A DNA stretch of 64,000 bases, taken from Raja brachyura. Taxonomy: Eukaryota. The notes beneath the pieces are model-generated. The model saw only the letters and a list, made by a program, of their open reading frames with translations, ran no database searches and had not been told where the DNA came from. The translations under genes were made by a program, and so were the position numbers. Shown here in pieces: positions 1-64,000 of the stretch. Within the stretch, counting starts at the first letter, position 1; every line of letters begins with the position of its first letter. The stretch spans positions 6,076,001 through 6,140,000 of the forward strand of contig OY740783.1 in the NCBI GenBank assembly GCA_963514005.1, read 5' to 3'.

Positions 1-12525: not shown

Positions 12526-13380
12526 AATTTCTGAAATATTGGTCATAACTTTGGTGCAAAAATGCTCCAAAATAAGGCTCAGAATGCATCAGAGAGCATC
12601 TAAAACCCCTGCATTGAGGGACTTCAAGCTTTGCGCTCGTGATGTGCGCAGCGCGGACATTATTTCACATTAACATTTTTGTAATCCTGTCATGCCACCC
12701 CCCGTTTTGAAAAGCCTGATAATCCTGTCCGGGAAATCTCAGGTCACTTTACTATTGCTGCCAGTAGTGGCCAGAAAATAATCCATCTGGTCAGTTGCGA
12801 AAAACACATTGAGGAACATTGTTTTTGTGTTTATTTCAGATGTGAGCGCACCTGGACGCGACCGGCGCATTGATGTAAATAATCTCAGAAATAGAAGTCC
12901 CAGATTAGAACACTGACAGACAGAAACAGAATCTAATTGTCCCTACCAACGCAGTTCAGAATTATGCCGTGCGCCATGCAAATCTACAACCGATTCAAAA
13001 GCATGGTGAATGCTTCAGATGGTTTTCTGCTCGTCATCTGATAATATAATGGAGATTATATCCACGTTCACTTGAGGTAAAGAAATCCAGAACTGGTAGT
13101 TTGTGGGAACATTCCGAAGGCTGGAATGGGGAGGGAACAGTTCCTTGACCCAGCGCTCGCTCCATACCAACATTATTAAACTTCTCACCACGTCTCCCTG
13201 AACTGGCAATACCCGAATATCGATGTGAAGGAAACCATGTTCTGCCTGAGAGGCTGAGGATAGTGTGAGGCGGGAGACTTGTATCAACATGTAATATGTG
13301 TATTCAGTTATCGGATGGAAGTAAAGTAGCCTGAAGCTGGCACATGATGATCCCGGCCTAGTTGTGGGTGATGAGGCTGA

Positions 13381-14695
13381 GAAACATTGAAACATAGAAA
13401 ATAGGTGTAGGACTAGGCCATTCTGACATTCGAGTCAGCACTGCCATTCAACATGATCATGGCTGATCATCGAAAATCAGTACCCCGTCTCTGCTTTTCC
13501 CCATATCCCCGATTCCGTTAGGCATCGGGGCTAAATCTAACTCTCTCTTGAAAACATTCAATAAATTAGTAAGTAATTTAAAAAATAAATAAAAATTTAT
13601 ATAGCACTTTCTAAATTTGGCCTCCACTGCCTTCTGTGGCAGAGAATTTCACAGATTCACAATTCTCTGAGTGAAAAAGGTTTTCCTCATCTCAGTAATA
13701 AATGACCTACACCCTATTCAGAAACTGTGACCCCTGGTTCTGGACTTCTCAAACAACGGGAACATTTTTCCTGCACCTAGCCTGTCCAATCCCTTAAGGA
13801 TTTTATATGTTTCTATAAGATCCCCTCTCATCCTTCTAAATTCCAGTGAATACAAGCCCAGTCGACCCATTCTTTCATCCCACATCAGTCCCGCTGTCCC
13901 GCAATCCTGGGAATAAACCTGGGGAACCTACGCTGCACTCCCTCAATAGCAAGAATGTCCTTCTTCAAATTAGGAGACTAGAACTGCACACAATACTCAA
14001 GGTGTGGTCTCACCACGGACCTGTACAATTGCTGTAGAACCTCCTAGCTCCTAATCTCAAATCCTCTCGCAGTGAAGGCCAACATTCTATTGCCTTTCTT
14101 CACGGCCTGCTGTACCTGCATGCTTACTTTCAGTGACTGATGTACAAGGACACCCAGGTCTCGTTTAACCTCTCCATTTCCTAACCTGACACCATTCGGA
14201 TAATAATCCACCTTCCTGGTCTTGCCACCAAAGTGGATAACCTCACATTTATCCACATTATACTGTAGCTGCCATGCATCTGCCCAGTCTCCCAACCTAT
14301 CCAAGTCACCCTGCAGCCTCATAGCATCCTCCTGTCAGTTCACTCTGCCACCCATCTCTGTCATCCGTAAACTTGGAGATGTTATATTTAATTCCCATCG
14401 TCTAATTCATTAATATATATTATAAGCAACTGGGGCCCCAGCACTGTGCCTTGCGGCAACCCACTAGTCTCTCCCTGCCATTCTGAAAAGGACCTGTTAA
14501 TTCCTACTCTTTGATTCATGTCTGCTAACCAGTTCTCTATGGGTGTCAATACACCATCCCTAATACCATGAGCTCTAATTCTGCGCACTAATCTCTTTTG
14601 TGGGACTTTTTCGAAAGTCCAGATATACTACATCAACTGGCTCTCCCTTATCCATTCTACTTGTTACATCCTTAAAAAAAGTCCAGAAGTTTAGT
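13381..14695 (-). mobile_element. HER1/CR1 RT and 3' fragment
   Basis: Minus ORFs LQGDLDRLGDWADAWQ and PQGTVLGPQL; tail at 13381. Confidence 0.85.
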
Positions 14696-15034
14696 CTGTC
14701 CCAGTGTATTTCATACAAAAGAGTCAAATGGGCTTTGTCATTGGGTCTCGTCAATGGTCACCCACCCCTATAATATTTGTTTATAACAGTTGTAGGGGCT
14801 TTTATCCATATATGAGCAGCACATTCCTCTGCCCTTGTAGAATATACAATACGTGGGTGTGCACATGGATTGCAGAATTGGTCGATTTGTAAAACGTCTG
14901 TGTTCTCTGGCCAAGGAACATGGAATCCAGACTCCCGCTGATCATCCCAAGGAATTGTTTAAGAAGGAACTACAGATGCTGGATTGAATGCAGTCAGATG
15001 CAGTGTGAAGAAGGGTCTCGACCCGAAACGTGAC

Positions 15035-16835
15035 CCGTGGCTGACAAGGGACGTCAGGGACAGGATAAAAATAAAAGAGAAGAAGTACAACACAGCAAAG
15101 ATGAGCGGGAAGCAAGAGAATTGGGTAATGTTTAAAGAGCAACAGAAGATAACTAAAAAGACAATACAGGGAGAAAAGATAAGTATGAAGGAAAGCTAGC
15201 CAAGAATATAAAGGAGGATAGTAAAATGTTATTGTCTATGTTTCTATGTTTCTAAAAGTTTCTTTTGGTATGTGAAGAGGAAATGATTAGTTAAGACCAA
15301 AGTTGGACCCTTGAAGACCAAAAAGGGTGAATTTATTATGGGGAACAAGGAAATGGCAGATGAGTTGAACAGGTACTTTGGATCTGTCTTCACTAAGGAG
15401 GACACACACAATCTTCCTGATAATAATGCCCATAGGATCTGGGGTGACGGAGGAACTGAAGGAAATCCACATGAGGCAAGAAATTATGTTGGGTAGACTG
15501 ATGGGACTGAAGGCTGATAAATCCCAAGGGCCTGATGGTCTGCATTCCAGGGTACTTAAGGAAGTGGCTCTAGAAATCGTGGATGCATTGGTGATAATTT
15601 TCCAATGTTCTATAGACTCAGGATCAGTTCTTGTGGATCATGTTTGACTAATCTTCTGGAATCTTTTGAGGATGTAACAAGGAAAATGGACATGGGAGGG
15701 CCAGTGGATGTAGTGTACCTGGACTTTCGGAAAGCATTTGATAAGGTCCCACATAGGAGTTTAGTGGGCAAAATTAGAGCACATGGTATTGGTGGTAGAG
15801 TGCTGACATGGACCGAAAATTGGTTGGCAGACAGGAAACAAAGAGTAGGGATTAACGGGTCCCTCTCAGAATGGCAGGTTTGACTAGCGGGGTACCGCAT
15901 GGCTCCGAGCTGGGACCGCAGCTATTTACAATATACATCAATGATTTACTTGAAGGGATTCAGCAAATTTCAGCAAAATAAGTAATTTCAGCAAATTTGC
16001 AGATGACACAAAACTGGGTGGCAGTGTGAACTGTGAAGGGGGTGCTATGAGAATGCCATGGAGACTTGGACAGGTTGGTTGAGTGGGCAGATGCATGGCA
16101 GATGCAGTTTAATGTGGATAAATGTGAGGTTATCCACTTTGGTAGCAATAACAGCAAGGCAGATTATTATCTAAATGGCGTCAAGTTGGGAAAAGTGAAA
16201 GTACAATGGGATCTGGGGATCTTTGTTCATCAGTCTATGAAAGTAAGCATGCAGGTACAGCAGGTAGTGAAGAAAGCGAATGGCCTTTATAACAAGCGGA
16301 GTTGAGTAGAGGAGCAAAGAGACCCTCAAGAGAGAGTGCAGTGTAGGTTTACAAGATTTATTCCTGGGATGACGGGACTGTCATATGCTGAGAGAATGGA
16401 ATGGCTGGGCTCGTATACTCTGGAGTTTAGAAGGATGAGAGTAGATCTTATTGAAACATATACAATTATTAAGGGTTTAGACATGCTAGGGCAGGAAACA
16501 TGTTCCCGATGTTGGGGGACTCCGGAACCAGGGGCCACAGCTTAAGAAAAAGGGATAAGCCATTTAGAACAGAGATGAGGAAACACTTTTTCTCACAGAG
16601 TTGGGTCTGTGGAATTCTCTGCCTCAGAGGCCGGTTCTCTGGATACTTTCAAGGGAGAGCCAGATAGGGCTCTTAAAGATAGTGAAGTCAGGGGACATGG
16701 GGAGAATGCAGGAACGGGGTACTGATTGGGGATGATCAGCCATGATCACATTGAATGGCGGTACTGGCTCAAAGGGCCGAATGGTCTACTCCTGCACCTA
16801 TTGTCTATTGTGTTTTGTCTATTTTCTATTGTCTA
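15035..16835 (+). mobile_element. HER1/CR1 ORF2 fragment with deletions
   Basis: ORFs GNKEMADELN, YLDFRKAFDKVPH, EWADAWQM; 3' tail. Confidence 0.85.
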
Positions 16836-17509
16836 AACAGATTCCACACAGAATCTCAGAGACATTGATGCCCACTGTACACGTGAAAACTAATCCCAAT
16901 CAAACACAGTTGCCGGGATACACATGATCAGAATTGATATTCTTGACAATTTAAACAAAATGATGCAGCATGTAACCAATAAGATTGGTAGCTGGAAGTT
17001 TGCGAGATCTGTTGCTAGGTAGTTTTTTATTTTGTTAGTTGTTATTCACCACCAGAGTTTTCAGTGCTTGAGCAGCAGAAAGAAAACGCCTGATTTAGCA
17101 ACACGGTCGACACAGGTGTTTCCGTTCAATTACATAGGAAGCTCTTACCCATTGTTCACAATGAAATGTTTTTCTTCGGCCACAGAAAATGTAGCAGAGG
17201 GGGGTTAATCTGATTCGGCAGAAACTTCAATGCATTCGTTCCTTATGCTATTAGTCATTTTATCATTTATTCCATTCATGATAATAATGACAATTTGTGC
17301 AGACCCACATAAACACAAACAATTAGAGAGAAGTATGAGGCGTTAATAAAGTTAATTTAGTTTTCCCCACTATGATGTAATGGACTATTGTAGTCTTGTG
17401 GAGGAAATGGGTAAGATGATCGATATGTTACCGAATTAAAAATTACATAGGCAGACAAAAGGTAACAGATAAATTGCATGTGTGTGCCGTTCGATCTCAG
17501 ATCACAGGT

Positions 17510-20500
17510 TAGAAACATAGAAACTTAGAAATTAGGTGAGGCGTAGGCCAGCACCACCATTCATAGAATCATAGAAAATAGGTGCAGGAGTAGGCCATTC
17601 GGCCCTTCGAACCTGCACCACCATTCAATATCCTCCCCCAGAACTGGTTCCAATGCCCGAATATGATAATTGCTGACCATCCAAAATCTGTACCCCGTTC
17701 CAGCTTTTTCCCCATATCCCTTTATTCCTTTAGCGCTAAAAGCTAAATCTAACTCTCTTGAAAACACCCAATGACTTGGCCTCCACTGCCTCTGGCAGAA
17801 AATTCCACAGTTTTTCCGCACCTCAGTCCTAAATGGCCTATCCATTAATCTTAAACTGTGACCCCTGGTTCTGGACTCCCCCAACATCGGGACCATTATG
17901 CCTGCATCTGTCCTGTCCAATCCTCCAAGAATGTTATATCTTTCTATAAGATCCCCCCTCATCCTACTAAATTCTAGCCCAGTCGACGCATTCTTTCATC
18001 ATATATCAGTCCCGCCATCCCGGGAATTAACATGCTGAATATAATGTGATTAGTTTTAATCTACAATTTGAGAAGGAGAAGGTTAAATCGGAAGTGTCAG
18101 TGATGCAGTTGAACAAAGGGAACTATGAAGGCATGAGAGAGGAGCTGGCCAAGGTAGACTGGAAAGGAATCCCAGCAGGAATGACAGTGGAACAGCAATG
18201 GCAGGAATTTCTGGGCATAATCCGGAAGTCGCAGGATCATTTCACTCCCAAAAGAATGAAAGATTCTAAGGGGAGTAAAAGGCTGACAAGGGAAGTTAGG
18301 AATAGAATAAAATATGTATAACACAGCAAAGAGCAGCCGGAAACCAGAGGATTGGGAAACTTTCATAGGATAAGAGAAGGAAACAAAATGGGCAATACAG
18401 GCTGAAAAGATGAAGTACGAAGGGAAGCTGGCCAGGAATGTAAAGGACAGTAAAAGCTTCTTTCGATACGTTAAAGGAAAAAGTGAGTGAGTGCTACCAA
18501 AGTTGATAACCTCACATTTATCCGCATTAAACTTCATCTGCCATGCATCTACCCACTCACCCAACTTGTCCTAGTCACCCTGCATTCTAATAACATCCTC
18601 CTCACGGTTCACACTGTCGCCCAGCTTTGTGTCATCTGCAAATTTGCTAATGTTACTTTGAATCCCATCATCCAAATCATTGATGTATATAGTAAATAGC
18701 TACGGTCCCAGCACCGAGCCTTGCGGTACCCCACTAGTCACTGCCCGCCATTCTGAAAGGGTCACGTTAATCCCTACTCTTTGTTTCCTGTCTGCCAACC
18801 AATTTTGTATCAATTTCAGCACTCTACCCCCAATAACCCCTATGCCCTAATTTTGCCCACTAATCTCTTCTGAAGTCCAGGTACACTACATCCGCTCGCT
18901 CTCCCTTGTCCAGTTTCCTAGATACATCCTCAAAAATTTCCAGAAGATTAGTCAAGCATGATTTCCCCTTCGTAAAGCCATGCTGACTCGAACCGATCCT
19001 CTTACTACTATCCAAGTGTGCGGTTATTTCATCTTTTATAAATTGACTCAAGCATCTTCCCCGATGTCAGGCTAACTGGTCTATAATTCACTGTCTTCTC
19101 TCTCTCCTTCCTTAAAAAGTGGGATAACATTAGCTACCCTGCAATCCACAGGAACTGATCCTGAGTCTATAGAACATTGGAAAATTATCACCAATGCATC
19201 CACGATTTCTAGAGCCACTTGCTTAAGAAGCCTGGGATGCAGACGATTAGGCTCTGGGGATTTATCAGCCTTCAGTCCCATCAGTCTACCCAACACCATT
19301 TCTTGCCTAATGTGGATTTCCTTCAGTTCCCCTGTCACCCCAGATCCTCTGGCCACTACTATATCAGGAAGATTGGTTGTGTCCTCCTTAGTGAAGACGG
19401 ATCCAAAGTACCTGTTCAACTCATCTGCCATTTCCTTGTTCCCCATAATAAATTAACCTTTTTCGGTCTTCAAGGGTGCAACTTTGGTCTTAACTAATTT
19501 TTTCCTCTTCACATACTTAAATAAGCTTTATATCCACCTTTATATTCTTGGCTAGTTTACCTTTGTGCCTCATCTTTTCTCCCTGAATTGTCTTTTTAGC
19601 ATCTTTTTGCTCTTTAAACATTCCCCAATCCTCTTGCTTCCCGCTCAAGTTTGCTATGTTGTACTTCTTTTCTTTTATTTTATACTGTCCCTGATGTCCC
19701 TTGTCAGCCACGGTCACCCCTTACTCCCCTTGGAATCTTTCTTCCTCATAGGAATGAACTGATCCTGCACCTTCTGTATTATTCCTAGAAATACCTGCCA
19801 TTGTTGTTCCACTGTCATCCCTGCTGGTGTATCTTCCCAGTCAACGTTGGCCAGCTCCTCCCTCATGGCCCCATAGTCCCCTTTATTCAACTGTAACACT
19901 AACACCTCCGATCTACCCTTCTCCCTCTCCAATTGTAGATTAAACCTGGCCATATTATGGTCACTACCTCTTATGGCTCATTAACCTCAAGTTCCTTTAT
20001 TAAATCCGGTTCATTACATAACACTAAATCCAGAATTGCCTTCTCCCTGGTAGGCTCCAACACAAGCTGTTCCAAGAATCCATCACAAAGGCACTCGACA
20101 GAGTCCCTTCCTTGGGGTCCAGTACCAACCTGATTTTCACAGTCTACCTGCATGTTAAAATCTCCCATAACAACCACAGCATTAGTTTTACTACATGCCA
20201 ATTTTAACTCCTCATTCAACTTGCGCCCTATGTCCAGGCTGCTGTTTGGGGGCCTGTAGATTAGTCCCATTAGGGTATTTTTACCCTTACAATTGCACAG
20301 TTCTATCCATACTGACTCCACATCTCCTGTTTCAATCTCACCCCTTGCAAGGGACTGAATTTCATTCCTCATCAACAGGGCAACCCCACCCCCTCTGCCC
20401 ACCTGTCTGTCTTTTTGATAGAAGGTATACCCTTGAATATTCAGTTCCCAGCCCTGGCCCTCTTGCAGCCATGTCTCTGTAATTCCCACAACATCATACT

Positions 20501-22400
20501 TGCCAGTTTCTAACTGAGCCTCAAGCTCATCCACTTTATTTCAAATCTTCGTGCATTCATATACAACACTTTGACCTCCATATACATGTTCCCCCTCGCA
20601 CCGCTCGTAATTGGCCCTAACCATACTCTTTTATCCCTTCTCGAACTTTCCTTCCCATTAATCCAAGAATCTTTTGTAATTTTTCCTGCACTCACTTCCC
20701 CTTCAGTTCCATCTTTATACTCCCAATTTGTCAATCCCCCCCCCCAACCCACTACTTAATTTAAACCCACACATGTAGCCCTAGCAAACCTGCCTGCCAG
20801 AATGTCGCCCCCCCCCTCCAGTTAAGGTGTAACCCGTCCCTTTTGTACAGGTCACCCCTACACCAGAAGAGTTCCCAGTGGTCTATAAATCAAAATTCTT
20901 GCTCCCTGCTCCAGCCCCTCAGCCACACATTCAGATCCCCTATCTCCCTGTTCCTGTCCTCACTAGCACGAGGTACTGGAAGCAATCCAGAGATAACCAC
21001 CCAAGCAGTCCAGCATTTCAGTCTTCTTCCCAGCCTCCTTCCTCTTCTTCCCGATGTCGTTTGTGCCTACGTGCACAACTACTGCCGGATGTTCACCTTC
21101 TCTCTCGAGGATGTTCTGAATTTGGCTCATCACATCTTGAACCCTAGCAACAGACCATCCTCGTGTCTCGTCTGCCGCCACGGAATCTCCTGTCTGCTCC
21201 TCGGACAATGGAGTCCCACACCATTAGGGCTCTGCCCGTTGCTGGTTGAGTCCCATCTCTAGGATTGGAGCCACCGACGTGTCCGCCGCTCGGACTGGAA
21301 GCAGTGTCTCCCCTGACAGATCCCAAGAGGGCGTACCTGTTTTCATTAGGCACAGCCACCTGGGTCTCCTGCATTCCACGGTTACCATCCTGTCTCTCAG
21401 TCACACACCTTGGTTCTTACCGTATCCTCGGCCTGACAACCTCACTGTAGGTCCTTTCCAGGAAACTCTCACTTTCCCGGATGGCCCTGAGGTCATCCAG
21501 CTGCTTCTCCAATACCCCAATATGATCCTTCAGGAGCTGAACCTGGATGCACTTGCCACAGTTTTAGCAGCCAGAGGCTCCATCCATGTCGCTGGGCTCC
21601 CACATCCTGCAAACATCACACTGCCTCATAGGTTCAGTGCAGCGTAGGTTCACGAGATTGATCCCTGGGATGGCGGGACTGTCATATGAGGAAAGATTGA
21701 AAAGACTAGGCTTGTATTCACTGGAGTTTAGAAGGATGAGGGGGATTCTTATAGAAATATATAAAATTATAAAAGGACTGAACAAGCTAGAAGCAGGAAT
21801 TTTTTTCCCAATGTTGGGTGAGTCCAGAACCAGGGGCCACAGACTTAGAATAAAGGGGAGGTCATTTAAGACTGAGTTGAGAAAAAACGTTTTCGCCCAG
21901 AGAGTTGTGAATTTATGGAATTCCCTGCCACAGACGGCAGTGGAGGCCAAATCCCTGGATGGATTTAAGAGAGAGTTAGATAGAGCTCTAGGGGCTAGTA
22001 GAGTCAAGGAATATGGGGAGAAGGCAGGCACGGGTTATTGATTGGGGACGATCAGCCATGATCACAATGAATGACGGTGCTGGCTCGAAGGGCCAAATGG
22101 CCTCCTCCTGCACCTATTTTCTATGTTTCATCTTACCGCGTCTCGTCCTTTCCAGCTTTTTGCGTAGCCTCCTCTCCAAATACTATCGAGCCAAAAATTT
22201 AGACTTTCCTCACTGCCGCTCCCCGAGAGCAGCTTACTCACATTGACTGATAAATTGCCTAATTTACCACTATACAAACCAAATTCCTCAGTTTTAAACT
22301 GTTTTTCCCCTGTGACTTACTCACCTTTCCCACGGGTTTCAGCCAATAAGCTCTTCTCCCTGCTTCTCTTTGATTGCTGCTTGTCCAAGATCCACGTTAG
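17510..22400 (-). mobile_element. Long rearranged HER1/CR1 including 5'UTR, ORF1 (zinc finger plus SGNH esterase) and ORF2; nested plus-strand pieces at 18040-18485 and 21631-22128
   Basis: Minus ORFs CDVCRMWE, WDSIVRG, VVHVGTND, GITETWL, GDFN, YLDFR. Confidence 0.82.
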
Positions 22401-22734
22401 CACTGGGCTTCGTCAAGGGTTACCCTCCCCTATAATATTTGTTTGAAAAACAATTGTGGGGGCTCTGCTCAGTATATGAGCAGTACATTCCTCTGCTCTT
22501 GTAGAATTTGAACGAACAATGTTCACGGAGATAACCATGTATTTACCAGTGGTGTCATTGCCCCCAAAGTGACTCCAGCGGATACACCGATAATACTTAG
22601 CTGTGATTAAATGGTTAAATCAAGGACGGGTTCTATCTGTGCAAAGAAATTGACTTTTGACTGAACTGTCATCGATGTCAGTTCAATAGACAATTTTCGG
22701 TGCCAGAAACATGGCGGCTCTTTGTGCATTACTT

Positions 22735-23232
22735 ATAACCATATAACCATATAACAATTACAGCACGGAAACAGGCCCTCTCGGCCCTTCCAGTCCGTAC
22801 CGACCATTTATTTTCCCCTCGTCCCATCTACCTGCACTCAGACCATACCCCTCCATTCCCTTCCCGTCCATATACCTATCTACTTTACTTTTATATGTTA
22901 AAATCGATCCTGCCTCCACCACTTCTGCTGGAAGCTCATTCCACACAGCCACCACTCTCTGAGTAAAGAAGTTCCCCCTCATGTTACCCCAAAACTTCTG
23001 TCCCTTAATTCTCATGTCATGCCCTCTTGTTTAAATCTTCCCTACCCTCAATGGGAAAAGCTTATCCACGTCAACTCTGTCTATCCATTTCATCATTCTA
23101 AAGACCTCAATCAAGTCCCCCTTAACCTTCTGCGCTCCAAAGAATAAAGACCTAACTTGTTCAACCTTTCTCTGTAACTTAGTTGCTGGAACCCAGGCAA
23201 CATTCTAGTAAATCTCCTCTGTACTCTCTCTA
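22735..23232 (-). mobile_element. CR1 3' end with (TTATATGG)n tail
   Basis: ORF FFTQRVVAVWNELP; ataaccatataacc repeats. Confidence 0.8.
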
Positions 23233-24149
23233 GGACTTAGGTGAGGTCTGCTGTGTGATTTTACTGGATTGTATCCAAAAATAAAGAATTTCACTGTACC
23301 TAGCTGCACGTGGCAATAAAGTATCATTGAATCATTGTATCGTTGTATTGCGGTGCATTAATTTACTAAAACAAAGTGAAATATAAATTAATTAACAATT
23401 AAATCATAGAGGTTGATAGATTTAACATCAGGGCATGGCAGTGCATGCGCCAAAGGAGTATTTCTACCGCACTCAATAGTCAGAAAAAGATGACTGGTGC
23501 AGGAAAATACGCGGGGGTGCACATGGATCACAGCATTGGTCGATTTGTTTAATGTCTGTGTCCTCTGGCTAAAGTACATGGAATTCGGACCCTACTGATC
23601 ATCCCAGATATGTTTTACATTTTCACACACGCCTACATTATATCACCCAGTGACCTTCACGCAGAAGAGTTCACTTCATATGTTCTGCTTCAGGGTGCAA
23701 AGGGATACAATGTGGACACCTCTGGCCTTCGCTGAGCTGGAAGATAATCAGCATCCATTCGGTATTTTACTCATTTGCCTTTTGCCTTCCACCACAGTGA
23801 GGAGGTGCCTGGTGAACTCATTGTGGTGGATGTTGGATATGTATTTATTGTGTGTTTTGTTTTTATTATATGTATGACTGTATGGTAACAATTTAGTTCA
23901 GACCGTTAGGTCTGAATGACAATAAAGGAATCTAATCTAATCTAATCTAATCTAATTTTTACTCGGGTCACTATCTGTGTGGTGCGTGACTAGCAATCAT
24001 ACCCACTATATGAACTACCTTATAACTGTGTGTCAGATAATCTCTAAACCGAGTCCATACAGAATCCAAGAGACATCGATTCTCACTGTACACATGATAG
24101 CTGATCACAATCAAACACAGTACCCGGGATATACATGATCAAAATCATG

Positions 24150-24578
24150 GATGGACTCGGTTTATACTCTCTAGAATTTAGAAGATTGAGAGGGGATCTT
24201 ATAGAAACTTACAAAATTCTTAAGGGGTTGGACAGGCTAGATGCAGGAAGATTGTTCCCGATGTTGGGGAAGTCCAGGACAAGGGGTCACAGCTTAAGGA
24301 TAAGGGGGAAATACTTTAAGACCGAGATGAGAAATACTTTTTTCACATAGAGAGTGGTGCGTCTCTGGAACTCTCTGCCACAGAGGGTAGTTGAGGCCAG
24401 TTCATTGGCTATATTTAAGAGGGAGTTAGATGTGGCCCTTGTGGCTAAGGGGATCAGAGGGTATGGAGAGAAGGCAGGTACGGGATACTGAGTTGGACGA
24501 TCAGCCATGATTATAATGAATGGCGGTGCAGGCTCGAAGGGCCGAATGGCCTACTCCTGCACCTATTTTCTATGTTTC
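24150..24578 (+). mobile_element. HER1 3' fragment
   Basis: LYSLEFRRLRGDLIE and tail; interrupts a duplicated unique segment. Confidence 0.85.
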
Positions 24579-25114
24579 CAGTGTTTGAGCAGCAGACTGA
24601 AAGCGCCTGATTAATTTAGCAGCACGGTCGACACAGCTGTATCCTTTCAGTTACATGGTGAGCTCTTGCCCATCGACCTCAATATCGCCACAGAAAATAT
24701 AAATGAGGGGGGTTAATCTGGTTCAGCAGAATCTTAATGCATTCCTTCCTTATGGTATTATTCATTTTATTATTTATTCTATGTGCACTCTTATGATAAT
24801 AAGGACCATCTTTGCAGAGCCACATAAACATAAGCAATTAAAGGGAAGTATGAGGCGTTAATAAAATTCATTTAGTTTTCCCCACTTTGATTTAATGTAC
24901 AACAGTAGACGTGTAGAAGACACGGGGAATCTGGTCGATATGTCAGCGAATTAAAATGAATTTGCTATAACATAGGTAGACAAACGGTAACAGATAAATC
25001 ACATGAGTGGGCCGTTCGATCTCAGTTTTTTTGTTTTGAAACATAGAAAGGTAGAAATATAGAAAATATTCCTCAGGAAAATATTTCTGAATTTCCCTGA
25101 GGGGATCAATAAAG

Positions 25115-25116
<2 letters not shown>

Positions 25117-25162
<46 letters not shown>
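25117..25162. repeat. (TTA)n microsatellite
   Basis: Directly visible. Confidence 0.95.
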
Positions 25163-25163
<1 letters not shown>

Positions 25164-25276
25164 AACAGGTGCAGGAGTAGGCCATTCAGCCCTTGGAGCC
25201 TACACCACCATTCAATATGATCATTGCTGATCATCCAAAATCACTACCCTCCTAGAGGACCTATTCCCCAGAACCA

Positions 25277-26527
25277 TTTTCTTGAGGATGTGACAAGTAA
25301 AATGGATGAAGGGGAGCCAGTGAATGTAGTGTATCTAGACTTTCAGAAAGCCTTTGCTAAGGTCCCACACGGGAGACTGGTGACTAAAATTAGAGCACAT
25401 GGTATTGGGGGTAGGGTGTTGATGTGGATAGAAAATTGGTTGGCAGACAGGATGCAAAGAGTAGGAGTGAACGGCTCCTTTTCAGAATGGCAGGCAGTAA
25501 CGAGTGGAGTGCCACAAGGCTCGGTGTTGGGGCCGCAACTGTTTACCACTTATATTAATGATTCGTTAGTGGGAATTAGGAGCAACACTAGCAAGTGTGT
25601 GGATGACACAAAGCTGGGTTGCAGTGTGAACTGTGAAGAGGATGTTAGGAGGTTACTGGGTGACCTGGACAGGTTGAGTGAGTGGGCAGGTGCGTGGCAG
25701 ACACAGTATAATATAGATAAATGTGAGGTTATCCACTTTGGCGGCAAAAACAAGGGGGCAGATTATTATCTCAATGGGGTTAGGTTAGGTAAGGGGGAGG
25801 TACAGCGAGACCTGGGTGTCCTTGTGCACCGGTCACTGAAAGTTGACGTGCAGGTACAGCAGGCAGTGAAGAAAGCTAATGGAATGTTGGCCTTCATAAC
25901 AAGAGGATTTCAGTATAGGAGTAGAGAGGTTCTTCTGCAGTTGTATAGGGCTCTGGTAAGACCACATCTGGAGTATTGTGTACAGTTTTGGTCTCCTAAT
26001 TTGAGGAAGGACGTCCTTGTGATTGAGGTAGTGCCGCGAAGGTTCACGAGATTGATCCCTGGGATGGCCGGACTGTCATATGAGGAAAGATTGAAAAGAC
26101 TAGGCTTGCGTTCACTGGAGTTTAGAAGGATGAGGGGGGATCTTATAAAAACATATACAATTATAAAAGGACTGGATAAGCTAGATGCAGGAAAAATGTT
26201 CCCAATGTTGGGCGAGTCCAGAACCAGAGGGCACAGTCTTAGAATAAAGGGGAGGCTATTTAAGACTGAGGTGAGAAAAAACTTTTTCACCCAGAGAGTT
26301 GTGAATTTGTGGAATTCCCCTGCCACAGAGGGCAGTGGAGGCCAAATCACTGGATGGATTTAAGAGAGAGTTAGATAGAGCTCTAGGGGCTAGTGGCTAT
26401 GGGGAGAATGCAGGCACGGGTTATTGATTCGGGACGATCAGCCATGATCGCAATGAATGGCGGTGCTGGCTCGAAGGGCAAAATGCCCTCCTCCTGCACC
26501 TATTTTCAATGTTTCTATGTTTCTATG
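25277..26527 (+). mobile_element. HER1/CR1 RT and 3' end
   Basis: 379-aa ORF with RT motifs (catalytic motif altered to CVDD). Confidence 0.88.
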
Positions 26528-27347
26528 CCGCATCTGTGTCTCACTTAATATTATTAGCCTCAGAACTCGCCTTTAAAGCTTCATTTTTAAATGCATGGCA
26601 TTTCATATTTATTCATATTTATTCTGATTCCAATTGATTTCACCTTTCCCCCGCATATTATGTGGGTGAAGTCCAACACTCCACCGTTAGCAAAGAGCAG
26701 GAATAATTGAACGGAAGCACCTGTGGATTATTTAGAGAAATGAATGTACTGATTCCAGCCCGATGCACAGAGCTGCTGACTGCGAACTAACAACACCAAG
26801 ATCTGCCCAGCAACACGTGTCTCAAACCCTCAACTGGCGACGCTATTGGATAACAAATGGGTCATTAGGATTCATAATTTAATTGTGCTCTTCTGATAGT
26901 TTGGACTGAAAGTCACTTTGGACTGAAAGTGAGAAGTGCAATTGATTAAAAGATAGAATGGATGTTCATTACATTCATTCACAAATTTGCTAGATAGAGT
27001 TCTGGGCTTGGAGGGATCTAATAATATTTTGAATAATCGGGCACATGATGATCAGGTTGAAGGCTGAACCAGTTTTAAGGGCCAAATGGCCTCCCCTGCT
27101 CTAATCTTTAATGTTCTTGTCGAGTGGTGATCCATTACTATAAATATTATTCAGTGTACAATACTGTTGTTCGTGAAATCACGTTACAAATATTTCCCTG
27201 GTGTATGTCCCATGTAACATGGTAAAAATGAGGTGTCAAGGAGTTTAAATGTGAATATAATTCACCCTGCATTAAGGGCTTGACAAGCTTCACGTCTACA
27301 GAGAGTGTTACTGACATGGAGAAATGAAATAGAACAACGGAAATTCA

Positions 27348-27790
27348 CGAGGACAATCTCTGCGACTGAACTCCGCTTTCAGGATCTCTCTGTCTCCATC
27401 ACAAAAGATAGACTACGCACAGACGCCCATTAATACTTGTTACTTTGACTGCATCCTTCCAATCTCCCTCTTGCAAGGACGCCATCCCTTACTCTCGATT
27501 TCTCCATCTCAGCTACTTGTACTTCCAAGAAAACGCTTTTCACCCAGCGACACGCAAAACATTCCTTTAATTTCAGTAGCCGTGGTTTAGCCTGTGCAGT
27601 TGTGGATTTCACCTTCATCCATATCTTCCCTGTGTCTCGCGGTTCTTCTCTCACTCGCCCTTCCTCAGACGGAACAAGGATAATGTTCCTCTGGACCTCG
27701 TTTTTCACCACGCCAGTCTGCACATTTAATATATAATTCTCTGACATTTCCAATATCTTCAAGGCAATCTCATCTGCAGTCGCATCCAGT
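27348..27790 (+). mobile_element. Degenerate Penelope-like element RT/linker fragment
   Basis: TISATELRFQDLSVSITKDRLRTD-like translation; homologous to 28990-29120 and 56650-56990. Confidence 0.6.
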
Positions 27791-27847
27791 CATTGGAGGT
27801 GTCATTAGAGCAGTCAGGGCTACCGTCGAGGAAGTACTGAAGCAGAG

Positions 27848-28570
27848 GTTGATGGTGGAAGGTTGCTTCTCGGACTGGATGCCTCTGACTAGTGGTGTGC
27901 CACAGGGTTCGGTGCTGGTCCTGTTACGGTTTGTCATCTACATCAATGATTTGGATGAGAACATTCAGGGCAAGATTAACAAGTTTGCTGATGATACAAC
28001 AGACAGTGAAGATGGTTGTGAACGATTGCAGCAGGATCTGGATTGATTGGCCAGGTGGGTGGAGGAATGGTTGATGCAATTTAATACAAGGAAGTGTGAG
28101 GTGTTGCCTTTTGGGACGTCTAATAAGGGCAGGACGATACACTAAATTGGAGGCATCTGGGTAGTGTTGTGGAGCGGATGGATCTCGGAGTACAGGTGCA
28201 TGGCTCCTTGAAGGTCGAGTAGCAGGTCGATAAGGTGGTCAAAATGATTTTGGCACTTTGGACTTCATCAGTCAGAGTATTGAGTATAGAAGTTGGGAGG
28301 TCATGTTGCAGTTGTATAAAACATTGGTGAGACCGCACTTAGAGTATTGTGTTGTGTTCTGGGCACCATGTTATAGGAATGATATTTTCAAGCTTGAAGG
28401 GATTCAGAAAAAGATTTACAAAGAAGCTGTCAGGACTAGAGCGTGTGAGCTAGAAGGCGAGGTTAAGTAGGCTGGGTCTCTATTCCATGGAGTGTAGGAG
28501 GATGAGGGGAGATCTTATAGAGTTATACAAAGTCATGAGAGTAGGGGAATCGAGGACCAGAGGATATAGA
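27848..28570 (+). mobile_element. CR1 RT fragment
   Basis: SGVPQGSVL, KFADDT, RPHLEYC. Confidence 0.8.
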
Positions 28571-28821
28571 AACGTAGAGACATTGAAAATAGGTGCAGGA
28601 GTAGGCCATTCGGCCCTTCGAGCCTGCACCGCCATTCAATATGATCATGGCTGATCATCCAACTCAGTATCCTGTACCTGCCTTCTCTCCATACCCCCTG
28701 ATCCCTTTAGCCACAAGGGCCACATCTAACTCCCTCTTAAATATAGTCAATGAACTGGCCTCAACTACCTTCTGTGGCAGAGAATTCCAGAGACTCACCA
28801 CTCTCTGTGTGAAAAATATTC

Positions 28822-30565
28822 TGGTGCACATATTTTTCTCCCTATCACCCAGCTCTCTATTCACATTAAATAAAAAAAACTCTACCTCCACTACATGAAC
28901 GACTGCATCGGTGCTACCTCCTGCACCGATGCGGAACTCACTGACCAGTAACGTCACGACCAAATTCCCATCCTGCACTGAAATGCACTTGGACCATCTC
29001 CGACATCTCCATGCTGTTTCCAGATCTGACCATCACCATTACAGGAGACAAGCTATCGACTGACATCTATGACAAACCCACTGACTCTCATTGCAATCAG
29101 GACTATACTTCTTCACAGCCTGTTTCATAGAAACAAAGAAAACATAGAAACATAGAAAATAGGTGCAGGAGAAGGCCATTCAGCCCTTCGAGCCTGTACC
29201 GCCATTCATTGTGATCATGGCTGATCGTCCCTATCAATAACCTGTGCCTGCCTTCTCCCCATATCCATTGACTCCACTAGCCCTTGTTAGGGTTTCCTGT
29301 AAAGATTCTCCCCCTACTCCCAATTCCTCTGCCTACGCCGCATTTGCGGCCACGATGAAGTGTTCCATACCAGGTCAATAGGTATGGACAATAGACAATA
29401 GGTGTAGGAGTAGGCCATTCGGCCCTTCGAGCCAGCACCACCATTCAATATGATCATGGCTGATCATCCACAATTAGTACCCCGTTTCTGCCTTCTCCCC
29501 ATATCCCATGACTCCGCTATTTTTAAGAGCCCTATCTAGCTCTCTCTTGAAAGTATCCAGAGAACCGACCTCCACCGCCCTCTGAGGCAGAGAATTCCAC
29601 AGACTCACCGCTCTCTATGAAAAAAGGTGTTTCCTCGTCTACGTTCTAAATGGCTTACCTCTTATTCTTAAACTGTGGCCCCTGGTTCTGGACTGCCCCA
29701 AAATCGGGAACATTTTTCCTGCCTCCAGCGTGTCCAAACCCTTAATAATCTTTTATGTTTCAATAAGATCCCCTCTCATCCTTCTAAACTCCAGAGTATA
29801 CAAGCCCAGCCGCTCCATTCTCTCAGCATATGCAGTCCCGCCTTCCCGGGAATTAACCTTGTCAACCTATGCTGCACTCCCTCAATAGCAAGAGTGTCCT
29901 TCCTCAAATTAGGGGACCAAAATTGCACACAATACTCTAGATATGGTCTCACTAGGGCCCTATACAACTGCAGTCGGAATTATTTGCTCCTATACTCAAC
30001 TCCTCTTGTTATAAAGGCCAACATGCCATTCGCTTTCTTCACTGCCTGCTGTACCTGCATGCTTACTTTCATTGACTGATGAACAAGGACCCCCAGATCC
30101 CGTCGTTGTTCGCCTTTTCCCAACTTAACAGCATTTAGATAGTAATCGGCCTTCCTGTTTTTGCTACCAGAGATGTCCTCATTCTTCAGTGAATGCGGGA
30201 CCCCCTCTTCCATTACAGATGAGACTCTCACTAGGGTCTCGTCGACATCCTGCAGCTCCTCTCTTGCTCTCCCTCCCCCATTCGTAACAAGGACAGAGTC
30301 CCCCTTGTCCTCAGCTTCCACCCCATCAGCTGTTGCATACAGCACGTAATCCAACATTTTCCCCATCTTCAACAGAATCCCACCACTAGCCACATCTTCC
30401 CATCTCCACCCCTTTCTGCTTTTTGCAGAGACAGATCCCATCGTAAATCCTTGGTGAACTCGTCCCTTCCCACCAAAGCCACCCCTCTCCAGGTACTTTC
30501 CCCTGCAACCGCTAGAGGGGCAACACCTGTCCCTATACATCCCCATCAACTCCATCCAAGGACCA
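28822..30565 (+). mobile_element. Penelope-like element (RT C-terminus to the Cys-rich region before the GIY-YIG domain), interrupted by minus-strand HER1 pieces at 29127-29285 and 29385-30166
   Basis: WTISD...DLTITITGDKLSTDIYDKPTDSH, PYSQFLCLRRIC, EMSSFF, PGTFPCNR..TCPY motifs typical of vertebrate Penelope-like elements. Confidence 0.72.
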
Positions 30566-31745
30566 AGGATCTCCATCCATCCAAGCAGCAATCAAAGAGA
30601 AGCAGGGAGAAGAGCTTATTAGCTGAAACCCGTGGGAAAGGTGAGTCAGAGGGGAAAAACAGTTTAAAAAGAGCACCAAAAGCCAGTGTTAGCACATTGC
30701 TTACATGGATCTTGGACAAGCAGTAATCAAAGAGAAGCAGGGAGAAGAGCTTCTTGGCTGAAACCCATGGGAAAGGAGAGTAAGTCACAGGTAAAAAACA
30801 GTGAGGAATTTGGGTGTAAATTGGTAAATTAGGCAATTTATCAGTCAATGTAAGCAAGGCTGCGCTATGGGTACAGTAATGAGGGAGCGGCCTTGTGAGG
30901 GATGTGTGAGTCTTTGGCTCGAGAGTCTTCAGAGAGAAGGCTGCGCAGAAAGCTGGAGAGGACGGGACGTGATGAACACATGACGGGTAAGATGAGACAG
31001 TGTGATGTTTGCAGGATGTGGGAGCCCAGGGACACAGATGGAGCCTCTGGCTGCTAAAACTGTGGCAAGTGCATCCAGGTTCAGCTCCTGAAGGATCGTG
31101 TTGGGGCACCGGAGAAGCAGCTGGATTACCTCAGGGCCATCTGGGAAAATGAAAGTTTCCTGTACAGGACCTACAGTGAGGTTGTCACGCCGAGAATACG
31201 GGAAGAACCAAGGTGTGCGACAGAGAGAGAGGGTGGTAACTGAGGAGTGTAGGAGACCCAGGTGGCTGTGCCTCTTGGGAACTGTCTGGGGAGACGATGC
31301 TTCCAGTCAGCGGCGGACACGTCGGTGGCTCCAATCCTAGAGATGGGACTTGACCGGTGTCGGGCAGAGCCCTGGCGGTGGGTGACTCCATTGTCTGAGG
31401 AGCAGACAGGAAATTCTATGGCGGCAGATGAGACACGAGGATGGTCTGTTGCCTCCCTGGTGCCAGGTTCAGGATGTCATGAGCTGAATTCAGAACATCC
31501 TCCAGAGAGAAGGTGAACTGCCGGCAGTAGTTGTGCACGTAGACACAAACAACATCGTGAAGAAGAGGAAGGAGGTTCTCCAACATGAGCAGAGAGTTTG
31601 GAAGAAGACTGAAAAGCTGGACTTCTAGGGTGGTTAGCTCTGGATTGCTTCCAGTACTTCGTGCAAGTGAGGACAGGAACATGGAGATAGGGGATCTGAA
31701 TGTGTGGCTGAGGGGCTGGTGCAGGGAGCAAGGATTTAGATTTAC
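30566..31745 (+). mobile_element. HER1/CR1 5'UTR and degenerate ORF1
   Basis: Homologous in inverted orientation to 20850-22400. Confidence 0.78.
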
Positions 31746-33545
31746 TAAAACTAAGATTCCAAAGGGTTTCTACAGCTATGTTAATAGCATAAGGATAACA
31801 AGGGATAAAATTGGTCCATTGGAGAGACCGAGTGGACAGCTATCTGCAGAGCCAAAAGAGATGGGGGAGATATTGAACAATTTATTTTCTTCGGTATTCA
31901 CCAAGGAGAAGGATATTGAATTATGTGAGGTAAGGGAAACTAGTAGAGTAGCTATGGATGCTATGAGTTTCAAAGTAAAAGAAGTACTGGCAATTTTGAA
32001 AAATATAAAAGTGGATAAGTCTCCAGGTCCTGACAGGATATTCCCTAGGACATTGAGGGAAGTTAGTGTAGAAATAGCCGGGGCTATGACAGAAATATTT
32101 CAAATGTCATTAGAAACTGGGATAGTCCCCGAGGATTGGCGTACTGCACATGTTGTTCCATTGTTTAAAAAGGGTTCTAAAAGTAAACCTAGCAATTATA
32201 GACCGGTTAGTTTGACTTCAGTGGTGGGCAAGTTAATGGAAAAGATACTTAAAGATAATATATATAAGTATCTGGATAAAGAGGGTCTAATTAGGAACAG
32301 TCAACATGGATTTATGCCTGGAAGGTCATGTTTGACTAATCTTCTTGAATTTTTTGAAGAGGTTACTAGGGAAATTGACGAGGGTAAAGCAGTGGATGTT
32401 GTCTATATGGACTTCAGTAAGGCCTTTGACAAGGTTCCTCATGGAAGGTTGGTTAAGAAGGTTCAACTGTTGGGTATAAATGCAGGAATAGCAAGATGGA
32501 TTCAACAGTGGCTGAATGGGAGAAGCCAGAGGGTAATGGTGGATGGCTGTTTGTCGGGTTGGAGGCAGGTGACTAGTGGGGTGCCTCAGGGATCTGTGTT
32601 GGGTCCTTTGTTGTTTGTCATGTACATCAATGATCTGGATGAAGGGGTGGTAAATTGGATTAGTAAGTATGCAGATGATACCAAGATAGGGGGTGTTGTG
32701 GATAATGAAGAGAATTTCCAAAGTCTACAGAGTGATTTAGGCCAGTTGGAAAAATGGGCTGAAAGATGGCAGATGGAGTTTAATGCTGATAAATGTGAGG
32801 TGCTACACCTTGGCAGGACAAATCAAAATAGGACGTACATGGTAAACGGTATGGAATTGAAGAATACAGTTGAACAGAGGGATCTGGGAATAACCGTGCA
32901 TAGTTCCTTGAAGGTAGAATCTCATATAGATGGGGTGGTAAAGAAAGCTTTTGGTATGCTAGCCTTTATAAATCAGAGCATTGAGTATAGAAGCTGGGAT
33001 GTAATGTTAAAATTGTACAAGGCGTTGGTGAGACCAAATCTGGAGTATGGTGTACAATTTTGGTCGCCCAATTATAGGAAGGATGTCAACAAAATAGAGA
33101 GGGTACAGAGGAGATTTACTAGAATGTTGCCTGGGTTTCAACAGCTAAATTACAGAGATAGGTTGAATAAGTTAGGTCTTTATTCTCTGGAGCGCAGAAG
33201 GTTAAGGGGGGACTTGATAGAGGTCTTTAAAATGATGAGAGGGATAGACAGAGTTAATGTGGACAAGCTTTTCCCTTTGAGAATAGGGAAGATTCGAACA
33301 AGAGGGGGAACTTCTTTACTCAGAGAGTGGTAGCGGTGTGGAATGAGTTTCCAGTGGAAGTGGTGGCGGCAGGTTTGTTGGTATCATTTAAAAATAAATT
33401 GGATAGGCATGTGGATGAGAAGGATATGGAGGGTTATGGTATGAGTGCAGGCAGGTGGGACTAAGGGAAAAAAGTTGTTCGGCACGGACTTGAAGGGCCG
33501 AGATGGCCTGTTTCCGTGCTGTAATTGTTATATGGTTATATGGTT
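31746..33545 (+). mobile_element. CR1 (different subfamily) with open RT domain and (TTATATGG)n tail
   Basis: About 520 aa uninterrupted, with PGPD, QHGF, QGSVLGP and YADDT. Confidence 0.92.
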
Positions 33546-33546
33546 A

Positions 33547-33900
33547 AGATCTTGACCGCTTTCTGACTTTCTGTTTCGCGATTTCCAAAAGAACGCCGCC
33601 ACTTCTGGCTGTCATTTTTGGCCAGCTGGCTCAGTTTCCCCCTCCACCAGATTCGACTGGAGGATCTTTCCCATCGATAAAAAATCAGAGAGTTATTAAT
33701 GTTTTAAAAAATGTCACCATTCTCTCTGCTGCCCCCGGTGTCGGCAGGGGGGAGGGACTATAAAACCAGGAAGTGTCGTGCCTCATTCAGTCTCTGCAAG
33801 ATTGAGGAAGCGAGAGGGTCACTGCTCTCTGTGCTGCGAATAACACTGATCGCACGTCTACTCGACGGTGAGTCCCCTGATGTGGTTGTGAAGTATGGTT
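33547..33900 (+). mobile_element. Truncated 5' part of the non-autonomous Helitron family seen at 42341
   Basis: Aligns by eye with 42359-42695 (gatcttgaccgc...ggagggactat..aaaccaggaagtg). Confidence 0.65.
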
Positions 33901-35404
33901 TTCAAAATTCCTTAGATTCTGGAGTAGTTCCTGAGGATTGGAGGGTAGCTAATGTAACCCCACTTTTTAAAAAAGGAGGGAGAGAGAAAGTGGGGAATTA
34001 CAGACCAGTTAGTCTAACATCGGTAGTGGGGAAACTGCTAGAGTCAGTTATTAAAGATGGGATAGCAGCGCATTTGGAAAGTGGTGAAATCATTGGACAA
34101 AGTCAGCATGGATTTACGAAAGGTAAATCATGTCTGACAAATCTGATAGAATTTTTCGAGGATGTAACTAGTAGAGTGGATAAGGGAGAACCAGTGGATG
34201 TGTTATATCTAGACTTTCAGAAGGCTTTCGACAAGGTCCCGCATAAGAGATTAGCATACAAACTTAAAGCACACGGTATTGGGGGTTCAGTATTGATATG
34301 GATAGAGAACTGGCTAGCAGAGAGGAGGCAAAGGGTAGGAGTAAACGGGTCCTTTTCAGAATGGCAGGCAGTGACTAGTGGGGTGCCGCAAGGCTCAGTG
34401 CTGGGACCCCAGCTATTTACAATATATATTAATGATTTGGACGAGGGAATTCAATGCAACATCTCCAAATTTGCAGATGATACCAAGCTGGGGGGTATAG
34501 TTAGGTGTGAGGAGGATGCTTGGAGGCTGCAGGGTGATTTGGATAGGCTGAGTGAATGGGCAGATGCATGGCAGATGCAGTATAATGTGGATAAATGTGA
34601 GGTTATCCACTTTGGTGGCAAAAACATGAGGGTAGACTATTATCTGAATGGTGGCAGATTAGGAAAGGGGGAGATGCAACGAGACCTGGGTGTCATGGTA
34701 CACCAGTCATTGAAAGTAGGCATGCAGGTGCAGCAGGCAGTGAAGAAAGTAAATGGTATGTTAGCATTCATAGCGAAAGGATTTGAGTATAGGAGCAGGG
34801 AGGTTCTACTGCAATTGTACAGGGTTTTGGTGAGGCCACACCTGGAGTATTGCGTACAGTTTTGGTCTCCAAATCTGAGGAAAGACATCCTTGCCATAGA
34901 GGGGGTACAGAGAAGATTCACCAGACTGATTCCTGGGATGTCAGGACTTTCATATGAGGAAAGATTGGATAGACTCGGCGTGTACTCACAGGAATTTAGA
35001 AGATTGAGGTGGGATCTTATAGAAACTTACAAAATTCTTAAGGGGTTGGACAAGCTAGATGCTGGAAGATTGTTCCCGATGTTGGGGGAATCCAGAACAA
35101 GGGGTCACAGTCTAAGGATAAGGGGGAATTCCTTTAGGACCGAAATGAGGAAAACATTCTTTACACAGAGAGTGGTGAGTCTCTGGAATTCTCTGCCACA
35201 GAAGGTAGTTGAGGCCAGTTCATTGGCTATATTTAAGAGGGCGTTAGATGTGGCACTTGTGGCTAAAAGGATCAGGGGGTATGGAGAGAAGGCAGGTACA
35301 GGATACTGAGTTGGATGATCAGCCATGATCACATTGAATGGCGGTGCAGGCTCGAAGGGCCGAATGGCCTACTCCTGCACCTATTTCTATGTTTCTATGT
35401 TTCT
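33900..35404 (+). mobile_element. Young HER1 copy, open RT through to the stop and tail
   Basis: ORF with FADDT ending GYGEKAGTGY*; 3' part nearly identical to 49670-50250. Confidence 0.93.
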
Positions 35405-35406
35405 AA

Positions 35407-35557
35407 GTGTTTGCCAAATTGGCTTGGCTGTTAAAGACACTTCTAAAAATGTGTTGGCTGTTTGCAATGTGTTTGCCAAATTGGCATGGCTTTTAAAGAC
35501 TCTTCAGAAAACGTGTTGGCTGTTTACAAAGTGTTTGCCAAATTGGGATGGCTTTTA
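35407..35557. repeat. 62-bp tandem repeat (about 2.5 copies)
   Basis: GTGTTTGCCAAATTGG at 35407, 35469 and 35531. Confidence 0.85.
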
Positions 35558-35932
35558 AAATCGTTGCAACAGTTTTCAGATGGATAAAGCAACTGGATCA
35601 GGACTGTGTTTATTTGCAAAATTGGCGCTCATTCCATGACTTCTGTTTGGTGGGAAGATGGTGCCGATGGCGTAATTTCCGGTTAGCGGCAAGATGGCAC
35701 TGAGTGCATAATTTCCGGTTCGTGGCAAGATGGCGCTGACTGCAGAAGGCACAGAGTGAAGACGCCGTTGAATAAATCAAGTGAGCTGGCGAGTGTGTCT
35801 GTTGGATGATATTTAAAGCACGTTTTTGCTACAGCAGCAGCAGCCTCTACAGGAGGCTTTAAACGTTTGAATCATTCGGTTTACACACTGTATGTTTACC
35901 ACGTTCTGAAGTTACTTGGTATTTTAGTATTG

Positions 35933-35976
35933 GGTGTGAGTGAGTGAGTGTGTTTGTGTGTGTGTGAGTCTGTGTG

Positions 35977-36036
<60 letters not shown>

Positions 36037-36090
36037 AGTCTGTGTGTGTGTGTGATGGAGGGTGTGTGTGTGGTGGAGGATGCGTGTGTG
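35933..36090. repeat. (TG)n microsatellite
   Basis: Directly visible. Confidence 0.95.
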
Positions 36091-37014
36091 ATCAACAAAT
36101 AACAAATAGTACTAATAATATAGTCTTTCATAGTTCAGACCTTATTTGTTGTTTAATAGCCTGATGGCTATCAGGAAGAAGCTGTTCCTCAATGTGGATG
36201 TTACAGTTTTCAGTTTACAAAAGTCGGACGTGACTCCAGAAGCCGTGATTCAGTCCGTTAGTCCAGAGACCATGAGTTAGTCCAAAGGCAGTGCGTGAGT
36301 CCTGAGGCCATGAGTAGGTCGCTCTCCCCCCCCCCCCCCCCACTGACATCCCCCACCTCAAGACGCTGCCCTCCACCTGACTATAGGATGCTCCCCGTCC
36401 TGAAGCCACCCCCATCCCCCGCTGCAGGACATCCCCATCCCCCATCAGCCCATGAGAGCCCCCGCCTGAAGCCGTCCCCCTCCCTCGGTTGCAGGATGTT
36501 TGCCCCCCCCCCCACCCCACCCCACCCCGACAGCCCCGCCTCAAATAAATGTTTTGCACAAATTCTTCAGTGAGTCCAGAGGATTGAGAATTACAACAAA
36601 ACAATGGAATTCTTTAATTTGCCACAACCGAGAAATGGAAGGATGCACCTTGATGATGACAATCCAGATTTGCTGCGCCCCTTCAGCAGACCCAATTCCC
36701 CTTTCAATTAAGTTTTGCTATGATGATCCATAAAGCACATGAACAAACAATGCAGGTGTTGATCTACCTCGACAAACTGGTATTTCAGCTTGGAAAACTA
36801 CATGTGTCTCTAAACCGAGGAAAGATGAAGGGAAATCAAAGTTTTCCTGAAAAACGGAACATCGACCAAGAATGTTGACCTAATGGGCAGGAATGGATGC
36901 TCTGTGGGAGAACCACTATGAGTGCATGGGGGGAGGTTGTGGGGAGATGGACTGAATGTGTGGGGGGAGGGGAATGGCAAGGAGCAGAGAGGGAGGCTGA
37001 AGGGAGCAGGGGTG

Positions 37015-37335
37015 ACTGAGTGAACTGCCAGCGTACCAGGCGTGAATGACTGCACTGCCAGTCCACCAGCTGTCAGTGACTGCACTGCCAGTCCACCAGC
37101 CGTCAGTGACTGCACTGCCAGTCCACCAGCCATGAGTAACTGCACTGCCAGTCCACCAGCCGTGAGTGACTGCACTGCCAGTCCACCAGCCATGAGTGAC
37201 CGCACTGCCAGCCCACCAGCCGTGAGTAAGTGAACTGCCAGCCCACCAGCCGTGAGTGACTGCACTGCCAGCCCACCAGCCGTGAGTAGGTGAACTTCCA
37301 GCCCACCAGCCATAAGTGACTGAGCTGCCAGCCCA
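37015..37335. repeat. 30-bp minisatellite (about 10 copies)
   Basis: Unit TGCACTGCCAGTCCACCAGCCGTGAGTGAC. Confidence 0.95.
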
Positions 37336-37603
37336 AGAATCCAATCGGCCCACCATGTCCATATTAGCCCTCTGGAAACCAGTCTCTTTGCCCACAACAC
37401 CCATACTAGCTCAACAGAGAGCCCCCCCCCCACCCCCCCCCCCCCAGGCGGGAGAGAGAAAACAGGGAATTATAGACCAGTTAGCCTGACACCGGTGGTG
37501 GGGAAGATGCTGGAGTCAATTATAAAAGATGAAATAGCGGCACATTTGAATAGTAGTAACAGGATTGGTCTGAGTCAGCATGGGTTTACGAAGGGGAAAT
37601 CAT

Positions 37604-39283
37604 TGATTTATTTATTTATTTATTTGTTCATTTGTTCCGAACAAGTAAAGACATAAATAGGAATAAATAACAACAACAAAATCGAAATAGTCAAACAATT
37701 GGACATTCCAGGCAATATTTGCAAAGCAATGAAAAGCATAAAGCAAAATTTAAATGTCCAACACTTTTTCTTTACAAGCTCGAAAAGGAGTGAGAAGAAG
37801 AATAACTTATTTAATCTCACCCCTCCTCCCTAAACCCTTCTTCCATATTTAATAATTAATAAATTAATTATAATAATTATCACCATTATTAATAACATTG
37901 CTTATAATAATAATAATTATAATGTATCAATAATATTGTAATATGTAACATAATATACAATATATAATCTACAATAGTTAATTATTCATTTGAGATACAA
38001 TTTAACCGTAGACGTACCACAGACTATTTTTAGAGATGCATACAGACATATATATACATACAACTGATAAACACATACAAGTGATATGTATGAAGTAACC
38101 AAAAAACATAAATAAATAATAAATAAAATAAATAAATAAACATTAACCCCTGTTTGTCAACCATCCCCTTCATCCCTGTACCTTGTGAAAACAAGTTTTT
38201 TGTCTGTCATTTTGAACTGGTTCATGTTTGGACGTTGCTTTAACTCCACATTCAAACTGTTCCACAATCCCACTCCACAGACCGAAATACAAAAACTTTT
38301 TCTGGTCGTGCGGACTCTTTGTAACTTAAAATTAAATATTCTTCTTAAATTATAACCCCCCACTCGCTCATTGAATAATTTTTGTATATTTCCAGGTAAG
38401 TTTTTATTTTTGGCCCGAAACATCATCTGTGCTGTTTCAAATGCAACCAAATCTGCTAATTTTAATAATTTTGACTGTAAGAATAATGAATTAGTGTGAT
38501 CCAGATACCTGACATTGTGAATAATGCGTATTGCTCGTTTTTGCAGAATAGTTAATGAATGTAGCGAACTTTTATAGTTATTGCCCCAGACTTCTGCACG
38601 GTAATTTAAGTAGGGTAAGATTAGTGAACAGTAGAGAATGCGGAGTGATTTGTGATCCAGAACCTGCTTAACTTTGTGTAATACAGAAATGCTTTTTGAC
38701 AGTTTGGATTGTACATGTGTGATTTCCAGCTGATTCTATCATCCATTATAACCCCAAGAAATTTATTTTCATGAACTCGTTCAATTTGAACCTCATTTAT
38801 CTTTATATTCGCTTGTGTATTTGTTCTGCAATTACCAAATAACATTATTTTGGTTTTGCTCAAGTTTAATGAGCTGCCCAGCTTCACAAACTGTTGCCTG
38901 TTACTTAAATAGCTTTTTATCCAATCCAGTACTAGACCTCTGATGCCATACCTTTCTATTTTTTAAAAAATGATATCATGATTGATCGTATCAAATGCTT
39001 TCTTTATATCAATAAATATCCCAGCTGCATATAGTTTATTGTCAATAGCGTTTTTGTGATATCTTCAATTGATTCTATTATTGCAAGTGATGTTGATCTG
39101 TTTGATCTGAATCCATATTGACTTTCAGTGATTAGTTTATGCTTTTCTACAAATATATCTAGTCTATTGTTGAACATTTTTTCTAGTATTTTGGAGAATT
39201 GAGGGAGTAAAGAAACAGGTCTGTAATTTGTGAAATTATGCTTGATCGCAGTTTTGTATTTTGGTATGACTAATGGTATGACT
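37604..39283 (-). mobile_element. AT-rich LINE of a different clade (Crack/Daphne-like), internally deleted, inserted in HER1
   Basis: Minus RT pieces (YRPVSLLPQFSKILEK, IDIKKAFDTINH, LNLSKTKIMLF, CGVGLWNSL); (AAAT)n tail; AATCAT duplicated at 37598-603 and 39284-89. Confidence 0.78.
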
Positions 39284-40843
39284 AATCATGCTCGACTAAT
39301 CTTCTGGAATTTTTTGAGGATGTAACTAGGAAAATGGACAAGGGAGAGCCAGTGGATGTAGTGTAGTTGGACATTCAGAATGCATTTGATAAGGTCCCAC
39401 ATAGGAGAATAGTGGGCAAAATTAGGGCACATGGTATTGGGGGTAGAGTGCTGAAATGGATAGAAAATTGGTTGGCAGACAGGAAACAAAGAGTAGGGAT
39501 TAATGGGTCCCTTTCAGAATGGCAGGCAGTGACTACTGGGGTACCGCAAGGCTCAGTGCTGGGACCGCAGCTATTTACAATATACATCAATGGTTTGGAT
39601 GAAGGGATTCAAAGTAACATTAGCAAATTTGCTGATGGCACATAGCTGGGTGGCAGTATGAACTGTGAGGAGGGTACTATGACAATGCAGGGTGCCTTGG
39701 ACAGGTTGTGGGAGTGGGCAGATGCATGGCAGATGAAGTTTAATGTGCATACATTTGAGGTTATCCACTTGGGTAGCAAAAACAGGGAGGCAGATTATTA
39801 TCTAAATGGTGTCAATTTCGGAAAAGGGGAAGTACAATGGGATCTGGGGATCCTTGTTCACGTCAATGAAAGTCAGCATTCAGGTACAGCAGGCAGTGAA
39901 GAAAACGAATGGCATGTTGGCCTTCATAACAAGATGAGTTGACTAGAAGAGCAAAGGGGTCCTTCTGCAGTTGTATAGGGCCCCAGTGAGACCACACCTG
40001 GAATATTTTTTGCAGTTTTGATCCCCTAATTTGGGGAAGGACATTCTTGCTATTGAGGGAGTGCAGCGTAGGTTTACAAGGTTAATTCCCGGGATGGCGG
40101 GACTGTCATATGCTGAGAGAATGGAGCAGCTGGGCTTGTATACTCTGGAGTTTAGAAGGATGAGAGGATATCTTATTGAAACATATAAGATTAGTATGGA
40201 TTTGGACACACCAGAGGCAGGAAACATGTTCCCAATGTTGGGGGAGTCCAGAACCAGGGGCCACAGTTTAAGAATAAGGGGTAAGCCATTTAGAACGGAG
40301 ACAAGGAAACAATTTTTCACACAGAGTTGGAATTCTCTGGCGGGCAGTGGAGGCAGGTTCGCTGGATACTTTCAAGAAAGAGTTAGATAGGGCTCCTACG
40401 GATAGTGGAGTCAGGGGATATGGGGAGAAGGCAGGAACGGGATATTGATTGGGGATGATCAGCCATGATCACATTGAATGGCAGTGCTGGCTCGAAGTAT
40501 AAACAGGTAAAATGCATGTCGCCTATGATCGTGGTGAATACAGAAAACAGACTAATATATTCACAGGTGCAGATATTTGTTGAATATTGGCTGTAACAGA
40601 AGGTTACGACCGAGTGGTGAATCTACGGAATTCTCTGCCACAGAAGGTAGTTGAGGCCAGTTCATTGGTTATATTTAAGAGGGAGTTAGATGTGGCCCTT
40701 GTGGCTAAAGGGATCAGGGGGTATGGAGAGAAGGCAGGTACAGCATACTGAGTTCGATGATTAGCCATGATCATATTGAATTGCGGTGCAGGCTCAAAGG
40801 GCCGAATGGCCTACTCCTGCACCTATTTTCTATGTTTCTATGC
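39284..40843 (+). mobile_element. HER1 RT/3' fragments, continuing 37448-37603
   Basis: AFDKVPH, PQGSVLGP and tails. Confidence 0.85.
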
Positions 40844-41164
40844 AATGATTGTAGCGAACATTATGCCGAATTAAACTGACCTCTCTGTCTTGATCCACAT
40901 CCTTGTACTCTCTGAACTTCCCTGTGCCTACATGGAGCCTCTTAAACACTGCTATCATATCCACCCACACCACCATCATACGTTCCAGGTCCGTACCACA
41001 CTCCGTGTAAAATCACATGCCTCGCCCATCTGCATTAAATGTTCCCCCTCCCACATTATAACTCTGTCCTCTCACGTTGGCCATTTCATCCTGGAAAATG
41101 ATTCTGATGGTCTGCCCTATCAATGCCTCTCATTATTTTATTTAATTCTATCAAGTCTCCCATG

Positions 41165-44100
41165 AAATCGGAAGTGTCTGTGATGTAGTTGAACAAAGGG
41201 GACTATGAAGGCATGAGAGGGGAGCTGGCCATGGTAGACTGGAAAGGGATCCTAGCAGGAATGATGGTGGAACAGCAATGGCAGGAATTTCTGGGCATAA
41301 TCCGGAAGACGCAGGAGGGGAGTAGGAGGCAACCGTGGCTGACGAGAAGTTAGGGATAGAATAAAACTAAAATAAAAGATGTATAACACAGCAAAGAGTA
41401 GCTGGAAGCCAGAGGATTTGGAAACTTTCATAGGACAACAGAAGGAAACAAAACGGGCAATACGGGCTGAAAAGATGAAGTACGAAGTACTGGAGGACAG
41501 AGGACCTAAGGGGGTAAAGGAACTGAAAGAAATTTTCAATAGGCGAGAAATAGTATTGGGTAGGCTAATGGGACTGAAGGATGATAAATCCCATGGACCT
41601 GATGGTTTGCATCCCAGGGTCCTCAGGGAGGTGGCTCGAGAAATAGTGGACGCATTGATGATCATTTTCCAATGTTCAATAGATTCAGGATCAGTTCCTG
41701 TGGATAGCTACTGTTATCCCACTTTTCAAGAAAGGAGTGAGAGAGAAAGCGGGGAATTATAGACTAGTTAGCCTGACTTCGGTGGTGGGAAAGATGCTGG
41801 AGTTAACTATTAAAGAGGTACTAATGGAGCATTTGGATAGCAGTACAATTATTAGTCCAAGTCAACATGGATATATGAAAGGGAAATCATGCTTGACTAA
41901 TCTTCTGGAATTTTTTGAGGATGTGACAAGTAAAATGAATGAAGGGGTGCAAGTGGATGTAGTGTATCTAGACTTTCAGAAAGTATTTGATAAGGTCCCG
42001 CACGGGAGACTGGTGACTAAAATTACAGCATATGGTATTGGGGGTAGGGTGTTGACATGAATAGAAAATTGGTTGGCAGACCGGAAGCAAAGAGTAGGAG
42101 TGAACGGGTCCTTTTCAGATTGGCAGGCAGTGGCGAGTGAGTGCCGCAAGGCTTGGTGTTGGGGCCGCAACTGGTTACCATTTATATTAATGATTTGTTA
42201 GTGGGAATTAGGAGCAACACTAGCAAGTTTGTAGATGACACAAAGCTGGGTGGCAGTGTGAACTGTGAAGAGGATGTTAGGAGGTTGCAGGGTGACCTGG
42301 ACAGGTTGTGTGAGTGGGCAGATGCGTGGCAGATGCAGTATCTATATTACTAAAATCTGATCTTGACCGCTTTTGGCTCGTTGTGCTGTGATTTCCGAGA
42401 GAACACCACCACCTGCGGCCGTCATTTTTGGCCCACTCGTTCAGAGCCCCCCTCCGCCTTCCTGGACCAGAGGATTTTTCCCATCGATGAAAATTCAGAG
42501 ATATATTAATGTTTTTTAAAAATTCCCCATTCTCTCTGCTGCCCCTGCTGGAGGGAGGGGGAGGGACTATGAAACCAGGAAGTGGTGTGCCTCAGTCTCT
42601 GAAAGATGGAGGAAGCCAGAGGTTCACGTCTCTCTGATCTCTGAATAGCACTGAACACATGTCTACTCAACTGTGAGTGCCCTTAATGAGGTTTGAAAAT
42701 GAAAATTTCATTGGTTTGAAGTAAAAGGGCACTGCCTGCAAATGGTTGTTTGGCTGCTTTGGGTTGAAGATAAAAGGCACTACTGTAAATGGTGGCTTGG
42801 GTGCTTTGGGTTGAAGTTAAAAGGCACTACTGCAAATGGTGGCTTGGGTGCTTTGGGTTGAAGTTAAAAGGCACTACTCACTGCAAATAGTGGTTTGGCT
42901 GCTTTGGGTTGAAGTTCAAAGGCACTACTTACAGCAAATGGTGGTTTGGCTGCTTTGGGTTGAGGCAAAAAGGCACTACTTACTGCAAATGGTGGTTTGG
43001 CTGTTTTGGGTTGAGGCAAAAAGGCACTACTTACTGCAAATGGTGGTTTGGCTGCTTTGGGTTGAGGCAAAAAGGCACTACTTACTGCAAATGGTGGTTT
43101 GGCTGCTTTGGTTCAGGTTAAAAGGCACTACTTTCTGCAAATGGTGGTTTGGCTGCTTTGGTTTGAAGTTAAAATGCACTACTTACTGTAAATGGTGGTT
43201 TGGCTGCTTTGGGTTGAAGATAGCAGGAAGATTGTTCCCGATGTTGGGGAGGTCCAGGACATGGGGTCACAGCTTAAGGATAAGGGGGAAATCCTTTAGG
43301 ACCGAGATGAGAAGGACTTTTTTCACACAGAGAGTGGTGGGTCTCTGGAACTCTCTGCCACAGAGGGTAGTTGAGGCCAGTTTGAGGCCAGTTCATTGAC
43401 TATATTTAAGAGGGAGTTAGATGTGGCCCTTGTGGCTAAGGGGATCAGAGGGTATGGAGAGAAGGCAGGTACAGGATACTGAGTTGGATGATCAGCCATG
43501 ATCATATTGAATGGCGGTGCAGGCTCGAAGGGCCGAATGGCCTACTCCTGCACCTAATTTCTATGTATCTATGTTTCTATGTTTCTATAGGCACGACTTG
43601 CTGCAAATGGTGGTTGGCTGCTTTGGGTTGAAGTTAAAAGGCACTACTTACTGCAAATAATGGTTTGGCTGCTTTGGGTAACTTCCTGTTTGCACTGTAT
43701 AATGATTTTAGATAAAACGCTACTACTTATGGCTGTGATTTTTGGCCATCTTACTCAGTCGCCCTCCGCTCAGCAGGTGCAGAGGATTCTTCCCATCAAT
43801 TAAAAATAAAAGTGGTATTACTGTTTAAAAAATGTTGAGAGTCTCTCTCCTGCCAATCACGCCATGAAGGCCACACCTTTTCCAGGGGGACCAGCCTTCC
43901 TGTGTGAACATGGGACCCAACGGGTCCCACTTAGTCTAGTAATATAGATAAATGTGAGGATATCCACTTTGGTGGCAAAAACAAGCGGGCAGATTATTAT
44001 CTAAATTGGGGTTAGGTTAGGTAAGGGGGAGGTGCAGCGAGACCTGGGTGTCCTTGTACACCGGTCACTGAAAGTTGGCTTACAGGTACAGCAGACAGTG

Positions 44101-44762
44101 AAGAAAGCTAATGGAATGTTGGCCTTCATAATAAGAAGATTTCAGTGTAGGAGTAAAGAGGTTCTTCTGCAGTTGCACAGGGCTCTGGTGAGACCACATC
44201 TGGAGTATTGTGTACAGTTTTGGTCTCCTAATTTGAAGAAGGACATCCTTGTGATTGAAGCAGTGCAGCGTAGGTTCACGAGATTGATCCCTGGGATGGC
44301 GGGACTGTCATATGTGGAAAGATTGAAAAGACTAGGCTTGTAGTTACTGGAGTTTAGAAGGATGAGGGAGTATCTTATAGAAACATAAAATTATCAAATG
44401 ACTGGACAAGCTAAATGCAGGAAAAATGTTCCCACTGTTGGGCGAGTCCAGAACCAGGGGCCACAGCCTTAGAATAAAGGGGAGGTCATTTAAGACTGAG
44501 GTGAGAAAAATTTATTTCACCCAGATAGTTGTGAATTTATGGAATTCCCTGCCACAGAAGGCAATGGAGGCCAAGTCGCTGGATGGATTTAAGAGAGAGT
44601 TAGAAAGAGCTCTATGGGCTAGTGGAGTCAAGGGATATGGGGAAAAGGCAAGCATGGGTTATTGATAGGGGACGATCAGCCATGATCACAATGAATGGTG
44701 GTGCTGGCTCGAAGGGCCGAATGGCCTCCTGCAATACCTTTTTTTCTGTGTTTCTGTTTCTA
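41165..44762 (+). mobile_element. HER1 ORF2 fragment split by a Helitron
   Basis: RT motifs continue across 42340|43940. Confidence 0.85.
42341..43939 (+). mobile_element. Non-autonomous Helitron with an internal 51-bp minisatellite and a nested HER1 tail (43222-43588)
   Basis: 5' TC, 3' CTAG, hairpin TGGGACCC-AAC-GGGTCCCA (43911-29). Inserted between A and T of host cagta|taatatag with no TSD. Confidence 0.88.
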
Positions 44763-44779
44763 ATGTTCTTCCAACTCTC

Positions 44780-46160
44780 GATACGTTCCTGTGTCCTGGA
44801 GGGTAGCCAATGTACCTCTACCTTTTAAGAAAGGAGGGATAGAGATAACAGGAAATTATAGACCAGTTAGCCTTAAATCGGTCGTGGTTTGCGTCGACTA
44901 TTAATGATGTTATTGCGGCCCATTTGGAAAGCAGTGACAGGATTGGTCAAAGTCAGCATGGATTTATGAAGGGGAAATCATGCTTAACTAATCTTCTGGA
45001 ATTTTTTGAGGATGTAACCAGTAGAATGGATAAGGGAGAGCCGGTGAATGTGGTGTATCTGGACTTTCGAAAAGCCTTTGACATGGTCCCACACAAGAGA
45101 TTGGTGGGCAAAATTAGATCACATGGTATTGGGGGTAGGGTACTGACATGGATAGAGAACTGGTTGGCAGACAGGAAGCAAAGAGTAGGAATTAACTGGT
45201 CCTTTTCAGAATGGCAGGCAGTGACTAATGGGATGCGGCAAGGCTCGGTGCTGGGACCCCAGTTATTTACAATATATATTAACGATTTAGATGAGGGGAA
45301 TTAAATGTGACATTTCCAAGATAGGTTTATGGATGACACAAAGCTGGGTGGCAGTGTGATCTGCGATGAGGATGCTATGAGGCTGCAAGGTGGCAATATA
45401 ATGTGGATACGTGAGGTTATCCACTTTGGTGGCAAGAACAGGAAGGCAGTTTATTATCCGAATGGTGTCAGATTTGGAAAAGGGGAGGTTGAGTGAGACC
45501 TGGGTGTGCTTCAGTCACTGAAAGTAAGCATGCAGGTACAGCAGGCAGTGAAGAAATCTAATGACAAAAATGCTGGAGAAACTCAGCGGGTGAGGCAGCA
45601 TCTATGGAGCAAAGGAAATGGGCAACGTTTCAGGTCGAAACCCTTCTTCAGACTGATGTGAGGGTGGGGGGGTGGTGGGGGGGGACTGGAAGAAGAAAAA
45701 CTTAATGGCAAATTGGCTTTCATTGCGAGAGGATTTGAGTTTAGGAGTAAGGAGGTCCTACTGGCAGTTGTACAGCCCCTGGTGACACCGCACTTGTAGT
45801 ATAGTGTGCAATTTCGGTCTCCTAATTTGAGGAAGGACATTATTGCTATTGAGGTAGTGCAGTGGACCATAACATCCATTAATTTCACCAGGTTTATTCC
45901 CGGCATGGCGGGACTGAGAGGCTCGATGCAGGAAAAATGTTCCCGCCCTTGGGGGAGACCAGAACCAAGGTCACAGTTTAAGAATAAGGGATAGGCCATG
46001 TAGGACTGAGATGAGGATAAAAAAATTCACCCAGAGAGTTGTGAATCTGTTGAATTTTCTGCCAGTGAAGGCATCAGAGGCCAATTCACTGGATCTTTTC
46101 AAGAGAGAGTTAGGTTTAGATCTCAGAACTAAAGGAATCATGGGATATTGGAAAAAGCAG
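44780..46160 (+). mobile_element. Degenerate HER1 RT fragment with a nested Penelope-type tail (45565-45655)
   Basis: QSQHGFMKGKSCLTNL, YLDFRKAFD. Confidence 0.8.
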
Positions 46161-46199
46161 GAACAGGATATGTTTCTCACATATGACGCTTCAAGTATC

Positions 46200-46920
46200 A
46201 AACATAGAAAATTAGAAATGTAGAAAATAGGTGCAGGAGGAGGCCATTCGACCCTTCGATCCAGCACCGCCATTCATTGTGATCATGGCTGATTGTCCCC
46301 AATCAATAACTCGTGCCTGCCTTCTCCGCATATCCCTTGACTCCACTAGCCGCTAGAGCTCTAGCTAACTCTCTCTTAAATCCATCCAGTGATTTGGCCT
46401 CCACTGCCCTCTGTGACAGGGAATTCTACAAATTCTACAACTCTCCGGGTGAAAACGTTTCAATCTCGTGAACCTACGCTGCACTGCCTCAATCACAAGG
46501 ATGTCCTTCCTGAAATTAGGGGACCAAAACTGTACACAATACTCCAGATGTTGTCATATCAGAGCCCTATACAATTGCTGTAGAACCTCTTTACTCCTGT
46601 ACTGAAATCATCTTGTTATGAAGGCCAACATTCCATTAGATTCCTTCACTGCCTGCTGTACCTGCACGCCAACTTTCAGTGACTGGTGTACAAGGTCACC
46701 CAGGTCTCTCTGTACCTCCCACTTACCTAACCTAAGCTCATTGAGATAATAATCTGCCCCCTTGTTTTTTCCGCTGAAGTGAATAACCTCACATGTGTCT
46801 ATATTGTACTGCATCTGCCACGCATCTCCCCACTCACTCGACCTGTCCAGGTCGCCCTGTAACCTCCTAACATCCTCTTCACAGTTCACACTGCCACCCA
46901 ACTTTGTGTCATCCGCTTTG
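46200..46920 (-). mobile_element. HER1 RT/3' fragment
   Basis: ADDTKLGGSVNCEED ORF and tail. Confidence 0.82.
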
Positions 46921-47415
46921 TGATTCCTCCATTGACCTCGTTTGCTCAAACATCCCTGCAAGTGGAGATTCAAGTGGGCAGCAAAATAATATTCTGAAGT
47001 GAATCCATAATTTAAAATCCCATCAATTTATTTGAATGAGAAATGAAGAAATAGACTCCTTCAGAGAATTCAGTTGATTCGCGCCAACTGCCAATATCTT
47101 TAAAACATCATCGCTGTTGAGAATGGTGTCTTCATTGCCTTGTTTGTGTTGCTCTAAAAATGGCTGGAAACAGAGATGAGCTGATTTAAATAAACGCTGA
47201 TTTCAACAGCCCCAGACCTAAGTTCGTTTACTGAAGGACAGAAACGGAGTCAATGTTTCCCGAGAGGTGCAAAACTGATAAAGTGAGAACGAAATGCAAA
47301 TCTCCCAACTGACTACTTCAGAGATATTTATTTTAAGTTGTCAACGTTCACTCGTAGAAAAAATAAACAAAGTTGAAGTGCATATGGATGATGGTAGTCA
47401 ATAATATTCCCTACA

Positions 47416-47574
47416 AAGGTACACAAAAGGCTGGAGAAACTCAGCGGGTGCAGCAGCATCTAAGGAGCGAAGGAGATATCTCCTTCGCTCCTTAGATGCT
47501 GCTGCACCCGCTGAGTTTCTCCAGCCTTTTGTGTACCTTCGATTCTCCAGCATCTGCAGTTCCTTCTTTAACAC
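47416..47574. repeat. Perfect 124-bp palindrome (47416-47539) of Penelope-type tail, flanked by a 16-bp near-perfect direct repeat
   Basis: Arms meet at GAT|ATC (47477/47478). AATATTCCCTACAAAG at 47403-18 versus AATACTCCCTACAAAG at 47575-90. Confidence 0.9.
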
Positions 47575-49069
47575 AATACTCCCTACAAAGCCAGGTTAAC
47601 TAAGAACATGTATCATATTTTCCAACAATGGCTGGGATCAATAGCATTCTCTGCATACATTTGAATGCCACACGTAACAAATTCATAGATGCACAGAAAA
47701 TACAATGATTAATTCCGATTCAAAGTCGTGGAAGAATAGTATGTTGGAACGCAGGAACATTGATTTGCCTGTCTGCACCTTAAATGTTCGACATTCCTCG
47801 TGTTTTCCTCACTCATCGGTTAATGACTATTTCTATCTATCTCCTCAGATAACACTAGTGGATTCTTCTTCAGATATCTCTATTAGACACCATTCGCCCA
47901 ACCAGTGCAGTTTGGATCATTGTAACACTGTCCAACAAATGTGTTCATTGATTCATTGTTTGGAACTTGTCTTCATTCAACTTTGCTCTATGGAATATCA
48001 ACACCACAGGAATCATCCCTAATGCCGATAATTTCTCCAATCACTCGACAGATCTACAATTCCACTCCTGCACCACAACATCCATTAATTTCCTTTGGAA
48101 CTCATGATGGCATTTTAATATAACGTTGTGTTTGCATTATTATCATTTCTCCCTACTGCCTTTTCTGTAACTAAACTCGAAATTGGAATGGACAGTCCCA
48201 ATATGATTCGATATTGACAACGAATGTGTAGGAAGGAACTGCAGGTGCTGGTTTAAATCGAAGGTAGACACAAAATGCTGGAGTAACTCAACGGTGACAG
48301 ACTGTATCTCTGGAGAAGTCTGAAGAAGGGTCTCGACCAGAAACGTCAAAATAAAGGGGAATAAATGTCTTAGAATAAAGGGGAGAAAAATACGTTTTCA
48401 CCCAGAGAGTAGTGAATTTATGGAATACTCTGCCACAGGGGGCAGTGGAGGCCAAATCACTGGATGGATTTAAGAGAGTGTTAGATAGAGCTCTGGGGGC
48501 TAGTGGAATCAAGGGATATGGGGAGAAGATAGGCACGGGTTATTGATAGCGGACGATCAGCCATGATCCCAATGAATGGCCGTGCTGGCTCGATGGGCCG
48601 AGTGGCCTCCTGCACCTATTTTCGATGTTTCTATGTCACTAGCATTCTGTGTCTACCTTTGAAAACAACAAAGGCCTGTCTGTCTGTGTCTGTCTGTGTC
48701 TGTCCGTCCGTCTGTCTGTCTGCCTCAAATATTGCTCACACACTCACATCTCTTTTCATTTTATTTCCATTTTGTTCAGCCTGAATCTATGGTTTTCATC
48801 CTTCAATTAATGTGGTCAACTGTCAATGCATAGGCTGTGCTTTTGCATCCTGGCATTTCGAAACCACTGAATACAGCGGTGCAATGAAACATAATCTCCC
48901 GAACTGTTGCCTTGTCGGTCTGTTTTAAATTAGACTGCGCTGAATCACATGGGAAGGTTTCAACCTCTGTTACCTCAAGTAACTATCTATCTATGAAACA
49001 TTTATTTTTTCCCAGTGGACTCAATATAGGTTTTGCGACGCATGGTCGTTTCTTGAGCCCATTACATTA

Positions 49070-50376
49070 CATAGAAACATAGAAAATAGCTGCAGGAGTA
49101 GGCCATTCGGCCCTTCGAGCCTGCGCGGCCATTCAATATGATCATAGCTGATCATTCAACTCAGTATCCTGTCCCTGTCTTCTCTCCATACCCCCTGATC
49201 CCTTTAGCCACAAGGGCCACACCTAACTCCCTCTTAAATATAGCCAATGAACTGGCCTCAACTACCTTCTCTGTGTGAAAAATGTTTCTCTCATCTCGGT
49301 CCAAAAAGATTTCCCCCTTATCCTTAAACTGTGACCCCTTGTTCTGGACTTCACCAACATCGGGAACAATCTTCCTGCATCTAGCCTGTCCAACCCCTTA
49401 AAAATTTTGTCAGTTTCTATAAGAATTTAGAAGATTGAGGGGGGATCTTATAGAAACTTACAACATTCTCAAGGGGTTGGACAGGCTAGATGCAGGAAGA
49501 TTGTTCCCGATGTTGGGGAAGTCCAGAACCAGGGGTCACAGTTTAAGGATAAGGGGGAACATTTTTAGGACCGAGATGAGAAAAACATTTTTCACACAGA
49601 GTGGTGAGTCTGTGGAATTCTCTGCCACAGAAGGTAGTTGAGGCCAGTTCATTTTTGGTTTTGGTTTCAGGGTTTTGGTGAGGCCACACCTGGAGTACTG
49701 CGTACAGTTTTGGTCTCCAAATCTGAGGAAAGGCATCCTTGCCATAGAGGGGGTACAGAGAAGATTCACCAGACTGATTCCTGGGATGTCAGGACTTTCA
49801 TATGAGGAAAGATTGGATAGACTCGGTTTGTACTCGATGGAATTTAGAAGATTGAGGGGGGATCTTATAGAAACCTACAAAATTCTTAAGGGGTTGGATA
49901 AGCTAGATGCTGGAAGATTGTTCCCGATGTTGGGGGAGTCCAGAACAAGGGGTCACAGTCTAAGGATAAGGGGGAATTCCTTTAGGACCGAAATGAGGAA
50001 AACATTCTTTACACAGAGAGTGGTGAGTCTCTGGAATTCTCTGCCACAGAAGGTAGTTGAGGCCAGTTCATTGGCTATATTTAAGAGGGCGTTAGATGTG
50101 GCACTTGTGGCTAAAGGGATCAGGGGGTATGGAGAGAAGGCAGGTACGGGATACTGAGTTGGATGATCAGCCATGATCACATTGAATGGCGGTGCAGGCT
50201 CGAAGGGCCGAATGGCCTACTCCTGCACCTATTTTCTATGTTTCTATGTTTCTATGGTATGGAGAGAAGGCAGGTACAGGATACTGAGTTGGATGATCAG
50301 CCATGATCATATTGAATGGTGGTGCAGGCTCGAAGGGCCGAATGGCCTACTCCTGCACCTGTGTTTCTATGTTTCA
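49070..50376 (+). mobile_element. Stack of HER1 3' fragments (one inverted at 49070-49425) directly upstream of the VH promoter
   Basis: Repeated RGDLIETYK...GEKAGTGY ORFs and (CTATGTTT)n tails. Confidence 0.88.
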
Positions 50377-50379
50377 ATG

Positions 50380-50556
50380 GGAGCCGTGTCTCAGCTCCGC
50401 CCGTTGCACCACTCGGTTTACAGGCCCCGCCCACAGCCACGCCCTCTGTTGCCGGGTATTTAATTCTCTCTAAGAGGGTCCGAAATCCATCTTCCTTGCA
50501 GTGGGTTTGTTGCGAGGTTCTGTACAGAAACAAACCGGGTCACACTTCCCAGCGGG
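50380..50556 (+). promoter_or_regulatory. Putative VH proximal promoter / 5'UTR
   Basis: GC-box-like CCCCGCCC/CCACGCCC and TATA-like TATTTAA (50457-63) about 100 bp before the ATG. No octamer; bounded upstream by HER1 tails. Confidence 0.5.
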
Positions 50557-50602
50557 ATGAGGTCGGCGGTTTCACTGAGTCTGTTCCTGGCGTTAATAGT
50601 CC
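50557..50602 (+). CDS. Ig heavy chain (IgM cluster) leader exon
   Basis: ATG at 50557 reads MRSAVSLSLFLALIV+c, then donor GTGAGT at 50603. Hydrophobic signal peptide of the elasmobranch VH leader type; phase 1. Confidence 0.93.
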
Positions 50603-50776
50603 GTGAGTAACGAGTTGGACAAAATCCTCACGCATGTTTCTCAGTGGTAGATCCCCAATGCCATTCCCCTTCTACCCACTCTTCAACCCTCCCAATGTCT
50701 TTCCTCTTGATAATTAGTGTCGGGGATTAATTGTCAGTATTTTATCCTCACCATTCATGCCTTTTATAACTTGCAG

Positions 50777-51080
50777 ATGTCCATTCCGATGTCGTTCTAA
50801 CTCAGCCCAAGACAGCGACGGCCCGTCCTGGAGGCTCCATTACACTGGAATGTAAAACCAGCGGGTTCACTCTTAGCAGCTACGCAATGTATTTGGTCCG
50901 TCAGGTCCCTGGGCAGGGGCTGGAGTGGCTGATTTCCTACAACAGTTATTATAGCAAGAACATCGCTCCGGGGATAGAGAGCCGATTTACTCCGTCCAAA
51001 GACAATTCGAATAATATGTTCACCGTGACCGCCAGGGACCTGAGGATCGAAGACACCGCTGTCTATTACTGTGCGAGAGA
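50777..51080 (+). CDS. IGHV: Ig heavy chain variable (VH) exon, open reading frame
   Basis: Acceptor ttgcag, then (H)[100 protein letters not shown]. Both Cys and the YYC motif are present; heptamer follows. Confidence 0.97.
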
Positions 51081-51119
51081 CACAGTGTGAGGATTCAGTG
51101 ACAAGAGCGGCACGTTGGG
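51081..51119 (+). promoter_or_regulatory. VH 3' recombination signal sequence, atypical
   Basis: Perfect heptamer CACAGTG at 51081-51087. At 23-bp spacing the sequence is CACGTTGGG (not a nonamer). Nonamer-like ACAAGAGCG lies at 51101-51109, giving a 13-bp spacer. Confidence 0.8.
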
Positions 51120-51427
51120 AAGTCCAGCTTTCACCATCAAAGACCAGAGGTGAGAATTTTTTTTCAACAGCTATAATAACAGTCGGAAAATGGAGCGCAA
51201 ACTACCGTTGGCAAATCCAACACGATATGTTGTTCCATTGTTTAAAAAGGGTTCAAAGAATAAACCTAGCAATTATTCAAAATGTAACCAGCGCATTGAA
51301 GTGAGATTGGTTTGTTCTTTCCTTCACTCATACCGACAGCGTTGTGTACAATCATAGACCTCGAATATATGCTGATTCCATTACGCAGTTGAGATGCAGG
51401 GAGATTGTTGGTGTTATGTCTACTATG

Positions 51428-51583
51428 TTCCAGTTCATTGGCTATATTTAAGCGGGAGTTAGATGTGGCCCTTGTGGCTAAGGGGATCAGAGGGTATGGA
51501 GAGAAGGCAGGTACGGGATACTGCGTTGGATGATCGAAGGGCCGAATGGCCTACTCCTACACCTATTTTCTATGTTTCTATGT
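51428..51583 (+). mobile_element. HER1 3' fragment inside the V-D interval
   Basis: ccagttcattggctatatttaag...cctattttctatgtttctatg. Confidence 0.85.
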
Positions 51584-51660
51584 TCTCTGTGAACTGCTGG
51601 GCCATTTAAAATCGTGTCGAAGGCCATTTCAAATGAAACCCAAGTGTGAACTGTATGGGA

Positions 51661-51688
51661 GGTTTTTGTGTGGGTCTGTCTCACTGTG
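51661..51688 (-). promoter_or_regulatory. Canonical 12-bp-spacer RSS 5' of the D segment
   Basis: Plus-strand GGTTTTTGT (51661-69), 12 nt spacer (gtgggtctgtct), CACTGTG (51682-88). Both motifs are perfect consensus. Confidence 0.95.
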
Positions 51689-51758
51689 TATGCGGTGGGT
51701 AGAATACTTACGGGTTTTGACTACTGGGGAGGAGGCACCATGTTGACCATAACCAACG
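51689..51758 (+). CDS. IGHJ: Fused D(-D)-JH segment
   Basis: Reads YAVGRILTGFDYWGGGTMLTITN+g, then donor GTAAG at 51759. FDYWGxGT J motif; no heptamer or nonamer between the D-like and J parts. Confidence 0.9.
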
Positions 51759-53284
51759 GTAAGAAACTTCATCCTATTCAGTCTCTAGATGTATCCAGTT
51801 GTAATTTTAATATATATTTCCAATAATTGTCTTCTGCATTAATTACCAATTCATTGCAATGTTGGATCGATGTTGCTTTAGAATGTTATGTGATTTCGCT
51901 GCAGTAAGATTACCAAATTAAACGTGCCTTGTATGCTATGACTTCGATCCTTTGATGATGGAACGGGTGTGATTTAGTTCCTAATTAGTCGAAAAATGTG
52001 CTTGAATTTGCCTTCACCATGCTTTCAAATTGTTTGAGACTGTTGTTGTCCAAGATCAGCGATGCATCTAACTGTGTTTTCTGATCAACAGCGGGTGCTT
52101 TGTCTCAGTTTGTTTGTTCTCAACGCATATTTCTCAACACATGGATTTAAGAGAGAGTTAGATAGAGCTCTAGGGACTAGTGGAATCAAGGGATATGGGG
52201 AGAAGGCAGGCACGGGTTATTGATTGGGGATGATCAGCCATGATCACAATGAATGGCGGTGCTGGCTCGAAGGGCCGAATGGCCTCTTCCTGCACCTATT
52301 TTCTATGTTTTTATGTTTCTATATGAAACAAACGATAGAAAGGGATAAATCCTGGGTGTAAAATGTCCAAGTTTTCTATATAAGAAGTGTATGTATTAAT
52401 TGGTGGAATCGCATTGCTACCTTTGATCCAATGGCTAACAAAACTTGCATTGAAGATGTATCATTTTCTTGCAGCAAAGCACAGAAGTGCAAAGTTCTTT
52501 AGTAACTTGTCAGTTTCTTTGTTGAACTCAATTAAGGAGCATGTTGCAATCAAGATCGCTTGAACAATGGGTTGGGAAGGCGGTGTGTCTCCATATCGTG
52601 GAAGCATTGGTAATCACTCTCCAATGTCCTATACATTCTGCATCAGTTCCTGTGGATTAAGGGTAGATAATGCTATCCCACTTTTCAAGATAGGAGGGAG
52701 AGAGAAAGCAGGGAATGACAGAGCAGTTGGCCTGACATCGGTAGTGGGAGAGATGCTGGAGTCAATTAGCAAATAAGTAACATCGGCGCGTTTGGTTAGC
52801 AGTAACAGGATCGATCTATTGTCTATGTATCTATGTATTGGTGGAGTCCATTTGTTATTGTGTTATTTCAACAATGATTGGCTCGGCCGTCTTTGGGCCA
52901 ATGAATTTCGGTGGTCTATGGACAGAGATATTTGGATTTTTGTGAAGAGTTTCAGTCAATGTGTGTTGTGTGATTCAGCCCATCAGCGGTATCATTCAGC
53001 CGGTCATTGCGGGAGACGATGGTGTTGCACAATTGGATGTTTTTGTATGTTCAATTCGAATGGCAACGACCGGGTATTGCTGTCGGATTGGGTTATTTCA
53101 ATAAACGCAAAGAAGATATATGTTTAAAAATAAGCAGGAATTGATGTAAATTAATAAGACCAATACATTCTGCAAACACTTAAAGGGTCAGGCAACCTGC
53201 GGCGAAAGTCAAATCTCAGGCAGGGGACCAGAAAGACAGCTGGTAGCGCCAGAGCGCCAACTACGTTTCCGAAATCAGTGGCAG

Positions 53285-53495
53285 ACTGTGTAGGAATTTG
53301 TGCATTTTCCCTGTGGTTTAAATGCTATTTACTGGTGCTCTGCTTTCCTCCCACGTCCCGAAGACGTGCAGGTTTGAAGTTTAATTGACCTGTGTGATTG
53401 TCCCTGGTGTGTCAGGGGTGGATGCGATAACGTAGAACGTGTGTGTCGCCGTGGATTTGGTTGGCAGAAAGATCTATTTCTTTGTTCCATCTCTA
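53285..53495 (+). mobile_element. Degenerate V-SINE/HE1-like SINE
   Basis: ggtgctctgctttcctcccacgtcccgaagacgtgcaggtt resembles the V-SINE central domain. Confidence 0.55.
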
Positions 53496-54384
53496 ATCTT
53501 AAATGAATTTGCCATGAACTGGTCATCCAAGTATCGTTGACCTGGAAATGTATTGGTTTTCCCCTTCCACAAGTGTTGCCCGACCCGATGACCCATGTCT
53601 CAATTTCCTGTTCAATACCACGACATTACCTATTTGGAAAATACCTTGACTGTCAAATGGGGACATTTCGGAACAGCTGTAGTATTTAAATAATTTTTAA
53701 TCCACGCATTTATTAGAAAGACAATTTGAAATCAAATTTTGTCTACGGCGCCCAATGTCATTTAAACATAACGTTCCTCTATTTACTAAATTGCTAATGA
53801 AAAATGTAATTTACGGTTAAAAAAAAAGAAAATTGGGGAAATGAAGTGGAATGTTGGAAACGACATTTTCTGCTATTTTAATTATAGAACAGGGTATCCC
53901 ACTAATCCTTGAATAGAATCAGAATTTAAATCGATGGCTCATAGGAGGGTTTGAGCGACGTTCAAAATTACATTTGCATTTAATTAATTAAAACATTGAT
54001 TTACCAACATTGTGCATTTTCACTATTAAAAGTAGACTTCCTCTATATGAATTAAAGACTTTTGCCGTTAAAGTCACGAAGCAAACTTAGAATTTTTTTT
54101 AATAGATTGCAGGTTGTAATTTATGATGGGTATCTTTTTAATTCGTTTACGATCAGACAGTGATACAACGTTAATCATTCGTTCTCCAGTGCCGATGATA
54201 TTGTAAACGTAAACTCGTTTTAAAGATGCTGGAAACGGAACTGAGCGTCATTGCAAAAACATTAATATTCATTTGATTAATTTTTGAATCCATTAAGGGA
54301 CAGTCCATTGCAATGGTGCACACAGACAAACATTTGAAACCTGTGCCAATTGATTCAATGGCGAAGTACTAACATGTTCTTACT

Positions 54385-55495
54385 ATTTATTTATTTATTT
54401 ATTTTTCTTTTTGTTAAATATTTTTATTAGAAGTACATATTAAAGGAAGAATATACATGTCACATTAATATTAACAATTATTTCTGATTTGTACTTCTAT
54501 GCATTAAAATTTTTTTTAATACAGGTAGGAAATAATAGAGAAAAATAAAGTAAAAATAGAAAATCAAAAAGATGAATGAAGTATTAAGCAGGTTTCCATC
54601 ATTGGAGATATATCCATGGATTATTATATGTGATTCTTCATCTATTCCTTCATTCAGGCTTCAGTCAGGTTCTCACACCGAGCCATTTTGACCCTTTAAA
54701 TATTCAATAAATGGAGACCATATCCCTCTGAATTGATCCAACTTGCCCAGTAGGACAAGTCTTAATCTTTCCAGGTGAAGTGTCTCCGACATTCCTGTAA
54801 TCCACATTTTGATTGTGGGGGATGTAGGACCTTTCCAAAATTTCAATATTAATTTTTTCCTATTTATTAAACTGTGATCGATAAAAATTCTTTTATTCGT
54901 TGTTATTAATTGATCTGTTCTAATATCCGTAATATTATTAATTTTGAGTCAGGAGTGTTCTTACAATTTATATGCTACATTTAGCTTCCAGATGTTGGAA
55001 TACATAACGTTTATTAATGTAGACATTATATTGAGAGAGTTAATTAAAATCTTTACCAATGCAATCTCTTCCATATTTTTTATCTGGTATGAATGTAATG
55101 TTCTTATCCAATGTCGGCTGGATTGCTTTTCGGAATTTACTTGTAATTACTGTCGGCATACAAATGATCAGTATATTTTCGTGAGTGATAGGAGTGATAT
55201 TTCACAAAATACAGTGCAAAGTGACATTTTAGGTGTGTTATTTGTCGTTAAATAATAGAGCTACCATTTCAATCCCATCCACCTCCTTAGTTGGTTTGGT
55301 TCGATTGACACATTTTAGGGAAAAGTTCATGGCAAGATTGTGATTTTTTTTTTTTTGTCTTCTCTCAATTTATGTTCGGGAGCCCGATATGGTAAACCAG
55401 TCATCTTTCCAATTTCTGTGAATTGATCGGATAGTCTCTGAACCATTTATAAAACCCAAACTCTTCCCTCCAAATCAAATGTTTTGCCATGGGCA
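54385..55495 (-). mobile_element. Degraded L1-like 3' fragment in the J-C intron
   Basis: Reverse strand encodes FWKGPTSPTIKMWITG...IWSPFIEYL, similar to the C-terminus of the 8602-9720 ORF; T-rich tail at 54385-54425. Confidence 0.7.
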
Positions 55496-55499
55496 CTCT

Positions 55500-56320
55500 C
55501 AAGGTTCAAGGTTCAAGGTTAGTTTATTTGTCACATACACCAATTGGTGTAGTGAAATGTTTCTTGCCATGCAGCACATAAAATAAAGAATACAGACATA
55601 ACACTAATAAAGAGATTTAAACATAAAAAACATTCCCCCCACAATGGTTCCCATTATGAGGGAAGGCACAAAGTCCAGTCCCCAACCCATGTCCACCCAT
55701 AGTCAGGCCTATTGAGGCCTCCATAGTCGCCTTCACGGAGGCCCAATGTTCCAGGCCGTTCTCGCCGGGTGATGGTGCTCCGGCGTCGGGAGAATCCTCT
55801 CAGTGGCTTGGGACACCTGGAACGGCCGCTTCCTACTGGAGTCCGCGGCTTCCGAAGCCGACAAGGCCGCGCTGAATGGAGCTCCCCCACTGGCTCCCAA
55901 TGTTAAAGTTCACGCCGCCTCCCGCTGCTGGCCGCTCCACAGACCCGCGGCTCCGCGATGTTTGTCTCGGCGGTCTCAGCTCACCGGAGTTCCAGCACGG
56001 CGACCCAGGCAAGGCATCACCTGCTCCGCCCCGCGATGGCGCTCCGCCGCTGCCGAAGCCGAGGTTCTGGGCGGTCTCCTCAGGAAACGACGCTCCAGGC
56101 CCGCTGGTGGGCCGCGAGGATGGGTCGAGCCCGGAGAAAGGCTGCCTCTCCGACCAGGTAGGGACCAGGAAAAGTAGTTTCCCCCTCCCCCCCACCCCCC
56201 CTCCCACAAAAAGAATAGACTCCAAAAACAAAACACTTTAAACACACGAAAATAAAGAAAAGGGTGAAAAACATACAGCTGCAGGCTGGGCAGCCATACC
56301 ATACAGGACGGCGCCCCCTA
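55500..56320 (-). mobile_element. Unclassified GC-rich retroposon-like element
   Basis: (AAGGTTC)n tail and tttatt at the left end; CpG-rich body; sharp compositional boundaries. Confidence 0.45.
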
Positions 56321-56529
56321 TCAAAAACCCATCTCATGGGTCCAAGCGAAACCTATCTAAATTATTTAATTTTAATTAAATTAATGCAAATGTAATTTTG
56401 ACGTCAGTCAAATCCTCCTTTGAGCCATCGATTCCAATTCTCATTCTATTCAAATATTAGTGGGATACCCTGTTCTATAATTAAAATAGCAGAACATTTC
56501 GTTTCCAACATTCCACTAATTTCCATTTG

Positions 56530-56995
56530 GTTGGGTACATGGAACAAACCCTGACACAGACTGCCCCTATCCCCATATTCTTCCTCCTATACTCGTGGAG
56601 AACTCATGGACTTCATTAGCTACTAACTGAGACCCTACGATCAATTTCACCGGGTCCATCCCCGACACATACCTCCACTTTGTTGATTTCACCGTCTCCA
56701 TCGCAGGAGATAGACTATCGACTGTCGTAAATTGCAAATCTACGGACTCTCACAGCTATCAGGACTACAGCTCTTCCAACCTTGCCTCCTGCAAAGACTC
56801 TATGTCCTATTCCCAAATTCAACCATCTCCGCGCAACTGCTCCCAAGATGAGTTGTTCCATACCAGAATATCCGCGGTCCTCATTCTTTAGAGGAGCTGG
56901 TATTCCCCACGTTTACCATAGACGAGGCCCTCACACGTGTCCACACTGTGTCCCCCAGTTCTGCCCTTACTCCATCATCCCCAGTCACAACAAGG
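56530..56995 (+). mobile_element. Degenerate Penelope-like RT fragment
   Basis: DFTVSIAGDRLST...STDSHSYQDYSSSN...YSQ-like translation. Confidence 0.62.
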
Positions 56996-57435
56996 AGTTT
57001 GGTGAGATTGTAACGTTAGTTATGGCCATTGAGCATTCCTGAGAAACCCAGGGAATTTTACAGTAATTAATACTGGAGGCCTATTGATATATTTCCAACT
57101 CAAAATTGTGCGTACATTTGACAGTAACTGCCAGATATTGGCACCCCAAGAAGTTTTCAGCCAATGAGCTCCAAGGTGGGATCAAGGTGGAATGTTGAAT
57201 CAGCCATGATCACAACGAATGGCGGTGCTGGCTCGATGGGCCGAATGGCCTCCTCCTGCACCTATTTTCTATGTTTCCATTTTCTATGTTGAACTAATAG
57301 TTTATGATACTCGGGTGAAGTTTCATGAAATAGAATATTGTGTAACGAATTGCTGTATAATGATTCTTCGCACTGAATATTTTGCAAAATGAGCAAGAGA
57401 GAGAGTTTAACATTCATGTGACCTTTGACTTGCAG

Positions 57436-57732
57436 CGGCTGATTCCCCCCCCAGCCCCTTCATTCTCTTCACGTGCGAGGATCGCGGCTCCAGTGGTTCG
57501 TTCACCTACGGTTGTTTGGCGTTGGGCTATTCCCCTGCGGGCGCCAGTGTCTCTTGGAAGAAAGATGATACAGACCTGGTCGATGGAGTGAAGGAATACC
57601 CGGCAGTGTTCAATAAGTTGGGAACTTACACCCGGAGCAGCGAGTTAACCATCACAGAGGCAGTGGCTGGGGGAAGCGACATCTTCTGTGTGGTTCGGCA
57701 CAACCAAAAAGAGTATAAAGTGAAAGTACCAG
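57436..57732 (+). CDS. IGHM: IgM CH1 exon
   Basis: Acceptor ttgcag; AADSPPSPFILFTCEDRGSSGSFTYGCLALGYSPAGASVSWKK...TYTRSSELTI...DIFCVVRHNQKEYKVKVP; donor GT at 57733. C1-set Cys/Trp/Cys plus an N-terminal Cys suited to light-chain linkage. Confidence 0.92.
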
Positions 57733-57873
57733 GTTCGTGTTGGGGTGCAATGCAAGGCTGAGGGTGGAGTTGGGGTCAAGTGTGTTTTATTGTCATGTGT
57801 CCCAGATAGAACAATTAAATTCTTGCTTGCTGCAGCACAACAGAATATGTGAACATCATAAATAATATGATAA

Positions 57874-58007
57874 NNNNNNNNNNNNNNNNNNNNNNNNNNN
57901 NNNNNNNNNNNNNNNNNNNNNNNNNNNNNNNNNNNNNNNNNNNNNNNNNNNNNNNNNNNNNNNNNNNNNNNNNNNNNNNNNNNNNNNNNNNNNNNNNNNN
58001 NNNNNNN
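57874..58007. other. Assembly gap (134 N) in the CH1-CH2 intron
   Basis: Run of N. Confidence 1.
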
Positions 58008-58319
58008 TAACAGTGCAATAATAATAGTCTATTGTCGTTCAGAGCTTATGAGGTTGTACTGTTTAATAGCCTGGACGTTACAGTTCTCAGGCTCTTGTAC
58101 CTTCTTCACGATGGCAGTGGTGAGATGAGTGTGTGGCCCGCATGGTGTGGGTCTCCGATGATGTTGGCTGCCTTTTTTGAGGCAGCAACTCCGATACATC
58201 CCTTTGATGATGTAGAGGTCAGCGCCGGTTATAGACTGGGCAGTGATTGCAACTTTTTGCAGTCTTTTTCCGTTCCTGGACTTTCAAATTGCCGAACCAA
58301 TCCATGATGCAATGCATAT

Positions 58320-59025
58320 AATTTGCGGGAAAGGAAGCTCACAAAGGGATAGGAGAGTATGGCCAAGTGTAATAGGGATCGATGTGAAAGGTAAGATGCG
58401 TAAGGAATTAAAAGTATTGTATATGAATGCGTGAAGTATAAGAAGTAAAGTAGATGAGCTTGAGGCTCAGTTGAAGGTTGGTAGATATGACATTGTGGGG
58501 ATTACTGAGACGTGGCTGCAGGAGGATCGGGCCTGGAAACTTCATATTCAGGGTTAGACATCCTATCGAAAGGACAGGCAGGTGGGCAGAGGAGCGGGGG
58601 TAGCTCTGCTGGTGAGGGGGAATGTTATAGAAACATATAAACATATAAACATATAAACTTATAAAAGGACTGGACAAGCTAGATGCAGGAAAAATGTTCC
58701 CAATGTTGGGCAAGTCCAGAACCAGGGGCCACAGTCTTAGAATAAAGGGGAGGTCATTTAAGACTGAGGTGAGAAAAAAAGTTTTCACCCCGAGAATTGT
58801 GAATTTATGGAATTCACTGCCACAGAGGGCAGTGGAGGCCAAGTCACTGGATGGATTTAAGAGAGAGTTGGATAGAGCTCTAGGGGCTAGTGGAGTCAAG
58901 GGATATGGGGAGAAGGCAGGCACGGGTTATTGATTGGGGACGATCAGCCGTGATCACAATGAATGGCGGTGCTGGCTCAAAGGGCCAAATGGTCTCCTCC
59001 TGCACCTATTTTCTATGTTTCTATC
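58320..59025 (+). mobile_element. CR1/HER1 endonuclease fragment joined to a 3' fragment
   Basis: KVLYMNA, GITETWL; FPMLGKSRTRGHSL and tail. Confidence 0.8.
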
Positions 59026-59504
59026 TCAACAGAAAGTGACAATATGCCTTGCCCGCTAAATTATTCCAGCTCTTTGCTTTAAAAAAAAATTGAACACCAT
59101 CTGCTGTTGTTGATTGGATAAAACGGTGAGTTTTGTTTCCTGGCACCGAGGAGCGAGAGCGATATTTATAATACCGAAGCACTGTCGTTCGTTCTTGGCA
59201 TGGAACGAAAGGTGGTGCTTAAATTATCGAGGCAATTCACCATTTACAAAATCATAAAAAACCAAAATGACTTGGAAGAGAGCTTGAAAAGAGTGCTCAT
59301 AAATGTATTATCATCACGAGCACGTTCATATAAATCGCGAGGAACTGATCTATCCGTAGATAAGTTACATTTTAACTCGCGAACAATCGAAGTGGCTGAG
59401 TGCATCATGTTGAGAACATTATCAAGGGTATTAAAAGCACAGACACAGACATAGAGGACAGAAGCAGAACAGTTGGCCCATAACATCCATGTGACAACTA
59501 CTTA

Positions 59505-59772
59505 TGCCCCTGTCCATCTTAGGAAACCAGAACGGAAGCCTCTAAGACTTTGCGCCCCACCCAATGTTTCCGTGTGGTTCCCGGAGGTTTTCGTCAGTCT
59601 CCCTAATGGTCGAAAGTGGTTTCCGCTTCTTCTATGTTCCGGCCATTATTTCAAAAATTTGAAAAAACCTCTGGGAACCTGACAAAAACCTCCGGGAACC
59701 GCACGGAAACCTTGGGTGGGGCACAAAGTCTCCAGAGGTTTCCGTTCAGGTTTCCTAAGTGGGACAGGGGCA
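59505..59772. mobile_element. PIF/Harbinger-type MITE
   Basis: TIRs of about 90 bp (TGCCCCTGTCC... / ...GGGACAGGGGCA) and TTA TSD at 59502-04 and 59773-75. Confidence 0.85.
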
Positions 59773-59972
59773 TTACCGAGCTATAATTTCCCCATTTACG
59801 AGCACTCGATGTACCATGGTAAACAAAGAATTTAGCAGCATCTCTGCAAGTCCAAGTGAGTGGGTGGCTACGTTTAATCGGAAAAAGTGATTTATTTTTT
59901 GGTCAAAATAATGTGTCAATATTAATCGACGATTGTTTTAGAGCAATTCCAATGAAGTTTATTTTCTTTCAG

Positions 59973-60287
59973 AACATGTGGTATATCATCCAACCGTCAC
60001 CATTACCGTAACTTCCCTTGATGAAATCAAGCGCAGCAAAAAAGCGATCGCCGTGTGTTTGGTCAACGATTTCACCCCAGCAAAATTTGCTGTGAACTGG
60101 CTGAAGAATGGAAAGCAAGTGGATTCTGGCATCGTCACCTCTCCCGCCTTCCAGGTGAACGTTAACGGTAACTTCTCAGCGACCAGCCAGTTGACAATCC
60201 CAGCTCTAGAGTGGAACGGACGTGCCGTCTATACCTGCCAAGTCAACCATGAAAAACATATAAAAAGCCAAAATATCAGTAGGCAAG
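59973..60287 (+). CDS. IGHM: IgM CH2 exon
   Basis: Acceptor tttcag; EHVVYHPTVTIT...AVCLVNDFTPAKFAVNWLKNG...FSATSQL...YTCQVNH...ISRQ; donor GTAAG. Confidence 0.95.
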
Positions 60288-60748
60288 GTAAGAAATACAT
60301 CCGTGGTGTGTCTCGGGTATTAGTGTAAACATTAGTGCTTACAGTGGTAGAACTTCACTGACATGGACATAGGAAGGAAGTGCTGATGCTGGTTTACACC
60401 GAAAGTGGACACAAAATGCCGGATAACAGCGGGTTAGGCATCTCTAGAGAAAAGGAACAGGTGACGATTCGGGTCGAGACTCTTCTAGTATTAGTGGAGA
60501 GGGACACTAAAGGTATGAGTGTACAAAAAAACGATAGCCCATGGTGCGATCTCACATTTCATTCATTGTGTTGTTCTCTGCACAGAGACTAGAGTCAGTT
60601 CAAGATGATTTAGGACGACAGTTCCTAGAATCACAACTCGGAAGCGATCGTGTACACATTAAAGTTCTGGGGGTGAATGATTGGTGTAAACCTTCCATCC
60701 CAATTATCCCTGGAAATGCTTATATTCACATTAATTATTGTGCTATAG

Positions 60749-61051
60749 ATGATGGTCCCTGCGACGAACTGAAGATTACAATCCTTCCACCACCTGTTGA
60801 ACAAGAGTTAATGGAGATGACCGTGACGTTAACCTGTCTGGTATCCGATGCACCTTACGGTATCACAGTATCTTGGAAGCGCATAAAGGTGCCTTTGGCA
60901 TTAGATATCCAGTCCACAGAACATGGGGAAATCGTAGAGAGCAAAGTAAACATTTCGACTCGTGACTGGCTGAGTGGGGATTATTTCGAATGTGTGGTGA
61001 GCCATGAAGATCTGCCGTATCCAAAATCTAAACAAATCAACTGGAAGAAAG
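60749..61051 (+). CDS. IGHM: IgM CH3 exon
   Basis: Acceptor ctatag; DDGPCDELKITILPPPVEQELMEMTVTLTCLVSDAPYGITVSWKR...DWLSGDYFECVVSHEDLPYP...WKK; donor GTGAG. Confidence 0.95.
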
Positions 61052-61179
61052 GTGAGCCGGGGTAGCTGCAGAGAGGTTCTGTGGGCCAGAGGTGACTGGT
61101 GCTCTTTTTTCTGAGATAAAGCTAAAATTAATGATTGAGATCACTCCGTCGGAGAAGAAATATCTATGCAAAATGAAAT

Positions 61180-62210
61180 AGTGAGGGACCTTATCAAAGG
61201 TAATTTTACTTGTCACATCCTCAAAAAATTCCAGTAGATTAGTCAAGCATGATTTCCCTTTCATAAATCCATGTTGACTTGGACTAATACTTTTACTGCT
61301 ATCCAAATGCCCCATTATTACCTCTTTAATAATTGACTCCAGCATCTTTCCCACCACCGAAGTCAGGCTAACTGGTCTGTAATTCCCCGTTTTCTCTCTC
61401 GCTCCTTTCTTGAAATATGGGATAACATTAGCTATCCTCCAATCCACAGGAACTGATCCTGAATCTATTGAACATTGGAAAATGATCACCAATGATTCCA
61501 CTATTTCGAGAGCCACCTCCCTGAGGACCCTGGGATGCAGACCATCAGGCCCAGGGGTTTTATCATCCTTCAGTCCCATTCGCCTACCCAATACTATTTC
61601 TCGCCTAATGAACATTTCTTTCAGTTCCTCTACCCCCTTAGATCCCCTGTTCTCCAGTACATCTGGGAGTTTGTTTGTGTCTTCCTTAGTGAAGACAGAT
61701 CCTGTTCAACTCTTCTGCCATTCCCTTGTTCCCCATAATAAATTCACCCGTGTCTGCCTTCAAGGGACCCACATTTGACTTTGCTACTCTTTTTCCCTTA
61801 CAATATCTAAAGAAGCTTTTACTCTTCTTCTTTATATTCCTGGCCAGCTTCCTCTCGTACTTCATCTTTTCAGCCCGTATTGCCCGTTTTGTTTCCTTCT
61901 GTTGTCCTATGAAATTTTCACAATCCTCTGGCTTCCGGCTACTCTTTGCTGTGTTATACATTTTTTTTCTTTTAGTCTTATTCTATCTCTTGTCATCCAC
62001 AGTTGCCTCCTACTCTCCTTGGAATCTTTCTTTCTTTTTGGAATGAAGTGATCCTGTGTCTTCCGGATTTTGCCCAAAAATTCCCGCCATTGCTGTTCCA
62101 CCATCATTCCTGCTAGGATCCCTTTCCAGTCTACCTTGGCCTGCTCCTCCCTCATGCATTGATCTACATTGTCCCCTTTGTTCAACTGCATCACTGACAC
62201 TTCCCATTTC
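61180..62210 (-). mobile_element. HER1 ORF2 fragment in the CH3-CH4 intron
   Basis: Minus ORFs PGPDGLHPRVL and SQHGFMKGKSC. Confidence 0.85.
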
Positions 62211-62306
62211 ATACAAATCTTCTCCCGTGCAAAGGGGAGATGCACATTCAGGTGTATATGTCTGAACAAAGAGACGTCACAAAAGGGGAATGTAATACCG
62301 TTAATA

Positions 62307-63196
62307 GGGGGGTTGCACGTAAGGTCACTGGGCTTGATGCACAGAGCCACTCAATCCATCTGGAGGACATCACAGCTTCCGGTACATGTTATTAATGCAA
62401 GAAACGCACACTTTCCCACCTGTTCAAAACCGCCAAAATGTTGAATTTTTGCGCTGTAAAAAATTGTGGAAGTCGGGGCAAGCGTGAGGGACACGTACCC
62501 AACTTCAGAATTCCAAAGGTGAAGTGAAATGAAGGTAAAGAGAAGCGAGAGCTGAAGGGACAACAACAGCTAAAGTGCTTGGCGAACATTGGCCGTGCAG
62601 ATATCAGAATTTTAAAATATTGGGAATTCTCGCGTTTGCTCACTGCATTTCATCAACAGTAAGGCATTATTTGTGGTTTTTCTTGATTCCTTTGGTATCT
62701 AAAAAGTCTCAGAAGTGATAAAGCTGGCTGTAAATTTTACTTCAGAGGCGTTTTCTTTTCGTATGTAAAAACCCACTTGAGAACCATGGGCGATTTTAAA
62801 ATTTTACTGCCAGATTTATCACTTCGGAAACTTTTTAGATGCCAAAGGAATCAAGAAAAAACACAAATAATGTCTTAGTTGATGAAATACAGTGAGCAAA
62901 CGGCCAATGTTCACCAAGCACTCGGACTGTTGTTGTCCCTTTAGCTCTCGCTTCTATCTACCGTCATTTCTCCTCACTTTTGGAATTCTGAAGTAAGCTA
63001 AATGTCTCTCGCGCTTATCCCGATTTCCATAATTATTTACAGCGCAGAAATAGACCATTTCGGTGGGTTTTAACGGGCCCGCCACGCTGGAAACAATGGC
63101 CAGTGCTTACCTGCAGTTCATCGCGTGTACTCCAGTTGGTGTGGAGCGGCGACAGTACGGGTCACGGGTCGTGAGCCGACTGCCGTGAAACCTCCC
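62307..63196. mobile_element. Foldback/MITE-like DNA element with long imperfect inverted arms
   Basis: 62412-62738 is the reverse complement of about 62799-63085. Short terminal IR GGGGGGTTGCACG / CGTGAAACCTCCC. Confidence 0.72.
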
Positions 63197-63229
63197 AAAT
63201 AAATAAACGCCATTTGAATTGTCCCATAG

Positions 63230-63621
63230 GTCAACATCTGCTGACACCGTCCGTCTCAGTCCTTCTGCCGCCGACAGAAGAGATCTCCGCGCACAAGACT
63301 ATCACCCTCACCTGCTTTGTGAGAGGATTCTCCCCTCGCAGGGTCTTCGTAACGTGGACGCATGATGACAAGCGGGTGCATTGGAGCAAGTACAAGAACA
63401 CCGAGGTGGTGGCGGAGAACGGCAATGAAACATTCTTCACCTACAGCCTGTTATCCGTTGGGGCAGCGGAGTGGGCTAGCGGAGCCTCCTTCTCCTGTCT
63501 GGTGGGGCACGAAGCACTCCCCATGAAGACCATTGTCAGAACGGTCAATAAGTCTAGCGGTAAACCCAGTTTTGTCAACGTTTCCCTTGTATTGATGGAC
63601 ACTGTCAATTCCTGTCAATAA
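63230..63621 (+). CDS. IGHM: IgM CH4 exon plus secretory tailpiece
   Basis: [37 protein letters not shown]...[13 protein letters not shown]...[23 protein letters not shown]. Typical elasmobranch mu tailpiece with NVS glycan site and penultimate Cys; internal donor G|GTAAAC at 63560 for the membrane form. Confidence 0.97.
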
Positions 63622-63648
63622 GAATGAATTAGTTTCAATTTTCTCTGA

Positions 63649-63654
63649 AATAAA
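63649..63654 (+). terminator. Polyadenylation signal of secretory IgM
   Basis: AATAAA starting 28 nt after the stop codon. Confidence 0.75.
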
Positions 63655-64000
63655 TACTAATACATACATTTAACTTCCAATTTTGAGCTGAACACATGGC
63701 CACCCAATTAATTATATAGAACATTTGCCAAAACGATGATGTTGATACGTGTAAATCTTGCCGACCATTCACGGAAAACGGATGCAGACTGCACACACAG
63801 TAACATCGGGGTTTGGGAGATAAGTCACAGCTGCACGAATAGCGGACTCACTTCAACATTATTGCTCTTGCTGGGTAGATATGGGTCCATGTCTGTGGAT
63901 CTCCATTTCTCTCCTTCTCCTGTTTCCAATCCATTCAGATCCAAGGCAGGATGTGAGACGTCGTAGCAACTCACCCTCTTCCGCCCGCATGAGGGGAACT

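Follow-up and report, generated by a model that had tools for sequence, protein, structure and literature searches.

An inherited V-DDJ configuration with a shortened V recombination signal in a skate IgM cluster, probably a young pseudogene whose frames are still open

Can an IgM heavy-chain cluster still be used when the recombination signal (RSS) of its only V gene has apparently lost ten base pairs of spacer? V(D)J joining is described as requiring one 12-RSS and one 23-RSS (PMC10536018), and cell extracts are reported to obey this 12/23 rule strictly (PMC2196333). The question arises for a cluster of the skate Raja brachyura lying in a stretch of 64,000 nucleotides (G000:C3:6076001–6140000, where C3 is the contig that carries it), here called the window; labels of the type L001–L027 denote the VH loci of this genome. 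The window contains one skate-type IgM heavy-chain minicluster, on the + strand, with the layout of elasmobranch IgM miniclusters: a leader, one VH, a whole D1, a D2 reduced to a five-base remnant and one JH, all in a single orientation, followed by four C-mu domains with a secretory tail and by transmembrane (TM) exons (Table 1). For CH4 and its tail, identity is 93% with a thorny skate protein and 68–70% with named shark IgM chains. A PDB search found generic VH relatives only.

The original prediction held that the leader, V, DJ and all four C exons are open. Open they are, the DDJ in the frame of J and with normal splice sites, but the supposed DJ is a germline fusion of D1, D2 and J: comparison with paralogues shows V to be unjoined and the whole to be a V-DDJ cluster. 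TM1 and TM2, ~10 kb beyond the end of the window, are open too, and the promoter-proximal region, splice sites and D1 12-RSS are intact. Residues private to the cluster are R16 in CH1, A39 in CH2 and R19 and T36 in TM1. Three peculiarities considered as possible defects or as otherwise special were rejected as such, namely Leu for the usual Trp in FR2, common to 12/12 aligned paralogues; a stop codon directly 3' of the heptamer, where paralogues are alike; and the GC splice donor of TM1, seen in all 12 clusters read (this one and 11 others).

Table 1 Features of the IgM cluster (positions in the window unless given on C3)
Feature	Position	Strand	Remarks
IgM leader exon	50557..50602	+	46 nt, GT donor; 0–1 mismatches to six sister clusters (exon and flanks)
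VH exon, open, unjoined	50777..51080	+	Pfam V-set E 5e-14
V-RSS: consensus heptamer, 13-bp spacer, family-type nonamer ACAAGAGCG	51081..51109	+	Deletion point 51100/51101 (equivalent to 51103/51104)
Short interspersed repeat, V-D interval	51428..51584	.	In 8/8 C3 clusters and 0/6 aligned C2 clusters; very high copy
Perfect 12-RSS 5' of D1	51661..51688	-	Heptamer 7/7, nonamer 9/9
D1, full length	51689..51700	+	Two A>G changes from common D1
Germline junction	51701..51716	+	3 untemplated-looking bases, 5-base D2 remnant (51704–51708), 8 untemplated-looking bases
JH	51717..51758	+	5' end trimmed by 6 bases; GT donor, phase 1
C-mu 1 exon, open	57436..57732	+	
C-mu 2 exon, open	59973..60287	+	
C-mu 3 exon, open	60749..61051	+	
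C-mu 4 exon, secretory tail and stop	63230..63621	+	
TM1 exon	C3:6150017-6150144		Past the window end

The V heptamer, starting at 51081, matches the consensus and the sole nonamer-like word after it, ACAAGAGCG at 51101–51109, follows a 13-bp spacer and matches at 6/9 positions. At spacers of 21–25 bp nonamer scores are 0–2/9, so that there is no 23-type V signal. This bears out the original description of a perfect heptamer, nothing at 22–23 bp and a 6/9 word after 13 bp. The further claim, that a 10-bp deletion had turned a 23-RSS into a near-12-RSS, agrees with the paralogue alignment, in which exactly 10 bp, ACAGACCCGT, present in 12/12 aligned split clusters, are absent here, while the V coding end, heptamer and nonamer beside them are unaltered. 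The loss has four equivalent placements arising from a flanking 3-bp ACA repeat. Its length appears to have been set by the distance between the repeats, and its correspondence to one helical turn, to which attention had been drawn, looks incidental. As the loss falls between ACA repeats and leaves both coding end and heptamer untouched, replication slippage or microhomology repair would be the simplest cause, and a RAG open-and-shut event was rejected as its origin.

Comparison of the spacer with those of the paralogues had been proposed as a check. It supports the deletion, their spacer being 23 bp, but not the idea that the nonamer is a second lesion: ACAAGAGCG is found in 6/6 sister clusters on C3, and is thus the norm of that subfamily, and ACAAGAACG, one base different, in 7/7 on contig C2. 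Thirteen of the 15 unjoined VH genes of the genome have a 23-bp spacer along with intact D and J signals, and the 13-bp spacer is confined to the remaining two, the V-DDJ copies of the window and of L002. An exact search of 2.7 Gb for the shortened signal found these 2 places, and its reversed control none.

The fused D1-D2-J translates as YAVGRILTGFDYWGGGTMLTITN, with the J frame open and a fixed junction GRILTGFDY. D2 and J are both trimmed (J by 6 bases) and ~11 bases (3 + 8) look untemplated, on the partition into D2 remnant and extra bases that we read from the D2 and J of the paralogues. Relative to split clusters, the 3' signal of D1 and the signals of D2 and J are absent together with ~750 bp; through the fusion, therefore, the cluster has lost both the 22-bp signal of D1 and the 23-bp signal of J. 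The trimming and extra bases are consistent with a RAG/TdT origin, and RAG with TdT-like base addition, acting in germ cells, may have made the joint. In cartilaginous fish, germline joining is explained by RAG activity in germ cells (PMC2193156). Contigs from 4 of 22 listed sequencing runs were compared with 51094–51900 and none spanned the D-D-J junction; they ended at 51700 and restarted at 51717–51733, one paralogue-type contig started at 51101, and such contig gaps carry no evidential weight.

To place the cluster among its relatives, 40 of 138 candidates from a VH search of the genome were scored, giving 27 VH exons and 13 copies of a repeat; a J-intron search recovered the same 27 places. 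Fifteen of the 27 have an unjoined V, and 13 of these are laid out V23 / 12-D1-22 / 12-D2-12 / 23-J. The other 12 comprise two VD-D-J clusters (L017, L018), one VD-DJ (L020) and nine fully joined (L024 by coordinates only). Among germline-joined loci L019 and L026 are in frame, and L016, L021 and L022 are out of frame with almost no D between V and J. The fully joined VDJ at L023:1500–1907 (C2, ~156.63 Mb), which is related to the L021 and L022 joints, is back in frame by way of a CDR3 tandem repeat (exon of 390 nt against 340) and lacks the second V cysteine. Eight clusters (L001–L008) lie at C3:5.26–6.34 Mb, the two V-DDJ copies on the + strand and six intact split clusters on the - strand, the nearest of these 155 kb and 207 kb away; the only upstream V on the same strand of C3 is that of the twin with the same deletion. 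The region is made of recent segmental duplications, with offsets of 474 kb (~99%) and 109 kb (99.8–99.9%). On the stem of the six split clusters (L003–L008) the polarised base changes in C exons comprise 9 replacements and 0 silent changes, a hint of positive selection on C-mu.

The twin, L002, is located 473 kb upstream of the window cluster and has the same deletion and the same junction. The block around it matches C3:6,048,489–6,296,000, at least 247 kb, at 97–99.8% identity (~99%) and with separate repeat insertions, the comparison being continuous over ~106 kb and sampled beyond. Other duplications of >99% are found in the same region of C3, and the twins could be paralogues or, alternatively, two haplotypes assembled one behind the other. 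Judged from these two copies, the D1-D2-J junction is inherited, not somatic. In a tree of the C exons (14 of the 27 clusters included) the pair falls outside the six split C3 clusters with a support of 98 and, since both lesions are common to both copies, they date to the stem of the pair. The suggestion that inactivation was recent thus holds in the sense of fairly recent, after the split from the six sisters and before the ~99%-identical duplication. Non-coding change on the stem is 1.45% (32/2210 sites), calculated without the promoter and from those 4 of 8 exon-flank alignments that could be aligned well enough to the outgroup.

What remains of the ability to rearrange? In a rearranging cluster a V 23-RSS faces a D 12-RSS; here, as originally claimed, the shortened signal faces the downstream 12-RSS, and the latter is perfect. 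A 13-bp spacer makes a weak 12-RSS, with 11% of the activity of a 12-RSS in a plasmid assay using mammalian, not skate, RAG (Akamatsu 1994 as cited in PMC7753069). The V signal, with its 13-bp spacer and 6/9 nonamer, is predicted to act as such a weak 12-RSS and would be left unpaired against the strong 12-RSS of D1. Because no 23-type partner is left in cis, the cluster is likely to be rearrangement-dead or nearly so. The deletion is thus a disabling lesion of the kind that defines a pseudogene, in so far as mammalian RAG data apply. We conclude that the locus is probably a germline V-DDJ cluster with a broken V signal, a young pseudogene that is still open in frame and unable to join its V usefully.

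The frames would still be open for the reason that little time has passed: with 1.45% non-coding change on the stem, open frames may be expected without selection. On this stem the C and TM1 exons show 6–8 replacements (6 polarised, 8 including unpolarised) at 1091 sites against ~16 expected from non-coding sequence (Fisher P 0.023–0.091), and the C exons alone 4–6 at 994 sites (P 0.010–0.051). Replacement against silent change on its own is not significant (P 0.20–0.25). Replacement sites have an inherently lower mutation rate, and exchange between clusters by conversion could mask change. The deficit would be seen if the gene had worked for part of the stem, if gene conversion had acted or if the gene were still in use; constraint on the C exons probably operated over part of the lineage. 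Two changes in TM1, T>R and A>T, are at positions invariant in the 10/10 paralogues read, and V carries Ile where 12/12 paralogues have Phe or Tyr. The copies have come to differ at 6 coding sites since the duplication: 3 of the differences are silent and the other 3 are replacements, each in the twin. The window copy has had 0 replacement changes, these being very few events. The pattern fits a gene that was functional during part of the stem and is drifting now.

Several other explanations have to be set against a young pseudogene. An artefact, in the form of a consensus error in the spacer or a DDJ junction that stems from clonal lymphocytes in the sample sequenced, is hardly credible. The spacer is known from the assembly sequence alone and the twin block is possibly a second haplotype in tandem, but two copies, assembled separately and distinguished by ~1% divergence and by repeat insertions, agree exactly in deletion and junction, which excludes a single read error or a lymphocyte clone for paralogues and haplotypes alike, and the lineage bears its own substitutions throughout. 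It is also unlikely, if less so, that the cluster leaks in cis, RAG at the DDJ 12-RSS taking the V heptamer 600 bp upstream and giving low-level IgM with a mostly pre-set CDR3. In mouse Tcrd a true 12-RSS joins upstream convergent CAC motifs, in total ~1% of junctions (PMC4995090), and here the V heptamer is perfect, convergent and close. No regular target competes with it in cis, the DDJ can be read through in the frame of J, and some constraint shows in the C exons. Such off-target joins are, however, rare and scattered across many sites, 13 intact split clusters compete in the same B cell, and TM1 and V are altered at the conserved sites described above.

Use of the cluster's parts by other loci has similar difficulties. 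We think it rather improbable that it is a donor cassette, whose DDJ is joined through an inversion by the intact V of a neighbour or whose C exons receive, by switching, the rearranged VDJ of another cluster. In its favour, the 12-RSS is intact, DDJ, C and TM exons have open frames, C-exon replacements are fewer than expected, and in nurse shark a V is reported to be expressed with the C of other clusters >120 kb away (PMC4279169). Borrowing a V from the six intact C3 clusters, all on the opposite strand, would nevertheless need an inversion of at least 155 kb; the only upstream C3 V on the same strand has the same deletion; the window's junction occurs in none of the 9 fully joined clusters (L024 sequence left out); and 96/97 partial IgH rearrangements of nurse shark were inside a minilocus, leaving at most 1/97 for joining between clusters (PMC2435157). 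With inverted neighbours, a broken twin and this 96/97, the earlier proposal that the DJ-C half serves another cluster's V is weakly supported at best. AID-linked pairing of one cluster's C with another's VDJ has been described (PMC4279169); such use of these C exons would need no RSS and may occur. Very improbable, finally, is joining of the V, through its 12-like signal, to a distant 23-RSS partner, whether the JH or D1 of a different cluster or a segment of a TCR locus. A 13-bp spacer retains about one-tenth of 12-RSS activity against a 23-RSS (PMC7753069, mammalian RAG) and split neighbours supply 23-RSS J and 22-RSS D1 signals, but the nonamer is 6/9 and these partners are >150 kb away and inverted. 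Joins of IgM V to TCR-delta D are reported to be common in sharks (PMC12227049), and trans-rearrangement of this kind had been proposed for the V. In mouse, however, the signal of D-delta on the side of V is a 12-RSS (PMC4995090), so the route calls for the very 23-RSS that was lost; the shortened signal removes it if the mouse layout holds in skates. The profile and protein searches run did not locate TCR-delta in the genome: PF09291 (TCR alpha/delta) gave nothing over cut-off, and in a search with V for longer proteins none of the 120 matches listed, out of 290, was a chimera with TCR-delta, four candidates read being IgM. A genome search with PF00227 gave 25 matches, none on C3.

The order of the two lesions bears on how the pseudogene arose. 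Among 14 V-RSS lineages (twin counted once) the sole V-DDJ lineage is also the sole lineage with a broken signal, a coincidence of a single event and so no more than suggestive. If the deletion came first, it would explain why germline joining halted at V-DDJ. Fusion first is equally possible, since no signal of the subfamily is weaker than the V nonamer, V-DDJ is a common somatic stop in one group of nurse shark clusters (PMC2435157), and the partial forms L017 and L018 persist with usable signals. None of the 27 clusters is an allele with one lesion only. We regard as unlikely the fuller scenario in which the signal broke first, trapping germ-cell RAG at V-DDJ once it had made the D1-D2 and D2-J joints with TdT-type additions and failed at V, and the resulting pre-assembled DDJ-C-mu cassette is still used, by heptamer-only capture of its own V or through neighbours' V. 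If true, it would be a natural germline experiment on the 12/23 rule and a step from cluster toward translocon-like use.

Reviews list VD-J, VD-DJ and VDJ as germline IgH forms in sharks and skates (PMC5192425, PMC4279169). The window cluster resembles such partly joined clusters in being an IgM minicluster with fused segments, trimmed ends and extra bases, and in the loss of intervening DNA and signals on fusion; it differs in that V is the unjoined piece and has a broken signal, and V-DDJ is absent from the lists these two reviews give. The same configuration is known as a somatic product in nurse shark, prominent in Group 5 and ascribed to the relative efficiency of RSS pairs (PMC2435157), but there it is transient, confined to lymphocytes and has a working V signal, whereas here it is inherited, duplicated and, as predicted, blocked. 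The NS4 light chains of nurse shark (PMC2193156) are alike in their split ancestors and, if the joint here was indeed made by RAG, in recent RAG-type joining in germ cells; their joints are complete with little TdT activity, unlike the incomplete junction here with its ~11 untemplated-looking bases. As in V and J pseudogenes with RSS defects, such as mouse J-beta 2.6 (PMC212687), an open segment would be silenced through its signal, with the differences that the spacer changes class (23 to near 12) and that in a one-V cluster the whole gene would be lost. Our literature search, in which older and subscription skate IgH papers and supplements were thinly covered, found neither a germline V-DDJ nor a 23-to-13 spacer change; V-DDJ was met in the somatic nurse shark study only (PMC2435157).

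Most probably, then, the locus belongs to a redundant family and was disabled recently, with the uncommon twist of an inherited V-DDJ. It adds this form, paired with a clean and datable signal lesion, to the known partly joined germline IgH configurations. The fixed junction and private C residues make a built-in tracer for the obedience of skate RAG to the 12/23 rule in vivo and for the sharing of parts among clusters; if the junction never appears in transcripts, the case reduces to one of many redundant copies dying in the ordinary way.

The remainder of the window is rich in repeats. Just upstream of the IgM promoter, at 49653–50379, are stacked repeat fragments, of which the twin lacks ~550–600 bp. 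Ten upstream open reading frames were scanned; six are LINE-type reverse transcriptase or endonuclease, one belongs to a repeat family below the cut-off and three are without a match. In an AT-rich LINE-like element at 4121–9720 a stop and a frameshift interrupt the frames for endonuclease and reverse transcriptase, and more reverse transcriptase fragments occur at 10684, 25221, 31561 and 33708. There are tandem arrays at 37012–37335 (30 bp, 10.8 copies) and 42711–43219 (51 bp, 10.2 copies).

What the first reader, a model, noticed from the sequence alone, without database searches (positions are those of the whole stretch)
51661..51763. IgM cluster with D(-D)-J already joined while V is unjoined
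Seen: a perfect 12-RSS is followed by 70 nt running in frame into a JH (YAVGRILTGFDYWGGGTMLTITN|GT). There is no D 3' RSS, no second D cassette and no J RSS. Established: elasmobranch IgM clusters are V-D1-D2-J with segments a few hundred bp apart, JH carries a 22/23-RSS, and germline-joined clusters are mostly described as VD, VDD or VDJ. Inference: the 5' part (TATGCGGTGGGT) resembles shark D1 and ATACT resembles a trimmed D2, with possible N-like bases between them. After removing TE insertions the V-to-RSS distance is about 0.4 kb, as expected for V-D1. This looks like a fixed RAG product of V / DDJ type, with most of CDR3 hard-wired and only one junction left to diversify.
Basis: partly seen in the sequence, partly recalled or inferred. 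Interest (0 to 1): 0.9.

Follow-up and report, generated by a model that had tools for sequence, protein, structure and literature searches.

The report
Shark-type IgM gene with pre-joined D-D-J
In this cartilaginous-fish antibody (IgM) gene cluster the two D segments and the J segment are already fused in the assembled DNA while the V segment is still separate; this is a little-described variant of the known "germline-joined" antibody genes of sharks and rays, and this copy is probably crippled.

Summary
A consensus-perfect 12-spacer RSS (51661-51688) abuts 70 nt of open coding sequence. That sequence runs in frame through the only J motif of the cluster (FDYWGGGT) to a GT splice donor. No other RSS, D or J lies between VH and Cmu1. 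The surroundings are a complete IgM minilocus: leader, VH, and four open C1-set exons with a mu tailpiece.

In published nurse-shark germline genes J starts only 5 nt before TTTGA. Here 27 nt precede TTTGAC. They carry the D1 3' end (GTGGGT) and the D2 core (ATACTT) in that order, though the statistics are modest. Without a 166-nt repeat insertion, the V-to-RSS gap is 407 nt, the usual V-D1 spacing. The best reading is a RAG-made V / D1-D2-J cluster.

Germline status could not be tested. An unchecked scan note reports a second cluster of the same layout 421 kb upstream.

"One junction left to diversify" is doubtful for this copy. The V RSS has no nonamer at 22-23 nt, the invariant V-domain Trp is Leu, and no octamer lies within 3.2 kb of the leader.

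I rate it a new variant of a known kind, of moderate interest.

The parts
50557..50602 (+). Leader exon (ATG to GT donor, 46 nt, phase 1)
   Evidence: Read directly. MRSAVSLSLFLALIV resembles the leaders of shark VH proteins P0003 and P0008.
50777..51080 (+). VH exon, unrearranged. It is open and has Cys22 and the YYCAR end, but Leu stands in place of the invariant Trp41 (TTG at 50896-50898).
   Evidence: Pfam V-set, E 1.6e-9. It is 63% identical to a Chiloscyllium punctatum VH. All 7 aligned homologues have W at that column.
51081..51109 (+). VH RSS: heptamer CACAGTG at 51081-51087, then only a 6/9 nonamer-like ACAAGAGCG after a 13-nt spacer. Nothing nonamer-like lies at 22-23 nt.
   Evidence: by direct reading.
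51430..51595 (.). Repeat (LINE/SINE 3'-tail) insertion in the V-D intersegment
   Evidence: Local blastn found 33 other copies in the window at 91-97% identity.
51661..51688 (+). Perfect 12-RSS in the nonamer-spacer-heptamer orientation, i.e. the 5' signal of a D (inferred to be D1)
   Evidence: 7/7 heptamer, 9/9 nonamer, 12-nt spacer.
51689..51700 (+). D1-like part, TATGCGGTGGGT. It abuts the heptamer, and its 3' GTGGGT matches the 3' end of nurse-shark D1.
   Evidence: The boundaries are inferred.
51701..51715 (+). Junction plus D2-like part, AGAATACTTACGGGT. It contains ATACTT, the core of nurse-shark D2 (Group 5).
   Evidence: The boundaries and any N/P bases are inferred.
51716..51758 (+). 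JH part (TTTGACTACTGGGG... = FDYWGGGTMLTITN), ending in phase 1
   Evidence: Nurse-shark J begins 5 nt before TTTGA.
51759..51764 (+). Splice donor GTAAGA of the J-C intron
57436..57732 (+). Cmu1 exon (297 nt, phase 1 in and out, open)
   Evidence: Pfam C1-set, E 4e-10.
59973..60287 (+). Cmu2 exon
   Evidence: C1-set, E 4e-20.
60749..61051 (+). Cmu3 exon
   Evidence: C1-set, E 7e-9.
63230..63621 (+). Cmu4 exon with secretory tailpiece (...[20 protein letters not shown], then stop)
   Evidence: C1-set, E 6e-21. The best PDB matches are Ig mu Cmu4 plus tailpiece, E 1e-45.

Best explanation
The 70-nt block is a fused D1-D2-J element inside an otherwise unrearranged IgM minilocus (leader, VH, then a 12-RSS with D-D-J, then Cmu1-4).

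The most likely origin is two deletional RAG joins, D1 to D2 and D2 to J, in the germ line of an ancestor. These removed both intersegment stretches and four RSSs and left only the 5' 12-RSS of D1.

Shown:
- the anatomy;
- the IgM identity;
- the excess length over known shark J segments;
- the V-D1-like spacing.

Inferred:
- the D1/D2 assignment;
- RAG as the agent;
- inheritance through the germ line.

In principle a lymphocyte would need a single V-to-DDJ join to complete the V exon. Most of CDR3 (YAVGRILTGFDY) would then be hard-wired.

In this copy that last step looks handicapped:
- the VH RSS has lost its 23-spacer nonamer, so the pair would be 13/12;
- the invariant Trp41 of the V domain is Leu;
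- no octamer lies within 3.2 kb upstream of the leader.

I therefore think this cluster is a poorly rearranging or non-rearranging relic (an 'ORF' gene in IMGT terms) rather than an active one-step antibody gene.
For: - Perfect 12-RSS followed by open coding into the only J motif and a GT donor.
- V-set plus four C1-set exons, all open and in matching phase, with a mu tailpiece.
- Nurse-shark germline references from PMC2435157 Fig S1/S11: J starts 5 nt before TTTGA in all five gene groups. D1 is ATACTACAGTGGGT and D2 is ACATACT(G/T)GGG...
- Here 27 nt precede TTTGAC. GTGGGT lies at 51695-51700 and ATACTT at 51704-51709.
- A global alignment to Group 5 D1+D2+J beat all but 2 of 2000 shuffles.
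- The V-to-RSS gap is 407 nt once the 166-nt repeat is removed. PMC2435157 gives about 400 bp between segments and 6.3-6.8 kb from J to Cmu1. Here J to Cmu1 is 5.7 kb.
- V-DDJ is a real RAG product in shark lymphocytes.
- Germline joining by RAG in germ cells is the accepted origin of joined shark Ig genes.
- For the handicap: V RSS; W to L; octamers only at 47294, 53972 and 56384.
Against: - No unjoined cluster of the same species could be compared, so the J boundary and the D assignment rest on another species.
- With other nurse-shark references the alignment was not better than shuffles (354/2000, 385/2000 and 518/2000). A joint 6-mer test gave p about 0.02.
- Germline status is untested.
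- All four C exons and the V frame are intact, which does not fit a long-dead pseudogene.
- Violations of the 12/23 rule can still support B-cell development in mice (abstract of PMC1237122, listed), so the cluster may not be inert.
Confidence: 0.72

Rival explanations
1. This is a single-D join. D1 was joined directly to J and D2 was deleted, or D2 alone was joined to J. The 15 nt between GTGGGT and TTTGAC would then be J flank plus N/P bases and not D2.
For: - The D2 match is only the 6-mer ATACTT plus GGGT after a 2-nt gap.
- With composition-matched shuffles, a 6-mer match to one of five D2 references occurs in 29% of trials.
Against: - Fifteen non-templated bases is long for a join thought to occur in germ cells.
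- ATACT is shared by most nurse-shark D2 references, and it lies in the expected place after the D1 end.
- The total extra length (22 nt) fits two trimmed 14-nt D segments.
Confidence: 0.12
2. This is an ordinary, unusually long JH that carries a 12-RSS in this lineage.
For: - No same-species comparison was possible.
- From my own knowledge, long JH segments exist: human JH6 is 63 nt.
Against: - All five nurse-shark JH groups start 5 nt before TTTGA.
- The reviews read here describe VH-D1-D2-JH clusters.
- The extra 5' part carries D1-like and D2-like motifs in order.
- An unchecked scan note reports a complete L-V-D-D-J cluster in the same genome (s1-880931).
Confidence: 0.06
3. This is a somatic V-DDJ intermediate, or a mis-assembly, captured from lymphocyte-containing tissue. 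It is not an inherited configuration.
For: - V-DDJ is a frequent partial rearrangement in nurse-shark thymocytes and in some gene groups.
- No read-level check was possible.
Against: - Somatic junctions differ from cell to cell and would not form the consensus of an assembly. This is inference.
- The junction shows little or no N addition, unlike the one somatic V-DDJ clone listed (JSTh32, which has 17 and 9 N/P bases).
- A repeat insertion and the decayed V features show that the locus has its own evolutionary history.
- An unchecked scan note reports a second cluster with the same layout 421 kb upstream (s1-881059).
Confidence: 0.07

Closest known systems
Germline-joined IgH clusters of cartilaginous fishes (VD-J, VD-DJ, VDJ; e.g. 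horn shark, skates, nurse-shark IgM1gj)
   Same: It is the same kind of locus, a V-D-D-J-Cmu minilocus. It shows the same signature: segments fused exactly where RSS pairs stood, with coding sequence kept open. It has the same presumed cause, RAG activity in germ cells.
   Different: The reviews and papers read here list VD-J, VD-DJ and VDJ. In all of these V is joined to D. Here V is the one segment left out, and the retained signal is the 5' 12-RSS of the fused D-D-J. I found no description of a germline V-DDJ cluster in the library. Older subscription papers, such as Kokubu 1988 and Harding 1990, were not held.
Somatic V-DDJ ('2R') intermediate of nurse-shark IgH rearrangement (PMC2435157)
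   Same: The configuration is identical: germline V, then D1-D2-J fused behind the D1 5' RSS.
   Different: That product is made in single lymphocytes and carries long N/P regions. Here the configuration sits in a genome assembly, has a compact junction, and is presumably inherited.
Mammalian DJH intermediate
   Same: A D-J fusion that keeps the 5' 12-RSS of D and awaits V-to-DJ joining (Figure 1 legend of PMC2435157).
   Different: The mammalian form is somatic, uses one D, and sits in a translocon locus with many V segments. Here there is a single V 0.6 kb upstream. No in-frame ATG precedes the D part, so no Dmu-like product is expected (direct reading).

Membership tests
IgM heavy-chain minilocus of cartilaginous fishes | Leader, VH exon, and four C1-set constant exons with a mu secretory tailpiece, on one strand within about 15 kb | tested here: met
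   VH is 47-63% identical to shark and chimaera VH.
Germline-joined Ig cluster | Segments contiguous and in frame, with the RSS pairs and intersegment DNA between them absent | tested here: met
   There is no heptamer or nonamer inside 51689-51758. There is only one J motif and one good RSS between V and Cmu1.
Germline-joined Ig cluster | The fused block contains recognisable D-derived sequence in addition to J | tested here: inconclusive
   The block has 22 nt more than the nurse-shark J 5' flank, and GTGGGT and ATACTT lie in order. Shuffle tests gave p from 0.001 to 0.26 depending on the reference. No same-species D or J was available.
Germline-joined Ig cluster | Present in non-lymphoid or germ-cell DNA and in more than one individual | not testable with these tools
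Protein searches with ORFs spanning the junction and a metagenome pattern scan were blank.
Functional rearranging VH gene (IMGT 'functional') | V RSS with heptamer, 22-23 nt spacer and nonamer | tested here: not met
   The heptamer is perfect. No nonamer lies at 21-24 nt, and only ACAAGAGCG (6/9) lies at 13 nt.
Functional rearranging VH gene (IMGT 'functional') | Conserved Cys23, Trp41 and Cys104 of the V domain | tested here: not met
   Both Cys are present. Trp41 is Leu (MYLVRQ), whereas all 7 aligned homologues have W.
Functional rearranging VH gene (IMGT 'functional') | Octamer (ATGCAAAT) promoter shortly upstream of the leader | tested here: not met
   The nearest upstream octamer is at 47294, which is 3.26 kb from the ATG, with repeat copies in between. 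A TATA-like TATTTAA lies at 50458.

The most novel reading that the evidence does not exclude
V / D-D-J may be an inherited, duplicated class of IgM cluster in this species. An unchecked note reports a second copy 421 kb upstream. On this reading the class is kept by selection and completes its V exon by a single join between a 13-spaced V signal and a 12-RSS. This would be a natural exception to the 12/23 rule that yields a semi-invariant CDR3, perhaps used early in life like nurse-shark IgM1gj.
Probability: 0.1. Interest if true: 0.7.

Novelty: new variant of a known kind. Interest (0 to 1): 0.42.

Why it matters
Germline-joined antibody genes of sharks and rays are the main natural evidence that RAG can act in germ cells and reshape antigen-receptor loci.

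The described forms have V joined to D. A fixed V / DDJ cluster would show that germ-line joining can start at the J end, as it does in some shark lymphocyte gene groups. It would also give a natural substrate with one remaining junction.

If the sister cluster is real, the pair could date the event. It could also show whether such clusters decay (W41L, lost nonamer) or are kept. As it stands, this copy looks more like a record of a past RAG event than a working gene.

Tried and rejected
1. Read-level check.
- The look-up of sequencing runs listed 20 partial holders, none holding half of the words or more and none on record as RNA.
- I therefore have no evidence on germline status, other individuals or expression.
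- The V queries stop at 51057, and the local blast query starts at 51094.

3. Protein searches. The 66-aa ORF and the 52-aa J-frame ORF that span RSS plus DDJ found no candidates. The blank is uninformative, because small ORFs of eukaryote contigs seem not to be in that collection.

4. An exact 27-mer of the junction in JGI metagenome contigs gave 0 matches.

5. Older primary papers (Kokubu 1988, Harding 1990) are not held. Hinds-Frey 1993 is held only as abstract and references. One broad paper search returned only noise.

6. The search of earlier findings by sequence was blank, which means nothing according to the operators.

7. A second RSS-like site at 52935-52963 (8/9 nonamer, 13-nt spacer, CAATGTG) has no D- or J-like coding sequence behind it. 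It is at the level of chance hits in the scan.

Exons were searched one by one by reference.

Full report
**What is there**

At 51661-51688 the + strand reads GGTTTTTGT, 12 nt, CACTGTG. This is a nonamer-spacer-heptamer signal matching the consensus at all 16 specified bases. From base composition I estimate about 3e-5 such sites per 64-kb window on both strands.

It is followed at once by 70 nt (51689-51758) of open reading frame, YAVGRILTGFDYWGGGTMLTITN plus one base, and then GTAAG. This is the only [WF]GxG[TS] joining motif in the cluster. The block holds no internal heptamer. Between V and Cmu1 there is no other credible RSS.

**Surroundings**

The stretch belongs to a complete heavy-chain minilocus on the + strand.

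| Element | Coordinates |
|---|---|
| Leader | 50557-50602 |
| VH exon | 50777-51080 |
| Fused D-D-J block | 51689-51758 |
| Cmu1 | 57436-57732 |
| Cmu2 | 59973-60287 |
| Cmu3 | 60749-61051 |
| Cmu4 with tailpiece and stop | 63230-63621 |

- All exons are open, and all junctions are phase 1.
- Pfam gives V-set for the V exon and C1-set for all four C exons.
- The last exon's best solved relatives are Ig mu Cmu4 plus tailpiece, E about 1e-45.
- The V exon, queried only up to 51057, is 47-63% identical to VH of bamboo shark, cat shark, horn shark, whale shark and elephant fish.

So this is an IgM cluster of a cartilaginous fish whose own sequences are not in the protein collection.

**Is the block D(D)J or just a long J?**

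No unjoined cluster of this species could be fetched, so I used published germline references. Figures S1 and S11 of PMC2435157 give nurse-shark D1 (ATACTACAGTGGGT), D2 (ACATACTGGGATAG, ACATACTTGGGTGG and others) and the 5' flank of JH for five gene groups.

- In all five groups J starts only 5 nt before the TTTGA/TTCGC that begins the FDY-type codons.
- Here 27 nt lie between the heptamer and TTTGAC, which is 22 nt more.
- The first 12 nt, TATGCGGTGGGT, end in GTGGGT, the exact 3' end of D1. They abut the heptamer as an untouched D 5' end would.
- After three bases comes ATACTT, the D2 core, followed by ACGGGT.

The statistics are modest:
- A joint 6-mer test against composition-matched shuffles gave 2%.
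- A global alignment to concatenated D1+D2+J beat all but 2 of 2000 shuffles for the Group 5 reference.
- For three other references it was not better than 18-26% of shuffles.

The spacing agrees with the reading. The V-to-RSS gap is 573 nt, of which 51430-51595 is a repeat with 33 other copies in the window. That leaves 407 nt. PMC2435157 gives about 400 bp between segments and 6.3-6.8 kb from J to Cmu1. Here J to Cmu1 is 5.7 kb.

From my own knowledge, not from a tool: shark JH carries a 22/23-RSS, and D1 carries a 12-RSS on its 5' side. On that basis the retained signal is the D1 5' signal.

Taken together, a fused D1-D2-J is the best reading. A D1-J or D2-J join with junctional bases is a minor variant of it. 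An ordinary long J with a 12-RSS is unlikely.

**How it arose and how it would work**

The precise loss of everything between coding ends, with one outer RSS intact, is the signature of two deletional V(D)J joins.

- The same V-DDJ product is made somatically in nurse-shark lymphocytes and is prominent in one gene group.
- Joined Ig genes in shark germ lines are attributed to RAG activity in germ cells.
- The junction here is compact. The one somatic V-DDJ clone listed in the paper carries 17 and 9 N/P bases.

In principle one V-to-DDJ join would complete the gene, with only the V-D1 junction variable.

**Why this copy is probably handicapped**

1. After the perfect V heptamer (51081-51087) there is no nonamer at 21-24 nt. 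There is only a 6/9 match after 13 nt. The join would therefore pair 13-spacer and 12-spacer signals.
2. The invariant Trp41 of the V domain is Leu (MYLVRQ), whereas all seven aligned homologues have Trp.
3. The nearest upstream octamer is 3.26 kb from the leader ATG, with repeat copies in between.

Against a long-dead gene, every exon is still open. The rule violation is also not absolute in vivo (PMC1237122, abstract).

**Germline or somatic?**

This could not be tested.

- The look-up of sequencing runs listed only partial holders, and none on record as RNA.
I worked beside those places afterwards.
- ORF-based protein searches and a metagenome pattern scan were blank.

The arguments for inheritance are indirect. 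Polyclonal somatic junctions do not assemble into a consensus. The locus also shows its own history, with a repeat insertion and decayed V features. Unchecked first-stage notes of this scan report another 'pre-joined D(D)J behind an unrearranged V' 421 kb upstream, with a V RSS that also lacks a 23-spacer nonamer. They also report an unjoined L-V-D-D-J cluster 706 kb upstream. These are leads and I do not count them as support.

**Comparison with what is known**

Germline-joined heavy-chain clusters have been known in horn shark, skates and chimaeras since the 1980s. The reviews and papers I could read list VD-J, VD-DJ and VDJ, and IgM1gj as an expressed VDJ example. I found no description of a germline V-DDJ cluster. 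Several older primary papers are not held, so I cannot exclude priority elsewhere.

I rate it a new variant of a known kind. It is of moderate interest as a record that germ-line joining can proceed from the J end. The interest is lowered by the lack of germline proof and by the signs that this copy is not a working gene.

Noticed in passing
window 51081-51119: The VH RSS has a perfect heptamer but no nonamer at 22-23 nt. Only ACAAGAGCG (6/9) follows, after a 13-nt spacer. This is also the subject of scan note s1-881081.
   Followed up: partly
window 50896-50898: The invariant Trp41 codon of the VH domain is TTG (Leu). All seven aligned shark and chimaera VH sequences have Trp there.
   Followed up: yes
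window 53972 and 56384: Octamers ATTTGCAT and ATGCAAAT lie in the J-Cmu1 intron and may be enhancer elements (compare scan note s1-881092). No octamer lies between 47294 and the leader at 50557.
   Followed up: partly
window 52935-52963: An RSS-like site, GATTTTTGT, 13 nt, CAATGTG, lies 1.2 kb into the J-C intron in the same orientation as the D signal. No D- or J-like coding sequence follows it. It is at chance level in my scan.
   Followed up: partly
window 47425-47530: A near-perfect palindrome of about 100 nt (two arms of roughly 45-50 nt facing each other around GATATC). It lies about 130 nt downstream of the octamer at 47294 and is probably a transposon end or foldback element.
   Followed up: no
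window 12700-13200 versus 47020-47520: The two octamer-containing stretches flagged by scan note s1-881124 align only weakly (69% column identity with many gaps). The shared blocks lie around ACTGA..GACAGAAAC and ATGCAAATCT.
   Followed up: partly
window 42836-43400: A tandemly repeated stretch that translates as reiterated KRHYLLQMVVWLLWVEA-like units, next to LINE fragments.
   Followed up: no
window 57874-58007: An assembly gap (134 N) lies in the Cmu1-Cmu2 intron. I left it as it is, and it touches no exon.
   Followed up: no
protein P0012 (Rhincodon typus): A whale-shark 'Ig heavy chain V region' protein reads straight through ...YYCARDWGGSLHYWGQETMVTVTA. It looks like a germline-joined VDJ gene model.
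   Followed up: no

What the first reader, a model, noticed from the sequence alone, without database searches (positions are those of the whole stretch)
53837..56524. Inverted duplication in the J-C intron, each arm carrying an octamer: candidate intronic enhancer
Seen: 53837-53993 and 56371-56524 are reverse complements of about 155 bp with moderate divergence. Each holds the Ig octamer (ATTTGCAT at 53972-79; ATGCAAAT at 56384-91) beside an AT-rich TAATTAA tract. The right arm also has a perfect CRE, TGACGTCA, at 56399-406. Established: octamer sites are core to mammalian E-mu and to teleost IgH enhancers, whereas shark VH promoters lack the octamer and cluster enhancers are poorly defined. 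Inference: a duplicated E-mu-like element, or long TIRs of an old DNA transposon that delivered octamers.
Basis: partly seen in the sequence, partly recalled or inferred. Interest (0 to 1): 0.7.

Follow-up and report, generated by a model that had tools for sequence, protein, structure and literature searches.

The report
Old inverted copy in antibody-gene intron
A 170-base piece of an antibody-gene intron in a cartilaginous fish was copied backwards into a dead retroelement next door and is now carried by most of the fish's IgM genes; both copies keep a known B-cell control word, but they change as fast as the DNA around them, so this is likely a passenger and only possibly the gene's enhancer.

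Summary
The inverted pair is real: 53837-53993 against 56370-56524, 141 of 155 aligned bases identical, inside the J-Cmu intron of an IgM cluster. It is not a transposon's terminal repeats. The right arm interrupts a dead reverse-transcriptase fragment that resumes on its far side, and all 40 and 41 genome hits of two arm queries lie in IgM introns. So the right arm is a later inverted copy of the left arm. The duplication is about as old as the expansion of this genome's IgM family: 23 of 28 IgM-type loci keep both octamer-bearing halves and 45 of 49 arms keep a perfect octamer. Both arms also occur at low copy in two other species, and none was found in six IgW-type introns. The CRE is a one-base deletion private to this cluster and its twin, both probably unable to rearrange. 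Evidence for function is weak. The arms change as fast as the dead retroelement (0.59-0.61 against 0.60 changes per site) and octamer constraint is not significant (P 0.06-0.15). Verdict: most likely an inherited passenger (0.55); a duplicated E-mu-like enhancer stays open (0.35) and is easy to test.

The parts
50557..50602 (+). VH leader exon
   Evidence: translation MRSAVSLSLFLALIV then a GT donor
50777..51080 (+). VH exon, open frame
   Evidence: Pfam V-set E 5e-14; 27 IgM-type relatives at 68-100% identity
51081..51109 (+). V recombination signal with a 13-bp spacer (23 bp in the 13 unjoined sister clusters); likely unusable against the 12-bp D signal
   Evidence: the 12/23 rule is established knowledge
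51661..51758 (+). D 5' recombination signal (12-bp spacer) followed directly by a germline-joined D-J segment
   Evidence: in unjoined sister clusters this signal lies 700-800 bp before J
53824..53993 (+). left arm: native AT-rich intron DNA, inferred source of the copy; octamer 53972-53979, AT tract 53980-53993
   Evidence: its left flank matches only IgM loci; the spacer matches only IgM loci apart from one 70-bp repeat piece
53994..54390 (.). spacer A, shared by IgM clusters
54391..54955 (.). later insertion 1, only in the 8 clusters of this tandem array; flanked by a short direct repeat of the target; retroelement-like (class recalled, not tested)
54956..55466 (.). spacer B, shared by IgM clusters
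55467..55504 (+). dead reverse-transcriptase fragment, inner piece (continues at 56332-56358)
   Evidence: matches 9 of 9 dispersed copies fetched, 82-89%
55505..56331 (.). later insertion 2, only in this cluster and its twin; dispersed repeat
56359..56528 (-). right arm: inverted copy of the left arm inserted into the reverse-transcriptase fragment; octamer 56384-56391; private CRE 56399-56406
56529..57150 (+). dead reverse-transcriptase fragment, outer piece, resuming where the inner piece stopped (Penelope-like by recalled motifs)
   Evidence: 8 of 9 dispersed copies match both pieces in order, 66-75% on the long outer matches; Atlas neighbours carry RVT_1/HTH_animal at minority shares; Pfam RVT_1 only E 0.24
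57436..57732 (+). Cmu1 exon (CH2-CH4 and secretory tail follow at about 59975, 60749 and 63231-63621)

Best explanation
The right arm is an inverted copy of the left arm that sits inside a dead reverse-transcriptase fragment, likely pasted there by template switching during break repair in one ancestral IgM cluster, and both arms are likely carried today as passengers. Shown: the retroelement sequence stops at the inner edge of the right arm and resumes at its outer edge with next to no loss; arms and spacer occur only in IgM clusters. Inferred: left arm as source, repair as mechanism (2-3 bp of shared letters at the junctions), and timing just before the IgM family expanded. The octamers can probably bind Oct factors, but no selected role is shown.
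For: Retroelement continuous across the right arm: 8 of 9 dispersed copies match both sides in order; junction alignment leaves a gap of about 182 bp and loses at most a few bases; junction rows. Arm tree separates left from right arms apart from one weak pair; pairing of arms within each locus is rejected (AU p 7e-156). Left-right distance 0.14-0.19 equals the between-family arm distance 0.13-0.19. Rates: left arm 0.61, right arm 0.59, dead retroelement 0.60, spacers 0.44-0.53 changes per site. Three clusters with out-of-frame joined VDJ (C30, C4, C5) keep both octamers. One chance octamer in a 3.5-kb intron has P about 0.16, and the second is its copy.
Against: The duplicated 170 bp holds the only perfect octamer of the original unit (P about 0.01 for a given 170 bp). 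The octamer ties for the least-changed 8-mer of 165 in the arm when gaps count; it is within the best 22 of 165 on substitutions alone. All 17 tandem clusters keep both arms and at least one perfect octamer, while 5 of 11 dispersed loci lost one or both octamer-bearing halves; by branch length that pattern has P 0.13-0.20. Power is low: the family is young.
Confidence: 0.55

Rival explanations
1. The left arm is the core of an E-mu-like intronic enhancer bound by Oct1/Oct2; the same inverted insertion doubled it, and each IgM cluster uses one or both octamers to open the locus.
For: Position between J and Cmu; only perfect octamers in the unit. 45 of 49 arms perfect; one of the four variants is ATGTAAAT, the functional variant of the catfish enhancer (PMC1800861, passages). 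17 of 17 tandem clusters keep at least one. No change listed within the octamer in contigs of organisms H and I. Shark VH promoters lack the octamer (PMC2435157, passages) and an OCA-B ortholog is reported in sharks (PMC13043367, passages).
Against: No arm-wide constraint; octamer joint P 0.06-0.15, permutation P 0.07. No E2A-type E-box, Runx or NF-kB match in either arm. MEF2-like and EICE-like words are not kept across copies. No arm in six IgW-type introns and no octamer in the first 10 kb after their V. Two loci with open V frames lack both octamers (C24, in-frame VDJ; C15b, VD-joined); their expression is unknown.
Confidence: 0.35
2. The palindrome itself matters: the arms pair (as DNA or as a long pre-mRNA stem) and shape the intron, like the inverted shell of the mammalian 3' regulatory region.
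For: The arms can form a duplex of -203.5 kcal/mol as RNA. The mammalian 3'RR palindrome is kept and is needed for full activity (PMC3068965 and PMC5449612, abstracts).
Against: No continuing homogenisation between the arms; they have drifted to 78-89% identity; spacer length varies from 1.0 to over 5 kb; a short repeat sits inside the left arm of 13 clusters. Any inverted repeat gives such a duplex energy; no control was run.
Confidence: 0.07
3. The arms are terminal inverted repeats of an old DNA transposon that delivered the octamers.
For: Length (170 bp) and the 1-kb ancestral spacer would fit a non-autonomous element (recalled).
Against: The supposed inside is continuous with the outside flank across the right arm. 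No copy outside IgM loci among 40 of 51 and 40 of 50 candidates scored. The 18-bp core has 24 exact hits, 22 in IgM loci, and the other 2 match only 19-23 bp. No target duplication is visible. Low copy in other species.
Confidence: 0.03

Closest known systems
Templated insertions made by microhomology-mediated template switching (MMB-TI; PMC8421209, abstract and section titles seen)
   Same: A short stretch copied from a nearby template into a new site, with a few shared bases at the junctions.
   Different: Here it is an ancient germline event fixed in a gene family; the pathway cannot be shown from sequence.
Mammalian IgH intronic enhancer E-mu (PMC1800861 and PMC13043367, passages; motif list partly recalled)
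   Same: J-Cmu position, perfect octamer, AT-rich surroundings.
   Different: Two inverted octamers 1-2.4 kb apart; no muE2/muE5-type E-box in the arms; no constraint seen; activity untested.
Catfish E-mu-3' enhancer (PMC1800861, abstract and passages)
   Same: Two octamers; one arm carries the same ATGTAAAT variant.
   Different: The catfish element lies 3' of Cmu and has a muE5 site beside its octamers.
Palindrome of the mammalian IgH 3' regulatory region, with hs3 doubled in mouse and rat (PMC3068965, PMC5449612, abstracts)
   Same: Inverted duplication in an IgH locus that could double a regulatory element.
   Different: Arms 170 bp against about 3 kb, intronic, no known enhancer in the middle, not kept alike by concerted change.

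Membership tests
DNA transposon TIRs | Internal sequence unrelated to the outer flanks | tested here: not met
   reverse-transcriptase fragment continuous across the right arm
DNA transposon TIRs | Dispersed copies elsewhere in the genome | tested here: not met
   the searches score only the best candidates, so very decayed copies could be missed
DNA transposon TIRs | Target-site duplication at the outer ends | tested here: not met
   outer flanks compared by eye across 26 loci
Local templated inverted insertion | Insert interrupts a continuous sequence and matches a nearby template | tested here: met
Local templated inverted insertion | Microhomology at junctions | tested here: inconclusive
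   2 and 3 shared bases; too short and too old to tell from chance
E-mu-type intronic enhancer | Position between JH and Cmu | tested here: met
E-mu-type intronic enhancer | Octamer site | tested here: met
   45 of 49 arms
E-mu-type intronic enhancer | Clustered E-box, Ets and Runx sites beside the octamer (motif list recalled) | tested here: not met
   consensus scan finds none of these inside the arms; one Ets-like word at 54036-54043 in the spacer
E-mu-type intronic enhancer | Sequence constraint above neutral flanks | tested here: inconclusive
   arms not slower than flanks; octamer P 0.06-0.15; low power
E-mu-type intronic enhancer | B-cell-specific enhancer activity and open chromatin | not testable with these tools
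   needs reporter assay, ATAC-seq or ChIP
3'RR-type regulatory palindrome | Arms kept complementary while diverging between lineages | tested here: not met
   within-locus pairing rejected; one homogenisation at the base of each family cannot be excluded (AU 0.46 against 0.54)

The most novel reading that the evidence does not exclude
The left arm is the intronic IgH enhancer of cartilaginous fish. It was doubled by an inverted insertion in one ancestral cluster, and that doubled cluster then founded nearly the whole IgM family of this lineage, perhaps because two Oct sites win the competition for limiting factors that decides which cluster rearranges first.
Probability: 0.2. Interest if true: 0.7.

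Novelty: new member of a known kind. Interest (0 to 1): 0.33.

Why it matters
How each of the many shark and skate IgH clusters is switched on is open; my searches found no mapped IgH enhancer in these fishes. This element is one small, family-wide candidate, and it comes with natural variants (clusters with two, one or no octamers) that make a test cheap. If neutral, it is still a marker that nearly all IgM clusters of this lineage descend from one cluster.

Tried and rejected
CRE as a signal: private to 2 of 49 arms. Concerted evolution of the arms within each locus: rejected. Spacer inversion between the arms: all loci with a spacer have it in the same direction. Switch-like region: AGCT/WGCW counts are not raised around the arms. 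Single-copy ancestral homolog in IgW-type introns, three loci with distant V/C exons, or the divergent Cmu locus on contig 35: none by blastn, covariance model or nhmmer. A genome-wide profile search for very decayed arm copies was not obtained, so those remain unexcluded. Expression: no RNA holder listed; two guessed-RNA contig sets were laid and say nothing either way. Sharks and distant rays could not be compared: only near-identical holders are found. One search's octamer figure used a reference whose left octamer is mutated and was replaced. Pfam did not name the retroelement. Four key papers on shark and skate IgM introns were not held (Zhu 2012, Lee 2008, Zhu 2011, Harding 1990); they or their supplements may describe this intron. 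No earlier finding matched the arm by sequence or by words.

Full report
Observation. The arms align as 53837-53993 and 56370-56524 (reverse), 141 of 155 aligned bases identical, score 230 against at most 30 in 200 shuffles. The surroundings are an IgM cluster of a cartilaginous fish: leader, VH, a joined D-J, and four C exons whose last best matches IgM constant regions. Earlier AI notes call the genome a skate's (not tested here). The VH promoter region has no octamer, and the two arm octamers are the only perfect ones from 50400 to 64000.

Distribution. Two arm queries returned 40 and 41 matches (40 of 51 and 40 of 50 candidates scored), all at IgM loci (loci mapped). The 18-bp octamer core has 24 exact hits: 22 in IgM loci and 2 elsewhere that match only 19-23 bp; the reversed control has 0. 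The left flank matches only IgM loci (26 of 26 candidates). The spacer does too, except for one 70-bp repeat piece (40 of 218 candidates scored). I examined 28 IgM-type loci: 17 in two tandem arrays and 11 dispersed. Both octamer-bearing halves are present in 17 of 17 and 6 of 11; three dispersed loci have one and two have none. 45 of 49 aligned arms keep a perfect octamer. Six IgW-type introns (class inferred from 44-52% V identity and the J motif), three loci with distant V/C exons and a divergent Cmu locus hold no arm. Contigs of organisms H and I cover the whole unit, with both outer junctions seen; only 20 and 19 records lay on an arm, against tens of thousands on the stretch that includes a short repeat. 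These species are close relatives (about a quarter of 31-mers shared).

Origin. The 70-bp repeat piece at the inner edge of the right arm belongs to a reverse-transcriptase retroelement. Of 9 dispersed copies fetched, all match the inner piece and 8 also match the sequence just outside the right arm, in order. Aligning such copies across the locus leaves one gap of about 182 bp, the arm, with almost no retroelement bases lost; 2 and 3 bases are shared at the two junctions. So the right arm is an insertion into older DNA, and the left arm, embedded in IgM-only sequence, is the inferred template. This excludes terminal repeats of a transposon. The name Penelope-like is recalled; Pfam gave only RVT_1 at E 0.24 and the Atlas gave neighbours with RVT_1 or HTH_animal at minority shares. 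Templated insertions from nearby DNA are a known outcome of template switching (PMC8421209, abstract). The ancestral spacer is about 1.0 kb; two later insertions stretch it to 2.4 kb here.

Age. Left arms group with left and right with right, apart from one weak pair. Ongoing pairing within loci is rejected (AU p 7e-156); one duplication and one homogenisation at the base of each family fit equally (0.54 and 0.46; 16 of 49 arms used). Left-right distances (0.14-0.19) match the between-family arm distances (0.13-0.19), so the event came at about the root of the present IgM family.

Function. Changes per site on the cluster tree: left arm 0.61, right arm 0.59, dead retroelement 0.60, spacers 0.53 and 0.44, CH1 0.61 (columns present in at least 22 of 28 loci). 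Each octamer shows 2 changes against a mean of 4.4 per 8-mer; joint P 0.13-0.15 on substitutions, 0.06-0.07 with gaps; permutation within the arm P 0.07. With gaps counted, the octamer ties for the least-changed of 165 arm windows. Arm losses fall only on dispersed loci, P 0.13-0.20 by branch length. For an enhancer: the position; a 1% chance of an octamer in a given 170 bp; every tandem cluster keeps one; one variant equals the functional catfish variant (PMC1800861, passages). Against: a 16% chance of one octamer somewhere in the intron; three out-of-frame clusters keep both; two loci with open V frames have none; no companion E-box, Runx or NF-kB match in the arms. The CRE results from a one-base deletion in this cluster and its twin only. 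Both have a V signal shortened to a 13-bp spacer facing a 12-bp D signal, so they probably cannot finish rearrangement.

Literature. Seven searches on shark or skate IgH introns, enhancers and octamers listed no paper describing this element. Passages seen: PMC2435157 (shark IgH genes lack the upstream octamer; limiting promoter-enhancer complex model), PMC1800861, PMC13043367, PMC5192425, PMC12227049, PMC9936319. Abstracts: PMC5449612, PMC3068965, PMC8421209. PMC2192082 gave no passage. Four primary papers were not held, so absence from print is not established.

Verdict. The feature is real and family-wide, and its origin is explained (about 0.9 for the inverted insertion). Passenger 0.55, duplicated E-mu-like enhancer 0.35, structural palindrome 0.07, transposon ends 0.03. 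Interest 0.33.

Noticed in passing
window 51081-51109 and 51661-51758; twin at G000:C3:5653747-5660691 (L070): This cluster and its near-identical twin are V plus germline-joined D-J, with a 10-bp deletion that turns the V signal's 23-bp spacer into 13 bp; probably locked unrearranged.
   Followed up: partly
L041:9503-9790, L083, L084 (G000:C35, about 31.56 Mb): A divergent IgM constant region (CH1 49%, CH4 82% identity, membrane exon present) with no V or J found in 50 kb upstream, a weak VH-promoter-like match 4.9 kb before CH1 (E 0.009) and an octamer in an AT tract 2.6 kb before CH1.
   Followed up: partly
G000:C2:150.3-151.1 Mb and C3:5.25-6.33 Mb: Two tandem arrays (9 and 8 clusters) hold all IgM clusters with an unjoined V signal; the dispersed loci with a V in view are germline-joined, several out of frame and several near contig ends.
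   Followed up: partly
L046-L048, L060-L065, inner end of the right arm: The AT tract at the inner end of the right arm is tandemly expanded in most contig-2 clusters, and a short repeat has inserted into the left arm in the contig-2/4/5/17 lineage.
   Followed up: no
window 59504-59773 and 62419-63077: Two further self-inverted elements in Cmu introns, 270 bp and about 660 bp, MITE-like by look.
   Followed up: no
L031 (G000:C15:58.44 Mb) and L035 (G000:C24:41.95 Mb): Clusters with open V frames that lack both octamers; natural controls for an enhancer test.
   Followed up: partly
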